Source: Escherichia coli (lineage in GTDB: Bacteria > Pseudomonadota > Gammaproteobacteria > Enterobacterales > Enterobacteriaceae). From it: a stretch of 64,000 nucleotides of DNA. The stretch lies in NCBI RefSeq assembly GCF_041886205.1, contig NZ_CP169029.1. One strand, 5' to 3'. The notes below the pieces were generated by a model that worked only from the letters and a program-made list of their open reading frames with translations, did no database searches and had not been told where the DNA came from. Positions 1 through 64,000 of this stretch are shown in pieces (the stretch's first letter is position 1; each line of letters starts with the position of its first letter). The translations under genes were made by a program, and so were the position numbers.

Positions 1-1
1 C

Positions 2-1729
2 GATTTAAGCAGTGTGCAAAATGTGGAAGTGCTGCGTGGCCCCTTCTCTGCCCTGTATGGCAACGCGTCTGGCGGTGTAATGAATGTCACCACCCAGACC
101 GGGCAACAGCCACCAACCATTGAAGCCAGCAGTTACTACGGCAGTTTTGGCAGCTGGCGCTATGGGCTCAAAGCAACGGGTGCAACGGGCGACGGCACAC
201 AGCCCGGCGATGTCGATTACACCGTCTCAACCACGCGTTTTACGACCCACGGCTATCGTGACCATAGTGGCGCACAGAAAAATTTAGCTAATGCCAAACT
301 GGGCGTACGCATTGATGACGCCAGCAAATTAAGCCTGATTTTCAATAGCGTGGATATCAAAGCAGATGACCCTGGTGGGCTAACCAAAGCAGAATGGAAA
401 GCGAATCCGCAACAAGCGCCACGCGCTGAACAATACGACACGCGAAAAACCATCAAGCAAACTCAGGCTGGGTTGTGCTATGAACGTAGCCTGAGTTCGC
501 GGGATGATATGAGTGTGATGATGTATGCCGGAGAGCGAGAAACGACCCAGTACCAGTCAATACCCATGGCACCACAACTTAACCCGTCACATGCGGGCGG
601 CGTGATTACCCTGCAACGCCATTACCAGGGAATAGACAGCCGCTGGACACACCGTGGTGAACTGGGCGTTCCGGTCACGTTCACTACCGGCCTGAACTAC
701 GAAAACATGAGTGAAAACCGCAAGGGCTACAATAACTTCCGCCTGAATAGCGGCATGCCGGAGTACGGGCAAAAAGGTGAGTTGCGTCGCGACGAACGCA
801 ATCTGATGTGGAACATCGATCCCTATTTACAGACGCAGTGGCAGCTGAGCGAAAAACTGTCGCTGGATGCTGGCGTGCGCTACAGCTCCGTGTGGTTTGA
901 TTCCAACGACCATTACATTACTCCGGGTAACGGCGATGACAGCGGTGATGCCAGTTATCACAAATGGCTACCAGCCGGATCGTTAAAATATGCAATGACC
1001 GATGCCTGGAATATCTATCTGGCAGCCGGGCGTGGTTTTGAAACGCCGACGATTAATGAGCTGTCTTATCGGGCTGATGGGCAAAGCGGTATGAACTTTG
1101 GTTTAAAACCATCCACCAACGATACAATTGAGATCGGCAGTAAAACGCGTATTGGTGATGGGCTGCTTAGTCTCGCATTGTTCCAGACCGACACCGATGA
1201 TGAAATTGTTGTCGATAGCAGTAGCGGTGGGCGTACGACTTACAAAAATGCTGGAAAGACCCGTCGTCAAGGCGCTGAACTGGCATGGGATCAACGTTTC
1301 GCGGGAGATTTTCGCGTAAACGCGTCCTGGACCTGGCTTGATGCGACCTATCGCAGCAATGTTTGCAATGAACAGGATTGTAACGGTAATCGGATGCCTG
1401 GGATCGCCCGTAATATGGGCTTTGCGTCGATAGGTTATGTACCGGAAGATGGCTGGTATGCAGGCACGGAAGCGCGTTATATGGGCGATATTATGGCAGA
1501 TGATGAAAATACGGCCAAGGCGCCGTCTTATACTCTCATCGGCTTATTCACCGGGTATAAATACAATTACCACAATTTAACTGTGGATTTATTTGGTCGT
1601 GTCGATAATTTATTCGATAAAGAATACGTTGGTTCTGTCATTGTCAATGAGTCAAACGGGCGATATTACGAACCTGCGCCCGGGCGAAATTATGGTGTCG
1701 GCGTGAATATCGCATGGCGATTTGAGTAA
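2..1729 (+). CDS. yncD: TonB-dependent outer-membrane receptor, C-terminal ~575 aa; 5' end lies before the window
   Basis: Open frame runs from window edge to stop at 1727-1729; beta-barrel receptor-like sequence; synteny next to mcbR/curA. Confidence 0.85.
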   Translation, partial: DLSSVQNVEVLRGPFSALYGNASGGVMNVTTQTGQQPPTIEASSYYGSFGSWRYGLKATGATGDGTQPGDVDYTVSTTRFTTHGYRDHSGAQKNLANAKLGVRIDDASKLSLIFNSVDIKADDPGGLTKAEWKANPQQAPRAEQYDTRKTIKQTQAGLCYERSLSSRDDMSVMMYAGERETTQYQSIPMAPQLNPSHAGGVITLQRHYQGIDSRWTHRGELGVPVTFTTGLNYENMSENRKGYNNFRLNSGMPEYGQKGELRRDERNLMWNIDPYLQTQWQLSEKLSLDAGVRYSSVWFDSNDHYITPGNGDDSGDASYHKWLPAGSLKYAMTDAWNIYLAAGRGFETPTINELSYRADGQSGMNFGLKPSTNDTIEIGSKTRIGDGLLSLALFQTDTDDEIVVDSSSGGRTTYKNAGKTRRQGAELAWDQRFAGDFRVNASWTWLDATYRSNVCNEQDCNGNRMPGIARNMGFASIGYVPEDGWYAGTEARYMGDIMADDENTAKAPSYTLIGLFTGYKYNYHNLTVDLFGRVDNLFDKEYVGSVIVNESNGRYYEPAPGRNYGVGVNIAWRFE

Positions 1730-1738
1730 TTACCTTGA

Positions 1739-1766
1739 TGCCCGGTATTTGCCGGGCATTTACTTT
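1739..1766 (+). terminator. Rho-independent terminator downstream of yncD
   Basis: GC hairpin GCCCGG-tatttg-CCGGGC followed by T-rich tract immediately after yncD stop. Confidence 0.6.
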
Positions 1767-2430
1767 AACGATTGTATTGCTGGTATAAAATAGCAATATT
1801 TTGTTGCATAATTTCAGCAAGACAATGTCTGCATCCCTCTTTGTCTTTTGCTTTTAACGCAGCGAGTAACAGATGATAGTTTTCTATATGCTCCCGTAAT
1901 TCCGCTGGATTAATCGCTTCATAGAGATAATGTAAACCAGGTCCCATCCTGACCCACAGTTGCTCAATCATCTCACACAGGATGGGCATATTTGAGCGAT
2001 GATAAATCGCTAAGCGAAATAGCCTGTTTACATTAATGATTTGTTCCATGTCGCCCTTTTCTTGCGCCTGCTGTAATTTCTCGAGCAATTCCTGGAGTTC
2101 CGCCAGGTCTTGCGGGGTGAGGTTTTCAACAGCCAGAGCAACTGCCATTAATTCCAGTTCGTAGCGGATCCGATTGATTTCGTCTAATTGACGTTTCCCC
2201 ACTTCCGGAACTGTAAATGCTTGCGCTGGTGCGACAGAAAGCGCATTCACCGAAACCAGACGTAATAATGCTTCACGCACAGGTGTAATACTCATACCTA
2301 ATTGCTCCGCCAGATTTTTAGTAATAAGGCGTGCGCCAGGTTTTAGTGCGCCAATACTAAGCTGATGTTTCAGGTCGTTCTCAACCTGCAGAGTCAAACT
2401 GACATGTTTCATTTTTTCCGTTCCAGGCAT
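1765..2430 (-). CDS. mcbR: GntR-family transcriptional regulator McbR (YncC), 221 aa
   Basis: ORF 1765..2487; N-terminal HTH, FCD-type C-terminus; ATG at 2430 gives 221 aa. Confidence 0.85.
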   Translation of the reverse strand: MPGTEKMKHVSLTLQVENDLKHQLSIGALKPGARLITKNLAEQLGMSITPVREALLRLVSVNALSVAPAQAFTVPEVGKRQLDEINRIRYELELMAVALAVENLTPQDLAELQELLEKLQQAQEKGDMEQIINVNRLFRLAIYHRSNMPILCEMIEQLWVRMGPGLHYLYEAINPAELREHIENYHLLLAALKAKDKEGCRHCLAEIMQQNIAILYQQYNR

Positions 2431-2627
2431 TTTAATTCCTTCGCGTGTTTTCTGTCCAACCCTGCCTGCATGGCAGAAGGAATTCACCTGGTGTATTAAA
2501 GTGAATAATCATAAACCACTCACCTTTGTTGTTATTAGCAGCAGAACAATGATGTGGTTAGTTAATTAAAGCTGAAAATAAGCTTTTTGCCTGGATTTTT
2601 ATGGCGGCTTACGCCGCCGTTGAAACT

Positions 2628-3665
2628 TTAATCATCACCCGCCACGCGGATCACCACTTTGCCGAAGTTTTTACCCTTCAGCAGGCCGATAAACGTCTGT
2701 GGCGCATTCTCTAAACCGTCAGTAATTTCTTCGCGGTAGTGGATTTTATCCTCTTTCACCCATTGCCCCATCTCCCTCTGAAACTCATGGATGCGGTGAC
2801 CATAATCCTGAGCGATAATAAAACCTTGCAAGCGAATACGTTTTTTCAGCACTGTAGCCATCAACAGAGGTAAACGATCCGGACCGGGTGGTAGCTCTGT
2901 AGCGTTATAGCTGCTCACTAATCCGCAGACGGGAATGCGCGCAGATGTATTAAGTAACGGTAGCACCGCATCGAATACCTTACCGCCCACGTTTTCATAA
3001 TAGATATCAATACCTTTTGGGCACGCTTTCGCCAGTTGTTCGGCAAAATCATCCGCGTGGTGATCAAGACAAACATCGAAGCCTAACACCTCGGTAGCAT
3101 GGCGGCATTTTTCCGCGCCACCGGCTACCCCCACCACTCTGCAACCTTTAAGTTTGCCGATTTGCCCCACCGTCGCCCCCACTGGTCCTGTCGCCGCAGC
3201 TACCACCAACGTTTCGCCCTCTTTAGGCTGACCGATATCCAGCAGCCCCATATAAGCGGTAAAGCCTGGCATCCCCAGCACACCCAGCGACCACGATGGA
3301 TTTTGCGGATGATCGCCAAGTTTCACCAGATCATCACCACTGGATATGTCATAGTCCTGCCATCCACTGTAGCCCAGCACCCAGTCGCCAGGCTGATAAT
3401 CAGGATGATTCGACTCCACAACACGGCTCACCGTGCCGCCGACCATCACGCCGCCAATATCAACAGGCGGTGAATAAGATGGCTCATCGCTCATACGTCC
3501 ACGCATATACGGGTCCAAGGACAAATAAACTGTGCGCAGTAACACCTGTCCTTCACCCGCTGTGGCGACATCATCTTCTTCAAGACGGAAATTCTCCGGA
3601 ACCGGTGCGCCATGTGGACGCGAGGCCAGAACCCAACGTCGATTACGCTGCTTTTGTTGCCCCAT
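2628..3665 (-). CDS. curA: NADPH-dependent curcumin/dihydrocurcumin reductase, 345 aa
   Basis: ORF 2628..3770; zinc-independent MDR-family oxidoreductase sequence; start at MGQQKQRNRRW (ATG 3665). Confidence 0.9.
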   Translation of the reverse strand: MGQQKQRNRRWVLASRPHGAPVPENFRLEEDDVATAGEGQVLLRTVYLSLDPYMRGRMSDEPSYSPPVDIGGVMVGGTVSRVVESNHPDYQPGDWVLGYSGWQDYDISSGDDLVKLGDHPQNPSWSLGVLGMPGFTAYMGLLDIGQPKEGETLVVAAATGPVGATVGQIGKLKGCRVVGVAGGAEKCRHATEVLGFDVCLDHHADDFAEQLAKACPKGIDIYYENVGGKVFDAVLPLLNTSARIPVCGLVSSYNATELPPGPDRLPLLMATVLKKRIRLQGFIIAQDYGHRIHEFQREMGQWVKEDKIHYREEITDGLENAPQTFIGLLKGKNFGKVVIRVAGDD

Positions 3666-3844
3666 AATGCTCTCCTGTGCTTTTGGCATGAATCCATCAA
3701 TAGTAGCAGGCTCACGGGATTGGTTTTGTTTGCAGCCGTCACATCCCCTCTGAACACGCAATAATTTCATCGAGGAATCCGTTGCTTCGGGCTGTTATCG
3801 ATAGTATTGATAACATCATCATCATTATTTTATCGAGGCCAGAC

Positions 3845-4363
3845 ATGTCCATCCGTTTTGCCCGCAAAGCCGATTGTGCTGCTATTGCGGAAATTTATAA
3901 CCACGCCGTGTTGTATACGGCGGCTATCTGGAATGACCAAACGGTGGATGCAGATAACCGCATTGCCTGGTTTGAAGCGCGGACTTTAGCTGGTTATCCG
4001 GTGCTGGTGAGCGAAGAAGATGGCGTAGTGACGGGATATGCCTCGTTTGGCGACTGGCGTAGTTTCGATGGTTTTCGCCATACCGTGGAACATTCGGTTT
4101 ATGTCCATCCCGATCATCAGGGCAAAGGTCTGGGGCGTAAATTGTTAAGCCGATTGATTGATGAAGCGCGGGATTGCGGGAAGCATGTCATGGTCGCCGG
4201 GATCGAATCGCAAAATCAGGCCTCGCTGCATCTGCACCAGTCGCTGGGATTTGTCGTCACCGCACAAATGCCGCAGGTGGGCACTAAATTTGGGCGCTGG
4301 CTGGATCTGACATTTATGCAGTTGCAACTCGACGAACGCACTGAACCGGACGCGATTGGATGA
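3845..4363 (+). CDS. mnaT: GNAT N-acyltransferase MnaT (YncA), 172 aa
   Basis: ORF 3782..4363; start MSIRFARKAD at ATG 3845; GNAT motifs. Confidence 0.85.
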   Translation: MSIRFARKADCAAIAEIYNHAVLYTAAIWNDQTVDADNRIAWFEARTLAGYPVLVSEEDGVVTGYASFGDWRSFDGFRHTVEHSVYVHPDHQGKGLGRKLLSRLIDEARDCGKHVMVAGIESQNQASLHLHQSLGFVVTAQMPQVGTKFGRWLDLTFMQLQLDERTEPDAIG

Positions 4364-4809
4364 ATCAGTCGCTCACCCTTGCCTTTTTGATTGCCGCCGG
4401 AATTGGTCTGGTAGTCCAGAACACGCTGATGGTGCGCATCACCCAGACCTCCTCTACCATTCTCATCGCCATGTTGCTGAACTCACTGGTGGGGATTGTG
4501 CTCTTTGTTTCTATTTTATGGTTTAAACAAGGTATGGCGGGGTTTGGCGAACTGGTGTCCAGCGTGCGCTGGTGGACACTTATACCTGGCTTGCTGGGAT
4601 CGTTTTTTGTCTTCGCCAGTATCAGCGGATATCAGAATGTGGGAGCGGCGACAACTATTGCAGTACTGGTCGCCAGCCAGCTGATTGGCGGTCTGGTTCT
4701 GGATATCTTCCGCAGTCATGGCGTACCACTACGGGCGTTGTTCGGCCCAATTTGTGGCGCAATTTTACTTGTGGTTGGCGCCTGGTTGGTGGCCAGACGC
4801 TCATTTTAA
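4360..4809 (+). CDS. ydcZ: Inner-membrane protein YdcZ, 149 aa
   Basis: ORF 4360..4809, hydrophobic; start overlaps mnaT stop (ATGA). Confidence 0.85.
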   Translation: MNQSLTLAFLIAAGIGLVVQNTLMVRITQTSSTILIAMLLNSLVGIVLFVSILWFKQGMAGFGELVSSVRWWTLIPGLLGSFFVFASISGYQNVGAATTIAVLVASQLIGGLVLDIFRSHGVPLRALFGPICGAILLVVGAWLVARRSF

Positions 4810-5043
4810 TCAGAGGATGGTGCCGCCTTTGGTTAACTGTTCGTGGCGCGCTTCCATATCTTCTTTATGCTTGCGACCGTGATGGGCAATAGCGGTGCGC
4901 AAGCGCTGCTGCTGGGTGTAGCGATCTTCCCGACTTAACTCCGCGTCATCGCTCAGGGCGATTAATAATTCGTTCATATGGGCAATGACGCTCTCTTCAA
5001 TCGCGGCATCCACGCGCGCGATGACTTCATCCAGATGCGACAT
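4810..5043 (-). CDS. ydcY: Small protein YdcY, 77 aa
   Basis: ORF 4810..5043; convergent with ydcZ with no gap. Confidence 0.8.
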   Translation of the reverse strand: MSHLDEVIARVDAAIEESVIAHMNELLIALSDDAELSREDRYTQQQRLRTAIAHHGRKHKEDMEARHEQLTKGGTIL

Positions 5044-5128
5044 ACTTTCTCCTTAGCCACTTGTGAAATTTATCGATTCATCCAAATGATATAAGTCTGT
5101 GTGGTGCCGTCAAGCCAGTGAGTAAGAT

Positions 5129-5302
5129 TTAAAACAGTGAAAACAACAGCGCCACCGGGAAACTCATCGGCCATGTTGCCCCCACCAGAAAGGCGCTTAA
5201 GAAACGGATGCGTTTCTTATCGTGAGAAAGAAACCAGGTGATAAGAAATGCGATTGCTGCCATAACCGCATAAAAAACAAGCATGTGTTGATAGAGAGAC
5301 AT
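5129..5302 (-). CDS. ortT: Orphan membrane toxin OrtT (YdcX), 57 aa
   Basis: ORF 5129..5350; internal ATG at 5302 gives 57-aa hydrophobic peptide MSLYQHMLVFYAV... Confidence 0.8.
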   Translation of the reverse strand: MSLYQHMLVFYAVMAAIAFLITWFLSHDKKRIRFLSAFLVGATWPMSFPVALLFSLF

Positions 5303-5496
5303 GTACGGGCGTCCAGCCAGATGAATAAAACGCGCGCAAATATGCGTCATTTTTTGACGTGCATCAAGTTTTTTAACCGGTTTGAGAAAAAAACATCAAA
5401 CAGCAACTTGCCCTTATCCATCTTCAGAATGAGTATGATTGCGGATTTTCTTAACCCGTACTATACACATAGGGGCAATGATAAAAGGTGGCAAAA

Positions 5497-5592
5497 ATGA
5501 ATGTTTCCAGTAGAACTGTAGTACTGATAAATGTCTTTGCTGCTGTTGGTTTGTTTACTCTTATCTCTATGAGATTTGGCTGGTTTATTTGA
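5497..5592 (+). CDS. yncL: Small membrane protein YncL, 31 aa
   Basis: ATG 5497 to TGA 5590-5592 translates to MNVSSRTVVLINVFAAVGLFTLISMRFGWFI; below ORF-track size cutoff. Confidence 0.75.
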   Translation: MNVSSRTVVLINVFAAVGLFTLISMRFGWFI

Positions 5593-5688
5593 TGTAGTGA
5601 TTTTGCACGCAGCACGTACTGTCAGAGAAATCAACTCTCTGACAGTACGCAAGATCATCTCATACTCTTACGATCTGCAATATTATCC

Positions 5689-7113
5689 TTAATGTTTAAC
5701 CATGACGTGGCGGACGACGGTGTAATCCTCCAGCCCATAAAGTGACATATCCTTGCCGTAACCAGAAAGTTTCTGCCCACCGTGCGGCATTTCACTTACC
5801 AGCATGAAATGGGTATTGACCCAGGTACAACCATATTGCAGCCGTGCGCTGACGCGATGCGCCCTGCCCACATCTTTAGTCCATACCGAAGATGCAAGTC
5901 CGTACTGGCTGTCATTCGCCCAGTTCACCACCTGTTCTTCGTTGTCGAAGAGCGTAACACTCACTACTGGACCAAATACCTCTTTTTGCACGATGGCATC
6001 GTCCTGTAATGCGCCAGCCAGCAGCGTCGGCGCATAGTAATAGCCATTACCCTTGCGCTTTTCACCGCCGGTGATCACTTTGATATGCCCTGTCGCTTTC
6101 GCCTCTTCTACCGCCTTGCTGACGCGTTCGAGATGCGCCAGCGAGCTTAAAGGTCCAAGCTCCGTAGACTCGTCATCCGGCGCACCCGATTTTAACGTTG
6201 CCACCGCAGCACCGAGTTTTTCCACCAGCGTATCGTAAATGCCTTTTTGCGCGTAGATCCGACAAGCCGCAGTACAATCCTGTCCGGCATTGTAATAGCC
6301 AAATGTACGTACACCTTCGACCACTGCTTCAATATCCGCATCATCAAAAACAATCACTGGCGCTTTGCCACCAAGTTCCATATGAGTACGCTTAATGGAG
6401 GGCGCGGTATGGCTGATGATGTGCTCGCCGGTGGCGATAGAGCCCGTCAGCGACACCATCCGCACTTTGGGATGACCGGTCAGCGGATCCCCCACCGTTT
6501 TGCCTCTGCCAAACAGTACGTTAATCACGCCTGCCGGGAAGATATCTTTCGCCAGCTCTGCCAACTTCAACGCGGTCAGCGGGGTAATTTCTGATGGTTT
6601 AAGCACTACGCAGTTCCCTGCCGCCAGCGCCGGAGCCAGTTTCCACGCTGCCATCATCAGCGGATAATTCCACGGTGCGATAGAAGCCACGACCCCCAAC
6701 GGATCGCGACGGATCATCGAAGTATGACCTTCAAGATATTCACCTGCCGCCAGACCATTCAGACAGCGCGCCGCACCCGCGAAAAAGCGAAAAACATCGA
6801 CAATCGCCGGGATTTCATCATTGAACGCACTATGCAGCGGTTTGCCACAATTACGGGACTCCAGTTCGGCAAAAACCTGACCATTTTCTTCGATAACATC
6901 AGCCAGTTTCAGCAGACATTCCGCACGCACTTTCGGCGTGGTTTGCCCCCATTCGGCAAATGCTGCATCTGCCGCGCGCACAGCAGCATCGACCTGCTCT
7001 GCGGATGCCTCGGCAATCTCCAGTAAAACGTCCCCCGTTGCCGGATTATAGACAGGCTGTTTTTCCCCTTCGCCGCTAACCAGTTCTCCGTTAATCAGTA
7101 ACTTATGTTGCAT
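5689..7113 (-). CDS. patD: Gamma-aminobutyraldehyde dehydrogenase PatD (YdcW/Prr), 474 aa
   Basis: ORF 5689..7113; aldehyde dehydrogenase family with catalytic Cys/Glu region. Confidence 0.9.
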
Positions 7114-7134
7114 AGCATATTCCTGTATCAGTGG

Positions 7135-7929
7135 TTATTGACCATTGTCGCCTTCGCGGGTTAGCCACCAGGCCCCCAGGATCGGCAAGGTTGTTACCAA
7201 CATAACCAGCAGTGCCACCACGTTAGTTACCGGTACATCACGCGGTCGCCCAAGCTGATTGAGCAACCACAACGGTAACGTTCGTTCATGACCTGCCGTA
7301 AAAGTCGTAACGATGATTTCATCGAACGACAAGGCAAACGCCAGCATTCCTCCTGCCAGTAGCGCCGAACTGAGATTCGGCAACACTACGTAGCGGAAGG
7401 TTTGCCAGCCATTGGCCCCAAGATCCATTGACGCCTCAACCAGACTCCACGAGGTGCGGCGAAAACGGGCGATGACATTGTTAAACACCACCACTACGCA
7501 AAAAGTCGCATGACCGACCACGATGGTGAAAAATCCCGGCTCCAGATTGATGGTTTTAAAAGCGGTTAATAGCGCCAGACCAGTGACAATGCCCGGCAGC
7601 GCAATGGGCAGCAGCAGTAACAGCGAAATGGCGTTTTTGCCGAAAAAGTCTCGTCGCCACAGCGCGGCAGCTGCCAGCGTCCCTAACACCAGCGCCATTA
7701 ATGTCGCCAGCGCCGCCACTTTAAGTGACAGTGTCACGGCATCAAGAATATCACTACGCTGTGCTGCCACGCTAAACCAGCGCAGCGTCAGGCCCTGCGG
7801 TGGAAAACTAAACGCCGCATCTTCAGTGTTAAACGCATAGGCGGCGATTATCAGGATGGGAAAATGTAGGAAAACAACGCCGCCCCAGGCCGCCAGTTTG
7901 AGGAAAAACGGTGCGCGATCAGAGTGCAT
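7135..7929 (-). CDS. ydcV: ABC transporter permease YdcV, 264 aa
   Basis: ORF 7135..7929; hydrophobic permease sequence; last gene of ydcSTUV. Confidence 0.9.
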
Positions 7930-8860
7930 CGAACGCTCCCAGACGTTTCACGAACGCCAGGTACAGTGCGATAAGAACAATCGGCACCAGGGTGAATGCC
8001 GCCGCCATCGGCATATTGCCAATCGCCCCCTGCTGGGAATAAACCATATTGCCGATAAAATATCCTGGCGGGCCAACCAGCTGCGGGACGATAAAATCGC
8101 CCAGTGTGAGTGAGAAGGTAAAGATAGAGCCAGCGGCAATACCCGGGATCGCCAGCGGCAGCACCACATAGCGAAAGGTTTGTCGTGGACGTGCGCCGAG
8201 ATCAGCCGACGCCTGCAACAATGACGGCGGCAAACGCTCAAGCGCCGCCTGCACGGGCAGGATCATGAACGGTAGCCAGATATAGAGAAACACCAGAAAG
8301 CGCCCCAGCCCGGAAGTTGACAGCGTATTGCCGCCCACCGCAGGTAATGTAAGGAACGCAGTCAGCAGTGGTTCCAGCCCAAGATGTTGTAAAAACCACT
8401 GAGCCACGCCATCTTTTGCCAGCAATAACGTCCAGGCATAGGCTTTAACAATGTAGCTCGCCCACATCGGCAACATTACCGCGATATAAAAAAACGCTTT
8501 CATTTTTCCGCTGGTATAGCGCGCCATATACCACGCCATTGGAAAAGCCAGAATGGCGCTGGCGATAGTGACTGCCACAGCCATGGTCAGCGTGCGGAGA
8601 ATGATGTCGTAATTCGCCGGATTAAACAGCGCACGGATATTCGCCAACGTCAGTTCCGGCGTTACCGACATGGTGAAATCGTCAAAGGTATAAAAGCCCT
8701 GCCATAACAGTGTTAGCAGCGAGCCGAAATAGACAATGCCAAACCACATTAGCGGGCCAAGCAGCAGCAAAAACAGCCCCCGCCCCGGATTACGCCAAAA
8801 GAAACCGGACACCTTACCCAGACCTGGACGTGAAGGTGATTGCAATACATTCATCGCCAT
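7919..8860 (-). CDS. ydcU: ABC transporter permease YdcU, 313 aa
   Basis: ORF 7919..8860; overlaps ydcV start by 11 nt. Confidence 0.9.
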
Positions 8861-9874
8861 TCACCTCTCCTCAACCAGCGGCACCATCACATCACGCGAC
8901 CAGGAAACCATCACCTGTTGTCCGGGCGTGAGCGTGGCAGGCAGTTCTTCGCCTGTCATATTGGCCTGACTCACAAGCAGTTTTTCACCGCCGTTCAATT
9001 TCAGTTCAAAACGAGTTGCCGCGCCCTGATATTGCACCGCCTGGATCGTGCCATTGGCCTGCAGTTCACCAGGGGTGTTGAGGCGGATATGTTCCGGTCG
9101 CAGGGCGAAGCTTCCCGTCATGCCACAAAGTTTCTCTGCCATCAGTCCATCAAAAACATTCGATGTACCAACGAACCCGGCAACAAACGGCGTGTGCGGG
9201 CGCATATAGAGATCGCGCGGGGAATCGACCTGCTCAATGCGTCCATTATTGAAAACCGCCACACGATCGGACATCGATAACGCTTCGCCCTGATCGTGGG
9301 TAACGAAGATAAAAGTGATACCGAGAGACTGTTGCAGTTTTTTCAGTTCCAGCTGCATCTGCTCACGCAATTTGAGATCCAGTGCGCCGAGCGGTTCATC
9401 CAACAGCAATACGCGCGGTTCATTCACCAATGCTCTGGCGATAGCAACCCGCTGGCGCTGACCACCAGAAAGTTGTGACGGTTTACGTTGCTGTACAAAC
9501 CCCAGCGCCACTTTCTCCAGCGCTTCTTGCGCCATTGCGTGCCGCTGCTTTTTATTCACGCCTTTGACCATCAGCCCATAGGCGACGTTGTCAAGAATCG
9601 ACATATGCGGAAACAGCGCATAGTCCTGGAAGACAGTATTCACGTCCCGCTCCCACGGTGGCAGATTGCTGGCGGGTTTACCAAAGATAGAGATAGCCCC
9701 GCCGGAAAGCTGTTCGAAGCCAGCAATCAGGCGCAGGCAGGTAGTTTTGCCGGAGCCGGACGGCCCCAGCATAGAGAAGAACTCACCATCTTTTATCGCA
9801 ATACTGACGCCATCTACTGCGCGCACGTCACCGTACAACCGCGAGACGTTGTCAAACTCCACTGCGTACGTCAT
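8861..9874 (-). CDS. ydcT: ABC transporter ATP-binding protein YdcT, 337 aa
   Basis: ORF 8861..9874; Walker A GPSGSGKTT and LSGGQRQR signature. Confidence 0.9.
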   Translation of the reverse strand: MTYAVEFDNVSRLYGDVRAVDGVSIAIKDGEFFSMLGPSGSGKTTCLRLIAGFEQLSGGAISIFGKPASNLPPWERDVNTVFQDYALFPHMSILDNVAYGLMVKGVNKKQRHAMAQEALEKVALGFVQQRKPSQLSGGQRQRVAIARALVNEPRVLLLDEPLGALDLKLREQMQLELKKLQQSLGITFIFVTHDQGEALSMSDRVAVFNNGRIEQVDSPRDLYMRPHTPFVAGFVGTSNVFDGLMAEKLCGMTGSFALRPEHIRLNTPGELQANGTIQAVQYQGAATRFELKLNGGEKLLVSQANMTGEELPATLTPGQQVMVSWSRDVMVPLVEER

Positions 9875-9891
9875 AAAGCACCCCAGCGAAG

Positions 9892-11037
9892 TTAGCGACC
9901 GCCCATAATGGCAATGTAATCCTGCGTCCAGCGACTGTAGGGAACAAACTTGCCCCCTTCTGCTATAGGCGTTTTCCAGAAGGCTATTTTATCGAAATAG
10001 TTAAAACCGTTTGTTTCACAACCTTTCTCGCCTAATAACGAACTGGCTTTACACCCTTCCGGCACGACGGGTAACGAGCCAAACCAGGCCGCCACATCGC
10101 CCTGCACTTTTGGCGTTAATGACCAGTTCATCCATTTGTAGGCGCAAACCGGATGTTTCGCTTCGCTATGCAGCATGGTGGTATCAGCCCAACCGGTAAC
10201 ACCCTCCTTCGGGAAAACGGTAGCAACAGGCTGGCCTTCGGCTTTCAGGGCGTTGGCCTGATAGGGCCAGGCACTGGAAGCAACCACACCCTCGTTTTTG
10301 AAATCGCTCATTTGCACGGTAGTGTCATGCCAGTAGCGATGGATCAAACTGTGTTGAGCGCGCAGCACTTTCAGCACCGCCTGGTACTGTTCTTCGGTGA
10401 GTTGATACGGATCGCTGATGCCCAACTGCGGCTGAGTGGCTTTAACGAACAACGCAGCGTCCGCAATATAGATCGGGCCATCATAAGCCTGAACGCGGCC
10501 TTTATTGCTCTTGCCGTCCGGCAGATTTTGCTCAACAAAAACCACTTGCCAGCTATCCGGCGGCGTCGGGAAGGTTTTAGTGTTGTACATCAGCAGATTC
10601 GGCCCCCACTGGTATGGTGTGCCGTAAACTTTGCCGCCAACATTGAACCAGTCGCCTTTAACCACGCGGGGATCGAGCGTTTTCCAGTTGGGGATCAATG
10701 CGGTATTAATCGGCTGCACGCGTTTACCCATAATCAGGCGCAGCGAGGCATCGCCGGATGCAGTAACCAGATCGTAACCCCCTTTGGTCATCAGACTGAC
10801 CATTTCATCGGAAGTCGCGGCGGTTTTCACATTCACCGCGCAGCCTGTCTCTTTTTCGAATTGCGTTACCCAGTCGTATTGTTTATCAGTTTGTCCGCGT
10901 TCGATATATCCCGGCCAGGCGATAATATCCAGTCGCCCTTCCGGTTTATCTAAATTGGTAGGCGGTTCGGCGGCGTGAGCGGTCATTATTGTCATGCTGA
11001 GCGCACACAGGCTGCTGCGGGCAAATGTCTTGCTCAT
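9892..11037 (-). CDS. ydcS: Periplasmic substrate-binding protein YdcS (polyamine-binding family), 381 aa
   Basis: ORF 9892..11037; N-terminal signal peptide. Confidence 0.9.
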   Translation of the reverse strand: MSKTFARSSLCALSMTIMTAHAAEPPTNLDKPEGRLDIIAWPGYIERGQTDKQYDWVTQFEKETGCAVNVKTAATSDEMVSLMTKGGYDLVTASGDASLRLIMGKRVQPINTALIPNWKTLDPRVVKGDWFNVGGKVYGTPYQWGPNLLMYNTKTFPTPPDSWQVVFVEQNLPDGKSNKGRVQAYDGPIYIADAALFVKATQPQLGISDPYQLTEEQYQAVLKVLRAQHSLIHRYWHDTTVQMSDFKNEGVVASSAWPYQANALKAEGQPVATVFPKEGVTGWADTTMLHSEAKHPVCAYKWMNWSLTPKVQGDVAAWFGSLPVVPEGCKASSLLGEKGCETNGFNYFDKIAFWKTPIAEGGKFVPYSRWTQDYIAIMGGR

Positions 11038-11281
11038 AAAGTCTTACTCCTGTCGTAATTAATTGTTCAGCCGCCGTGCCGTAAAAATATCTCCTTGTTT
11101 AACCATAGACGGCGGCTTGCAGGCACACCTTCGCCCCTGAGAAAATTTAATCAGGTTGTGAGCTACCGCGCATTATGCCGTCTGTAAGGTTATCTTCTGG
11201 AGTATAGACAAGGAGTTAGGAAATATGACTGCTATTCGAAATTCATATTACCCAATCTAAGAGGAATTAAATTAAACGCTA

Positions 11282-12688
11282 TTACAGCCGTTCTTGAATA
11301 AGTTTGCCTAATTGTTTTACCGCCTGTTCTTCACGTTCTCCCCACTGCCACGCGGTATTAAAACGAAAAAAACGTGACCAGTTTTCACCGGTAGAAAACA
11401 TTTTACCCGGCGCAATACTGATATGATGCGTCAGTGCCGCCAGGCTTAATTCGTCGGCATCTAACGGCTCGGGGAGCTCCAGCCAGAGAAAATAACCGCT
11501 GTCATTATGATGAATTTTAACTTCCGCAGGCAGATAACGCAGCAGTGCCTGCCAGGCACGTTGTTTACGTTCCGCAAGCTGGCGACGCAGGCGACGAAGA
11601 TGGGCGTCGTATCGGCGCGTGGAAAGGTAATCCACCAGCGCAAGCTGCATCGGTGAGCTGGTGGAAAGCGTACTCATCAACTGCAAGCGTTGAATTTTAC
11701 GTGCATGTTTTCCGGCGGCGACCCAACCAATACGAAAACCAGGCACCAGACATTTCGAAAACGAAGAGCAATGCAAAACGCCATCGTGGCGATCCCACGC
11801 TTTCGCAGGCAGCGGTTTTTCCCGTCCAAAATAAAGTTCGCTGTAAACGTCATCTTCAATCAGCGTTACGTTGTACTGATTGAGCAACGCCACCAGTTGT
11901 GCTTTTTTTTGCGGCGTTAAGGTAAATCCGAGTGGATTCTGGCTATTAGTCATCAGCCAGCACGCTTTCACCGGATACTCCTGCAACGCCAGTTCCAACG
12001 CCTGAAGATCGATCCCTTCTTTAACATCCGTCGCCACCGATAACGCCTTCAGCCGTAGCCGCTCCAGCGCCTGCAACGCACCGTAGAAACAAGGATTCTC
12101 TACTATCACCCAATCGCCCGGTTCAGTTACCGCTTGCAAACTGAGGTTTAATGCCTCTAACGCCCCGGCAGTAATGACAATTTCATCAGGAGAAATGGTG
12201 ATGCCCTGTAAGGCATAGCGACGAGCAATAGCCTGACGCAGTTCTGCGTTTCCTGGCGGTAAGTTTTCAATCACGCTCATCGCCGTGGCGGTTTTGCTTA
12301 CCTGCGCCAGCGAGCGGTTTAGTTGTTGTAGGGGGAAAAGTCGCGGGTCGGGAAAGGCCGAGGCAAACGGAACTACCGACGGATCGCGACTGGCCTGCAA
12401 CATATCAAAAATATAAGTGTTGATATCGACTGCTTCATCTCGAGTGACTGGAATGACTGGCGCTTTCGGCATTTTTATTGCCTGTGGCGCAACGTAATAA
12501 CCTGACTGCGGTCGTGCGATAATATATCCCTGACTTTCGAGCAACTGATAGGCATGGCTGACAGTCATAAAGCTCATGCCAGAAAGCGCCACCTGGTCAC
12601 GCAACGAAGGCAAACGATCGCCGGGTTGCCAGATACCCGACGCAATCTGCTCGCGTAATTGTTCTGCAAGCTGCTGGTATTTTTTCAT
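11282..12688 (-). CDS. ydcR: MocR-family regulator YdcR (HTH fused to aminotransferase-like domain), 468 aa
   Basis: ORF 11282..12688; N-terminal GntR-type HTH, C-terminal PLP-fold domain. Confidence 0.9.
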   Translation of the reverse strand: MKKYQQLAEQLREQIASGIWQPGDRLPSLRDQVALSGMSFMTVSHAYQLLESQGYIIARPQSGYYVAPQAIKMPKAPVIPVTRDEAVDINTYIFDMLQASRDPSVVPFASAFPDPRLFPLQQLNRSLAQVSKTATAMSVIENLPPGNAELRQAIARRYALQGITISPDEIVITAGALEALNLSLQAVTEPGDWVIVENPCFYGALQALERLRLKALSVATDVKEGIDLQALELALQEYPVKACWLMTNSQNPLGFTLTPQKKAQLVALLNQYNVTLIEDDVYSELYFGREKPLPAKAWDRHDGVLHCSSFSKCLVPGFRIGWVAAGKHARKIQRLQLMSTLSTSSPMQLALVDYLSTRRYDAHLRRLRRQLAERKQRAWQALLRYLPAEVKIHHNDSGYFLWLELPEPLDADELSLAALTHHISIAPGKMFSTGENWSRFFRFNTAWQWGEREEQAVKQLGKLIQERL

Positions 12689-12766
12689 TATCGAATCGTA
12701 ATTATGTGCAGATGATTCGGCAGTCTATATCAGTTGTTAAAAATGACAACTTTTCGTTAACTGTAA

Positions 12767-13183
<417 letters not shown>

Positions 13184-13228
13184 AATTTCGACTGTCTCTC
13201 GCATGTCATTAACCTTTTTAATTGGCGA

Positions 13229-13405
13229 TTAACTCAAACCGAGTTGTTTCAGAATTGCTTTACGCAATGGTTCTTTAATCTCATCGCTAGGGTGACACGG
13301 CATGACACTGCGCCTCCCGTGAAACCTGAGTTTTAAATGGTTGCTGCCATTCGCTACATCGACGCCCTGAGATTCGAGCCAACGTCTGAACTCGCTTTGT
13401 TTCAC
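13229..13405 (-). CDS. hicA: mRNA-interferase toxin HicA, 58 aa, GTG start
   Basis: Manual translation of minus strand: (V)KQSEFRRWLESQGVDVANGSNHLKLRFHGRRSVMPCHPSDEIKEPLRKAILKQLGLS; directly upstream of hicB. Confidence 0.8.
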   Translation of the reverse strand: MKQSEFRRWLESQGVDVANGSNHLKLRFHGRRSVMPCHPSDEIKEPLRKAILKQLGLS

Positions 13406-13437
13406 ATCGCCTCCCTGCCGCTGAGTATATCAACAAA

Positions 13438-13455
13438 GTAAACATTAGTGTTTAC
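13438..13455. promoter_or_regulatory. Palindrome GTAAAC-N6-GTTTAC in hicA/yncJ divergent promoter region; candidate operator
   Basis: Perfect 6-bp inverted arms 33-50 bp upstream of hicA start. Confidence 0.3.
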
Positions 13456-13626
13456 CTCCGTGTGTAATTTGCTCGAAAATAGCACTAAATCGCCGCAACG
13501 GCAGAATGCAATGCAAAATCAGGAAGGAAGATTCCAGAATTTCTTTGCGCTAATTTGCAAAACTGAATAATAACCTCAAGAAACGATCGGCATCATAGCG
13601 GCAAAAGGTAAGAAAAAGGTGGCAGG

Positions 13627-13857
13627 ATGTTTACGAAGGCGTTATCGGTTGTCTTATTAACGTGTGCGCTGTTCTCAGGACAACTCATGGCAGGGCACAA
13701 AGGACATGAATTTGTGTGGGTAAAGAATGTGGATCATCAGCTGCGTCATGAAGCGGACAGCGATGAATTGCGTGCTGTGGCGGAAGAGTCGGCGGAAGGT
13801 TTGCGCGAGCATTTTTACTGGCAAAAATCGCGCAAACCAGAAGCGGGACAACGTTGA
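13627..13857 (+). CDS. yncJ: Small secreted protein YncJ, 76 aa
   Basis: ORF 13627..13857; N-terminal signal peptide. Confidence 0.85.
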   Translation: MFTKALSVVLLTCALFSGQLMAGHKGHEFVWVKNVDHQLRHEADSDELRAVAEESAEGLREHFYWQKSRKPEAGQR

Positions 13858-13867
13858 GTCATTTATT

Positions 13868-13897
13868 GCCGGATGCGGCGTGACGCCTTACCCGGCC
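13868..13897. repeat. REP (repetitive extragenic palindromic) element
   Basis: GCCGGATGCGGCGTGACGCCTTACCCGGCC matches REP consensus; between convergent yncJ and ydcP. Confidence 0.7.
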
Positions 13898-13948
13898 AAC
13901 AATATCATGCAGATTCAATAAGTTGTGAGTAACCAGAAAACTGGCGTT

Positions 13949-15910
13949 TTACCCTTTTCGCTTCGGCAATGTTTTCAGCAGCTCATCCGGACTTACGGAT
14001 GCCACTACGCTTCCCGGTAACGGCATTTTCAGTATGTGATTTTTGATTTTGCCAATGACGTGCATCTCGCATGGGCGGCAATCAAACTTTAGCGTTAATA
14101 CTTCATCGCCGTTAACCAGTTGCATTGGCGTCGCCTTCCAGCTTTTGATATTGCCTTTCGCCTGTTTCGGGCACAGATTAAAGGCAAAGCGCAGACAATG
14201 CTTGGTGATCATCACCGGGACTTCGCCCTTCTCTTCATGTGCCTCATACGCCGCGTCAATCAGCTGCACACCATAGCGATGATAAAATTCACGCGCTTTC
14301 TGGTTGTATACGTTCGCGAGGAAACTCAGATGAGTTTGCGGATAAACCGGCGCAGGATCAGCAACCGGTTTACGGCTGCCCCGCTGGTAACTGGCAAGAC
14401 GTGCAGCATCCAGCATGTCGGCGGCTTCACGGCGAAACTGGTTTAACAGACTGTTTGGTACAAACAGCGCCCCCGGCAAATTAATTTGCACATCGCGGGC
14501 GTAATAGAGGGTTTGCCCCAGTTTTGCCAGACCATCCTTCAGATTGCTCATTGCTTTTTCGGCGTTATTGGCTTCGTCGAACTGCCCATCCAGCGTATGC
14601 GTGATGCTGACCCCCTCTTCACTGGTGAGGGTCAGAATCAATTGTTCCTGCCAACCGCCCAGTTCAATGTCTACCGCCACCCGACGTTCGCTGGAGGTTT
14701 TTGTCAGTGCCTGCTGCCAGTTATGATCAAGATTACGGTTTAGTGGGTGATGCGGACGAATTTTGTGCAAATCTGCTGGCATTTCATTGGGCCAGACGCG
14801 GTACTGATTTTCTCCGGTTTTCTCGACCGTATTGGCACGAAAACCGACGACTTCACGTTTAATCATCACGTTCAGGCCATCACCATTTGCCAGTGGCTCG
14901 GTGACGGCAACATCGAGATGATCTTTCGCCACTTTCAATACTTCACCCACCGGCAGGCCGATAAATTTCGGCGAATCGAACGCGCCAATATCGCCTTTAC
15001 GGGCATTTACAAAATAATCTGTGCTACCACGGTGGAATGTCTTTTCCGTCGATGGAACAAAGAAATGTTCAGTACGACCTGATGAAGCACGCGTCAGATC
15101 GCCACGTTCTTCAATAATGGCATCCAGCATCTGGCGATAATGAGCAGTGATATTCTTCACGTAGCTCATATCTTTGTAACGCCCTTCAATCTTGAAGGAA
15201 CGTACGCCAGCATCAATCAGCGCGCCGAGGTTGGCAGTCTGATCGTTATCTTTCATCGACAGCAGATGTTTTTCATAGGAAACCACCCGCCCCTGATCGT
15301 CTTTCAATGTGTATGGCAAACGGCACGCCTGCGAGCAATCGCCACGGTTGGCGCTACGCCCTGTTTGCGCATGAGAAATGTAGCACTGACCCGAATAGGC
15401 CACGCACAGTGCGCCATGAATAAAGAATTCAATGGTCGCGTCCGTGGCCTGGTGAATCGCGCGGATCTGCTCAAGATTCAGCTCTCGCGCCAGCACAATC
15501 TGCGTGAAGCCAACATCAGAGAGGAACTTCGCTTTTTCTACTGTACGAATGTCGCACTGCGTACTGGCGTGCAGTTCAATCGGCGGAATATCAAGTTCCA
15601 GAATCCCCATATCCTGAACAATCAGCGCATCGACACCGGTCTGGTAGAGGTCAGTAATCAGCCGTTGCGCGGGTTCCAGCTCATCATCATGCAAAATGGT
15701 GTTAAGCGTGACGAAAATTTTTGCACCATAACGATGGGCAAACGGCACCAGCTCGGCAATATCTTTCAGGCTATTACTGGCATTATGACGGGCACCAAAA
15801 CCAGGGCCGCCGATATAAACAGCATCGGCACCGTGCAAAATAGCTTCGCGGGCAATGGCGGCATCGCGTGCCGGGCTTAACAGTTCAAGTCGATGAGAAG
15901 ATACGGTCAC
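13949..15910 (-). CDS. ydcP: U32-family peptidase YdcP (RlhA, 23S rRNA hydroxycytidine synthase), 653 aa, GTG start
   Basis: ORF 13949..15952; GTG at 15910 gives VTVSSHRLELLSPARD start; peptidase U32 sequence. Confidence 0.85.
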   Translation of the reverse strand: MTVSSHRLELLSPARDAAIAREAILHGADAVYIGGPGFGARHNASNSLKDIAELVPFAHRYGAKIFVTLNTILHDDELEPAQRLITDLYQTGVDALIVQDMGILELDIPPIELHASTQCDIRTVEKAKFLSDVGFTQIVLARELNLEQIRAIHQATDATIEFFIHGALCVAYSGQCYISHAQTGRSANRGDCSQACRLPYTLKDDQGRVVSYEKHLLSMKDNDQTANLGALIDAGVRSFKIEGRYKDMSYVKNITAHYRQMLDAIIEERGDLTRASSGRTEHFFVPSTEKTFHRGSTDYFVNARKGDIGAFDSPKFIGLPVGEVLKVAKDHLDVAVTEPLANGDGLNVMIKREVVGFRANTVEKTGENQYRVWPNEMPADLHKIRPHHPLNRNLDHNWQQALTKTSSERRVAVDIELGGWQEQLILTLTSEEGVSITHTLDGQFDEANNAEKAMSNLKDGLAKLGQTLYYARDVQINLPGALFVPNSLLNQFRREAADMLDAARLASYQRGSRKPVADPAPVYPQTHLSFLANVYNQKAREFYHRYGVQLIDAAYEAHEEKGEVPVMITKHCLRFAFNLCPKQAKGNIKSWKATPMQLVNGDEVLTLKFDCRPCEMHVIGKIKNHILKMPLPGSVVASVSPDELLKTLPKRKG

Positions 15911-15982
15911 ATTCTTATCCAGTAGCTGAAAAATGGCGGCTATTTTAGCCACAAGCGCGACGTTGCGAAATAGTTTTCCCGC

Positions 15983-16519
15983 TTAACTGCGCGGGTAATG
16001 GATGAGGGAATGAAAATGTACGATTTGCTCCCTACCATTACGATAGACATGCGTGACGTCTGCAGCAAATCGAGCGCCTTCCCCACAATTAAGGCTCTGC
16101 CATTCACCATCAACGCACAGATCAAGTTGTCCATCAATGACGACGACATGTTCGATTACCCCCTTCTCATGGGGCGTCGATTCGCTTATTGCACCGGGTG
16201 CCATCTGAATCGAGAAGTGTTCAAAGCAGAGTTGTGGATCATAAGGAAACAGCGAAGTGATCACCATCGCCTGCTGTTGTGGATCATAAACTGAAGGCGT
16301 TGCGGACTGCGGCGGAGAAATAAATGTCGAAAATGGCACGTTCAACCCGGTGGCAATTTTCCATAATGTCGCGACCGTCGGGCTGGACTCATTACGCTCA
16401 ATCTGCCCTAACATCGCTTTAGAAACGCCCGTCGCTTCTGCCAATCGCGAAAGACTCCAGCCGCGCTGCTGGCGTAGTTGTTTAAGTGTGGTGGATAAAA
16501 AGCGAGCGAGATTTTCCAT
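15983..16519 (-). CDS. ydcN: XRE-family HTH regulator with cupin domain YdcN, 178 aa
   Basis: ORF 15983..16519; N-terminal HTH. Confidence 0.85.
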   Translation of the reverse strand: MENLARFLSTTLKQLRQQRGWSLSRLAEATGVSKAMLGQIERNESSPTVATLWKIATGLNVPFSTFISPPQSATPSVYDPQQQAMVITSLFPYDPQLCFEHFSIQMAPGAISESTPHEKGVIEHVVVIDGQLDLCVDGEWQSLNCGEGARFAADVTHVYRNGREQIVHFHSLIHYPRS

Positions 16520-16610
16520 GCGACTCCTCCGGCAAAACGGAAGTTTATCACTTGTGCGTTATAACGGACAAATGCTACGGTACCTGTACGCTATAACGCA
16601 CGAGGTGACT

Positions 16611-17783
16611 ATGCGTCTGTTTTCTGTTCCTCCACCCACGCTACTGGCGGGGTTTCTGGCGGTATTAATTGGCTACGCCAGTTCAGCGGCAATAATCTGG
16701 CAAGCAGCGATTGTCGCCGGAGCCACCACTGCGCAAATCTCTGGCTGGATGACGGCGCTGGGGCTGGCAATGGGCGTCAGTACGCTGACTCTGACATTAT
16801 GGTATCGCGTACCTGTTCTCACCGCATGGTCAACGCCTGGCGCGGCTTTGTTGGTCACCGGATTGCAGGGACTAACACTTAACGAAGCCATCGGCGTTTT
16901 TATTGTCACCAACGCGTTAATAGTCCTCTGCGGCATAACGGGACTCTTTGCTCGTCTGATGCGCATTATTCCGCACTCGCTTGCGGCGGCAATGCTTGCC
17001 GGGATTTTATTACGCTTTGGTTTACAGGCGTTTGCCAGTCTGGATGGTCAATTTACGTTGTGTGGCAGTATGTTGCTGGTATGGCTGGCAACCAAGGCCG
17101 TTGCGCCGCGCTATGCGGTAATTGCCGCGATGATTATTGGGATCGTGATCGTCATCGCGCAAGGTGACGTTGTCACAAATGATGTTGTCTTTAAACCCGT
17201 TCTCCCCACTTATATTACCCCTGATTTTTCGTTTGCTCACAGCCTGAGCGTTGCACTCCCCCTTTTTCTGGTGACGATGGCATCGCAAAACGCACCGGGT
17301 ATCGCAGCAATGAAAGCAGCCGGATATTCGGCTCCTGTTTCGCCATTAATTGTATTTACTGGATTGCTGGCACTGGTTTTTTCCCCTTTCGGCGTTTATT
17401 CCGTCGGTATTGCGGCAATCACCGCGGCTATTTGCCAAAGCCCGGAAGCGCATCCGGATAAAGATCAACGTTGGCTGGCAGCTGCCGTTGCAGGCATTTT
17501 TTATTTGATCGCAGGTCTGTTTGGTAGTGCTATTACCGGGATGATGGCTGCCCTGCCCGTAAGTTGGATCCAGATGTTGGCAGGTCTGGCGCTGTTAAGT
17601 ACCATTAGCGGCAGTTTGTATCAGGCGCTGCATAATGAGCGTGAGCGAGACGCGGCGGTGGTGGCATTTCTGGTAACGGCAAGTGGATTGACGCTGGTCG
17701 GGATTGGTTCTGCGTTCTGGGGATTAATTGCCGGAGGCGTTTGTTACGTGGTGTTGAATTTAATCGCTGACAGAAACCGATGA
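16611..17783 (+). CDS. ydcO: BenE-family inner-membrane transporter YdcO
   Basis: ORF 16350..17783; first ATG at 16611 (MRLFSVPPPTLLAGF), multi-pass membrane protein. Confidence 0.8.
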   Translation: MRLFSVPPPTLLAGFLAVLIGYASSAAIIWQAAIVAGATTAQISGWMTALGLAMGVSTLTLTLWYRVPVLTAWSTPGAALLVTGLQGLTLNEAIGVFIVTNALIVLCGITGLFARLMRIIPHSLAAAMLAGILLRFGLQAFASLDGQFTLCGSMLLVWLATKAVAPRYAVIAAMIIGIVIVIAQGDVVTNDVVFKPVLPTYITPDFSFAHSLSVALPLFLVTMASQNAPGIAAMKAAGYSAPVSPLIVFTGLLALVFSPFGVYSVGIAAITAAICQSPEAHPDKDQRWLAAAVAGIFYLIAGLFGSAITGMMAALPVSWIQMLAGLALLSTISGSLYQALHNERERDAAVVAFLVTASGLTLVGIGSAFWGLIAGGVCYVVLNLIADRNR

Positions 17784-17809
17784 TAAAAAGCGCCATCTTA
17801 CGATGGCGC
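17781..17809 (-). terminator. Rho-independent terminator for ydcL
   Basis: Hairpin GCGCCATC-gtaa-GATGGCGC followed by UUUUU on the minus-strand transcript. Confidence 0.6.
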
Positions 17810-17817
17810 GGCTGGAA

Positions 17818-18486
17818 TTACTTCTTGTTAACGTCAAACATGGTGGCATCGGTCGCCATGTCATCAATAACTTGTTTAATATTTTCGAAAGCCATTGGCG
17901 TACTTTCGTTATTCAGGTCTTTACCTTCGCCCTGACGAACGACTTTGATAACCGGTTTATTAGTCGCTGCATCAATCAGCTCACCTTCAAAATAGAGGCG
18001 AGTATCCATGGTACGGTGGCCTGTAGCCATTTGCGTCCCCGCAACCACTAATGCAACAGGAACCACTTCATAGAATTGCAGCCCTTCTTTGCTGGTATCT
18101 ACACCGGTAATGGCCCCACGGAAAATCAGACTACGCGGCCCAGCGGTGGTAACCAGTGGTTTACGCTGCGCAATCGCTTCTTTCATTTCGGTGTTGGTAT
18201 AGCTCAAAATTTTATCCAGAACTGTCTGCCCTACCTGGGTAGAAGGTTTTGGTACCGGATAATAAGTGATTGGGTTCCAGACAATGCTGTCATATTTGCT
18301 TTGATCAAAACTCGGGTCTACCCAACGTAAAACAGGTTTACCTGTTGCTGAGGTTGTTTCTTTTAAATCAGAGTAATTGTTTAAAAAACCAGAATATTTA
18401 TCTGGCTGGGTGATTTTAGAGGCACAACCAGACAGAGCCAACAAGCCGCATAAAGCTGCAACTTTCGCAAATGATGTGGTACGCAT
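17818..18486 (-). CDS. ydcL: Lipoprotein YdcL, 222 aa
   Basis: ORF 17818..18486; lipobox LSGC after signal peptide. Confidence 0.85.
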   Translation of the reverse strand: MRTTSFAKVAALCGLLALSGCASKITQPDKYSGFLNNYSDLKETTSATGKPVLRWVDPSFDQSKYDSIVWNPITYYPVPKPSTQVGQTVLDKILSYTNTEMKEAIAQRKPLVTTAGPRSLIFRGAITGVDTSKEGLQFYEVVPVALVVAGTQMATGHRTMDTRLYFEGELIDAATNKPVIKVVRQGEGKDLNNESTPMAFENIKQVIDDMATDATMFDVNKK

Positions 18487-18582
18487 GAATAGTTTCCTGA
18501 GATGATTATATTACTTTTTAAGTTATAGCAAAAAGCGCCGCTTCGTGTTGTGGCAAAAAAAGTGTTGGTGAAAATAAATTTT

Positions 18583-18628
18583 TTAGCCCCTTTTCAGACG
18601 ACATAGTCAATGCCGAAAAAGGGGCTAA
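18583..18628. repeat. Inverted repeat (12-bp arms, 21-nt loop) downstream of tehB; possible terminator
   Basis: TTAGCCCCTTTT ... AAAAGGGGCTAA. Confidence 0.35.
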
Positions 18629-18788
18629 GTCAATCATCAGTAGTTAAATTTCAGTATGTTAAGCTGATAAAAAACTTCGACTACTGTGATTAATTTCACA
18701 TCACTTCGATAAAAAATATGCTTACCGAAAAGAAGAACAGTAAACCATCTCAGCGTGGGGAATTTTCACGCGCTTTGTTCTTACCGGG

Positions 18789-19382
18789 TCATTTTTTACG
18801 TGCCAGCATCGTGGCGAAACGTAGTTTAATACGATTACCGTTGGCGTCGGTGCGGTGCAGCTCGCCGACGTCTTCATTGTATTTCACCCTCTCCCAGCCT
18901 TCGTAATATCGACGTAATTCTCCCTCTTTGAAGGCAAACGGGAAGCCGACAGTACATGGATAATCAGCGGTATCCATCGCCGCCACAATCAGGTTGTAAC
19001 CGCCAGGTTTAGTGCAACGCTGCATATTGGCAATCAGCCCTGGGATGGTTTTAGCCTCAAGGAACATCAGCACCACAGTCGAAAGAATAAAATCGTACTG
19101 TCCATCAAATGTGAGGTTATTCAGATCAACGACTCGGGTGTGTAAATTATCCAGATTTTCAATGGATTTAATGCGCTCTACATTGGCGATACTCATGGCA
19201 TTTTTATCCCATGCGTCAACATCATAACCATTGGCTGCCAGGTAAAGACTGTTACGACCATTGCCACAGCCCAGATCCAGCGTTTTACCCGGTTTAACCA
19301 CTTTCACCGCTTCCAGTACTTCAGAGTGTGTGCGGGTTAATTCATATTTATCAGTAAAATAGTTTTCGTCACGAATGATCAT
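18789..19382 (-). CDS. tehB: Tellurite-resistance SAM-dependent methyltransferase TehB, 197 aa
   Basis: ORF 18789..19382; class I methyltransferase motif [11 protein letters not shown]. Confidence 0.9.
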
Positions 19383-20371
19383 TCTTTGTCCTCTGCTTTC
19401 ATTAAAACGGCGCGCTCAGTTCTGACTAACAATTTTCCCTGCATCAGAAGCGCAAAAGTACGGATGAGCAGTATTGCAATAATAAAATTGGTAAAGATAA
19501 ACAGCGGCACCGCCAGCGTATGGAAAAATCCATTATCGCTGCCACTCCCCAGATGCAAACCGGTGGTTGCCAGTGCAGATACGCCGAACGAGAAACTCCA
19601 GAATGAAGCATTAAATGGCTGGGAGAGATACCATGGCATCAGACGTAGCATAAACAGCAGTTGCAGCAGTCCATAACCGAAAAGCATTTTCGCCAGCGTG
19701 TCACCCTCGCCGCCATTGACGCTCAGCCAGGCACTACAGGCCACCAGCGCAGGAGCGAGCTGAATGCCGAGTGATGTCCGCAGTGCCGTGGGTAATTCTC
19801 CCGAACTGCGCAGACGCTGCAAGATCACAGGTTCAAGGCTTAGCCATGAGAAAACGCCTGCGCCTAAAAACACCAGACCGGCGTCGGTGTAGCCCAACGC
19901 ACCACAGGCCATTGCGCTGATAAAGTTGTTGGCAACTGTCGGCAGATACAGTCCAGGCGTGGTAGCTTCTTCAGGGTGAGATCCGCGCCATAATCCCGCA
20001 GTTTGCCAGGCGGCATAAGCCAACTGAACCACGACACCAAAACTGAACAGGCACACCGCCAGTGGGCGAAACCACGGAACAAAACCAATCGCCACCAGCA
20101 TCGTCGTTGCCGGAAACAAACTCACAAAACTGCTCAGCACTGGATGGCGCACTTCCGCCAGCACGCTATGCGGAAAGCGTATGAGTCGGGTAATAAATGC
20201 GCTAGTTAATAATCCCCAGATGATCATCGCCAGAATCACCAGCCCATCCCCTAACCAGTGGCTGACCTGCCAAACCTGGCTGGCATAGCGCCAGGCAAAT
20301 CCCATCCCTATCGTCCCCAACACAATACCAAAGTAGCCTGCCGGCAAATTGAGCACTTTATCGCTCTGCAT
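19379..20371 (-). CDS. tehA: Tellurite-resistance membrane protein TehA, 330 aa
   Basis: ORF 19379..20479; ATG at 20371 ([17 protein letters not shown]); stop overlaps tehB start. Confidence 0.9.
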
Positions 20372-20494
20372 CTTCTTACTCATTTTGTTTAATTTATAAA
20401 GTATATTTGAAATACATTTTATGGAATTTTCTCGAGCATAGCCAGAGCCGCAGAATTTGCTACGGTTATAGTAAGTCACCTGTGGGAAAACGCT

Positions 20495-21475
20495 ATGCGC
20501 AAATATCGTCTAAGTGAAGAACAGCGAGCCTTTAGTTATCAGGAAGATGGCACTAAAAAAAATGTGTTATTACGGCAGATTATCGCCATTAGCGATTTTA
20601 ACGATGTGATAGCAGGAACCGCTGGCGGCTGGATCGATCGCGAAACGGTGTTAGCACAGGAAGGAAATTGCTGGATTTACGACCAGAATGCTATTGCGTT
20701 CGGCGGAACGGTGATTTCCGGTAATACGCGTATCACCGGCACCAGCGTGCTGTGGGGAGAGGTTTACGCAACGGATAACGTCTGGATCGATAATAGTGAA
20801 ATCAGCCAGAGTGCACATATAAGTGACAGTGTCACCATTCGTGGCTCATTAGTTTGCGGTCAATGTAGAATATTTGGTCACGCCTTAATTGATCAACATT
20901 CTATGATCGTCGCCGCACAAGGCTTAACGCCCGACCATCAACTCCTGCTACAAATTTATGATCGCGCAAGGGTTAGCGCCTCGCGTATTGTCCACCAGGC
21001 ACAAATTTATGGCGATGCCGTCGTCCGGTATGCTTTTATTGAACATCGCGCCGAAGTTTTTGATTTTGCCAGTGTTGAAGGTAATGAAGAGAACAACGTA
21101 TGGCTATGCGATTGCGCTAAAGTCTACGGTCACGCGCAGGTGAAAGCTGGCATAGAAGAAGATGCCATTCCGACGATTCATTACAGTTCGCAGGTGGCGG
21201 AATATGCCATTGTGGAAGGTAATTGTGTGTTAAAACATCATGTCTTGGTTGGCGGAAATGCCGTGGTACGTGGTGGACCGATTCTGCTCGACGAGCACGT
21301 TGTCATACAAGGTGAGAGCCGTATTACAGGTGCGGTGATAATTGAAAACCATGTGGAGTTAACCGACCACGCCGTCGTTGAAGCCTTTGATGGCGACACG
21401 GTTCATGTCCGTGGTCCAAAAGTCATTAACGGCGAGGAGCGCATTACGCGAACGCCGCTGGCAGGGTTATTGTGA
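20495..21475 (+). CDS. ydcK: Uncharacterised left-handed beta-helix protein YdcK, 326 aa
   Basis: ORF 20495..21475; hexapeptide-repeat-like sequence. Confidence 0.85.
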
Positions 21476-22006
21476 ATCGATAATACGCGCGTATAAGTTC
21501 ACATCATCATAGGCATCATTCAGGAACTCAGCCTGTTTAAGGCAACCTTCAAGGATAAAACCATTGCGCAAAGCGACCTGATTGCTTTGCGGATTGTCCA
21601 CCCGACATTTGATCACAAAGCGTCTAAGTTCACCAGACTGGGCGTAATGATGAATCAGTGCCTGCAGCGCCTGAGAAATGATCCCCTGCCCCTGATGAGA
21701 TTCGTCCAGCCAGTAGCCGATTTCAGCGGTTTTATTCAGTGGTTCAATTCGATTAAACGAGATAACGCCGATAAGTTCATCTTCTTTGAAAATCATGAAC
21801 ATTTTGGCATAGCCGCGTTGATGCAACATCACATTACCCTGCACCGTTTTTCGCGTGTCCTCTTCACTCTGAACAAACTGCGGCCAGTTTAGCGACTGCT
21901 GTAACCAGGTTTTATTTTTACAGATTAACTGATAAAGAGGAGTGACGTGATTTTCTGCAACAGCATGTAATTCAAGTGATTCACTTACTTTTATCGTTTC
22001 GGTCAT
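21467..22006 (-). CDS. rimL: Ribosomal protein L7/L12 serine acetyltransferase RimL, 179 aa
   Basis: ORF 21467..22021; ATG at 22006 ([14 protein letters not shown]); GNAT fold. Confidence 0.85.
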
Positions 22007-22034
22007 CTTATCTCCAGTCAATCCATGCAGTTGT

Positions 22035-22059
22035 TAAAAAAGCCGCCTGGCTGGCGGCT
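22035..22059 (-). terminator. Rho-independent terminator for ydcH
   Basis: Minus-strand hairpin AGCCGCC-agcc-AGGCGGCT followed by UUUUUU. Confidence 0.6.
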
Positions 22060-22068
22060 TAGGAAAGT

Positions 22069-22293
22069 TTACACCTCTTTGACGCTCTCCTGCTGCAGGA
22101 TTTTGAGCATCTCATCTTTTAACTGTAGCTTTTGTTTTTTCATGCGGACCACTTCCGCATTGTACCCTCGACCGTCGGAACCTTCCTTTCTGGCAATTTC
22201 ATGATCAAGTTTATTGTGTTTATCGAACAAGGACATAAAGCGAGGATTTTCGTTTTTCAGACGGGATATTAAATCTCGGTATTCTGGAAACAT
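22069..22293 (-). CDS. ydcH: Small protein YdcH (DUF465), 74 aa
   Basis: ORF 22069..22299; ATG at 22293 (MFPEYRDLISRL). Confidence 0.8.
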   Translation of the reverse strand: MFPEYRDLISRLKNENPRFMSLFDKHNKLDHEIARKEGSDGRGYNAEVVRMKKQKLQLKDEMLKILQQESVKEV

Positions 22294-22432
22294 ACGCACT
22301 CCCTGTTAGTGGCTGACAAGGTGTATCTGAAATACACACCATCAGATTACTCATTTAACTTAGGGAAAAATGCGAGCGGGATCGTGTTTAACCAGACGGC
22401 ACCTCCCGTAGAAGGTGCCGAAGAAAAAACGA

Positions 22433-24088
22433 TTAACTCATCACACGGTCGTCAACATACTGACGTTTATCCGGCGCTGGCGGGAAATACTGATACAGCC
22501 ATGTTTCACTGATAGCGTCCCCCTGACAACGCAGATACATCCGCATATCGACCGGATCAGTGGAGTCCGAAGTCGGATACCAGTCAAACTGAATACGATA
22601 ACCATCAATGGGTTCAATATAGAGAATTTCGATTTGCTTCGCTTCCCCACTGGAAAGCGTAATCACCGGCTCAATGCCTTTTGGCGCGGCAGCTTTCAGA
22701 TCACCACCAACGAAATCGACGGCAAAACGACGCGCCCATTTTTCGGGATAATGTTCACCTGGTGCCCAGCCTTCCGGGAAACCGCCCATGCCGGTACGCG
22801 TCGCCATAACGCGCGCTAATGGGCAATGAACAGGCGGTTGCGCACTCCAGTACAGACGATACTGGAATGCAAACTCATCACCCGCTTTTACAGCTTTTTC
22901 TGGCTGCCAGAAGCAGACAATGTTATCCAGCGTTTCGCCCGTTGTTGGGATTTCCATCAGGCCGATGGTGCCCTTACCCCACTTGTTACGCGGCTCCACC
23001 CACAGACTTGGGCGTTTGTTATACCAGCCCATAATGTCCTGATAATGGGAGAAATCACGATCCAGTTGCAATAAACCAAACCCTTTCGGGTTGTTGTCGG
23101 TATAAGCATTGAACTGCAATTTTTGTGGATTATTCAGCGGACGGCAAATCCACTCGCCGTTGCCCCGCCACATGGACAGACGATCAGAGTCATGAATTTG
23201 CGGATGAATTGTATCGCACATCCGACGTTCATTAGTACCGCAGCTGAACATGCTGGTCATCGGCGCAATGCCCAGCTGTTTAATGTCTTTGCGCGCATAC
23301 AGGTGATTTTCCACATCCATAATCACCTGACTTTTCTCACAATGGATAGTGAACTTATAGGCACCAGTAATGCTGGCGCTATCGAGCAACGCATAAACGG
23401 TAAAGGTAGTTGCCCCCGGTTTTACAGTATCAAACCAGAAGGCGGTAAAGTCGGGGAACTCTTCTTTACTGTCGGTGTAAGTGTCGATCGCCAGGCCGCG
23501 GGCCGACAAACCGTATTGATATGTATCATCAACGGCACGGAAATAACTCGCGCCGAGGAATGATACTACATCACGGCGCGCCAGTTCGGGGGCTTTAAAC
23601 ACGCGAAAACCGGCAAAGCCGAGATCGCTTTGCCCTTCTAATTGTTTGGTATCAACACCCGCATCGTTGTATTTGAACAACTCCGGGCGAAAGTGAATTT
23701 CACGCGCCAGATGTGTTGCTGGATCTACAGAAAACATACGAACGCGGCGACGGAATCCCATTCCCATATGGAAGAACTGAGCGTCCAGTTGACGGTTCTC
23801 AACGTTATGCCAGAGCGATTTTTCGGCGTCGTATTGAATACTGTTATAAGCCTGCGGCGTCATTGTCGCCAGCGTGTCAGGTAACGGACGCGGCGCACCA
23901 CGCCACGCTGTTTGCGCTAAGTCGTGCGCCATTGACTGTAGAATGGAGAAGTCAAAACGCTGGGTTTGCCCGTCGGCAATATCAGAATCTGCCGCGAATG
24001 CCGCCTGAGAAAAAAGAGAAGCAATGCCGCTGGTACCGCACACGGCGGCCATAGCCATTGAACCTTTAATAAATCGTCTACGATCCAT
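22433..24088 (-). CDS. opgD: Glucans biosynthesis protein D (OpgD/MdoD), 551 aa
   Basis: ORF 22433..24088; twin-arginine signal [15 protein letters not shown]. Confidence 0.9.
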
Positions 24089-24312
24089 ACCTGAAAGTGA
24101 GTCCTTCTGGTGTTGTGAATGGTCCCGCGCTGGTCGTTTTCAGCGGCAAGAAAGTGCTTATTTATGACCGCTCACTCTAGACAATATTTATTAATAATCC
24201 AATTGTTGAACTGAGAGAATATGCATAAATCGGCATTTTTTTTATGTCGATGGGATGAGCCTGATTCGTTTGTAAAATCAGGCAAATTTTTGCAAAGGCG
24301 GATGGTCTGAAT

Positions 24313-25656
24313 TTAAAGCAAACCACAGCGACGTTTACTGCGTTCTTCCGCTTCCTGATAAAGCTGGAACTCATCCAAAACCGGACAACCCAACGCCTGC
24401 TCAAATGCTTCGCGACTGGCATTACCGTGACTGCGTGTCTGCGTTTCATTACCCAGATTTGACTGGAAGATCCCCGCCGCGCTAACGGGCAAGAAATCTT
24501 CATAGGTAATGGGTTGCGCCGCGACCCAACCACGTTCAATTAAGGGCTGTGGATCGTCTCCGGGATGAATCGCTTGACGATGCGCCTCACCTGAAGGCGT
24601 CAGACGGTACCGGAACCATGCCAGCCCTTGCTGACGCATTAAAAACTCACTGTCAGGAAAAGTGCGGAAGGTTTCCTGTAAATGCATTTGGTGAGTGAGA
24701 TTATCCTGCCCGGTTCCAGCGTTACGCAGAAGATCATCATACAGTTGTCGCCCTTTCGGCGTTAATGCCACGCCACGCTGCTCAATTTCACCAAAGCGCG
24801 CAGTATGCGTGCCCTGTTTCTGCCCCGCAAACAACACCGTCTCTTCCAGTGCTTTAAAGCTGGTCTGGCGTAGTAAAATCGGTACCTCGCGGCGCGGCGG
24901 CCCTTCGATCAGAATTTTGGGTTCAATCCCGCATTCAGGCATCATCGACTGCACCCGGTCAATATCCAGCGTACGTGGCGTCAGGTGGTTGATATGGCAT
25001 CCAGGGAAACAGACCACATCAGCAATCAACCGATGTTCGTTGTGCAAGGCGCGATAGGTTTCTTCATCTACCGTTGCTGACTGGTGCCAGCGAAACGTTT
25101 CCAGGGCTTCCTGCACAAACTCCTGTGCCTGTGTTTCGTTAAAACCGCCCAGCTGCTCATATTCCTCTAACAGTTGTCGACAACGTGGGGTGAAGATATC
25201 GCGCTGACGCAGAATCTCCGCCGCTTTCTGGCGCAAAATTTCGTTCTCGATAAGCTCAAGGCGGAGTAAGGAGGTAAAAACGCGGAAGGGATTACGCGCC
25301 AGAGAAGCATCATCAATGGGCCGAAATGCTGTCGAATGTACCGGCACCCCTGCCTGCGAGAGATCGTAATAGCTCACCGGGTACATCCCCATAATGGCAA
25401 ACATCCGCCGAAGAGTAGCAAGCTCTTGTGCAGTCCCAACGCGAATCGCCCCATGACGTTCAACATTCAGTCGCGCCAGCTCGTCTGCATTTACCATTTT
25501 TTCGTGCAGTTGAGGATTGTTTTCCAGCACAGCCAGATTCACATCAGCTACCAGTTCCAGCAGCGTGCCGTACTGCGGAACTTCTTGCTGGTACATGGCT
25601 GACATTGCCTGCGAAAACTGTTCCCGAATCTCATCCGCCGTGATGCTGTTCGCCAT
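24313..25656 (-). CDS. ydcJ: Uncharacterised protein YdcJ (DUF1338), 447 aa
   Basis: ORF 24313..25656; synteny between opgD and ydcI. Confidence 0.85.
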   Translation of the reverse strand: MANSITADEIREQFSQAMSAMYQQEVPQYGTLLELVADVNLAVLENNPQLHEKMVNADELARLNVERHGAIRVGTAQELATLRRMFAIMGMYPVSYYDLSQAGVPVHSTAFRPIDDASLARNPFRVFTSLLRLELIENEILRQKAAEILRQRDIFTPRCRQLLEEYEQLGGFNETQAQEFVQEALETFRWHQSATVDEETYRALHNEHRLIADVVCFPGCHINHLTPRTLDIDRVQSMMPECGIEPKILIEGPPRREVPILLRQTSFKALEETVLFAGQKQGTHTARFGEIEQRGVALTPKGRQLYDDLLRNAGTGQDNLTHQMHLQETFRTFPDSEFLMRQQGLAWFRYRLTPSGEAHRQAIHPGDDPQPLIERGWVAAQPITYEDFLPVSAAGIFQSNLGNETQTRSHGNASREAFEQALGCPVLDEFQLYQEAEERSKRRCGLL

Positions 25657-25872
25657 AGTGTCTGCCTCCAGTGGTCAGTAATCTGGAGTGTAGGTAACCG
25701 CATTCACTCTGGCGGGAAGAATTTACAAACTGTGATCTCGCCGCGAAAACATCAATATTATCCATTTTGCTGTAACACAATTGCTTTAATTGTTAATAAT
25801 ATTTTGCAATCAAGTTATCATAATCAAACAACTTCACTTGTCAGCGACACCGCTTCGTTTTTAACATCGCTT

Positions 25873-26796
25873 ATGGAAAAAAATAGTCTGTTTAGTCAGC
25901 GCATCCGTTTGCGCCACCTTCATACATTCGTAGCTGTCGCACAACAAGGAACTTTGGGGCGCGCGGCTGAAACCCTTAATTTGAGTCAACCTGCGCTCTC
26001 TAAGACATTGAATGAACTAGAGCAGCTGACGGGCGCTCGCTTGTTTGAGCGTGGTCGTCAGGGGGCGCAACTTACCTTACCCGGCGAACAATTTTTAACG
26101 CATGCAGTCAGAGTTCTTGACGCCATCAACACTGCCGGACAGTCGCTTCATCGTAAAGAAGGTCTTAATAATGATGTCGTCAGGGTTGGTGCACTACCTA
26201 CTGCGGCACTGGGGATATTACCTTCGGTTATAGGTCAGTTTCATCAGCAACAAAAAGAGACGACCTTGCAAGTTGCGACAATGAGTAACCCTATGATTCT
26301 GGCGGGTTTAAAAACCGGGGAAATCGATATCGGCATTGGTCGGATGTCAGATCCTGAACTGATGACCGGGCTTAATTACGAACTGCTGTTTCTTGAATCG
26401 CTGAAGCTGGTTGTCCGCCCTAATCACCCGCTACTTCAGGAGAACGTAACGCTAAGCCGGGTGCTGGAATGGCCGGTCGTTGTATCACCAGAAGGCACTG
26501 CGCCACGCCAGCATTCAGATGCATTAGTACAGAGCCAGGGCTGTAAAATTCCTTCGGGTTGTATCGAAACGCTGTCTGCTTCGCTATCTCGTCAACTTAC
26601 GGTTGAATACGATTACGTGTGGTTTGTCCCTTCTGGCGCTGTAAAAGACGACCTGCGTCATGCCACGCTGGTGGCCCTGCCTGTTCCGGGACATGGTGCA
26701 GGCGAACCGATTGGAATACTGACCCGCGTAGATGCGACGTTCTCTTCTGGTTGCCAGTTGATGATTAATGCTATTCGAAAATCAATGCCGTTCTGA
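25873..26796 (+). CDS. ydcI: LysR-family transcriptional regulator YdcI, 307 aa
   Basis: ORF 25732..26796; ATG at 25873 (MEKNSLFSQRIRLRHLHTF); LysR HTH. Confidence 0.85.
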   Translation: MEKNSLFSQRIRLRHLHTFVAVAQQGTLGRAAETLNLSQPALSKTLNELEQLTGARLFERGRQGAQLTLPGEQFLTHAVRVLDAINTAGQSLHRKEGLNNDVVRVGALPTAALGILPSVIGQFHQQQKETTLQVATMSNPMILAGLKTGEIDIGIGRMSDPELMTGLNYELLFLESLKLVVRPNHPLLQENVTLSRVLEWPVVVSPEGTAPRQHSDALVQSQGCKIPSGCIETLSASLSRQLTVEYDYVWFVPSGAVKDDLRHATLVALPVPGHGAGEPIGILTRVDATFSSGCQLMINAIRKSMPF

Positions 26797-26803
26797 AAGG
26801 TGA

Positions 26804-26821
26804 AGGGATCTGTCGATCCCT
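26804..26821. terminator. Hairpin between convergent ydcI and trg; probable shared terminator
   Basis: AGGGATC-tgtc-GATCCCT inverted repeat. Confidence 0.45.
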
Positions 26822-26833
26822 CCTTGAACATTT

Positions 26834-28474
26834 TCACACCGTAGCGAAACTAACTGGTTCACCCGCTCCGCGAGGTTCTGCCGACACAGAATGTTTGTGC
26901 AGACGGAATACATCCACCGCCTCAGTTAATCGTGCCGCCTGTTCTTCAAGGGACACCGCCGCCGCTGAGGCCTCTTCTACCAGAGAAGCATTCTGTTGCG
27001 TCACCTTATCCATTTCAGAAATCGCCTGGCTAACCTGCGTTATGCCTCTACTTTGTTCATCCGAGGCGGCGGCGATTTCCTGCATGATATGTGTGACACT
27101 CGCGACGGCATCAACAATAGTGCTCATGGTTTTCCCTGCCGTTGCCACCTCATCCGACCCCAGGTCAATTAACCTGACTGATTCACTGATCAAGCCTTCA
27201 ATCTCTTTCGCCGCCTGAGCGCTGCGACTTGCGAGTGTCCGTACTTCGCTGGCGACAACGGCAAATCCACGCCCTTGCTCACCCGCTCGCGCGGCTTCAA
27301 CGGCAGCATTCAGTGCCAGAATATTCGTCTGGAAAGCAATACTGTTGATGACGGCGGTGATCTCAGAAATTTTCTTCGAACTCGTGGAGATAGCGCCCAT
27401 CGTTTTTACTACACCGGAAACCGTCTGCCCGCCATCGCTGGCTTTAATAGAAGCCTCTTGCGCCAGTTTACTGGCATAATGCGCGTTATCCGCATTCTGT
27501 TTCACCGTCGCAGTGAGTTGCTCCATGCTGGCGGCAGTTTGTTCAATTGCCGCCGCTTGTTCTTCGGTGCGAGATGAAAGATCCGCATTGCCAGCGGAAA
27601 TTTCGCTGGTGCCACGATAAATCTCTTCCGCGCCCTGTCGAACAGTCCCTACTGTCATCCCCAGTGAATGCTGCATTTGCTGTAAATGACGACTTAAGCG
27701 ACCGATTTCATTACGACCCGCCGGTTCATCATTCATCGTCAGATCGCCACTGGCGATTTTTTCAATCCGTTGTGCGGCATGTTGCAGTGGACGAATGACG
27801 ATCCGACGTAGCACCATAAATGTTATCAGCGTCATGACCAGGGCAAGCACAAACGCGCCAATCATAAACATCCCACCCAGGCTGGTGCGCTGATGGGCCA
27901 GTTCCGCCAGTTGGTTGGCTCTGGTGCTACGTATCTTAACGGCTTTGTTCAAAATATCGGTATAAGCATTATCCAGCGTTCGGATCTGCTCACTTTCATG
28001 ATTGATAATCGCTTCAAACATGCCATTTTTGGCATATTTCATCATAGGTTGCATACCCGTGATATAAGCCTGGAAGCGTTGATTTAATTCAGTGTCGAGG
28101 GCTTCATCAGCAGGTGTTTTCACCGGCCGATTCTGATAAGCACGATAACCTTGCTGCGACTGTTTAATCTCCGATTCGGCTTGCGCAATATTTCGCTTCA
28201 TTGCTTCCATTTCCGCAATACGACTCGCAGCCCCGGCCTGAATCATATTGATCCGGGCTGAACGCAAAAAATCTGAACTGTTCGCTAACCCGGTCCGAAT
28301 CTCAATCTCCGCAGTAACATCACGCTGATCGCGATCGGCCTGCCAGAGGAAATAGCCAGCCAGGGCTGAACTTAATGCGAATAGAACTAAGATACCGCCT
28401 AGAATGCAGGCAAATAACGGAACCAATCTGATGTGATGCAAAAAACCTAATCGCTGTGAGGGAGTTGTATTCAT
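26834..28474 (-). CDS. trg: Methyl-accepting chemotaxis protein III (ribose/galactose sensor) Trg, 546 aa
   Basis: ORF 26834..28474; two TM segments, HAMP and conserved MCP signalling domain. Confidence 0.9.
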
Positions 28475-28513
28475 TACCGTTGTCTCTCGTCCAGGTTTAC
28501 TCCTGATAGAAAG

Positions 28514-28540
28514 TCATCGGCATTTGACGGTAATTACTTA
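28514..28540 (-). promoter_or_regulatory. Candidate sigma-28 (FliA) promoter of trg
   Basis: Minus strand TAAG-N15-GCCGATGA close to TAAA-N15-GCCGATAA consensus, ~40-65 bp upstream of trg start. Confidence 0.45.
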
Positions 28541-28794
28541 CGACTAAAAGCCTCTTTGCGTCACATTTTTACAACAATTATTGCAGAGAAGATTAATGCT
28601 ATTGGAATGAAGAGAGTAACGAATGGCTAAACCGAATGACGAAAAATTCTGGAAAACAGCACGCAATTTCGTGAAGTGATTATTTCGTCCCTAAGGAAAC
28701 CTCATAGGATGCCTGCGGGTGCCTGAGACTTTCTGTTTTCAGGCTAACCGGGAATCAGAAAGACGAAGGCCCAGACCGATATTTCTATCAACCG

Positions 28795-29012
<218 letters not shown>

Positions 29013-29083
29013 GGGCAAGCGCGGGGATTTTCCCCGTGCATCTGACTAGCGGATTCATTTTCTCATGGCACCCCTTTTACACT

Positions 29084-29257
29084 TCAGTTAGTGCATGTTT
29101 TTTTCGATGCACTAATAGAACCATCATTACAGACAAATTTGCCGCCTGCCGTACAGTGTGAGATCCCCCCTTTCGAACCAGAACAGGGTTAGCGCCCGGC
29201 ATCGGCATAAAAGGAAACAAGCGTTCCCATAAACAAAATAAGTGCCAGTTTTTTCAT
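29084..29257 (-). pseudogene. ydcA: ydcA interrupted by ochre stop at codon 23 (58-codon frame otherwise intact)
   Basis: Minus-strand translation [63 protein letters not shown]; stop at 29189..29191. Confidence 0.7.
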
Positions 29258-29427
29258 ATAATCTCCATGGTTTATCGAATCTTATGTTCGATTTGAACGT
29301 TATACGCTGGTTTATTTTGATACCGTTGATGAGATCAAAGATCGGGTGAATTGATTAAAGATAAGCCAGATGAACGTATGGACAAGGATTATGGTTTTAT
29401 TTGTCATACAAATAAATATAATAGGCG

Positions 29428-29491
29428 CTTCCGATGTAGACCCGTATTCTTCGCCTGTACCACGGGTCGGTTTTAGTACAGGCGTTTTCTT
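29428..29491 (+). ncRNA. rydC: Hfq-dependent sRNA RydC, ~64 nt
   Basis: CTTCCGATGTAGACCCGTATTCTTCGCCTGTACCACGGGTCGGTTTTAGTACAGGCGTTTTCTT matches recalled RydC sequence; TATAAT -10 at 29417..29422; terminator hairpin plus U-run. Confidence 0.8.
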
Positions 29492-29501
29492 GAAATATCC
29501 T

Positions 29502-30032
29502 TCAGGAACGTTTACGCGGCATCATGCGTAGAAGTGTGTTGTCCTTCCAGAAATAGTGGTGTGCCAGTGCAGCCGCAGCGTGCAACCCGATGACAAAATA
29601 TCCCAGATTCGCCAGCGTTTCATGCCACGACTTTAAGCTATCTACCCGTTCGAAATTGGCCTCTGAAGCGTAAGGCATCGTCAAACCAAACGCAAACCAC
29701 GGGTTACCCCGGTTATACATCATCACCAAACCAATCACTGGCAGCGCAATAAACAGGAGATAAATCACCAAATGTCCCAAATGCGCCAGTCCCGTCATCA
29801 TCGGTTTTGGCTTAGGTATAATCGGCGGGGTTGGGTATTTCAGCCTTAACAAAAGACGAACGACCATCAGCACGAGAATTGAGATGCCGCAGGAAACATG
29901 AATCATGTTGATGAGCGGCCGATCGCTACGTGGGAAGAAACCACGAAACTCCATTGCGCAATACGCTGCGATAACCAGTAAAAAGACCAGCCAGTGAATG
30001 CTGATTTGTAACCTTGAGTATTTATTTTCCAT
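29502..30032 (-). CDS. cybB: Cytochrome b561 CybB, 176 aa
   Basis: ORF 29502..30068; ATG at 30032 (MENKYSRLQISIHWLVFLL); four TM helices with conserved His. Confidence 0.9.
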   Translation of the reverse strand: MENKYSRLQISIHWLVFLLVIAAYCAMEFRGFFPRSDRPLINMIHVSCGISILVLMVVRLLLRLKYPTPPIIPKPKPMMTGLAHLGHLVIYLLFIALPVIGLVMMYNRGNPWFAFGLTMPYASEANFERVDSLKSWHETLANLGYFVIGLHAAAALAHHYFWKDNTLLRMMPRKRS

Positions 30033-30220
30033 AACATTTCCTGCTTTAACATAATTTTCTGTTAACATAACGGGCTTTTCTCAAAATTTCATTAAATATT
30101 GTTCACCCGTTTTCAGTACGTTACGTTTCACTGTAAGAATGGAGATTGCCCATCCCACAATCCTGGTCTAAGCCTGGAAAGGATCAATTTTCATCCGAAT
30201 GTTCCTGACAGGAGAAAACC

Positions 30221-31222
30221 ATGAGTAAAGTTGGTATTAACGGTTTTGGTCGTATCGGTCGACTGGTGTTGCGTCGATTACTTGAAGTCAAAAGCAACAT
30301 AGACGTTGTCGCTATTAATGATCTCACTTCCCCAAAAATTCTCGCCTACCTGCTGAAACATGATTCAAACTACGGACCATTCCCCTGGAGCGTTGATTTT
30401 ACGGAAGATTCACTTATCGTTGATGGGAAAAGTATCGCGGTTTACGCCGAAAAAGAGGCTAAAAATATTCCGTGGAAAGCGAAAGGTGCAGAAATCATTG
30501 TCGAATGTACTGGCTTTTATACCTCCGCCGATAAATCGCAGGCGCATCTTGATGCTGGTGCGAAGAAGGTGTTGATTTCCGCTCCTGCCGGTGAAATGAA
30601 AACCATCGTTTATAACGTTAATGACGACACTCTGGATGGCAACGACACCATTGTTTCCGTGGCGTCATGCACCACTAACTGCCTTGCGCCGATGGCCAAA
30701 GCCTTGCATGACAGTTTCGGGATAGAAGTCGGCACGATGACGACCATTCATGCCTATACTGGCACCCAGTCACTGGTGGATGGCCCACGTGGTAAAGATT
30801 TACGTGCTTCACGCGCAGCGGCAGAAAATATCATTCCCCACACTACGGGGGCGGCAAAAGCCATTGGTCTGGTGATCCCGGAACTGAGCGGCAAACTGAA
30901 AGGTCATGCGCAACGCGTGCCGGTGAAAACAGGTTCGGTCACTGAACTGGTATCGATTCTCGGAAAAAAAGTGACTGCCGAAGAGGTGAATAACGCACTT
31001 AAACAAGCAACCACCAATAACGAGTCATTTGGTTATACCGATGAAGAAATAGTCTCTTCCGATATCATTGGCAGCCATTTCGGTTCGGTGTTTGATGCCA
31101 CGCAAACGGAAATTACCGCCGTGGGGGATTTACAACTGGTGAAAACGGTCGCCTGGTACGATAACGAATATGGCTTCGTCACGCAGCTTATTCGCACCCT
31201 CGAAAAATTCGCTAAACTCTGA
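30221..31222 (+). CDS. gapC: Glyceraldehyde-3-phosphate dehydrogenase GapC, intact 333 aa
   Basis: Uninterrupted ORF 30221..31222; NAD-binding GxGxxG (NGFGRIGR) and catalytic SCTTNC motif. Confidence 0.9.
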
Positions 31223-31230
31223 CGCGCACA

Positions 31231-31258
31231 GGCGGAGGAAAAAACCTCCGCCTCTTTC
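31231..31258 (+). terminator. Rho-independent terminator after gapC
   Basis: Hairpin GGCGGAGG-aaaaaa-CCTCCGCC followed by TCTTTC. Confidence 0.6.
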
Positions 31259-31263
31259 ACTCA

Positions 31264-32703
31264 TTAAGACTGTAAATAAACCACCTGGGTCTGCAGATAT
31301 TCATGCAGGCCATGTTTACCATCTGCGCCGCCAATACCGGATTTACGCCATCCGGCGTGGAAGCCTTGCATAGCTTCGAAGTTTTCACGGTTGATGTAAG
31401 TTTCACCAAACTTCAGCCCTTTAATGGCTTTCATCGCGACGTTCAGATTTTGGGTATAGATTGATGAGGTCAGGCCGTAATCACTGTCATTAGCCATTGA
31501 GATAGCATCTTCCAGCGTGTCAAATGCGACAACTGGCAGCACCGGGCCAAAGGTTTCCTCATGCATAATCGACATTTCCTGGCGAACATCCAGCAGCAAT
31601 GTCGGCGGATAATAATATCCTTTCCCCTCTACCGCTTTGCCACCCAACGCCACTCTCGCCCCTTCTTCTACTGCGCGCGCCACTTTTTGCTCGACCCTTT
31701 CCAGCGCCGCGGCGTTAATCAACGGCCCCATCGCAATGTCGTTGCGTTCAGCGGGGTTACCAAATTGAACCGCCTGCATCGCTTCACCCAGCCGATTGAC
31801 GAACTGATCATAAATGCCTTTCTGTACATAAACACGTTCTGCACAGTTACACACTTGCCCACTATTAATGACGCGTGAATCAACGATGGCTTTGACTGCC
31901 AGTTCAAGATCGGCATCGTCCATTACGATAGCTGGTGCTTTACCACCCAATTCCAGACACACTTTAGTGATGTTTTTCGCCGCAGTCGCCATGATCTTCT
32001 CACCTGCAGAGACGCTGCCTGTCATACTGACCATTGCGACCTTTGGGTTACCCGCCAGTTCTTGCCCAACGGTTTCACCACGCCCCAGAACAAGGTTAAA
32101 CACGCCGCGCGGAAGGCCTATTTCATCGACGATTTTGGCGAATGCAATCGCATTGTTTGGCGTAAATTCACTGGGTTTAATGACGATGGTATTACCGGTC
32201 AAAAGAGCGGGAGCCATTTTGCGGGCAATGAGGAAGAACGGGAAGTTCCACGGCAGAATGCCGGTAGTCACGCCAAGTGCACGTTTAAACAGAAGAATAT
32301 TTTCTCCTGGACGATCGCTTTGAATAATCTCGCCCTCGTAACGCCGTGCCCACTCCGCCATGTAATCGATATAGTCCGCAGTAAAAGCCACTTCGACTTC
32401 AGCCAGCTGCTGGATCTTGCCCCCTTCTTCAACAATCAGCGCACTGATTTCACTGGCGCGTTCGCGGATCCCGGCGGAGATTTTGCGCAACCAACTGGCG
32501 CGTTCAATGGCAGGCAACGCTTCCCATTCTGGTTGTGTACGTTCTGCTGCATCGATTGCCTTACGGGCATCCTCGGCCTGACCATCGGGAATGCTGGAAA
32601 TGACAGCCTCTGTAGCAGGGTTTACCACATCAATCCATGCGTCTCCACGCCAGGTAACAAACTGTCCATCAATATACATAGGATGTTGAACGGGTACTGA
32701 CAT
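31264..32703 (-). CDS. aldA: Lactaldehyde dehydrogenase AldA, 479 aa
   Basis: ORF 31264..32703; aldehyde dehydrogenase family. Confidence 0.9.
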   Translation of the reverse strand: MSVPVQHPMYIDGQFVTWRGDAWIDVVNPATEAVISSIPDGQAEDARKAIDAAERTQPEWEALPAIERASWLRKISAGIRERASEISALIVEEGGKIQQLAEVEVAFTADYIDYMAEWARRYEGEIIQSDRPGENILLFKRALGVTTGILPWNFPFFLIARKMAPALLTGNTIVIKPSEFTPNNAIAFAKIVDEIGLPRGVFNLVLGRGETVGQELAGNPKVAMVSMTGSVSAGEKIMATAAKNITKVCLELGGKAPAIVMDDADLELAVKAIVDSRVINSGQVCNCAERVYVQKGIYDQFVNRLGEAMQAVQFGNPAERNDIAMGPLINAAALERVEQKVARAVEEGARVALGGKAVEGKGYYYPPTLLLDVRQEMSIMHEETFGPVLPVVAFDTLEDAISMANDSDYGLTSSIYTQNLNVAMKAIKGLKFGETYINRENFEAMQGFHAGWRKSGIGGADGKHGLHEYLQTQVVYLQS

Positions 32704-32899
32704 GGGCGACTCCTGTGATTTATATGTTTGTTTTCGGTGAATGCATTGTTAATTAACATCAATCATCAGAGAGACGGCATCGTGAAAGGACAATTCTGTG
32801 AAGGGCTTCATAAAAACAAGTGTAAAAGGAATAAGAGGCAGAAATAAAAGGCAGGAGTTATGCCCGTTTGCAAACAAGTGGTTCACAAACGGGCAATTT

Positions 32900-33700
32900 T
32901 TAACGTAACGAGCGACTTTCCATCGCCTCGATGAGCACCGCATCGTGTTTCAGCGTTTGCCATGCATGGATGACTTCTGCCGGAAAATCAACGTGAACGA
33001 TAAAATCTCGCCCGCGGGGACCGTAGCCATCGCTATCATCGCGTAAACGCGGCAGCTCGCCAGTGAGTAGTGATAGATAACGCTCAACCGGCCATAATCC
33101 TTGTAACTGATTAATAAAGATTACACTGTCTACGTTATTTCCTAACTGAGGAACGAATCCGGGATAACTTAACCAGCGTGGTGCATCGGGATTGTCCCCG
33201 GTCATACGGCGGAACGTCGCCATCGTGCGCCGCTGCATGGTGGGGTCCTGAACAACGATAGCCGTATGAACTCGTTCTACGGCCTGATTCAATAGCGCGA
33301 TGCTAAAGCGTGCGTTTTCACCGCAGTTTGTTGACTGGTCTTCAATCCAGATTTTTTCATGCGGAATATGCCAGAACTGATGAGCGATATCCGCCAGGAT
33401 GGTCGCTTCTGCTCTGCCAGTGGTGCGGATAGTGTTGTAGTGCGGATGCTGTGCGATGGCGCTATACAAAAAAGTTGTCGAGTGACCGATACCACCACTA
33501 ATCAGTAAAGGAATTTGCTGATCGCGGGCAATCTTACATGCCGCATCGATAGTCGGCATAACCGCATTGCCTGCAAGGATCACGCAATCGGCCTGATACG
33601 GCACCTCACCGGAGAAATCATCCTGCGCCAGCCACTGTCCAATAACATTTATGGCATCTATGGTTGCCGTCGAAAGCGTCGGAAACGGGGTATTGTTCAT
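32900..33700 (-). CDS. ydcF: DUF218-family protein YdcF, 266 aa
   Basis: ORF 32900..33700; synteny between aldA and hrpA. Confidence 0.85.
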
Positions 33701-33911
33701 GGTTCCTCCTTATCGTTCCCTTAAGAATACTGCGTGAGATAATAGTGAGAAGCGGAGCACTCTGAAAGGAGGAAGTCGTATTTCCTTAACCGCCACTCCG
33801 CAAGCCTGACATATCTTTTAAGGAAATGCTGTAGATAAACATTATTCATCTTGCAGCAGAGAATTGTATTTTTCTGAATTCCTGAATTTTTGCCCTTACC
33901 GTTTTAGAATT

Positions 33912-33947
33912 AATAAAAAACCCGGCGCTAAATGCTTACCGGGTTTT
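33912..33947 (-). terminator. Rho-independent terminator for hrpA
   Basis: Minus-strand hairpin AAAACCCGG...CCGGGTTTT followed by UUUUUU. Confidence 0.6.
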
Positions 33948-33971
33948 AGATTTATCAGGCAAATAGCAGTG

Positions 33972-36900
33972 TTAACCGCTAATCTGTTCCATCGCCTGCA
34001 AAATACGCTTATCTGAAATCGGATAAGGCGTACCAAGTTGTTGAGCGAAGTAACTAACGCGCAGCTCTTCTATCATCCAACGGATCTCTTTCACGTCTTC
34101 ATCCTCACGACGTGCGGGCGGCAGTTTGTTGATCCATTGCTGCCACGCCTGCTGGACGTTTTCGACTTTCAGCATCTGTGCACGATCGCGATGTGGATCA
34201 ACCGCCAGTTTTTCCAGTCGTTTTTCAATCGCCTGCAAATATCGCAGCGTGTCGCCCAGCCGTTTGAAGCCGTTACCAGTGACAAAACCGCGATATACCA
34301 ATCCGCCCATCTGCGCTTTAATGTCAGAAAGCCCCAGTGCCATGGTCATATCCACCCGCCCTTTCAGACGTTTGTTGATATTGAACACCGCAGTGAGGAT
34401 TTGCTCGACCTGCTTCGCAATATCCACCACCGTGTCATTCAGTTCGGCGCGCACTTTTTCATGCAGCGCAGCAAAGCCTTCTTCCGTCCAGACCGGGCCA
34501 CCATTGGCGTCGATCAATTTATCCACACCGCAGGAGATACAGTCGTCGATCAGCTCCAGCACTTTGCCATACGGGTTAAAGTACAGCCCCAGCTTGGCTT
34601 TGTTTGGCAACTTCTCATGCAAATATTTGATTGGCGAGGGAATATTCAGCAGCAGTAGACGGCGAAGACCGTTCCACATTGCCTGCTTTTGCTCCAGCGG
34701 GTTATCAAACAGTTTGATCGCCACACTGTCGCGTTCATCCACTAGCGCTGGCCACGCCTTCACTTTGTAGTTGCCACGCTTCTGTTCGTAGCTTTCCGGC
34801 AGTTGCCCAAAGCTCCAGATATGCAGCCCGCTCTGCTCGATACCGTCATCCGCCACCGCAGACAGCGTTTCCTGCACTTTGCCTTTCAGGGCGTCTTTCA
34901 GATCCTGTAATGAGCGCCCTTCTTTTAGCTTCTTATTTTTGTCGTCCACCACGCGGAAGGTGATTTTTAGGTGATCGGGCACCTGATCCCAGTGCCAGTC
35001 TTCGCGGTCAACGGTAACGCCGGTCATCCGCCGTAACTCGCGCTCAAGGCTGTCAAGCAACGGTAACTCCAGCGGTGTGACGCGGCCTAAAAACGCTTCG
35101 GCATAGTTTGGCGCAGGTACAAAATTACGGCGTACCGGTTTCGGCAACGATTTAATCAGAGCAATCACCAGTTCGCGGCGCAGACCGGGGATCTGCCATT
35201 CAAACCCGCTCTCCTCAACCTGGTTAAGTAACGGCAGCGGAATATGTACGGTCACACCGTCAGCATCCGCGCCGGGCTCAAACTGATAGCTCAAACGCAG
35301 CTTGAGATTGCCCTGATGCCAGAAGTTCGGGTAATCCAGCTTGCTGATTTTTTCCGCCCCTTCTTTGATCAACATGCTCTTTTCAAAGTTGAGCAAATCA
35401 GGCGTTTCGCGGCTGACTTTTTTCCACCAGCTGTCGAAGTGGCGTGCAGAGATCACATCATGGCTGATGCGCTGGTCGTAGAACTCAAACAACGTTTCGT
35501 CATCAACCAGAATATCGCGGCGACGTGATTTGTGTTCCAGCTCTTCCACTTCGGCCCGCAGTTTCAGGTTTTCACGGAAGAATGCGTGACGAGTCTGCCA
35601 GTCACCTTCCACCAGCGCGTGGCGAATAAAGAGTTCACGACATAACGCCGGATCAATCTGGCTGTAGTTGACCTTGCGCGCGGCAACAATCGGCAAGCCA
35701 TAAACAGTGACTTTTTCCGTTGCCATCACCGCGCCCTGCGCCCGTTCCCAGTGCGGTTCGCTGTAGGTGCGTTTAATCAAATGCTGAGCAACTGGCTCCA
35801 CCCATTCCGGGTCGATGCGCGCAGCAATGCGCCCCCACAGGCGGCTGGTTTCTACCAGTTCCGCCACCATTACCCATTTCGGCGGTTTTTTGAATAAACC
35901 AGAACCGGGGAAGATGGAGAAACGCGCGTTACGTGCGCCGGTATATTCTTGTTTATCGGCATCTTTCATGCCGATATGGGAAAGCAAACCCGTCAGCAAC
36001 GCAATGTGAATTTCGCGATACTCCGCCGGTTCGCTGTTAACCGGAATGCCAAGTTCTTTCACCACCTGACGCAACTGGGTGTAGATATCCTGCCATTCGC
36101 GCACGCGCAGATAGTTGAGATAATCGGTGCGGCACAGGCGACGGAAAGCGTTTGAAGAGAGCGCCTTTTGCTGCTCGCCGAGATAATTCCACAGATTCAC
36201 AAACGCGAGGAAGTCGGATTCTTTGTCGTGGAAGCGACGATGTTTTTCGTCCGATGCCTGCTGTTTATCCATCGGACGCTCGCGCGGATCCTGAATGGAG
36301 AGCGCGGACGTGATAATCATCGCCTCACGCACGCAGCCATGTTTTTGCGCTTCCAGCACCATACGCGCCAAACGTGGGTCGACAGGCAACTGCGAGAGCT
36401 GGCGACCGAGCGGCGTCAGTTTATAGGCGCTGACCTGTTCATCAGTGGTGATCGCGCCCAGTTCTTCGAGCAGACGCACGCCATCCTGGATATTGCGTTT
36501 ATCCGGTGCTTCGACAAACGGGAACGCCGCGATATCGCCCAGCCCCAGCGCGGTCATCTGCAAAATAACCGATGCCAGGTTGGTACGCAGAATCTCCGGA
36601 TCGGTAAACTCCGGGCGCGAGAGGAAATCGTCTTCGGAATAGAGACGAATACAGATCCCTTCGGACACACGACCACAGCGGCCTTTACGCTGATTGGCAG
36701 ACGCCTGGGAAATCGGCTCAATCGGCAAACGCTGCACTTTGGTGCGATAGCTGTAGCGGCTGATACGCGCCGTACCGGGGTCGATAACGTATTTAATCCC
36801 CGGTACGGTCAGCGAGGTTTCCGCGACGTTGGTCGCCAGCACAATGCGTCGCCCGCTGTGCGACTGGAACACGCGGTTCTGTTCGCTATTCGAAAGCCGC

Positions 36901-37874
36901 GCATAAAGCGGCAAGATTTCGGTATGGCGTAAGTTCAGCTTGTTCAGCGCATCGGCGGTATCGCGGATTTCCCGCTCGCCGCTCATAAAGATCAGAATGT
37001 CGCCAGGGCTTTCCTGACTCAGTTCGTCTACGGCGTCAAAAATCGCCTGCAACTGATCGCGCTCGGTGTCGTCGGCTTCTTCAACAATCGGTCGATAGCG
37101 CACTTCCACCGGATAGGTCCGACCGGAGACTTCGATAATCGGCGCATTATTAAAGTGGCGCGAAAAGCGTTCCGGGTCGATAGTCGCGGAAGTGATAATG
37201 ATTTTTAGGTCAGGACGCCGCGGCAGCAACTCTTTCAAATAGCCGAGCAGAAAATCGATATTCAGGCTGCGTTCGTGTGCTTCATCGATAATGATGGTGT
37301 CGTACTGCATCAGCAGGCGGTCTTGCTGGATCTCCGCCAGCAGGATACCGTCGGTCATCAGCTTGACCATCGTGTTATCACTAACGTGATCGCTGAAACG
37401 CACTTTGTAACCGATGCAACCGCCCGGCTCCGTTTTCAGCTCTTCCGCAATACGGTTCGCCACCGTTCGTGCCGCCAGGCGACGCGGCTGGGTATGGCCG
37501 ATCAGTCCTTTAATCCCGCGCCCCAGCTCCATACAGATTTTCGGCAACTGGGTGGTTTTGCCTGAACCGGTTTCCCCGGCGACGATCACCACCTGGTGAT
37601 CACGAATCGCTTCGAGAATGTCCTGTTTTTTCTGACTAACCGGTAAATTGTCAGGATAAGTGATTTCCGGTCGTGCCGCTTCACGCAGCAGGACTTTCCC
37701 TGCCGCCTGGTCAATCTCTTTCGCCATCTCCTGGAAAATGGCCTGTTGTGCATCAGGATTTTTAACCTTCTTAACACCGTGCAGACGGCGAGAAAAACGC
37801 AGTCTGTCGCGCAGCATCAGCGAATCCAGCCGCTGCTGCAAAGCAGTAAAGGTCAATTTTTGTTGTTCTGTCAT
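33972..37874 (-). CDS. hrpA: ATP-dependent RNA helicase HrpA (DEAH-box), 1300 aa
   Basis: ORF 33972..37874; Walker A GETGSGKTTQ and DEAH motif (IIIDEAHERS). Confidence 0.95.
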   Translation of the reverse strand: MTEQQKLTFTALQQRLDSLMLRDRLRFSRRLHGVKKVKNPDAQQAIFQEMAKEIDQAAGKVLLREAARPEITYPDNLPVSQKKQDILEAIRDHQVVIVAGETGSGKTTQLPKICMELGRGIKGLIGHTQPRRLAARTVANRIAEELKTEPGGCIGYKVRFSDHVSDNTMVKLMTDGILLAEIQQDRLLMQYDTIIIDEAHERSLNIDFLLGYLKELLPRRPDLKIIITSATIDPERFSRHFNNAPIIEVSGRTYPVEVRYRPIVEEADDTERDQLQAIFDAVDELSQESPGDILIFMSGEREIRDTADALNKLNLRHTEILPLYARLSNSEQNRVFQSHSGRRIVLATNVAETSLTVPGIKYVIDPGTARISRYSYRTKVQRLPIEPISQASANQRKGRCGRVSEGICIRLYSEDDFLSRPEFTDPEILRTNLASVILQMTALGLGDIAAFPFVEAPDKRNIQDGVRLLEELGAITTDEQVSAYKLTPLGRQLSQLPVDPRLARMVLEAQKHGCVREAMIITSALSIQDPRERPMDKQQASDEKHRRFHDKESDFLAFVNLWNYLGEQQKALSSNAFRRLCRTDYLNYLRVREWQDIYTQLRQVVKELGIPVNSEPAEYREIHIALLTGLLSHIGMKDADKQEYTGARNARFSIFPGSGLFKKPPKWVMVAELVETSRLWGRIAARIDPEWVEPVAQHLIKRTYSEPHWERAQGAVMATEKVTVYGLPIVAARKVNYSQIDPALCRELFIRHALVEGDWQTRHAFFRENLKLRAEVEELEHKSRRRDILVDDETLFEFYDQRISHDVISARHFDSWWKKVSRETPDLLNFEKSMLIKEGAEKISKLDYPNFWHQGNLKLRLSYQFEPGADADGVTVHIPLPLLNQVEESGFEWQIPGLRRELVIALIKSLPKPVRRNFVPAPNYAEAFLGRVTPLELPLLDSLERELRRMTGVTVDREDWHWDQVPDHLKITFRVVDDKNKKLKEGRSLQDLKDALKGKVQETLSAVADDGIEQSGLHIWSFGQLPESYEQKRGNYKVKAWPALVDERDSVAIKLFDNPLEQKQAMWNGLRRLLLLNIPSPIKYLHEKLPNKAKLGLYFNPYGKVLELIDDCISCGVDKLIDANGGPVWTEEGFAALHEKVRAELNDTVVDIAKQVEQILTAVFNINKRLKGRVDMTMALGLSDIKAQMGGLVYRGFVTGNGFKRLGDTLRYLQAIEKRLEKLAVDPHRDRAQMLKVENVQQAWQQWINKLPPARREDEDVKEIRWMIEELRVSYFAQQLGTPYPISDKRILQAMEQISG

Positions 37875-38065
37875 AACGTTAGTGGGCAGTAGTCTGCCTG
37901 ATTAATTTTCTTTTAAATGATAGATATAGAGTACCACATCGCGGCTTTCTATGCGTTGTTCAATAAATTCGAACATAGGCTTCGATTTATTGCGCTATCT
38001 CTGTGGCAGGATTGTGAATAAAGTGTCAGCAAGCAACGGGGCATCGTCCATTCAAACATCTATAA

Positions 38066-38680
<615 letters not shown>

Positions 38681-38694
38681 CCGGACACGATCTT

Positions 38695-38721
38695 GATGTG
38701 GACTGTAGTTCAGTCCACATC
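38695..38721. terminator. Inverted repeat (11-bp arms) between convergent azoR and ynbD; probable bidirectional terminator
   Basis: GATGTGGACTG-tagtt-CAGTCCACATC. Confidence 0.4.
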
Positions 38722-38730
38722 TCAATCCAC

Positions 38731-41701
<2,971 letters not shown>

Positions 41702-41871
41702 TATCAATCCTTGATAATTCGGTTTGCGCTATGGTGCATCAATTCCCCTGACGGAGATATCGCAACACGCCGCTTCATTAAAAATTCAGAATATATCAAG
41801 GTATTGGGGACTCACTGCCAGGAATGATTATCCCCAATTAATCAAATGGTTAAGAAACATTACGTTGTGGA

Positions 41872-44178
41872 TCAATACAACTCATCAAGTTTTCTCATCG
41901 CTTGTTCCCGTATTGCGCGCGTCTTACCGTTAAGCGCCAGCTGGCGGACTAAATCCAGTTCAGGGTTAACAAGCTCTAACGCCAGCAAAGGATCACGTTT
42001 CAGCCTCGCCTTTAATACATCAACTGGAAAACGGGGATTATTCATCGCCACAATCCACCACTCGGGATCAATTTCTGCCGCCAGTACTGCAGGCGGTGTG
42101 TGGCGGTTGTTAAGTGCGCCGAACTTGAAAAATGTGAGATTGCTTTTCGCCAGTGTACTCCACCATATACGATCCGGTTGTTTTGCCAGTACATCCAGTT
42201 GTGCTAACGCATCGGGGTCGAGTGCATAATAAACACGTAATGCTTCATCAACCTGCGCACGGGAGCTGTTTTCCTGCCTCAGAAAAAACTTCGCCCAAAT
42301 ATCATTGCGTGGCGTATTTTGCTGTAATTCCTTGAGGACAACAGCGGGTAAATTATCCCAACTAACTAATGCACTCTCTAAAAAGTCCCAGTCTTCCAAA
42401 CGTATCAGGGCGGTGGCATTTAATAGCATCTGGTCATCAACTTCACCGTGGCTGATAAGCTCAGACAAAATCATATCAGCGCTGGTTTCATATGCAGCTG
42501 AATCTGCTTTCGGATTATTTTTCCGATGTGATAAAGCACGTTGCCAAATTTTTTGTTTCATCGCCGTACTCAGATACTGATTTTTCGCCAGATTACTCCA
42601 CCCCTCAGGATCGTTGAAACGTGTCAATAACCGTTGTAAAGCAGCGTCAGAGTGAATTACCTGCATATCCCGACAGCAAAAGTAGGCAGGGGATTTTTTC
42701 TCCATCCTTTTAACAAAATTAAACTGTAAGTTATCTGGCAACGCTAAAAATAACGCACCTATTAGATCATCGTCATTCTCGAATTTTTGGTATAAATATA
42801 CTGCTATTTTGTCACTCTCTTGTGGCGTCATCCGCAACAATTGACCATGGTGTTTCATCTCTGCCAGCTTTAACGCTAAGCTTGTGACAACATCGTTTGA
42901 TGAATCGTTCGCCAACTGCATTGCCTGATTGTAGGTGAGTTGTCCTCCAGCACCGACCTGACGAATAGAGGAATCATCACTGCGGATATAGCCATCAATA
43001 ATGGATTCGGGCAATAACCACGCATCTTTATAAAGCTCCTGAATGATCATATCCCAATCTCTTTTCGCCAGAGTCATGACGATATCCAGAGGGAGATTTT
43101 CACGTAGCGCAAGATTCAACGGACCGACACCATCAGGTAGATGACTCATTCGCGTCATTATTTCGACAGAGAGCGGTTCACGGTCGAGCAACCCCAGAAC
43201 AACAGGCTGGTAACCCAATTGCTGATCGGTCAACTCCAGAATCTCATTGTCCGGCATATATCTCGCCATACTTTCAATCGTTTGTTCATCATTGCTATTA
43301 ATAAGTTGTTTGCGTAGGTTAGCTGAAATTCCTTTAAGCCTTGGGAGAGTTCGCATTATGGCAAGATCAAATGTCGCAATATCTCGTCCTTCAAATGCAG
43401 CAACGTTGCCTTCATCCAGCATTTGCAATTCCTGCACTAACTCAGGAGAAGGCTTAGGGCGAAACAGCGCTTCTTTTTTCATCTGATTACAGACATTCCC
43501 TGCCATGCGAATATTGCTTCGCTTAAAAATTTCTTTCAGAGCATCTTCATCATTTATTCGACCCTAATAATATGCATCAGGATTTATTATCATCAGCGCT
43601 TTTTTGACATTTTCAGTGTCATTTTTGTCACTCGCACGGACCATGAATTCACTATTTGTCGAAGACGCAACAACAGGTGCAATTATGTCATTGATAAATA
43701 TCCCACGCGCATTAATACTCCCCTTAATCGTAGACGGATTATCGTAATATGAGTCGATAAATACCAGTCCACTTGCATTTATCGAACCGGTAATTAACAG
43801 TGGCGAATCTGTAACTATATTTGTTGCCGTCACGTTACCGAGAATAACCCATGGATTAGAAAGAGAGAAAGTGGAAATATTACCTTTGACTGTCAAATTG
43901 CCAAGAACAATCAATTTTTGATTACTCTCTATATTACCTTCTACCACTAAATCGCCACGATGCACTTTCCAGTCCGATGCAGATAAACCGAAGGGGACAA
44001 GATTCACGCTACTGTTGATAGCTTGTTCAACTTGTTGTTTATCTTCAGCGGTAGCTGCAGATAAAAATGGTTCAATATCAACTGCATTTGCAACACATCG
44101 AAGTTCCGCCTGTACTGGAAGACTCAGCATAAACAGGGGAAGTAAACCTATCCAGCTGCAAATCCTGGGCTTAAACAT
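41872..44178 (-). pseudogene. ydbD: ydbD (DUF2773) split by in-frame amber codon into 204/206-aa and 544-aa ORFs
   Basis: ORFs 43564..44184 and 41872..43506 are in the same frame, separated by TAG at 43564..43566 and 19 open codons; total matches a 768-codon frame from ATG 44178. Confidence 0.65.
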
Positions 44179-44241
44179 ATGCACTCCATGCCATTAAAAA
44201 AGAAACAAAAGGGAAATGCATCTTTCCCTTTTGTATATTCG

Positions 44242-45102
44242 TTATTCTCGCGAAATACCATCCAACGTAGACAACACTTCCTCAGAAAGATGCAATTTTT
44301 CAGCAGCCATATTCTCCCGTAAATGCGCAACAGAAGATGTCCCTGGGATCAGCAAAATATTCGGTGAACGTTGTAACAGCCACGCCAGCGCCACCTGCAT
44401 GGGTGTTGCACCCAGGCTCGCAGCAACATCCGACAGCGTAGAGGATTGCAGCGGTGTAAAGCCCCCGAGCGGGAAGAACGGCACGTAGGCAATGCCATCG
44501 CGGGCCAAAGCATCAATCATTGCATCATCCGCACGATGAGCAATGTTGTATTCGTTCTGCACGCAGACGATTTCGGCAATCTTGCGTGCCTCTGCAACCT
44601 GCGTCGGTGTGACGTTGCTCAGGCCAATATGTTTTACCAGACCTTGTTGTTGCATCTCAGCCAGCACGGTCAGGCTGGCCTCAATCGATCCTTCCGCTGG
44701 GCCATGACCATCCCCCATCATAACGCGCAGGTTAACCACATCCAGTACGTCCAGGCCGAGATTACGTAGATTATCGTGCACCGCTTTTTGCAACTCTGCC
44801 GGAGAAAAGGCGGGCAACCAGGAAGCGTCCTCTCCACGCCGCGCACCAATTTTAGTGACAATTGTCAGGTCGTCAGAGTAAGGATAAAGCGCTTCGCGGA
44901 TAATCTGATTGGTGACGTGCGGACCATAAAAGTCGCTGGTATCAATGTGATTGACGCCCAATGCCAGCGCCTCGCGCAGCACAGTTATAGCGACGTGGCG
45001 ATCTCTTGGGGGACCAAAAACCCCAGGACCTGCCAGTTGCATCGCGCCATAACCAAGACGGTTAACGGATTTTGTACCGAGAGTAAATGTATTGCTGCTC
45101 AT
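44242..45102 (-). CDS. ydbC: Aldo-keto reductase YdbC, 286 aa
   Basis: ORF 44242..45102; AKR family sequence. Confidence 0.9.
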   Translation of the reverse strand: MSSNTFTLGTKSVNRLGYGAMQLAGPGVFGPPRDRHVAITVLREALALGVNHIDTSDFYGPHVTNQIIREALYPYSDDLTIVTKIGARRGEDASWLPAFSPAELQKAVHDNLRNLGLDVLDVVNLRVMMGDGHGPAEGSIEASLTVLAEMQQQGLVKHIGLSNVTPTQVAEARKIAEIVCVQNEYNIAHRADDAMIDALARDGIAYVPFFPLGGFTPLQSSTLSDVAASLGATPMQVALAWLLQRSPNILLIPGTSSVAHLRENMAAEKLHLSEEVLSTLDGISRE

Positions 45103-45256
45103 CGCACCCTGCCCTGTAATAAAACGGATTAAGAAAAATCAGTATAGAAACGAAAAGAGATAAATAATGCGAAGGTGTAAACAAGATTACTGGATGAGTT
45201 GCTCTATTGTCCTGAAAGACACCAAAACAAAACGCGTCAAGTACCGCATCCGGCAA

Positions 45257-45289
45257 TAAAAAAACCGCAACCTGTATCAGCGTTGCGGT
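45257..45289 (-). terminator. Rho-independent terminator for ydbA
   Basis: Minus-strand hairpin CCGCAAC...GTTGCGG followed by UUUUUUU, 20 bp after ydbA stop. Confidence 0.6.
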
Positions 45290-45310
45290 TTAGGGATCAC
45301 ATGCTAAAAA

Positions 45311-48300
45311 TTAGAACGTTTTCTTGAAGTTCAGCATCACGCCTTTGTCGCTGATGCCGTCCTCTTTCCAGTTGTACGCATCCAGATTCAGCGAACTTTC
45401 TTTGCTGCTGTACTTCACGCCGACGCTTGCCAGGCTGTTAATGCCGCCGCCCTTCTGACCGTCATCGACGTTAAAGTGCTGACTGCCTGCGCCTGCCAGG
45501 CTTGCCGTACGCTGGCTCTTCGCGTAGCTCAGGTTCGGCCCGCCTTCCAGCGTGGCGTTCGCACTCCAGCCGTCTTTTCCTGCATAATCCAGCTTCAGCC
45601 CGACGATGCTGTCCACCGCCGTTTCGCTGCCGCTGTTCATATTCAGGTTAAAGTCTCCGGCGTTACGCTCCTTATAGCCACCTTCCAGTGTGTGACGCAG
45701 TTTTACACCCGCATATGGCGTAACCTTCAGTCCTTCGCTCGGTTCGAAAGTCTTCGCTCCTTCGCTACGGAACTCCAGGTACTGCTGCTTCACGTCGGTA
45801 TCAGCCGTTTTGTTCGTGTTGCTAAATGCAATCGAGCGGCTGCTGTCAAGGTTGTGAACGTCGTAACGCAAGGCGTTATTCCAGTTCATGCCATTGTCGA
45901 AGGACATCTGATGTTTCAGGCCAAAGAACTGGCTATAACCGCCTGTAACGCCATTATCACCCGCTTTCTGCGCACCATCACCATCGAGACGAGCGATACC
46001 GTACTCCAGACTCATCGTCTGGCTTTCGCTCAGGTCGATGGTTTTACGCAATGCCAGCATGTCGTATTCGGTATTATTACCTAACTCGGCACGCGGATCG
46101 CCTTTCGCGACAACGTTGAACGCCAGACCGTTACCTACCTTCGGTGCGGCATCCGCCAACATACTAAAGCGGTTGCTTAACACGCGCGCTTCGCGGAATA
46201 CCGTGGTCGCCTGGCTACCGCTGACCTGTTTCAGAGCGCTGTTCAGTTCAGCAGTCGTGCCGACGTTCAGGCTGGTAAACAGTTCGTTGTTGGTGTAACC
46301 CGCATCCAGTGCTTTCGCGATGTCATTCACCGAAGCATCTGTTGCCACATCGGTATAAGCGTTTTTGCTCATGGTGACGTCAACGTTACCGCTGGCATCG
46401 GTGCTGCCTTTAGCAGTCCATACCACGGAGGTTGAGGTGATAGCATCCGCGTCGGTCAGGTTGCTGCCCTCCACCACGTTATCAAAATTAACGGTGGTGT
46501 CTGCCGTACAAGCGGTAAACCCGGTGTTGATCCCCACGCCGTTCATGCTGGCATTGTTGACCCTGAGCTTACCGGCGCTGCCATCGGCACTCGTTCCCAC
46601 CACGTAACCGTTGAGATTATTCATGCCGCCATCAACTGCATCACTTCCCGGCGTTAGGCTAACCGTAGTGGGATTCGGTACATCCGGCAACGTATAGTCG
46701 CCATAATGCAATTCCGTGTTATTACCGTTGTTACCGTTCACGCCTTCAACATTGACGCTGTCGCCCTGCTTAATCAGCCCCGATCCTGTCACGCCATCCG
46801 CAATGACCACCGTGCCGTTGTTGACCACGTGACCTTCTGTACCCAGCACGCTGAATGCAAACGAGTCATTGGCGAAGATATTGATGGTGCCGTTGTTCTC
46901 GATCACCGCATCCGCCGTGGCGTTAGCATCGAGTTGCATACCGATCATGCCCGTATCGGTAGTGCCCTCTGTACCGAGGTTGATGGTGCCAGTGTTAACC
47001 AGTTGCGCATTCTTATCACCTTCCATAGCCACAGCACCGGTGCCGCTGATATTCATCGTGCCGTCATTCTGCGCAATGAAGTTACTGTGAGTGAATTTCA
47101 CGGCGCTGGTACTGTCGTGGTCGAAGTTGATGACCCCGTTATCCAGATTCCAGAAGAATGCGCTCTGATCGCCAGCGTTATTGGCGCTCACCACCAGCGA
47201 CTTCGCAGAGACATCAATCGTTCCATCGTTGATAAAGCGACCATTCCCACCCCACATATTGACAGCACCGTTATGTGAGGAATTACTGATGTCCATGTGA
47301 CCAGTGTTATAAAGCGTACCGGACTGATTAATATGCACAGCATTCTTGTTGTTATCGAGGATAAACTCACCGCTGTTATTGAAGACGGCGTTGTTATTAA
47401 CTTCCAGCATACCTGCGTTATTGCCGCCACTGCTACTACCGAGGCGCCAGGTTCCTTCGTTATTGACCCAGGCATCACCGGTTAATGCAGAACCATTGTC
47501 CACTTTGCCATCTTGTAGGTTATTAAAGATGCCACTGGTCTGAATAATACGTTTACTCACCGTACCACTGTTATTAAAGACGCCGGATTTTTGCACAACA
47601 TTGCTAATAGTACCGGAGTTGTTCACCAGATTAGTGCTAGCCCCAGCATACATTGTCACATTACCGTTGATGGTACCCTCATTATTGAGTACCCCCCCCT
47701 GAGCATCAATATTACCCATCGAGCCAGCATTATCTATTACAGCATCTGGTGCCAATTTCACCATGGAGTTAATAATCCCCGTAGAGGCATTTTCGAGCGT
47801 ACCACTCCGAACGTTAATATCACTACCAGAAGCCGTCCCCGCATTAATAACGCTTCCGGGCACTGCGTCAGTTATCACCACAGAATTAATGAAGTTTGTC
47901 GACTCACCATCTGCCACCAGGATATCACCACCAGAGTATTGCAATGAGACATAATTATCGCCCTGGTTATATTCATCCGCACTCTGACAAATACCAAAAG
48001 TACAGAACCTGCCATAGTTAATAATTATTCCTGTTCCATCGCTGTAAAATGCCTGGCCGATATTTGTATCGATATTAATTACACCCGTTATATCATTAAT
48101 TGCCATACCACTATTAATTGCACCCACCGCGAACAGCTGGTTCTCTTGCTGCTTCGTCACGCCCTCATCTGCGGTGAGGTTGATTGTCCCCTGGTTGACA
48201 ACGGTCCCGCCGCTCATCGCCAGCATACCGAAACCTTCGTTATTAACATTGATGGTTCCGGTATTTAACCCACTGGCATCGCCATTTCCGATATCGGTTG

Positions 48301-51196
48301 ACCCCACAAGAACGCCACCGGACATAAGATAAGGATGGGACGTTTGCCAGTAGGATTTACTGATGATATTACCATCGCTGTCCAGTTCGGGAATAAAGCC
48401 ATCGACATTGATTTCCCCGGCGTTGGTCGCCGTGCCTTTAGATGCGGCGACGGCATAAATCCCCGCCCCCTGCAGATTCATGGTGGCGTCGGATTCATTG
48501 ATCACGCTGCCATCATTACTGGCCCACAGACCATAGTTGGCACCGAAATACCATTTCAGAGGGGCTTCAGATATCCCTCCGGCAAAAGCAGGCGTCGTTA
48601 CAGAAAGCAGATTTATCACGCCACCCGACGCATTCGTAACCTGAGAATTCTGGCCACGAGCACGCATTGTCCCCACCGTGGTGAATTGCTCACCGCTAGG
48701 TTTGACATTAATAGTTCCACTATTAGTGATATGTGCACCATTGTTAGCCATCATTAAATCCTGGCTATCCAGCGTGTTAATCACACCTTTGTTTTCAACG
48801 CCGGACTGACTGCCAGTAGCAGAAATAAGCGCACGATTATCGAAGAAATAGTCGGTATCTCTGACTTTACTGGATATATCCGTTACAGAGTTTTTATCAA
48901 ATATAACATTTCCACCGTCCGCCACCGTGACCAACGTAAAGGCACCCACTACCTGACGGATATCCATAGTTGAATGGCCACTAATGTTAACTGTATTATC
49001 ACCAATAATTGATATACCATCTATGATATGCGCGGAGCTATCCCCAGCAACATTAATACCACCATCGATATTAATGGTATTATTCGTACCGGAAACGACC
49101 ATGCCATTCGCCAAGTGATCTTGATATATTAATACACCTTCCACCGTAATATTAACATGACCACTAATATCCACCGTGTTATTTTCACCACTGATCACGC
49201 CGCCGCTTATCGGAGTGATTTGTGCATCAGCGTTATCGCCGAGACTGGAATTAATATTAATGCTTCCGTCAACGCTAATATGGCTGTCATTACCCGTCAG
49301 GCTGAAACCTGTAGCACCCGGCGCATTGCCTTCGCTATCTGGTTGCTGGAATACGTTAATATCTCCGCTTAATTCAACCTGCTCACGGTCACCCACAATG
49401 GATACCCCAGTTCCGTATCGCGAAACATCAATTTCGCCCACGTTACCAAAAACTTCATCATCACCATCTATCAGAACTCCCACAGAACCGGAATCCGTAA
49501 CAACAATCTTGCCTTTATTACTTATCTGCGAGTTATTACCGGCGATATAAATACCCGTTGCCCCTCCGCTGACGTAGAGGTCACCTTCCTGGCTAATTGT
49601 TGCATTGTGCCCAGCAACTTTTGTCCCTACCGCATTCTCACCGTCAACCGTCATATCCCCGGCGATATTCATCTCATTGCCATCGCCAGTGATGGTTATA
49701 CCGGTGGCATTCTCACCCAAAATATTAAGATCATAGGTCGCCAGGGTAATACTATTGTTGTCGCCGATAATCTCCATGCCGGTTGTATCGTCTTTAACCA
49801 ACATCGAGCCAGCAAGCGAAATACTGCTGCTGTCCCCGGTGATTTTTACACCAGTACCGTTATTTGTCGTGGTGATGTCCCCCACATTGACAAAGGTAGT
49901 ATTATCACCATTGATTAACACGCCATAGGGGTTTCCATCACCGTCCGCCTGACCAACATTGATATCACCAATGTTCATAAAGGTTGTCTGATCGCCATCC
50001 AGCAACACACCGATGGAACTGTCATCCACCACAGTAATATTACCTTTATTACTGATGACAGTACCCTTACCCTCGGCGTCAATACCGTGTGCGCCACCGC
50101 TGACGTATAAGTCACCCTGCTGCCTTACAATGGCATCTTCGCCGATAATTTTTGACCCCGTTGAATTTGCACCATCAACGGTCATGTCGCCTTTGATTTC
50201 AACGCGGGCATCATCCCCTGTAATCACACTCCCCGTGCCTCCATTCGCGATTTCAACATCACCAACGGTGTCCAGCGTGGTACGATCGCCATTAACAATA
50301 ACTGCCGCCCCACCATCAACTTCCGTCTCACCATTATTAGTAATGGTGATATCATCACCGGTAAGAATACCTACCACCGAACCTTCACCAATCGCGGTAG
50401 TTTTGCCATCGTTGTTCAGGGTGATGTCGTTACCGTCAACGTTTATCACAACGCCGCCATTCAGCGCGATGTTGCCGCCATGGTCGGTAATAGTGGCATC
50501 GTTAATATGGAAATGTTCGCCAGTTGTACCGTCTGCGGTGGTGAGTGACTCTATGATTATTTCGATTTTTCCCGCTTCGTCATAGCGCCAGGTGGAGGTT
50601 CCGCCAGGATTGACGCCATTGAACGAAGCCGTGTTAGCCGCCTCGTCGACTAACCAATCCTTCACGATTGTGGTAGTGCCGCCAGGTCCGGTAAGCGTAT
50701 AGCTGCCATCGTCATTTTTGGTGTAGGTAAAGGTGGTATCACGTAATTTTAGGGTCTTCGCGTCCTGATCCCAGGTGACATCGTTTTTATAGACCACAGG
50801 ATCGTGTTTGACTGGCGTGTCATCGCCACCGTCGTCCGGGGTATCATCGCCGCCATCATCCGGCGGGACAGGTGTGTCGCCGCCATCATCCGGCACCGGA
50901 GACGGATCGTCATGATGATTATTATTATCGTGGAGTGCATATACTGCGACGCCTGTGACTGCCGCTGCCAGCCCCACTGCAGCCCAGGGTAATAACTCAT
51001 TATCTTCAACTGATTTACACTCTGCCGGCAGCTTTTCTAGCTGTTCTTTACTTAGTGATTTAATATTAGCCGGGCAGCTAATCTTGCTGGATTTACGAGA
51101 TTCATCCGATGTTTCCGCTATCGACGTATCTGCCGCCCATGTCTGACTGCTTAACGCCATTGCAACACAGACACTGAGCAATTTTTTCCTTTGCAT
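45311..51196 (-). CDS. ydbA: Intact autotransporter YdbA, 1961 aa (signal peptide, repetitive beta-helix passenger, C-terminal beta-barrel)
   Basis: Single ORF 45311..51196; signal peptide MQRKKLLSVCVAMALSSQTWA; GD/GN-rich repeats; C-terminal barrel ending KKTF; SD GAGGA upstream of ATG. Confidence 0.85.
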   Translation of the reverse strand: MQRKKLLSVCVAMALSSQTWAADTSIAETSDESRKSSKISCPANIKSLSKEQLEKLPAECKSVEDNELLPWAAVGLAAAVTGVAVYALHDNNNHHDDPSPVPDDGGDTPVPPDDGGDDTPDDGGDDTPVKHDPVVYKNDVTWDQDAKTLKLRDTTFTYTKNDDGSYTLTGPGGTTTIVKDWLVDEAANTASFNGVNPGGTSTWRYDEAGKIEIIIESLTTADGTTGEHFHINDATITDHGGNIALNGGVVINVDGNDITLNNDGKTTAIGEGSVVGILTGDDITITNNGETEVDGGAAVIVNGDRTTLDTVGDVEIANGGTGSVITGDDARVEIKGDMTVDGANSTGSKIIGEDAIVRQQGDLYVSGGAHGIDAEGKGTVISNKGNITVVDDSSIGVLLDGDQTTFMNIGDINVGQADGDGNPYGVLINGDNTTFVNVGDITTTNNGTGVKITGDSSSISLAGSMLVKDDTTGMEIIGDNNSITLATYDLNILGENATGITITGDGNEMNIAGDMTVDGENAVGTKVAGHNATISQEGDLYVSGGATGIYIAGNNSQISNKGKIVVTDSGSVGVLIDGDDEVFGNVGEIDVSRYGTGVSIVGDREQVELSGDINVFQQPDSEGNAPGATGFSLTGNDSHISVDGSININSSLGDNADAQITPISGGVISGENNTVDISGHVNITVEGVLIYQDHLANGMVVSGTNNTINIDGGINVAGDSSAHIIDGISIIGDNTVNISGHSTMDIRQVVGAFTLVTVADGGNVIFDKNSVTDISSKVRDTDYFFDNRALISATGSQSGVENKGVINTLDSQDLMMANNGAHITNSGTINVKPSGEQFTTVGTMRARGQNSQVTNASGGVINLLSVTTPAFAGGISEAPLKWYFGANYGLWASNDGSVINESDATMNLQGAGIYAVAASKGTATNAGEINVDGFIPELDSDGNIISKSYWQTSHPYLMSGGVLVGSTDIGNGDASGLNTGTINVNNEGFGMLAMSGGTVVNQGTINLTADEGVTKQQENQLFAVGAINSGMAINDITGVINIDTNIGQAFYSDGTGIIINYGRFCTFGICQSADEYNQGDNYVSLQYSGGDILVADGESTNFINSVVITDAVPGSVINAGTASGSDINVRSGTLENASTGIINSMVKLAPDAVIDNAGSMGNIDAQGGVLNNEGTINGNVTMYAGASTNLVNNSGTISNVVQKSGVFNNSGTVSKRIIQTSGIFNNLQDGKVDNGSALTGDAWVNNEGTWRLGSSSGGNNAGMLEVNNNAVFNNSGEFILDNNKNAVHINQSGTLYNTGHMDISNSSHNGAVNMWGGNGRFINDGTIDVSAKSLVVSANNAGDQSAFFWNLDNGVINFDHDSTSAVKFTHSNFIAQNDGTMNISGTGAVAMEGDKNAQLVNTGTINLGTEGTTDTGMIGMQLDANATADAVIENNGTINIFANDSFAFSVLGTEGHVVNNGTVVIADGVTGSGLIKQGDSVNVEGVNGNNGNNTELHYGDYTLPDVPNPTTVSLTPGSDAVDGGMNNLNGYVVGTSADGSAGKLRVNNASMNGVGINTGFTACTADTTVNFDNVVEGSNLTDADAITSTSVVWTAKGSTDASGNVDVTMSKNAYTDVATDASVNDIAKALDAGYTNNELFTSLNVGTTAELNSALKQVSGSQATTVFREARVLSNRFSMLADAAPKVGNGLAFNVVAKGDPRAELGNNTEYDMLALRKTIDLSESQTMSLEYGIARLDGDGAQKAGDNGVTGGYSQFFGLKHQMSFDNGMNWNNALRYDVHNLDSSRSIAFSNTNKTADTDVKQQYLEFRSEGAKTFEPSEGLKVTPYAGVKLRHTLEGGYKERNAGDFNLNMNSGSETAVDSIVGLKLDYAGKDGWSANATLEGGPNLSYAKSQRTASLAGAGSQHFNVDDGQKGGGINSLASVGVKYSSKESSLNLDAYNWKEDGISDKGVMLNFKKTF
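50818..50896. repeat. Imperfect tandem repeat (three ~24-30-bp units) encoding Pro/Asp/Gly-rich linker in ydbA
   Basis: Repeated TCGCCGCCATCATCCGG units encoding PDDGGD(D)TP x3. Confidence 0.6.
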
Positions 51197-51597
51197 ATGA
51201 AATTCCTCATAAATAGATGATTACGCAGCCCAGATAAACTGCACAGGGTTAAATAGTTACAAATATTCGAAATCTGGATATTGTTTTTAACAGAATAAAT
51301 ATATTGATTTAGCGAATGCATTTATTCATTAAGTCAATACATCTTTTCTTTAATTTATATTTTTAACGCATTTATTTCAACTTAAAATATGACGCAATTG
51401 AGATTAAATCCGATAACACTGATGAATTAAATAATGCAATTAATTCATGAAATAAATAAATTATCATGTGAATGAAGCATTCATCATCGGCATCTATATG
51501 AAATTAAATGAAAAATAATTCTCAATAGCATTGCAGTTAATATTGAATATTTCAGGAGGTACAACCAGGCAGATTTTTCTCGACGAATACCGACTTA
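51197..51597. promoter_or_regulatory. Highly AT-rich 400-bp intergenic region upstream of ydbA (probable promoter / nucleoid-protein-bound region)
   Basis: Long AT-rich tracts between ydbL stop and ydbA start. Confidence 0.4.
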
Positions 51598-51924
51598 TTA
51601 TTTTTGCAACCACATTCCGTTTATCCCGCGAATGTATTCTCCCGGCTTAGCTTTTGCTACCAGTTTCTGCCCCGCCAATTTTTCCACTTCCGCAACCGGC
51701 AGATTATTTTTCATGGCGAGTTGTTGATAGCTCTTATTACGCGATTCATTAATCCTTTTGACTAACATCTGTGTTTCGGTATCCGCCTTTAATGCAACCA
51801 GATAACCATTATACGTTTCGCCAACACGCCCCTGAGTTCGAGCGTCATCCAGCGTCAGAGCCATCGCACTGGTGCTAAATAAGGCATTAATGACAAAACA
51901 CAGTATTAAACTTCTCTTCATCAT
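51598..51924 (-). CDS. ydbL: Periplasmic protein YdbL (DUF1318), 108 aa
   Basis: ORF 51598..52002; ATG at 51924 (MMKRSLILCFVINALFSTSAMA signal peptide). Confidence 0.8.
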   Translation of the reverse strand: MMKRSLILCFVINALFSTSAMALTLDDARTQGRVGETYNGYLVALKADTETQMLVKRINESRNKSYQQLAMKNNLPVAEVEKLAGQKLVAKAKPGEYIRGINGMWLQK

Positions 51925-51928
51925 CGCC

Positions 51929-52114
51929 TCAGAAAAGATCGCTACGAGTTTCAAGCAGCTCTTCGACATCTTTGTCTGCCTTGATGATGATCTCATGCTC
52001 AATTTTAACGTTCATATTGATAGTGATCGGTTCCTTAGGTGCAGCGACTTCAATGCGAGGCGTACAGCCAACCAGCATAAAAGATGACGTCAACGCAGCC
52101 AGTAAAATTTTCAT
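51929..52114 (-). CDS. ynbE: Lipoprotein YnbE, 61 aa
   Basis: ORF 51929..52114; lipobox LVGC; start overlaps ydbH stop. Confidence 0.8.
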   Translation of the reverse strand: MKILLAALTSSFMLVGCTPRIEVAAPKEPITINMNVKIEHEIIIKADKDVEELLETRSDLF

Positions 52115-54750
52115 TGTTTTTCCTCACACTCTTTTCCTTGCGGACAGTCATTTCCCGGCAGACGTGCGTTCTGCTCCAACCATGCCTGGAGATTATCGCC
52201 AAAGCGTAAACTGCGCCACAGCGTAAAAATATTCTCTTCATGATGGTAATTAAGGTTTACCGTACCGCTTTTACCATCAACGCGACTGGTACCTGTAATG
52301 TTGGCCTGCATGGTTAATAAACCGAGATTATCTAAATTAATATTTGTCGATGAACGGCTAATTTCCATATAGCGCAACCAGTTAATTGCTGAACCCGCAG
52401 TCATATTGTCTTTCACCACCGCATCTGCGGTGTCTTTATCCAGCCGCAAGGTCATTGGCCCGCTATTTGCCAGCCAACCATCTTTCACTATCCATTTTTC
52501 GTTGTTTAGCCATAACGGCAATGCACCACTAAATGCCCCGGACATGGCGAATTGTTTCGGATTGACGGCGCTAACCAGTTCGCTGGATGAGAGATTATTC
52601 AGCCGCAACAGCGCCGAGTCATGTTGCGGCATACGTAATTGTTTCATCAGTACGTTACCGCCTAACACATCGACGCTAACATCAGTCAACAGTAATGGTT
52701 CTTCTTCAGTCCACGGATAACGCCCTTGCAAATCAGCCGTAATATTTTTCGCTGTCACCAGATTAATCACTTCGGCAATTCGCAACGTAACGGGGCCGCG
52801 AGTCCCCAGATGCCAGGCTCCATCGGCAAAACGGAAAGGCAGGACAAAATCGACACCGTTAACCTGATTATCTGGCATCCAGGCACTACCGCCTTTCAAC
52901 ACGCCGTGCCCTCCCGCGCGGAATCCTTGTTCAGGCGCAGCAGAAAATGCAACCTGAGCATACAGTTCACCATCGCGTAAGTTCATCTTCCAGTCGGGTG
53001 GCACCAGCGGCTGGAATACAGTCAGTGATTGTTTAGGCCACCAGGCGTTACCGCGCAGACGAATACCGTCCCAGCGACCATTTACCCGAACCGGGCCAAT
53101 CTCACCAGCATGTAAATCGCCTTTAAAGAGGAAATAGGTCGGATCGCGCCCATCGACGCTAAATTTTAAGGTTGATGGCGGTAACACACTGCCGCCAGTG
53201 AACAGCGTTTGCCCGGCGTCCAGTGACAGCGCGCCGCTAAAAGAGGGATGCTGTGCGTCACGTACCCAGACGACGGGCTTGTCGAGAATTAATCGCGGCT
53301 TTTCTACCGTCATCGTACCGTATTGTAACTGGTCGAAACCGGTGGAGAGATCGGTCAGTGTAATCGTGCTGTCATGCCACTCACCCTTTCCTGCGACATC
53401 CCAGGTGGCATTCATCGGTGTAAAACTGCCTTTTCCCCAGTAGCGCCACTGCCAGCGGCCAGCGTCAGGGAGAAAATCATTCGCCAGCCCATCCATATGC
53501 AGCACGAAATCGCCCAGTTCATTTTCATGCGCCTGCAAAATGGCCTGCAAACGTCCGTCAACACCACGTTGGGTGACTTTTACACCCGCTAAAGGCCAGC
53601 GGATTTCATCGATGTCCAGCGAATCGATGACTCTTCCCTTCGAACGTAATAACGCGCCGGGCTCAAAGGCCAGCGTTGGGTCAGTCAGACTTCCACTTAG
53701 CTGCGCGGGTAAGCGGGCATATAAAATGAGGTCCGCCTGTTTCGCTTCACCGGTCAGCTGTAAAGGCAGCTGGCTGTTATCCATGCTTAATTTTCCTGGG
53801 CCAAAATTAAGCACCGCGTTGCCCTTACCCGCTTGCCCCTGGGTCAGCACACTCAGTCGTCCGCTGACCAAAGCGTTCTCAAGCCCTGCCTGCCAGTTGT
53901 CGACTTTGACACCCAGTCGGCCACTCAAAGGAAAACCTGCATACGGCCAGCTCCAGCGACCATCGCTTACGGTCAATTGTTGACGAGTAATTTGCCACGG
54001 CAAATCGAGCAACGGATCGCCGTTATCCCGTGCCAGCACGATCAATTGCCCGCTATTTTCCTGCCAGTCCAGCTCGGCATCCACCAGTGACGGTTCCTGA
54101 GGCAAGTTTAACGTCGCAGTAGCATGACCACTTACAGGAAGTCCATCCGGCACTAGCGGCATAGTAAATTCCCCCACCAGTTTTACCGGCGGCTGATTTT
54201 CAAACGCGACGACATCCAGTTCGCTGACTGTAAGTTGTTGCCCTTTCAGCTGGCCTTGAAATTTAACTTTTTCGCCCTGATAACGCAGTTGCTGGATATC
54301 AGAGGTTAATGCGAGAGAGAGTTTTCCCTGCCATTCCTGCCAGGGAGAAAAAATCAGTTTATCGATATTGATCCAGGTGTTAGGCAGCATGGACTGCCAC
54401 TGCGCGAGGGTTTTTGGAGCAGCTGGCGATTGCTCCGTCTGCGGCAATTTCGCCAGACAAGCAGAATCAAGTTCTACCGTGCCGACGTTCAATAACCAGC
54501 GGCTCGAATGTGAAAGGCTGGCGTTGGTGATATGCGCAAGCTGACAATCTCCCACCAGATAACGGAGATCGGGAATGATTAAACCTTTACGCGTAATGCG
54601 TGGGCTTTCATCTAATGCAATACGTGTCCCGAGCGGTAGCCAGATGCCCGCCAGTGTGGGAACCCACAGCCCGAGCGTCATCAGCAGCGTCAACGGCACA
54701 AGAATAATCAGTAATAACAGCGCGAGAACGGCTTTATATTTACCCAGCAT
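52111..54750 (-). CDS. ydbH: AsmA-family envelope protein YdbH, 879 aa
   Basis: ORF 52111..54750; N-terminal TM anchor, large periplasmic beta-rich domain. Confidence 0.9.
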   Translation of the reverse strand: MLGKYKAVLALLLLIILVPLTLLMTLGLWVPTLAGIWLPLGTRIALDESPRITRKGLIIPDLRYLVGDCQLAHITNASLSHSSRWLLNVGTVELDSACLAKLPQTEQSPAAPKTLAQWQSMLPNTWINIDKLIFSPWQEWQGKLSLALTSDIQQLRYQGEKVKFQGQLKGQQLTVSELDVVAFENQPPVKLVGEFTMPLVPDGLPVSGHATATLNLPQEPSLVDAELDWQENSGQLIVLARDNGDPLLDLPWQITRQQLTVSDGRWSWPYAGFPLSGRLGVKVDNWQAGLENALVSGRLSVLTQGQAGKGNAVLNFGPGKLSMDNSQLPLQLTGEAKQADLILYARLPAQLSGSLTDPTLAFEPGALLRSKGRVIDSLDIDEIRWPLAGVKVTQRGVDGRLQAILQAHENELGDFVLHMDGLANDFLPDAGRWQWRYWGKGSFTPMNATWDVAGKGEWHDSTITLTDLSTGFDQLQYGTMTVEKPRLILDKPVVWVRDAQHPSFSGALSLDAGQTLFTGGSVLPPSTLKFSVDGRDPTYFLFKGDLHAGEIGPVRVNGRWDGIRLRGNAWWPKQSLTVFQPLVPPDWKMNLRDGELYAQVAFSAAPEQGFRAGGHGVLKGGSAWMPDNQVNGVDFVLPFRFADGAWHLGTRGPVTLRIAEVINLVTAKNITADLQGRYPWTEEEPLLLTDVSVDVLGGNVLMKQLRMPQHDSALLRLNNLSSSELVSAVNPKQFAMSGAFSGALPLWLNNEKWIVKDGWLANSGPMTLRLDKDTADAVVKDNMTAGSAINWLRYMEISRSSTNINLDNLGLLTMQANITGTSRVDGKSGTVNLNYHHEENIFTLWRSLRFGDNLQAWLEQNARLPGNDCPQGKECEEKQ

Positions 54751-54957
54751 GGGTAGTTAATATCCTGATTTAGCGAAAAATTAAGCATTCAATACGGGTA
54801 TTGTGGCATGTTTAACCGTTCAGTTGAAGGTTGCGCCTACACTAAGCATAGTTGTTGATGAATTTTTCAATATCGCCATAGCTTTCAATTATATTTGAGA
54901 TTTTGTAAAATATTTTTAGTAGCTTAAATGTGATTCAACATCACTGGAGAAAGTCTT

Positions 54958-55947
54958 ATGAAACTCGCCGTTTATAGCACAAAACAGTACGACAAGAAGT
55001 ACCTGCAACAGGTGAACGAGTCCTTTGGCTTTGAGCTGGAATTTTTTGACTTTCTGCTGACGGAAAAAACCGCTAAAACGGCCAATGGCTGCGAAGCGGT
55101 ATGTATTTTCGTAAACGATGACGGCAGCCGCCCGGTGCTGGAAGAGCTGAAAAAGCACGGCGTTAAATATATCGCCCTGCGCTGTGCCGGTTTCAATAAC
55201 GTCGACCTTGACGCGGCAAAAGAACTGGGGCTGAAAGTAGTCCGTGTTCCAGCCTATGATCCAGAGGCCGTTGCTGAACACGCCATCGGTATGATGATGA
55301 CGCTGAACCGCCGTATTCACCGCGCGTATCAGCGTACCCGTGACGCTAACTTCTCTCTGGAAGGTCTGACCGGCTTTACTATGTATGGCAAAACGGCAGG
55401 CGTTATCGGTACCGGTAAAATCGGTGTGGCGATGCTGCGCATTCTGAAAGGTTTTGGTATGCGTCTGCTGGCGTTCGATCCATATCCCAGTGCAGCGGCG
55501 CTGGAACTCGGTGTGGAGTATGTCGATCTGCCAACCCTGTTCTCTGAATCAGACGTTATCTCTCTGCACTGCCCGCTGACACCGGAAAACTACCATCTGT
55601 TGAACGAAGCCGCCTTCGATCAGATGAAAAATGGTGTGATGATCGTCAATACCAGTCGCGGTGCATTGATTGATTCTCAGGCGGCAATTGAAGCGCTGAA
55701 AAATCAGAAAATTGGTTCGTTGGGTATGGACGTGTATGAGAACGAACGCGATCTGTTCTTTGAAGATAAATCCAACGACGTAATTCAGGATGACGTATTC
55801 CGTCGCCTGTCTGCCTGCCACAACGTGCTGTTTACCGGGCACCAGGCATTCCTGACAGCAGAAGCTCTGACCAGTATTTCTCAGACTACGCTGCAAAACT
55901 TAAGCAATCTGGAAAAAGGCGAAACCTGCCCGAACGAACTGGTTTAA
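54958..55947 (+). CDS. ldhA: Fermentative D-lactate dehydrogenase LdhA, 329 aa
   Basis: ORF 54958..55947; D-2-hydroxyacid dehydrogenase family, NAD-binding GxGxxG. Confidence 0.95.
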   Translation: MKLAVYSTKQYDKKYLQQVNESFGFELEFFDFLLTEKTAKTANGCEAVCIFVNDDGSRPVLEELKKHGVKYIALRCAGFNNVDLDAAKELGLKVVRVPAYDPEAVAEHAIGMMMTLNRRIHRAYQRTRDANFSLEGLTGFTMYGKTAGVIGTGKIGVAMLRILKGFGMRLLAFDPYPSAAALELGVEYVDLPTLFSESDVISLHCPLTPENYHLLNEAAFDQMKNGVMIVNTSRGALIDSQAAIEALKNQKIGSLGMDVYENERDLFFEDKSNDVIQDDVFRRLSACHNVLFTGHQAFLTAEALTSISQTTLQNLSNLEKGETCPNELV

Positions 55948-55953
55948 TCTTGC

Positions 55954-55976
55954 CGCTCCCCTGCATTCCAGGGGAG
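55954..55976 (+). terminator. Probable terminator hairpin after ldhA
   Basis: CTCCCCTG-cattc-CAGGGGAG hairpin after stop; weak U-tract. Confidence 0.4.
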
Positions 55977-56057
55977 CTTATTCAGATAATCCCCAAAGAC
56001 CTTTCATCCTCTATTCTTAAAATAGCCCTGAGTCAGAAACTGTAATTGAGAACCACA

Positions 56058-56480
56058 ATGAAGAAAGTAGCCTCGCTTGTTGCGCTAAGCCTGCTGATGG
56101 CGGGATGTGTAAGTAGTGACAAAATTGCTGTAACGCCAGAACAGTTACAGCATCATCGCTTTGTGCTGGAAAGCGTAAACGGTAAGCCCGTGACCAGCGA
56201 TAAAAATCCGCCAGAAATCAGCTTTGGTGAAAAAATGATGATTTCCGGCAGCATGTGTAACCGCTTTAGCGGTGAAGGCAAACTGTCTAATGGTGAACTG
56301 ACCGCCAAAGGGCTGGCCATGACCCGTATGATGTGCGCTAACCCGCAGCTTAATGAACTCGATAACACCATTAGCGAAATGCTGAAAGAAGGTGCACAAG
56401 TGGATCTGACCGCGAACCAGTTAACGCTGGCAACCGCGAAACAGACATTAACTTATAAGCTAGCGGATTTAATGAATTAA
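56058..56480 (+). CDS. hslJ: Heat-shock lipoprotein HslJ, 140 aa
   Basis: ORF 56046..56480; ATG at 56058 (MKKVASLVALSLLMAGC lipobox). Confidence 0.85.
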   Translation: MKKVASLVALSLLMAGCVSSDKIAVTPEQLQHHRFVLESVNGKPVTSDKNPPEISFGEKMMISGSMCNRFSGEGKLSNGELTAKGLAMTRMMCANPQLNELDNTISEMLKEGAQVDLTANQLTLATAKQTLTYKLADLMN

Positions 56481-56743
56481 TAGCTGCCACAGCTCCCGGC
56501 GGCAAGTGACTGTTCGCTACAGCGTTTGCCGTTGGGTAATGCACACATCCCAATCGCCGTACCATCCAGTTGACGGGCAACAGAAAGCGAACCGCCGATC
56601 ATTGCACAATTTGCTTCTCCACTACTGGACATCGACGCTTTTAAACCTGGCGCTACGTGCGCCGCAGTCGCCTGCTGAACAGGTTCACTACTACACGCCG
56701 ACAACAATAAAGCGGCACCCCCTACCCAAAACGCTGCTCGCAT
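56477..56743 (-). CDS. ydbJ: Lipoprotein YdbJ (DUF333), 88 aa
   Basis: ORF 56477..56743; signal peptide with lipobox LSAC. Confidence 0.8.
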   Translation of the reverse strand: MRAAFWVGGAALLLSACSSEPVQQATAAHVAPGLKASMSSSGEANCAMIGGSLSVARQLDGTAIGMCALPNGKRCSEQSLAAGSCGSY

Positions 56744-57016
56744 CTTTTCTTCCTCTGATCTTCAAGCCAAACGACACCGCCATAAATAATAGGCAGCACA
56801 GAGGGCGACGTCGAGAGCTGTCCTGCGCGTTGCCCCGCATTTTTACTTTTTTATGGCTATTTTTTTGCCCTCTGTTTGATCAAAACATTCATTACGCTGA
56901 TGTGGGGGACACAAAAGCGAAAATGCAGAAGAAAGCCATTTGCTAAAATTGAAAGATTACTACTGGGCGCGCAGCAATTTCGTGCGCCCCTCATTTGCGC
57001 AATGTAAGGGTGTCAT

Positions 57017-60000
57017 ATGATTACTATTGACGGTAATGGCGCGGTTGCTTCGGTCGCATTTCGCACCAGTGAAGTTATCGCCATCTACCCTATTACCCCC
57101 AGTTCCACGATGGCAGAACAGGCTGATGCCTGGGCCGGAAACGGCTTAAAGAACGTTTGGGGAGACACACCACGCGTGGTTGAAATGCAGTCGGAAGCGG
57201 GTGCTATCGCTACCGTGCATGGCGCTTTGCAGACGGGTGCCCTTTCAACATCGTTTACGTCATCGCAGGGTTTGCTGCTGATGATCCCGACGCTGTACAA
57301 ACTGGCAGGCGAACTAACACCGTTTGTCCTGCATGTAGCGGCACGTACCGTTGCCACTCATGCACTCTCTATTTTTGGCGATCATTCCGACGTTATGGCG
57401 GTGCGCCAGACGGGTTGCGCGATGTTGTGTGCAGCAAACGTCCAGGAAGCGCAAGACTTTGCTCTCATTTCGCAAATCGCGACGCTGAAAAGCCGCGTGC
57501 CATTTATTCATTTCTTTGATGGTTTCCGCACGTCCCACGAAATCAATAAAATTGTCCCGCTGGCCGATGACACGATTCTTGATCTCATGCCGCAGGCCGA
57601 AATTGATGCTCATCGCGCCCGGGCGCTCAACCCGGAACATCCGGTGATCCGCGGTACGTCCGCCAATCCTGACACTTATTTCCAGTCACGCGAAGCCACC
57701 AACCCATGGTACAACGCGGTCTATGACCATGTTGAACAGGCGATGAATGATTTCGCTGCCGCGACAGGTCGTCAGTATCAGCCGTTTGAGTATTACGGGC
57801 ATCCGCAAGCGGAACGGGTGATAATCCTGATGGGCTCTGCCATTGGCACCTGTGAAGAAGTGGTTGATGAATTGCTAACCCGTGGCGAAAAAGTCGGCGT
57901 GCTGAAAGTTCGCCTGTACCGCCCCTTCTCCGCCAAACACTTGCTACAAGCTCTGCCGGGATCCGTACGCAGCGTGGCGGTACTGGACAGAACCAAAGAA
58001 CCCGGTGCCCAGGCAGAACCGCTCTATCTGGATGTAATGACCGCACTGGCAGAAGCCTTTAATAATGGCGAGCGCGAAACTCTGCCCCGTGTCATTGGTG
58101 GGCGCTATGGTCTTTCATCCAAAGAATTTGGCCCGGACTGTGTACTGGCGGTATTTGCCGAGCTCAACGCGGCTAAACCGAAAGCACGCTTTACGGTTGG
58201 TATTTACGATGATGTAACCAATCTGTCACTACCGTTGCCGGAAAACACCCTGCCAAACTCGGCGAAACTTGAAGCCTTGTTTTATGGCCTTGGTAGTGAT
58301 GGCAGCGTTTCCGCGACCAAAAACAATATCAAGATTATCGGTAATTCCACGCAGTGGTACGCACAGGGCTATTTTGTTTACGACTCCAAAAAGGCGGGCG
58401 GCCTGACAGTTTCTCACCTTCGCGTGAGCGAACAGCCGATTCGTTCCGCTTATCTCATTTCCCAGGCTAATTTTGTTGGCTGCCACCAGTTGCAGTTTAT
58501 CGATAAATATCAGATGGCTGAGCGTTTAAAACCTGGCGGCATTTTCCTGCTCAACACGCCGTACAGCGCAGATGAAGTGTGGTCGCGCTTGCCGCAGGAA
58601 GTTCAGGCCGTGTTAAACCAGAAAAAAGCGCGCTTCTATGTGATTAACGCGGCGAAAATCGCCCGCGAATGTGGCCTGGCGGCCCGTATTAATACCGTCA
58701 TGCAGATGGCTTTTTTCCATCTGACGCAAATTCTGCCTGGCGATAGCGCCCTCGCAGAATTGCAGGGTGCGATTGCCAAAAGTTACAGTAGCAAAGGTCA
58801 GGATCTGGTGGAGCGCAACTGGCAGGCTCTGGCGCTGGCGCGTGAATCCGTTGAAGAAGTTCCGCTGCAGCCGGTTAATCCGCACAGCGCCAATCGACCA
58901 CCAGTGGTTTCCGATGCCGCTCCTGATTTCGTGAAAACCGTAACCGCGGCGATGCTCGCCGGGCTTGGTGATGCACTCCCCGTTTCGGCGCTGCCGCCAG
59001 ACGGCACCTGGCCGATGGGCACTACGCGCTGGGAAAAACGCAATATCGCCGAAGAGATCCCCATCTGGAAAGAGGAACTTTGTACCCAATGTAACCACTG
59101 CGTTGCCGCTTGCCCACACTCAGCTATTCGCGCAAAAGTGGTGCCGCCTGAAGCGATGGAAAACGCCCCTGCCAGCCTGCATTCGCTGGATGTGAAATCG
59201 CGTGATATGCGCGGGCAGAAATATGTCTTGCAGGTGGCACCGGAAGATTGCACCGGTTGTAACCTGTGCGTCGAAGTTTGCCCGGCGAAAGACCGTCAGA
59301 ATCCAGAGATTAAAGCCATCAATATGATGTCTCGCCTGGAACATGTCGAAGAAGAGAAAATCAATTACGATTTCTTCCTCAACCTCCCAGAAATCGACCG
59401 TAGCAAACTGGAACGTATTGATATTCGTACATCGCAGCTGATTACACCGCTGTTTGAATATTCCGGTGCTTGTTCCGGTTGTGGCGAGACGCCGTATATT
59501 AAATTGCTGACTCAGCTCTATGGCGACCGGATGTTGATCGCTAACGCCACCGGCTGTTCTTCAATTTATGGCGGTAACCTGCCCTCTACACCGTATACCA
59601 CCGATGCCAACGGTCGTGGGCCGGCATGGGCGAACTCTCTATTTGAAGATAATGCCGAATTTGGCCTTGGTTTCCGCCTGACGGTCGATCAACACCGTGT
59701 CCGCGTGCTGCGTCTGCTGGATCAATTTGCCGATAAAATCCCGGCGGAATTACTGACGGCGTTGAAATCAGACGCCACGCCAGAGGTTCGTCGTGAACAG
59801 GTTGCAGCTTTACGCCAGCAACTCAACGATGTTGCCGAAGCACATGAACTTCTACGTGATGCAGATGCACTGGTGGAAAAATCAATCTGGCTGATTGGTG
59901 GCGACGGCTGGGCTTACGATATCGGCTTTGGCGGTCTGGATCATGTATTGAGTTTGACGGAAAACGTCAACATTCTGGTGCTGGATACGCAATGCTATTC

Positions 60001-60541
60001 CAACACCGGTGGTCAGGCGTCGAAAGCGACACCGCTGGGTGCAGTAACTAAGTTCGGCGAGCACGGCAAACGTAAAGCGCGTAAAGATCTTGGCGTCAGT
60101 ATGATGATGTACGGTCATGTTTATGTGGCGCAGATTTCTCTCGGCGCGCAGCTCAACCAGACGGTGAAAGCGATTCAGGAAGCGGAAGCGTATCCGGGGC
60201 CATCGCTGATCATCGCTTATAGCCCATGTGAAGAGCATGGTTACGATCTGGCACTCAGCCACGACCAGATGCGCCAACTCACAGCTACCGGCTTCTGGCC
60301 GCTATATCGCTTCGATCCTCGTCGTGCCGATGAAGGCAAACTGCCGCTGGCGCTGGATTCACGCCCGCCGTCAGAAGCACTGGAAGAAACGTTACTTCAC
60401 GAGCAACGTTTCCGTCGTCTGAATTCGCAGCAGCCAGAAGTGGCAGAACAGTTATGGAAAGATGCTGCAGCTGATTTGCAAAAACGCTATGACTTCCTGG
60501 CACAAATGGCCGGAAAAGCGGAAAAAAGCAACACCGATTAA
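57017..60541 (+). CDS. ydbK: Pyruvate:flavodoxin oxidoreductase YdbK/Pfo, 1174 aa
   Basis: ORF 57017..60541; two 4Fe-4S ferredoxin motifs (CxxCxxCxxxCP) and TPP-binding region. Confidence 0.95.
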   Translation: MITIDGNGAVASVAFRTSEVIAIYPITPSSTMAEQADAWAGNGLKNVWGDTPRVVEMQSEAGAIATVHGALQTGALSTSFTSSQGLLLMIPTLYKLAGELTPFVLHVAARTVATHALSIFGDHSDVMAVRQTGCAMLCAANVQEAQDFALISQIATLKSRVPFIHFFDGFRTSHEINKIVPLADDTILDLMPQAEIDAHRARALNPEHPVIRGTSANPDTYFQSREATNPWYNAVYDHVEQAMNDFAAATGRQYQPFEYYGHPQAERVIILMGSAIGTCEEVVDELLTRGEKVGVLKVRLYRPFSAKHLLQALPGSVRSVAVLDRTKEPGAQAEPLYLDVMTALAEAFNNGERETLPRVIGGRYGLSSKEFGPDCVLAVFAELNAAKPKARFTVGIYDDVTNLSLPLPENTLPNSAKLEALFYGLGSDGSVSATKNNIKIIGNSTQWYAQGYFVYDSKKAGGLTVSHLRVSEQPIRSAYLISQANFVGCHQLQFIDKYQMAERLKPGGIFLLNTPYSADEVWSRLPQEVQAVLNQKKARFYVINAAKIARECGLAARINTVMQMAFFHLTQILPGDSALAELQGAIAKSYSSKGQDLVERNWQALALARESVEEVPLQPVNPHSANRPPVVSDAAPDFVKTVTAAMLAGLGDALPVSALPPDGTWPMGTTRWEKRNIAEEIPIWKEELCTQCNHCVAACPHSAIRAKVVPPEAMENAPASLHSLDVKSRDMRGQKYVLQVAPEDCTGCNLCVEVCPAKDRQNPEIKAINMMSRLEHVEEEKINYDFFLNLPEIDRSKLERIDIRTSQLITPLFEYSGACSGCGETPYIKLLTQLYGDRMLIANATGCSSIYGGNLPSTPYTTDANGRGPAWANSLFEDNAEFGLGFRLTVDQHRVRVLRLLDQFADKIPAELLTALKSDATPEVRREQVAALRQQLNDVAEAHELLRDADALVEKSIWLIGGDGWAYDIGFGGLDHVLSLTENVNILVLDTQCYSNTGGQASKATPLGAVTKFGEHGKRKARKDLGVSMMMYGHVYVAQISLGAQLNQTVKAIQEAEAYPGPSLIIAYSPCEEHGYDLALSHDQMRQLTATGFWPLYRFDPRRADEGKLPLALDSRPPSEALEETLLHEQRFRRLNSQQPEVAEQLWKDAAADLQKRYDFLAQMAGKAEKSNTD

Positions 60542-60570
60542 ATGCTCTGGATAAGGATTATCCAATTCTA

Positions 60571-60679
60571 AAAAAAAGCCCGGACGACTGTTCGGGCTTG
60601 TCTTTTTATATGTTGGAAAATCAGTGGCAATGCAATGGCCCAACAGAAAATAAAATCTGTGACAATAAAGGCATATAAC
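60571..60679 (-). ncRNA. micC: Hfq-dependent sRNA MicC (repressor of ompC), ~109 nt
   Basis: Minus strand GTTATATGCCTTTATTGTCACAGATTTTATTTTCTGTTGGGCC...AAGCCCGAACAGTCGTCCGGGCTTTTTTTT matches recalled MicC; divergent from ompN. Confidence 0.8.
60578..60608. terminator. Bidirectional intrinsic terminator shared by ydbK (+) and micC (-)
   Basis: Hairpin GCCCGGACGACTGTTCGGGC flanked by A-run upstream and T-run downstream. Confidence 0.7.
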
Positions 60680-60906
60680 CCGCGCAGAATAACGTATAGA
60701 AAATTAAAAGTATAATTTTTATTTTGTATGTATTATCTTCGATACATTCACCAGACTTATTATCATTTCAGAAGAATTATTTGATTAAGGTTTTACTTAA
60801 GGCGTAACAAATGATATTTATCGGCTAACTGAACTTCTCCTTTAGGATGTTTTCACTCCCCGAAATGGGGATAAAAGGCAAATAAAATAACTAAAGGATT
60901 TATTCA

Positions 60907-62040
60907 ATGAAAAGCAAAGTACTGGCACTTTTAATTCCTGCCCTGCTCGCCGCAGGTGCTGCACATGCAGCCGAAGTTTATAATAAAGACGGCAACAAAT
61001 TAGATCTGTATGGCAAAGTTGATGGCCTGCATTATTTTTCTGATAATTCAGCGAAAGATGGCGACCAGAGCTATGCGCGTCTGGGTTTTAAAGGCGAAAC
61101 CCAAATTAACGATCAACTCACTGGCTACGGTCAATGGGAATACAATATTCAGGCAAACAACACTGAATCTTCAAAAAACCAGTCATGGACCCGTCTGGCA
61201 TTTGCCGGACTGAAATTTGCAGAATACGGTTCTTTCGATTACGGACGTAATTATGGCGTAATGTACGACATCGAAGGCTGGACCGATATGCTGCCTGAAT
61301 TTGGCGGTGACTCTTATACCAATGCAGACAACTTTATGACTGGTCGTGCCAATGGCGTCGCGACTTATCGTAATACTGATTTCTTCGGTCTGGTAAATGG
61401 TCTGAACTTCGCGGTGCAGTACCAAGGTAACAACGAAGGTGCCAGTAATGGTCAGGAAGGCACCAACAACGGACGTGATGTTCGCCATGAAAACGGTGAC
61501 GGCTGGGGTCTTTCCACAACATATGATTTAGGCATGGGCTTTAGCGCTGGTGCGGCATACACCTCTTCTGACCGCACCAATGACCAGGTTAACCATACTG
61601 CGGCGGGTGGTGATAAAGCAGACGCGTGGACTGCTGGGCTAAAATACGATGCTAACAATATTTACCTGGCAACCATGTATTCAGCAACGCGTAATATGAC
61701 CCCGTTTGGCGACAGCGATTATGCAGTTGCGAACAAAACCCAGAACTTTGAAGTTACTGCACAATACCAGTTTGATTTTGGTCTGCGTCCGGCAGTCTCT
61801 TTCCTGATGTCTAAAGGCCGTGACCTTCACGCTGCCGGTGGTGCAGACAACCCGGCAGGTGTTGATGATAAAGATCTGGTTAAATACGCCGATGTTGGCG
61901 CAACTTACTATTTCAATAAAAACATGTCCACCTATGTTGACTATAAAATCAACCTGCTGGATGAAGATGACAGTTTCTACGCTGCCAACGGCATCTCTAC
62001 CGATGATATTGTTGCTTTAGGTCTGGTTTATCAGTTCTAA
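60907..62040 (+). CDS. ompN: Outer-membrane porin OmpN, 377 aa
   Basis: ORF 60907..62040; signal peptide, general porin family, C-terminal YQF. Confidence 0.9.
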
Positions 62041-62048
62041 ATCCTCCT

Positions 62049-62072
62049 GCCCGCTGTTTTGGCGGGCTTTTT
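62049..62072 (+). terminator. Rho-independent terminator after ompN
   Basis: Hairpin GCCCGC-tgtttt-GGCGGGC followed by TTTTT. Confidence 0.7.
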
Positions 62073-62099
62073 CTGCTTATTCTTCCTCCTTTGATCTAA

Positions 62100-62615
<516 letters not shown>

Positions 62616-62621
62616 CACTAA

Positions 62622-62647
62622 CGCCCGCACATTGCTGCGGGCTTTTT
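62622..62647 (+). terminator. Rho-independent terminator after uspF
   Basis: Hairpin CCCGCA-cattgc-TGCGGG followed by CTTTTT. Confidence 0.65.
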
Positions 62648-62790
62648 GATTCATTTCGCAAATGTGCTGACATTTTCCCCTCTAATCCGTACCATACACG
62701 CCACAGTTTTTATATCAGATTTCTTATGCTGGGCGTTCCGGCATGACGCATACTCTTCTGATGCCATATAACGAATTGAGTCGCTTTTAA

Positions 62791-63726
62791 ATGTCGCAAA
62801 ATCAAGAAATTAGTAAGAAAGAACAATACAACCTGAACAAATTACAAAAACGCCTGCGTCGTAACGTGGGCGAAGCCATTGCTGACTTCAATATGATTGA
62901 AGAAGGCGATCGCATCATGGTTTGCCTCTCAGGGGGTAAAGACAGCTATACCATGCTGGAGATTCTGCGCAATTTGCAGCAAAGCGCGCCAATCAATTTT
63001 TCGCTGGTGGCTGTTAACCTCGATCAAAAGCAACCGGGCTTCCCGGAACACGTTCTGCCCGAGTATCTTGAAAAGCTGGGCGTTGAGTACAAGATTGTGG
63101 AAGAGAACACTTACGGTATCGTGAAAGAGAAGATTCCGGATGGTAAAACAACATGTTCTCTGTGTTCTCGTCTTCGTCGCGGTATCCTTTATCGCACCGC
63201 AACGGAACTGGGGGCGACGAAGATCGCGCTGGGTCACCATCGTGACGATATCCTGCAAACGCTGTTCTTAAATATGTTCTACGGCGGCAAGATGAAAGGT
63301 ATGCCTCCGAAACTGATGAGCGATGATGGCAAACATATCGTTATTCGTCCGCTGGCCTACTGCCGCGAGAAAGATATTCAGCGATTTGCCGATGCAAAAG
63401 CGTTCCCGATTATTCCGTGCAACCTGTGCGGTTCACAGCCTAACCTGCAACGACAAGTGATTGCTGACATGTTGCGTGACTGGGATAAACGTTATCCGGG
63501 GCGTATCGAGACGATGTTCAGCGCGATGCAGAATGTGGTGCCGTCGCATCTGTGCGATACCGACCTGTTCGATTTTAAAGGCATTACCCACGGTTCTGAA
63601 GTGGTTAACGGGGGGGATCTGGCGTTTGATCGCGAAGAGATCCCACTACAACCGGCGGGCTGGCAGCCTGAAGAAGATGAAAATCAGTTGGATGAGTTAC
63701 GGCTGAATGTGGTTGAAGTGAAATAA
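62791..63726 (+). CDS. ttcA: tRNA 2-thiocytidine(32) synthetase TtcA (YdaO), 311 aa
   Basis: ORF 62791..63726; PP-loop SGGKDS motif and CxxC clusters. Confidence 0.9.
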
Positions 63727-63729
63727 CCC

Positions 63730-63832
63730 GGATAGCGCCCGATGCGCAAGCGTATCGGGCTACTCTTATGGAGGCCGGATAAGACGCGGTCAGCGTCGCA
63801 TCCGGCAATCCCGAATAAGATGTTTACTCTTG
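63730..63832. repeat. REP/BIME-type extragenic palindromes downstream of ttcA
   Basis: Palindrome GCCCGATGCGCAAGCGTATCGGGC and GCCGGATAAGACGCGGTCAGCGTCGCATCCGGC (REP consensus). Confidence 0.65.
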
Positions 63833-63854
63833 CACCCGGCAATTCAACATTTCA

Positions 63855-64000
63855 TTATTTTAATAACCGCACCCGGCACGTTTTTCCTTTAATCTTCCCG
63901 CCCTGTAACTGTTTCCATGCTTTATGAGCAACAGCCTGACGGACCGCGACATAGACATGCGCCGGATGCACGGCGATTTTGCCAATATCTGCGCCATCAA
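63855..64000 (-). CDS. dbpA: 3' end of a convergent gene, probably RNA helicase DbpA (C-terminal ~48 codons); continues beyond window
   Basis: Minus-strand open frame to window edge ending ...GKIKGKTCRVRLLK-stop at 63855..63857; identity inferred from synteny. Confidence 0.45.
   Translation of the reverse strand, partial: DGADIGKIAVHPAHVYVAVRQAVAHKAWKQLQGGKIKGKTCRVRLLK

Follow-up and report, generated by a model that had tools for sequence, protein, structure and literature searches.

The closest described counterpart of the locus analyzed here is the integration site of the cryptic prophage Rac of Escherichia coli K-12. In the annotated genome of strain MG1655 (NC_000913.3), Rac extends over positions 1411899-1434958 (23,060 bp), with ttcA and intR on one side and, on the other, a 51-nt pseudogene, ttcC, along with uspF, ompN and ydbK. 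Experimental excision of Rac has been found to change four N-terminal residues of TtcA, converting the protein into the form present in Rac-free strains, referred to as the ‘ancient’ copy (Liu et al., 2015, PMC4632033), and excision of the 23,060-bp element has been reported in another study (PMC11014345). Rac has been detected in 69% of 638 strains (Ramisetty and Sudhakari, 2019). Another described case is that of e14 in icd, in which attP duplicates a part of the target gene and the gene stays functional, a displaced pseudogene is left at the opposite junction, and a few residues are altered upon excision (PMC6379469).

The DNA analyzed here, a 64-kb stretch from E. coli (the window, hereafter), carries the following genes and elements around the equivalent site.

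57017-60541, plus strand: nifJ/ydbK
60562-60682, minus strand: sRNA MicC, between nifJ/ydbK and ompN, a K-12-like arrangement
60907-62040, plus strand: ompN
62181-62615, plus strand: uspF (universal stress protein F, 144 aa), the left flank of the site, from its open reading frame and NCBIfam NF011581
62616-62790, plus strand: the uspF-ttcA spacer, 175 bp, colinear with the K-12 uspF-ttcC spacer
62623-62648, plus strand: intrinsic-terminator-like hairpin with a T run, 3' of uspF, a consensus match only
62791-63726, plus strand: ttcA (tRNA 2-thiocytidine(32) synthetase, 311 aa), intact, with a pre-Rac 5' end
62791-62814, plus strand: ttcA codons 1-8, MSQNQEIS, swapped for the phage-borne MQENQQIT upon Rac integration

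The end of uspF at 62615, the start of ttcA at 62791 and the N-terminal sequence of TtcA, all as described in an earlier note on this DNA, agree with the open reading frames and with the equivalog scores, which are 303 bits for UspF (NCBIfam NF011581, cut-off 166) and 512 bits for TtcA (NCBIfam NF007972, cut-off 272), and uspF is also annotated as such in the matching genomes. The terminator-like hairpin, consisting of GCCCGCACATTGCTGCGGGC and then TTTTTG, is kept in Citrobacter, and no Rfam family matches were found in the uspF-ttcA spacer. Elsewhere in the window, Rfam recognizes the sok antitoxin RNA (hokB/sokB locus) and the sRNA RydC, at 28717-28868 and 29428-29491, both ordinary for this region. 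Downstream of ttcA, the window reaches into dbpA, a minus-strand gene represented by its 3' end, and the gap between these two genes (63727-63850) holds GC-rich palindromic, REP-like sequences, such as GCCGGATAAGACGCGGTCAGCGTCGCATCCGGC, recognized by eye only.

When the window is compared by blastn with the K-12 stretch that contains Rac, only the two flanks are matched, one at 59801-62840 (98.6% identity), which takes in the entire spacer, and the other at 62798-64000 (97.5% identity), and this comparison detects no Rac DNA within the 64 kb; a Rac-like phage could be present elsewhere in the genome. Between the flanks there are no genes for an integrase, an excisionase or other prophage functions, just a non-coding integrase fossil of 51-93 nt in the spacer, considered below. 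The earlier note had placed Rac between ttcA and uspF in K-12, and this is where the annotation of NC_000913.3 has it; the refuting case named in that note, of Rac being integrated elsewhere, is thereby dismissed. Alignment to both Rac junctions of K-12, which had been proposed as a check, defines an attachment core of 26 bp, and this core runs to 62840, 10 nt farther than the region singled out previously (62616-62830). The features of the attachment site are these.

62815-62840, plus strand: attB core, 26 bp, AAGAAAGAACAATACAACCTGAACAA, identical to both att copies of K-12 Rac
62826-62840, plus strand: 15-bp segment ATACAACCTGAACAA, common to attB, attR and each of the attL variants
62800-62812, minus strand: match to the IHF consensus, TAANNNNTTGATW, immediately 5' of the core, weak on its own

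The core is present as a single copy in the window versus two copies in K-12, one at each end of Rac (L001 3900-3925 and 26960-26985), and in the window it is bordered by host sequence on both sides, with uspF and the spacer to its left and the remainder of ttcA, followed by dbpA, to its right. At the ttcA junction of K-12, the sequence to the left of the core is phage DNA, comprising the intR stop codon, 51 nt, and then ATG CAA GAA AAT CAA CAA ATT ACA, and at the ttcC junction phage DNA lies to the right of the core. The same 26 bp are annotated as attP in the GenBank record KU052037, of Rac-SA53, an inducible phage with this attP. We are thus highly confident, from these alignments, in assigning 62815-62840, corresponding to ttcA codons 9-17, as an empty attB for Rac-type temperate phages, in either the pre-integration state or the state following precise excision. 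The presence of an unoccupied ttcA allele is in itself ordinary and has already been published (Liu et al., 2015, PMC4632033).

The attR junctions sampled all end at 62840, and the attL copies differ from the core at positions 10-11 in strain C5 and at positions 9-11 in Rac-SA53. As the 15-bp segment at 62826-62840 is identical in attB, attR and every attL variant, the crossover most likely takes place within this segment. The IHF consensus is matched twice in the window versus 1.3 matches expected by chance, and IHF binding has been reported at the equivalent attL position in K-12 (Kasho et al., 2021, PMC8407004). A search of the surroundings of the core for inverted or direct repeats that could act as core-type binding sites for the integrase yielded short, chance-level matches only. 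When a reconstructed attP was compared with sequenced phages, six records matched and none spanned both arms, due to the deposited records being prophage-derived.

The TtcA protein encoded in the window differs from that of K-12 at residues 2, 3, 6, and 8, within the swapped 5' end (MSQNQEIS versus MQENQQIT), in agreement with the four changes reported for Rac excision (Liu et al., 2015, PMC4632033), and further at residues 117, 258, and 290, which represent ordinary polymorphism. The peptide encoded by the ttcC remnant of K-12, up to its stop codon, is exactly the start of TtcA in the window. The exchange can be envisaged as follows. The tyrosine integrase IntR recombines the 26-bp core that is common to the phage and the host. 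Just downstream of int, attP carries eight codons resembling those of ttcA (MQENQQIT), preceded by a start codon and a ribosome-binding region of the phage's own. After integration, ttcA remains intact, with a promoter supplied by the phage and with four altered residues, whereas its original promoter and start codon, along with the first 17 codons, are stranded beside uspF, as the pseudogene ttcC. As Rac replaces the 5' end of ttcA, the phage must supply the expression signals as well. In the window, none of these integration steps appears to have occurred, the native spacer remaining joined to ttcA.

To place the two types of ttcA start in a phylogenetic context, we can turn to the 96 loci across Enterobacterales that were retrieved when a species-representative genome collection was scanned with a degenerate TtcA peptide pattern. 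E. whittamii and seven Citrobacter-type loci possess uspF directly upstream of a ttcA that starts with MSQNQ(E/D)IS, and their spacers align with the spacer in the window; therefore, we read the 5' end in the window as the pre-Rac state, at least for the Escherichia-Citrobacter group. The suggestion in the earlier note, that this 5' end may represent the uninterrupted ancestral form, is thus supported, the peptide being that of the K-12 ttcC remnant and being shared with the outgroups. In most of the other loci, ttcA starts with MQ..., and a complete or fragmentary intR homolog ends about 75-80 nt before the core, making the start of ttcA an integration hot spot across the order.

The empty state is common in E. 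coli. An intact site is found in 2,488 of the 5,426 complete genomes (46%), as counted with a 160-nt query centered on the core at a coverage of at least 80%, and the left junction is intact up to 62840 in 4,323 of the 5,426, as counted with a 311-nt query extending from uspF to just past the core, also at a coverage of at least 80%. By subtraction, about 1,835 genomes (34%) possess a uspF-ttcC-core junction that ends at 62840 (a prophage or a derivative with attR), and about 1,087 genomes (20%) show an earlier break, typically at 62687, and these make up a deletion-scar class. An evenly spaced sample of 60 records (28 intact, 20 attR-type, 11 early-break, and 1 other) agrees with the full counts. 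In the occupied examples, recE-recT-ralR-xisR-intR adjoin ttcA. Both intact and occupied states are seen among the O157:H7 genomes, and such patchy occupancy inside a single serotype implies frequent gain and loss. This patchiness, along with the fact that precise excision recreates exactly the sequence found in the window (PMC4632033, PMC11014345), would also fit a scenario in which an ancestor carried a Rac-like prophage that was then lost through precise IntR/XisR excision, the site being cured as opposed to never occupied. We consider this scenario unlikely, if far from negligible, as there is no positive trace of a cured prophage, precise excision leaving none, and as the site is likewise empty in MB53, the nearest genome found. 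The assignment of 62815-62840 as an empty attB encompasses either history, and what it offers for annotation are the coordinates of the core (62815-62840) and of the probable crossover (62826-62840), as well as the occupancy frequencies over 5,426 genomes.

Some further differences between the window and MB53 can be recorded here. The window is free of a 1,329-bp insertion of the ISVsa5/IS10 type that is present in MB53, and, as 9 bp are duplicated on either side of the MB53 insertion, positions 33803-33811 of the window represent an empty IS target site. At 45311-51196, on the minus strand, the window encodes an uninterrupted ORF of 1,961 aa that matches the BigA/YdbA autotransporter adhesin model with 1,329 bits, below the cut-off of 3,400; the same gene is truncated by IS1 in MB53, and it is presumably IS-disrupted in K-12. 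Inside this gene, at 50847-50894, the window is about 250 nt shorter than MB53, with two blast segments overlapping by 48 nt, which suggests that the length difference is a difference in the copy number of an internal repeat.

As to the spacer itself, it had been described as containing nothing phage-like. This description holds for genes but not for sequence, as a significant relic of the 3' part of an integrase gene can be recognized.

62645-62737 at the protein level, 62660-62710 as the DNA core, plus strand: relic of a Rac-type tyrosine integrase gene, with the HxxR catalytic box (NPYHTRH)

A tblastn search with K-12 IntR against the window produces a match at 62646-62711, equivalent to IntR residues about 340-361 (SNPYHTRHSF versus RNPYHTRHTF). 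With a profile built from eight IntR C-termini, the spacer scores 17.0 bits, compared to a mean of 0.35 (SD 1.5) and a maximum of 10.8 for 3,000 dinucleotide shuffles, and, in all six frames of the 64-kb window, the spacer relic is the only match above 9 bits. At the DNA level, 62660-62710 aligns without gaps to nucleotides 1033-1083 of K-12 intR, with 39 of 51 positions identical, and the local alignment score for relic and intR is 42, whereas shuffled sequences (n = 2,000) average 18.9 and do not exceed 33. The general Phage_integrase model of Pfam finds no match in the spacer ORFs; the relic is detectable only by a clade-specific profile or at the DNA level. Beyond the relic, at 62711-62790, the spacer does not resemble intR significantly (local alignment score of 15, shuffle mean of 15.4). 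A candidate for a second piece of the relic, at 62743-62775 (MTHTLLMPY, resembling QMGHETAQMVY of IntR), noted by eye and in one MAFFT alignment, was rejected, its profile score being -1.4 bits. By these measures of similarity, the identification of the integrase fossil itself is solid.

The same relic is present in K-12, upstream of ttcC, in E. whittamii, and in Citrobacter, and therefore it must be far older than Rac. Since the spacer carries a fossil of a Rac-type integrase, at least one earlier occupation of the locus, long before Rac, is probable, and the term ‘uninterrupted ancestral’ would be valid for the 5' end of ttcA only relative to Rac. In the literature searched, we found no mention of an integrase relic or of a promoter at ttcA, and a search for ttcC yielded primer-sequence noise only.

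With integrase-like sequence indeed present in the window, and with deletion scars present in about 20% of complete E. coli genomes, one could argue that the locus is a decayed Rac remnant, i.e., a recent scar such as those found in phylogroup-B2-type strains, and not a clean empty site. The early-break genomes, for example NU14 (L002 6560-6600 and 8560-8850) and A36 (L007), are similar to the window in that the scar is located between uspF and ttcA and in that integrase-derived sequence is found upstream of ttcA, directly so in the scar. However, they possess an integrase stub of 231 nt with an almost unaltered Rac intR sequence, a ttcA start of the phage type (MQENQQIT), and unrelated foreign pseudogenes, they have lost ttcC and attR, and the old spacer relic is cut in them after TAATC, at a point equivalent to 62687/62688 of the window. 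In the window, by contrast, the relic shares just 76% of its 51 nt with Rac intR, the start of ttcA is of the native MSQNQEIS type, and the spacer is colinear with the uspF-ttcC spacer of K-12, which is outside Rac. The presence of the same relic beside Rac in K-12, as well as in E. whittamii and Citrobacter, further means that it long predates Rac. On the strength of the native ttcA start, the colinear spacer, and the occurrence of the relic in Rac-free outgroups, the recent-scar interpretation was ruled out, and we judge it extremely improbable. The scars may still be relevant to strain CFT073, in which a phage-type TtcA without a prophage has been reported (Liu et al., 2015, PMC4632033), as this exception may be explained by the integrase stub that is retained by B2-type strains such as NU14.

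The ancient relic in the window, in turn, contains a block of unusual conservation that overlaps with a candidate promoter.

62684-62697, plus strand: invariant 14-mer AATCCGTACCATAC, integrase codons N-P-Y-H-T, unique in the window
62667-62695, plus strand: sigma-70-like candidate promoter, with CTGACA as -35 (62667-62672), 17 nt, and TACCAT as -10 (62690-62695), matching the consensus at 9 of 12 positions

The homologous 57 nt were compared for all the loci with enough upstream sequence, and AATCCGTACCATAC was identical upstream of ttcA in 83 of the 90 rows representing Enterobacterales species (loci L009-L104), in intact int genes and relics alike, including taxa as distant as Edwardsiella, Pantoea, and Erwinia. 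As to the seven other rows, Rouxiella (L061) has one substitution, five are without the block, and the last one, a second relic copy in Citrobacter On2M (L039), is displaced in the table by an alignment offset. The distance between the 14-mer and the ATG of ttcA is about 215 nt in the intact integrase loci and about 45-140 nt in the non-coding relics. The CTGACA-17-TACCAT arrangement, which is within the spacing criterion of 16-18 nt, is the sole promoter-like match in 62550-62900, and it predicts a transcription start at about 62701-62705; the relic loci share no similarity downstream of the block, so that conservation stops near the predicted start.

This end of conservation is one of four observations that point to a constraint acting on the DNA of the block itself; the other three are as follows. 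When the E. coli relic is compared to intR, 12 of 36 positions in the flanks have changed, but none in a central run of 15 bases, and we estimate the probability of such a run, at the divergence of the relic, at roughly 0.005. Among 21 distinct 3' ends of intact int genes, synonymous variation is absent from 11 of the 45 conserved degenerate codons, and eight of these 11 cluster at V-K-.-A-.-I and N-P-Y-H, which are the proposed -35 and -10. In six paralogous integrases with different att sites, K-A/S-Y-Q-S-R-H is found at this place, and codon choice is free. As to the five loci without the 14-mer, four possess TTGCTACAAT, an extended -10, in about the same place, and the two Phytobacter loci among these four also keep CTGTATTCGCCG, versus CTGGTATTCGCCG in int. 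Given that the best-conserved part of the relic coincides with the sole sigma-70-like candidate upstream of ttcA, it is plausible that the integrase-derived block is the native promoter of ttcA, kept in both phages and relics.

The ttcA transcription starts that have been mapped in K-12, however, are located elsewhere. They precede the gene by 111 and 114 nt (Kim et al., 2012) and, by coordinate conversion, correspond to positions 1412059 and 1412062 of NC_000913.3. These positions are within the intR coding sequence, approximately 100 nt farther downstream than the 14-mer, where the window has no equivalent of intR; no K-12 start is listed by Kim et al. (2012) at the 14-mer and none is assigned to ttcC, the ttcA starts being only inside intR. 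Considering also that only 9 of 12 positions match a promoter, and that the block encodes the most conserved motif of the integrase, which would bias detection toward it, the block may not be a promoter. It may have been kept because a host regulator of ttcA binds to it, because it is an RNA element in a longer 5' leader or an att arm-type site, or simply because, in young relics that are repeatedly renewed, it evolves most slowly. We view these possibilities, taken together, as doubtful, yet as deserving serious consideration. The non-coding relics hold 14-15 bases unchanged, with the flanks diverged or deleted, and conservation ceases at about the predicted start site. The distance from the block to the ATG, varying from about 45 to about 215 nt, fits a promoter and not an att arm site, the taxa without the 14-mer possess an extended -10 (TGCTACAAT) in about the same place, and no Rfam family matches at the block.

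We therefore return to the promoter interpretation and propose, tentatively and with a confidence just short of even, that a domesticated piece of an integrase gene (roughly 45 nt, encoding the HxxR box, and located at 62667-62697 in E. coli) serves as the promoter of ttcA, unchanged in phages and retained by host genomes across Enterobacterales after prophage decay. Under this proposal, the DNA of the block, wobble bases included, would remain unchanged in living phages of this clade, so that ttcA would keep a promoter post-integration, and the locus would record serial integrations, each replacing the 5' end of ttcA and leaving the promoter block behind. If true, this would present a clear case of a host-gene promoter derived from the coding sequence of a phage integrase, and of an integrase gene constrained at synonymous sites since it drives the very host gene that it displaces. 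Such a role for the relic is possibly new.

Overall, this locus can be compared with three known systems. The Rac site as described by Liu et al. (2015; Sci Rep 5:16074, PMC4632033) is the same locus, with the same 26-bp core and with the same N-terminus in the post-excision protein, TtcA', while the text of that paper makes no mention of promoter displacement or of an integrase relic in the spacer. The flanks of Rac in K-12 are as in the window, uspF with ttcC on one side and ttcA and dbpA on the other, and the window represents the unoccupied allele. The e14 element is similar to Rac in that both insert into a protein-coding gene and bring a substitute for the end of the gene that they displace, but e14 swaps the 3' end of icd, whereas the Rac-type phages swap the 5' end of ttcA and hence supply the signals for the start of both transcription and translation. 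The integrases of the Stx phages 933W, BP-4795, and phiP27 are paralogs of the Rac-type integrases, with 40-44% identity, and they use other attachment sites; like the Rac-type enzymes, they possess the Arm-DNA-bind_2 and Phage_integrase domains, and their int genes are located at the prophage end, beside att. In the HxxR box, the two groups differ, the Stx-phage integrases carrying K-A/S-Y-Q-S-R-H, with synonymous sites that vary, and the ttcA-targeting clade carrying N-P-Y-H-T-R-H, encoded by DNA that is unchanged.

Follow-up and report, generated by a model that had tools for sequence, protein, structure and literature searches.

Two spacers between convergent genes in a 64,000-nucleotide stretch of the Escherichia coli chromosome (the window, meaning the whole stretch of DNA that was analysed) contain palindromes close to the ends of coding sequences. 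An earlier note had described these as REP units, two in opposite orientation forming a BIME after ttcA and a single one after yncJ, and had suggested that they bind gyrase or IHF or stabilise mRNA. This raises the question whether the palindromes belong to the REP family and to which class, and whether they act on the mRNA, act on the DNA or are remnants of past proliferation.

REP units in two convergent intergenic regions

The gene names given earlier, ttcA/dbpA and yncJ/rlhA, and the convergent arrangement of both pairs were correct, and at both loci the REP sequences are extragenic and lie between the convergent genes (Table 1). From stop codon to hairpin start, the distance is 10 nt for ttcA (63727-63736) as well as for yncJ (13858-13867). 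The hicA/hicB toxin-antitoxin pair is located directly upstream of yncJ (12767-13405), as in K-12. The ttcA-dbpA end of the window is 100% identical to strain VE-T9. The ttcA locus was found in 5,388 of 5,426 complete E. coli genomes and the yncJ-rlhA region in 5,411 of them; both REP loci are fixed across the species.

Table 1. Positions in the window of the REP-related features and the genes that flank them
Feature	Position	Strand	Description
yncJ	13627-13857	+	
yncJ-rlhA spacer	13858-13948		between convergent genes
REP117	13868-13900	-	single y-type unit; head degenerate, one foot mismatch
L-type BIME-1 linker remnant	13899-13925	+	adjoins the head of REP117; includes the core of an IHF site, ATTCAATAAGTTG
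rlhA	13949-15952	-	
ttcA	62791-63726	+	
ttcA-dbpA spacer	63727-63854		between convergent genes
Unit 1	63737-63763	-	diverged z2-type REP with C:G foot pair; inverted REP (iREP) in ttcA mRNA
Linker TCTTAT	63764-63769		6 nt between the head tetranucleotides; too short for an L (IHF) linker
Unit 2 (REP115)	63770-63809	+	head, palindrome and tail AAT
Decayed y-type relic	63811-63843	+	direct orientation after unit 2
dbpA stop codon	63855-63857	-	

REP models were built from five 50-kb pieces of K-12 MG1655 distant from both loci, in which 26 REPs were harvested by foot sequence. This sample yielded all three published classes, as described in PMC3333891: y (GTAG-GCCGGATAAGGCGTT(C/T)ACGCCGCATCCGGC), z1 (GTAG-GCCTGATAAGACGCG...GCGTCGCATCAGGC) and z2 (GTAG-GCCTGATAAGCGTAGCGCATCAGGC). 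An exact, correctly placed GTAG head was present in only 21 of the 26 sample REPs, so that a mutated head is compatible with membership of the family.

A covariance model (R1) was trained on the 26 REPs and used to scan the full 64-kb window on both strands. Unit 2 scored 60.2 bits (E=1.2e-15, + strand) and the yncJ unit, REP117, 44.5 bits (E=6e-11, - strand); with a sequence profile the two reached 45.2 bits (E=2e-12) and 26.5 bits (E=1.3e-6), respectively. Unit 1 gave no match to the sequence profile; with R1 it scored 13.5 bits (E=0.11, - strand), which was the third best match in the window and had the expected orientation. Compared with the K-12 z2 consensus, unit 1 scored 15, the maximum among 2,114 background windows being 13. 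Two other weak R1 matches (10250-10276 and 24255-24287; E>0.1) lack the REP upper stem. A strict consensus of the Stern type, with a fixed loop, returned 0 matches at up to 3 mismatches; such a pattern is uninformative, since loop lengths differ between REP classes.

The palindrome with foot GCC(G/T)GAT...ATC(C/A)GGC is exact in unit 2 and has one mismatch in REP117 (ACC for ATC), and unit 1 matches it with C:G as the variable pair. In none of the three units is GTAG found directly 5' of the foot: the head is GGAG in unit 2 and GTTG in REP117 (GCCT in K-12), and the GTAG of unit 1 overlaps the foot by 1 nt. In BLAST searches the sequence type of unit 2 occurred at no fewer than 40 places per E. 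coli genome among the matches listed, and that of REP117 at 37 or more places per genome (median at least 40), again among the matches listed. For the unit 1 type, the median number of places in an E. coli genome was 2. Half-model matches to naRNA4 (RF02564), which was built from REP325 and is the sole Rfam family of REP origin, were obtained for unit 2 (27.7 bits) and REP117 (30.9 bits), each covering one hairpin of the two-hairpin model; neither reached the gathering threshold of 59.5 bits, and the Rfam search gave no match for unit 1.

In the copy of the K-12 RefSeq record used here, NC_000913.3, REP repeat_region features are absent, also from the yaaX-yaaA spacer, the site of a REP1 annotation. 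The positions of the K-12 REPs come from supplementary tables (Harris et al. 2026, bioRxiv 10.64898/2026.03.23.713779). According to these, REP115 lies between convergent ttcA and dbpA (1410934-1410970) and REP117 between convergent yncJ and rlhA (1508792-1508824). Aligned to the window, these correspond to 63769-63805, i.e. unit 2 only, and to 13867-13899. Loci, flanking genes and sequence are thus the same or nearly so. However, the REP115 annotation covers 37 nt and leaves unit 1 and the y-type relic outside its coordinates, and the motif adjoining REP117 likewise falls outside the annotated REP117. The comparison with K-12 therefore agreed with the earlier note in having a REP at each locus, the one past yncJ being a single unit indeed, but K-12 has one annotated unit after ttcA and not two. 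In addition, position 63832, where the interval of that note ended, falls inside the third, decayed unit.

Taken together, all three units are almost certainly chromosomal REP (palindromic unit) repeats. Both loci are annotated REPs in K-12, and the kind of element is already known. The interpretation as a whole, REP repeats at two convergent spacers with a role as 3'-UTR hairpins and the points connected with it, we regard as very probable.

REPs were sparse in the 64-kb window, with two strong units and one diverged; the 250 kb of K-12 that were sampled contained 41 units scoring 25 bits or more. At 45230-45257 lies a truncated REP, ACGCGTCAAGTACCGCATCCGGCAAT (18 bits, E=6e-4), of which the 3' half is present and the 5' arm is absent; a terminator-like A-run, hairpin and T-run directly follows it. 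Both together (45230-45292) are located in the spacer between two ORFs on the - strand (44242-45102 and 45311-51196).

Class and architecture of the units

The palindrome of unit 1 (63737-63760) reads GCCCGATGCGCAAGCGTATCGGGC and is followed by TAC at 63761-63763. Its head CTAC lies at 63760-63763 and shares 1 nt with the foot, which amounts to a deletion of 1 nt from the canonical GGCCTAC. The RNA is predicted to fold into a 10-bp stem (-18.7 kcal/mol, z=-2.9). The second place in E. coli that matches unit 1 is the yggR-ruvX spacer, where the sequence is GCCCGATGCGCAAGCTTATCGGGC-CTAC, with a canonical head; K-12 carries the same copy. This paralogue is 23/24 identical to unit 1, and the other members of its REP cluster are z1-like and y-like. 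In K-12, the REP hairpin after yggR starts 9 nt past the stop codon (L141, about 1591-1600).

One genome per species was scanned with the pattern GCCCGATGCG-N(2-8)-GCNTATCGGGC, which was derived from unit 1 and does not include GTAG, so that the GTAG heads, y partners and arrays of the loci found are independent features. Three to five loci each were present in E. albertii, E. whittamii, Escherichia sp. E1V33 and the divergent "E. coli" SCPM-O-B-8794, and further loci in Citrobacter, Pseudocitrobacter and Enterobacter. An exact GTAG head was carried by 22 of the 30 distinct copies, most of which are head-to-head with a y REP. Citrobacter youngae ATCC 29220 contains tandem arrays with a period of 85 nt in which the C:G-foot z2 unit alternates with a y REP, one of at least 5 repeats (L036 2051-2415) and one of at least 3 (L037 20-214). 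Such an array is BIME-2-like; in E. coli the variant on which it is built is present almost as a single copy. Unit 1 is identical to the consensus of the variant at other loci at 26 of 27 positions, with one gap. It differs from the common C:G-foot form by a substitution (TTATC to GTATC) and by the loss of 1 nt where the foot meets the head (GGGCCTAC to GGGCTAC); the ttcA orthologue of SCPM-O-B-8794 has the same head deletion and has kept the canonical TTATC.

It could be argued that unit 1 is not derived from a REP and is an unrelated ttcA 3'-UTR hairpin that lies next to REP115 by chance. It is absent from the K-12 REP annotation, matches neither the sequence-only REP profile nor an Rfam family and has about 2 copies per genome. 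However, its foot shares 12 of 14 bases with that of REPs, complementarity has been kept at the variable pair, the GATA/GCATC asymmetry and the CTAC head are correctly positioned, and it is nearly identical to a copy within a REP cluster and to a variant that builds BIME arrays with y REPs in Citrobacter. A chance origin is thus highly unlikely. It can be recognised as a REP only by way of the yggR-ruvX paralogue and the copies found in other enterobacteria. Judged by its sequence, unit 1 is a z2-type palindromic unit with C:G in place of T:A at the variable pair of the foot, a subclass that is missing from the K-12 annotation at least at the ttcA site.

Unit 2 consists of the head GGAG (63770-63773), a mutated GTAG, and an imperfect palindrome of 33 nt (63774-63806), GCCGGATAAGACGCGGTCAGCGTCGCATCCGGC. 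It is a hybrid, its G:C foot being that of y units and its upper stem that of z1 units, and its head is not GTAG; the same hybrid occurs at two further K-12 loci (L008:34638-34670 and L008:31302-31334). Its predicted RNA hairpin is strong (-26.5 kcal/mol, z=-5.1), and it differs from K-12 REP115 by 1 nt, in the loop. Decay of unit 2 was seen in strain 115 (three foot changes) and in AVS0247 (a 1-nt foot deletion). The sequence that follows (63811-63843) has 26 of 33 positions in common with the y consensus, at a score of 18 where the background did not exceed 14; it forms no hairpin (-3.2 kcal/mol, z=0.1) and has lost 13-14 nt in the orthologous spacer of SCPM-O-B-8794. It is a dead y unit, and its direct orientation is itself unusual.

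In REP117 the palindrome (13868-13896) reads GCCGGATGCGGCGTGACGCCTTACCCGGC and is followed by CAAC at 13897-13900, one change from the canonical CTAC; K-12 and six other aligned strains have AGGC at this place. The predicted fold has -15.7 kcal/mol. Compared with K-12, 1 nt differs in the loop, in addition to differences in the flanks. With a 42-nt query from the window, 433 records were at least 99% identical, and the strain alignment showed uncompensated stem changes in APEC, U14A, LF82 and 83972. A profile (HMM) of five K-12 L linkers had its best match in the window at 13899-13925 (10.5 bits, E=0.067), in register with the REP117 head. REP117 and this remnant together make a 'half BIME-1'. 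No significant second REP unit was found past the linker; a candidate overlapping the rlhA 3' end (13925-13975) was rejected, its y-consensus score of 11 being only the 99th percentile of background.

Units 1 and 2 are inverted relative to each other, as had been stated, and lie head-to-head with 13 nt from foot to foot. In the K-12 sample all 23 adjacent REP pairs alternate in orientation, and 16 head-to-head gaps measured 17-24 or 41-43 nt, all of them wider than 13 nt. As in the y, z1 and z2 units and BIMEs described in the literature (Bachellier et al.; Ton-Hoang et al. 2012, PMC3333891), the units studied here are imperfect palindromes on GCCNGAT/ATCNGGC feet and carry both an internal mismatch and a tetranucleotide head; the ttcA units are inverted head-to-head, unit 1 is z2-like and REP117 is a y-type unit with an L-like linker. 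Unlike those elements, unit 2 is a y-foot/z1-stem hybrid with GGAG, unit 1 has a C:G foot pair, and the pair is single-copy with a linker shorter than in every sampled BIME. A BIME-1 consists of a y and an inverse z1 unit with a long L linker containing an IHF site, but no IHF consensus was found in the ttcA pair, whose linker measures 6 nt, and at yncJ a y unit and an L-like motif are found with no second unit. A BIME-2 combines z2 and y with an S linker, usually in tandem, whereas the ttcA pair is present once, has a z1-like upper stem in the partner and a gap of 13 nt. The pair is therefore neither a BIME-1 nor a BIME-2 and fits the 'atypical' BIMEs at best. Of the BIME proposed past ttcA, the inverted pair holds, in an atypical, minimal and single-copy form that lacks an L linker.

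Probable role of the hairpins at transcript ends

Transcript 3' ends in K-12 have been mapped by SEnd-seq (Ju et al. 2019). Table 16 of Harris et al. 2026 (bioRxiv 10.64898/2026.03.23.713779) re-tabulates the bidirectional terminators of this earlier study (ref. 47), and its entry 113 is a terminator at K-12 1410927-1410973, detected in log and stationary phase, with REP115 as the hairpin. The overlap region corresponds to 63766-63812 of the window. On these K-12 data, the ends that flank unit 2 would lie near 63812 for ttcA transcripts and near 63766 for dbpA transcripts, so that only the ttcA mRNA would contain unit 1. SEnd-seq 3' ends do not distinguish true termination from trimming; like the Rho data below, they were obtained in K-12 and are carried over to the window strain by near-identical sequence. 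The earlier proposal of a role at mRNA 3' ends has with this entry direct published support for REP115. REP117 does not occur among the bidirectional terminators listed in that table.

Table 15 of the same source lists a Rho rut peak (1410799-1411007, ttcA-sense strand) that overlaps REP115 and a bicyclomycin-sensitive transcript, and rut peaks are given at 27 and 87 nt from REP117 (Harris et al. 2026). In our own analysis, no T-run indicative of an intrinsic terminator followed unit 1, unit 2 or REP117, and a terminator scan found one weak site at the ttcA locus, 0.7 being expected from shuffled sequence, and none at the yncJ locus.

The convergent ttcA and dbpA mRNAs of K-12 share the REP115 hairpin as their 3' end. 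Carried over by sequence, the ttcA transcript would cross both hairpins and end about 6 nt past REP115, and the dbpA transcript would end about 8 nt past the REP115 hairpin on the other strand. Rho would terminate transcription downstream of the hairpin, as suggested by the rut peak and the bicyclomycin-sensitive transcript that overlap the REP115 site; 3'-exonucleases would then trim the RNA back to the hairpin, which would protect the mRNA. This dual model of partly Rho-dependent terminator and stabiliser was adopted from REP325/naRNA4 (RF02564), which is made of the same palindromic units and for which both functions have been proposed (Harris et al. 2026). REP325 differs in being a cluster of six repeats between tandem genes, whereas here one to two units are found between convergent genes. 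The same authors report that terminal REPs have no general effect on mRNA half-life. The units are therefore likely to act after transcription, as stable hairpins in the 3' UTR by which mRNA ends are defined or stabilised.

REPs less than 16 nt from a stop codon have been reported to stall ribosomes and to lower translation (Liang et al. 2015, cited in PMC12306157). The hairpins after ttcA and yncJ fall inside this range. An effect on the translation of ttcA and yncJ, extrapolated from this distance rule, is conceivable but rather doubtful.

Mobility, alternative readings and meaning

The REP transposase TnpA-REP (RAYT) needs GTAG and a stem mismatch for binding and cleavage, and a CT cleavage site is located at the inverted partner (PMC3333891). 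Because all three heads differ from a correctly spaced GTAG, mobilisation of the units by RAYT/TnpA-REP is unlikely, and they would seem to be immobile fossils. The ttcA pair resembles a REPIN (Bertels & Rainey 2011; Nunvar et al. 2010) in having two inverted REPs with a short spacer. Unlike in a REPIN, however, its two arms are of different REP class and both lack a correctly spaced GTAG. Nothing indicates that the locus, fixed in about 99% of 5,426 genomes, has moved recently.

Alleles of unit 1 were counted over 5,392 E. coli records at the two polymorphic stem sites, 63744 and 63752. An ancestral-like form with a two-mismatch REP-like stem (GATG...GCTTATC) was found in 490 records; this form has been kept in the outgroup orthologue and in the yggR paralogue. 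The form of the window and K-12 (GATG...GCGTATC), which has lost one of the two mismatches, was found in 3,505 records, and a perfect palindrome that has lost both (GATA...GCGTATC) in 674. Both derived changes add a base pair. Unit 1 may have been recruited from the REPs to serve ttcA as a 3'-UTR hairpin of its own, selection having shifted from mobility to RNA structure. This is suggested by the stepwise loss, in E. coli alleles, of the stem mismatches that the transposase needs and by the position of the hairpin 10 nt past the stop codon, within the reported stalling range; on balance we consider it unlikely. Selection on REP117 and unit 2 may be weak, given the uncompensated stem changes in the former and the foot changes of the latter in strain 115 and AVS0247. 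Constraint is uneven among the units, and REP117 may be a largely neutral fossil.

Three other readings bear on the role of the hairpins. The REP115 hairpin might be a factor-independent bidirectional terminator at which the polymerase stops both ways, its REP ancestry being incidental. The SEnd-seq screen of Ju et al., as tabulated in Harris et al., and the strength of the hairpin on both strands are in line with this, but no U-tract follows the REP115 stem on either strand (the flanks listed are UAUUCG and AUAAGAGU), the terminator scan gave a single weak site, no more than in shuffled sequence, and the rut peak and bicyclomycin-sensitive transcript at REP115 point to Rho. We consider such a terminator improbable. 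Even less probable is an action at the DNA level, in which gyrase, IHF or other nucleoid-protein sites would manage supercoiling between the convergent units. Gyrase is known to bind BIMEs (Yang & Ames 1988; Espeli & Boccard 1997). An IHF site is frequent in the L linkers of BIME-1 (PMC3333891), and REP117 is followed, in register with its head, by such a linker, which carries the IHF core ATTCAATAAGTTG. The ttcA pair, however, contains no IHF consensus within one mismatch and has a linker of only 6 nt, so that the IHF binding suggested earlier finds a candidate site beside REP117 and none after ttcA. IHF-like matches occurred over the window at chance frequency (76 versus 64 +/- 8), the pair is single-copy, unlike the multi-copy BIME-2 that binds gyrase best, and Harris et al. 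2026 report that there are no chromosomal contacts between REPs and no nucleoid compaction by REP325.

A stronger contender, still less probable than a role at the 3' end, is that the units are functionless fossils of REP proliferation. Their near-universality would then reflect shallow divergence, and the ends at REP115 would be the passive result of any stable hairpin. The mutated heads of all three units are in accordance with this, as are the dead relic (63811-63843), the truncated REP at 45230-45257, the uncompensated mutations in the REP117 stem and the decay of unit 2 in strains 115 and AVS0247. On the other hand, both derived changes in unit 1 increase pairing in the alleles counted above, and REP-bearing convergent gene pairs show higher expression genome-wide. 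A 3'-UTR hairpin at the mRNA end remains the reading that we prefer.

No repeats of E. coli are more abundant than REPs or have been known for longer, and in K-12 the two loci have been given REP numbers before, so that the meaning of these results is mostly limited to annotation hygiene. What is added is an unannotated inverted partner after ttcA, which belongs to a minor C:G-foot z2 variant common to other enterobacteria, as well as a dead y-type relic and an L-type (IHF) linker beside REP117. For expression studies of ttcA, dbpA and yncJ it is useful to know that REP115 is a shared 3' end in K-12 and that stable hairpins start 10 nt past the stop codons of ttcA and yncJ.
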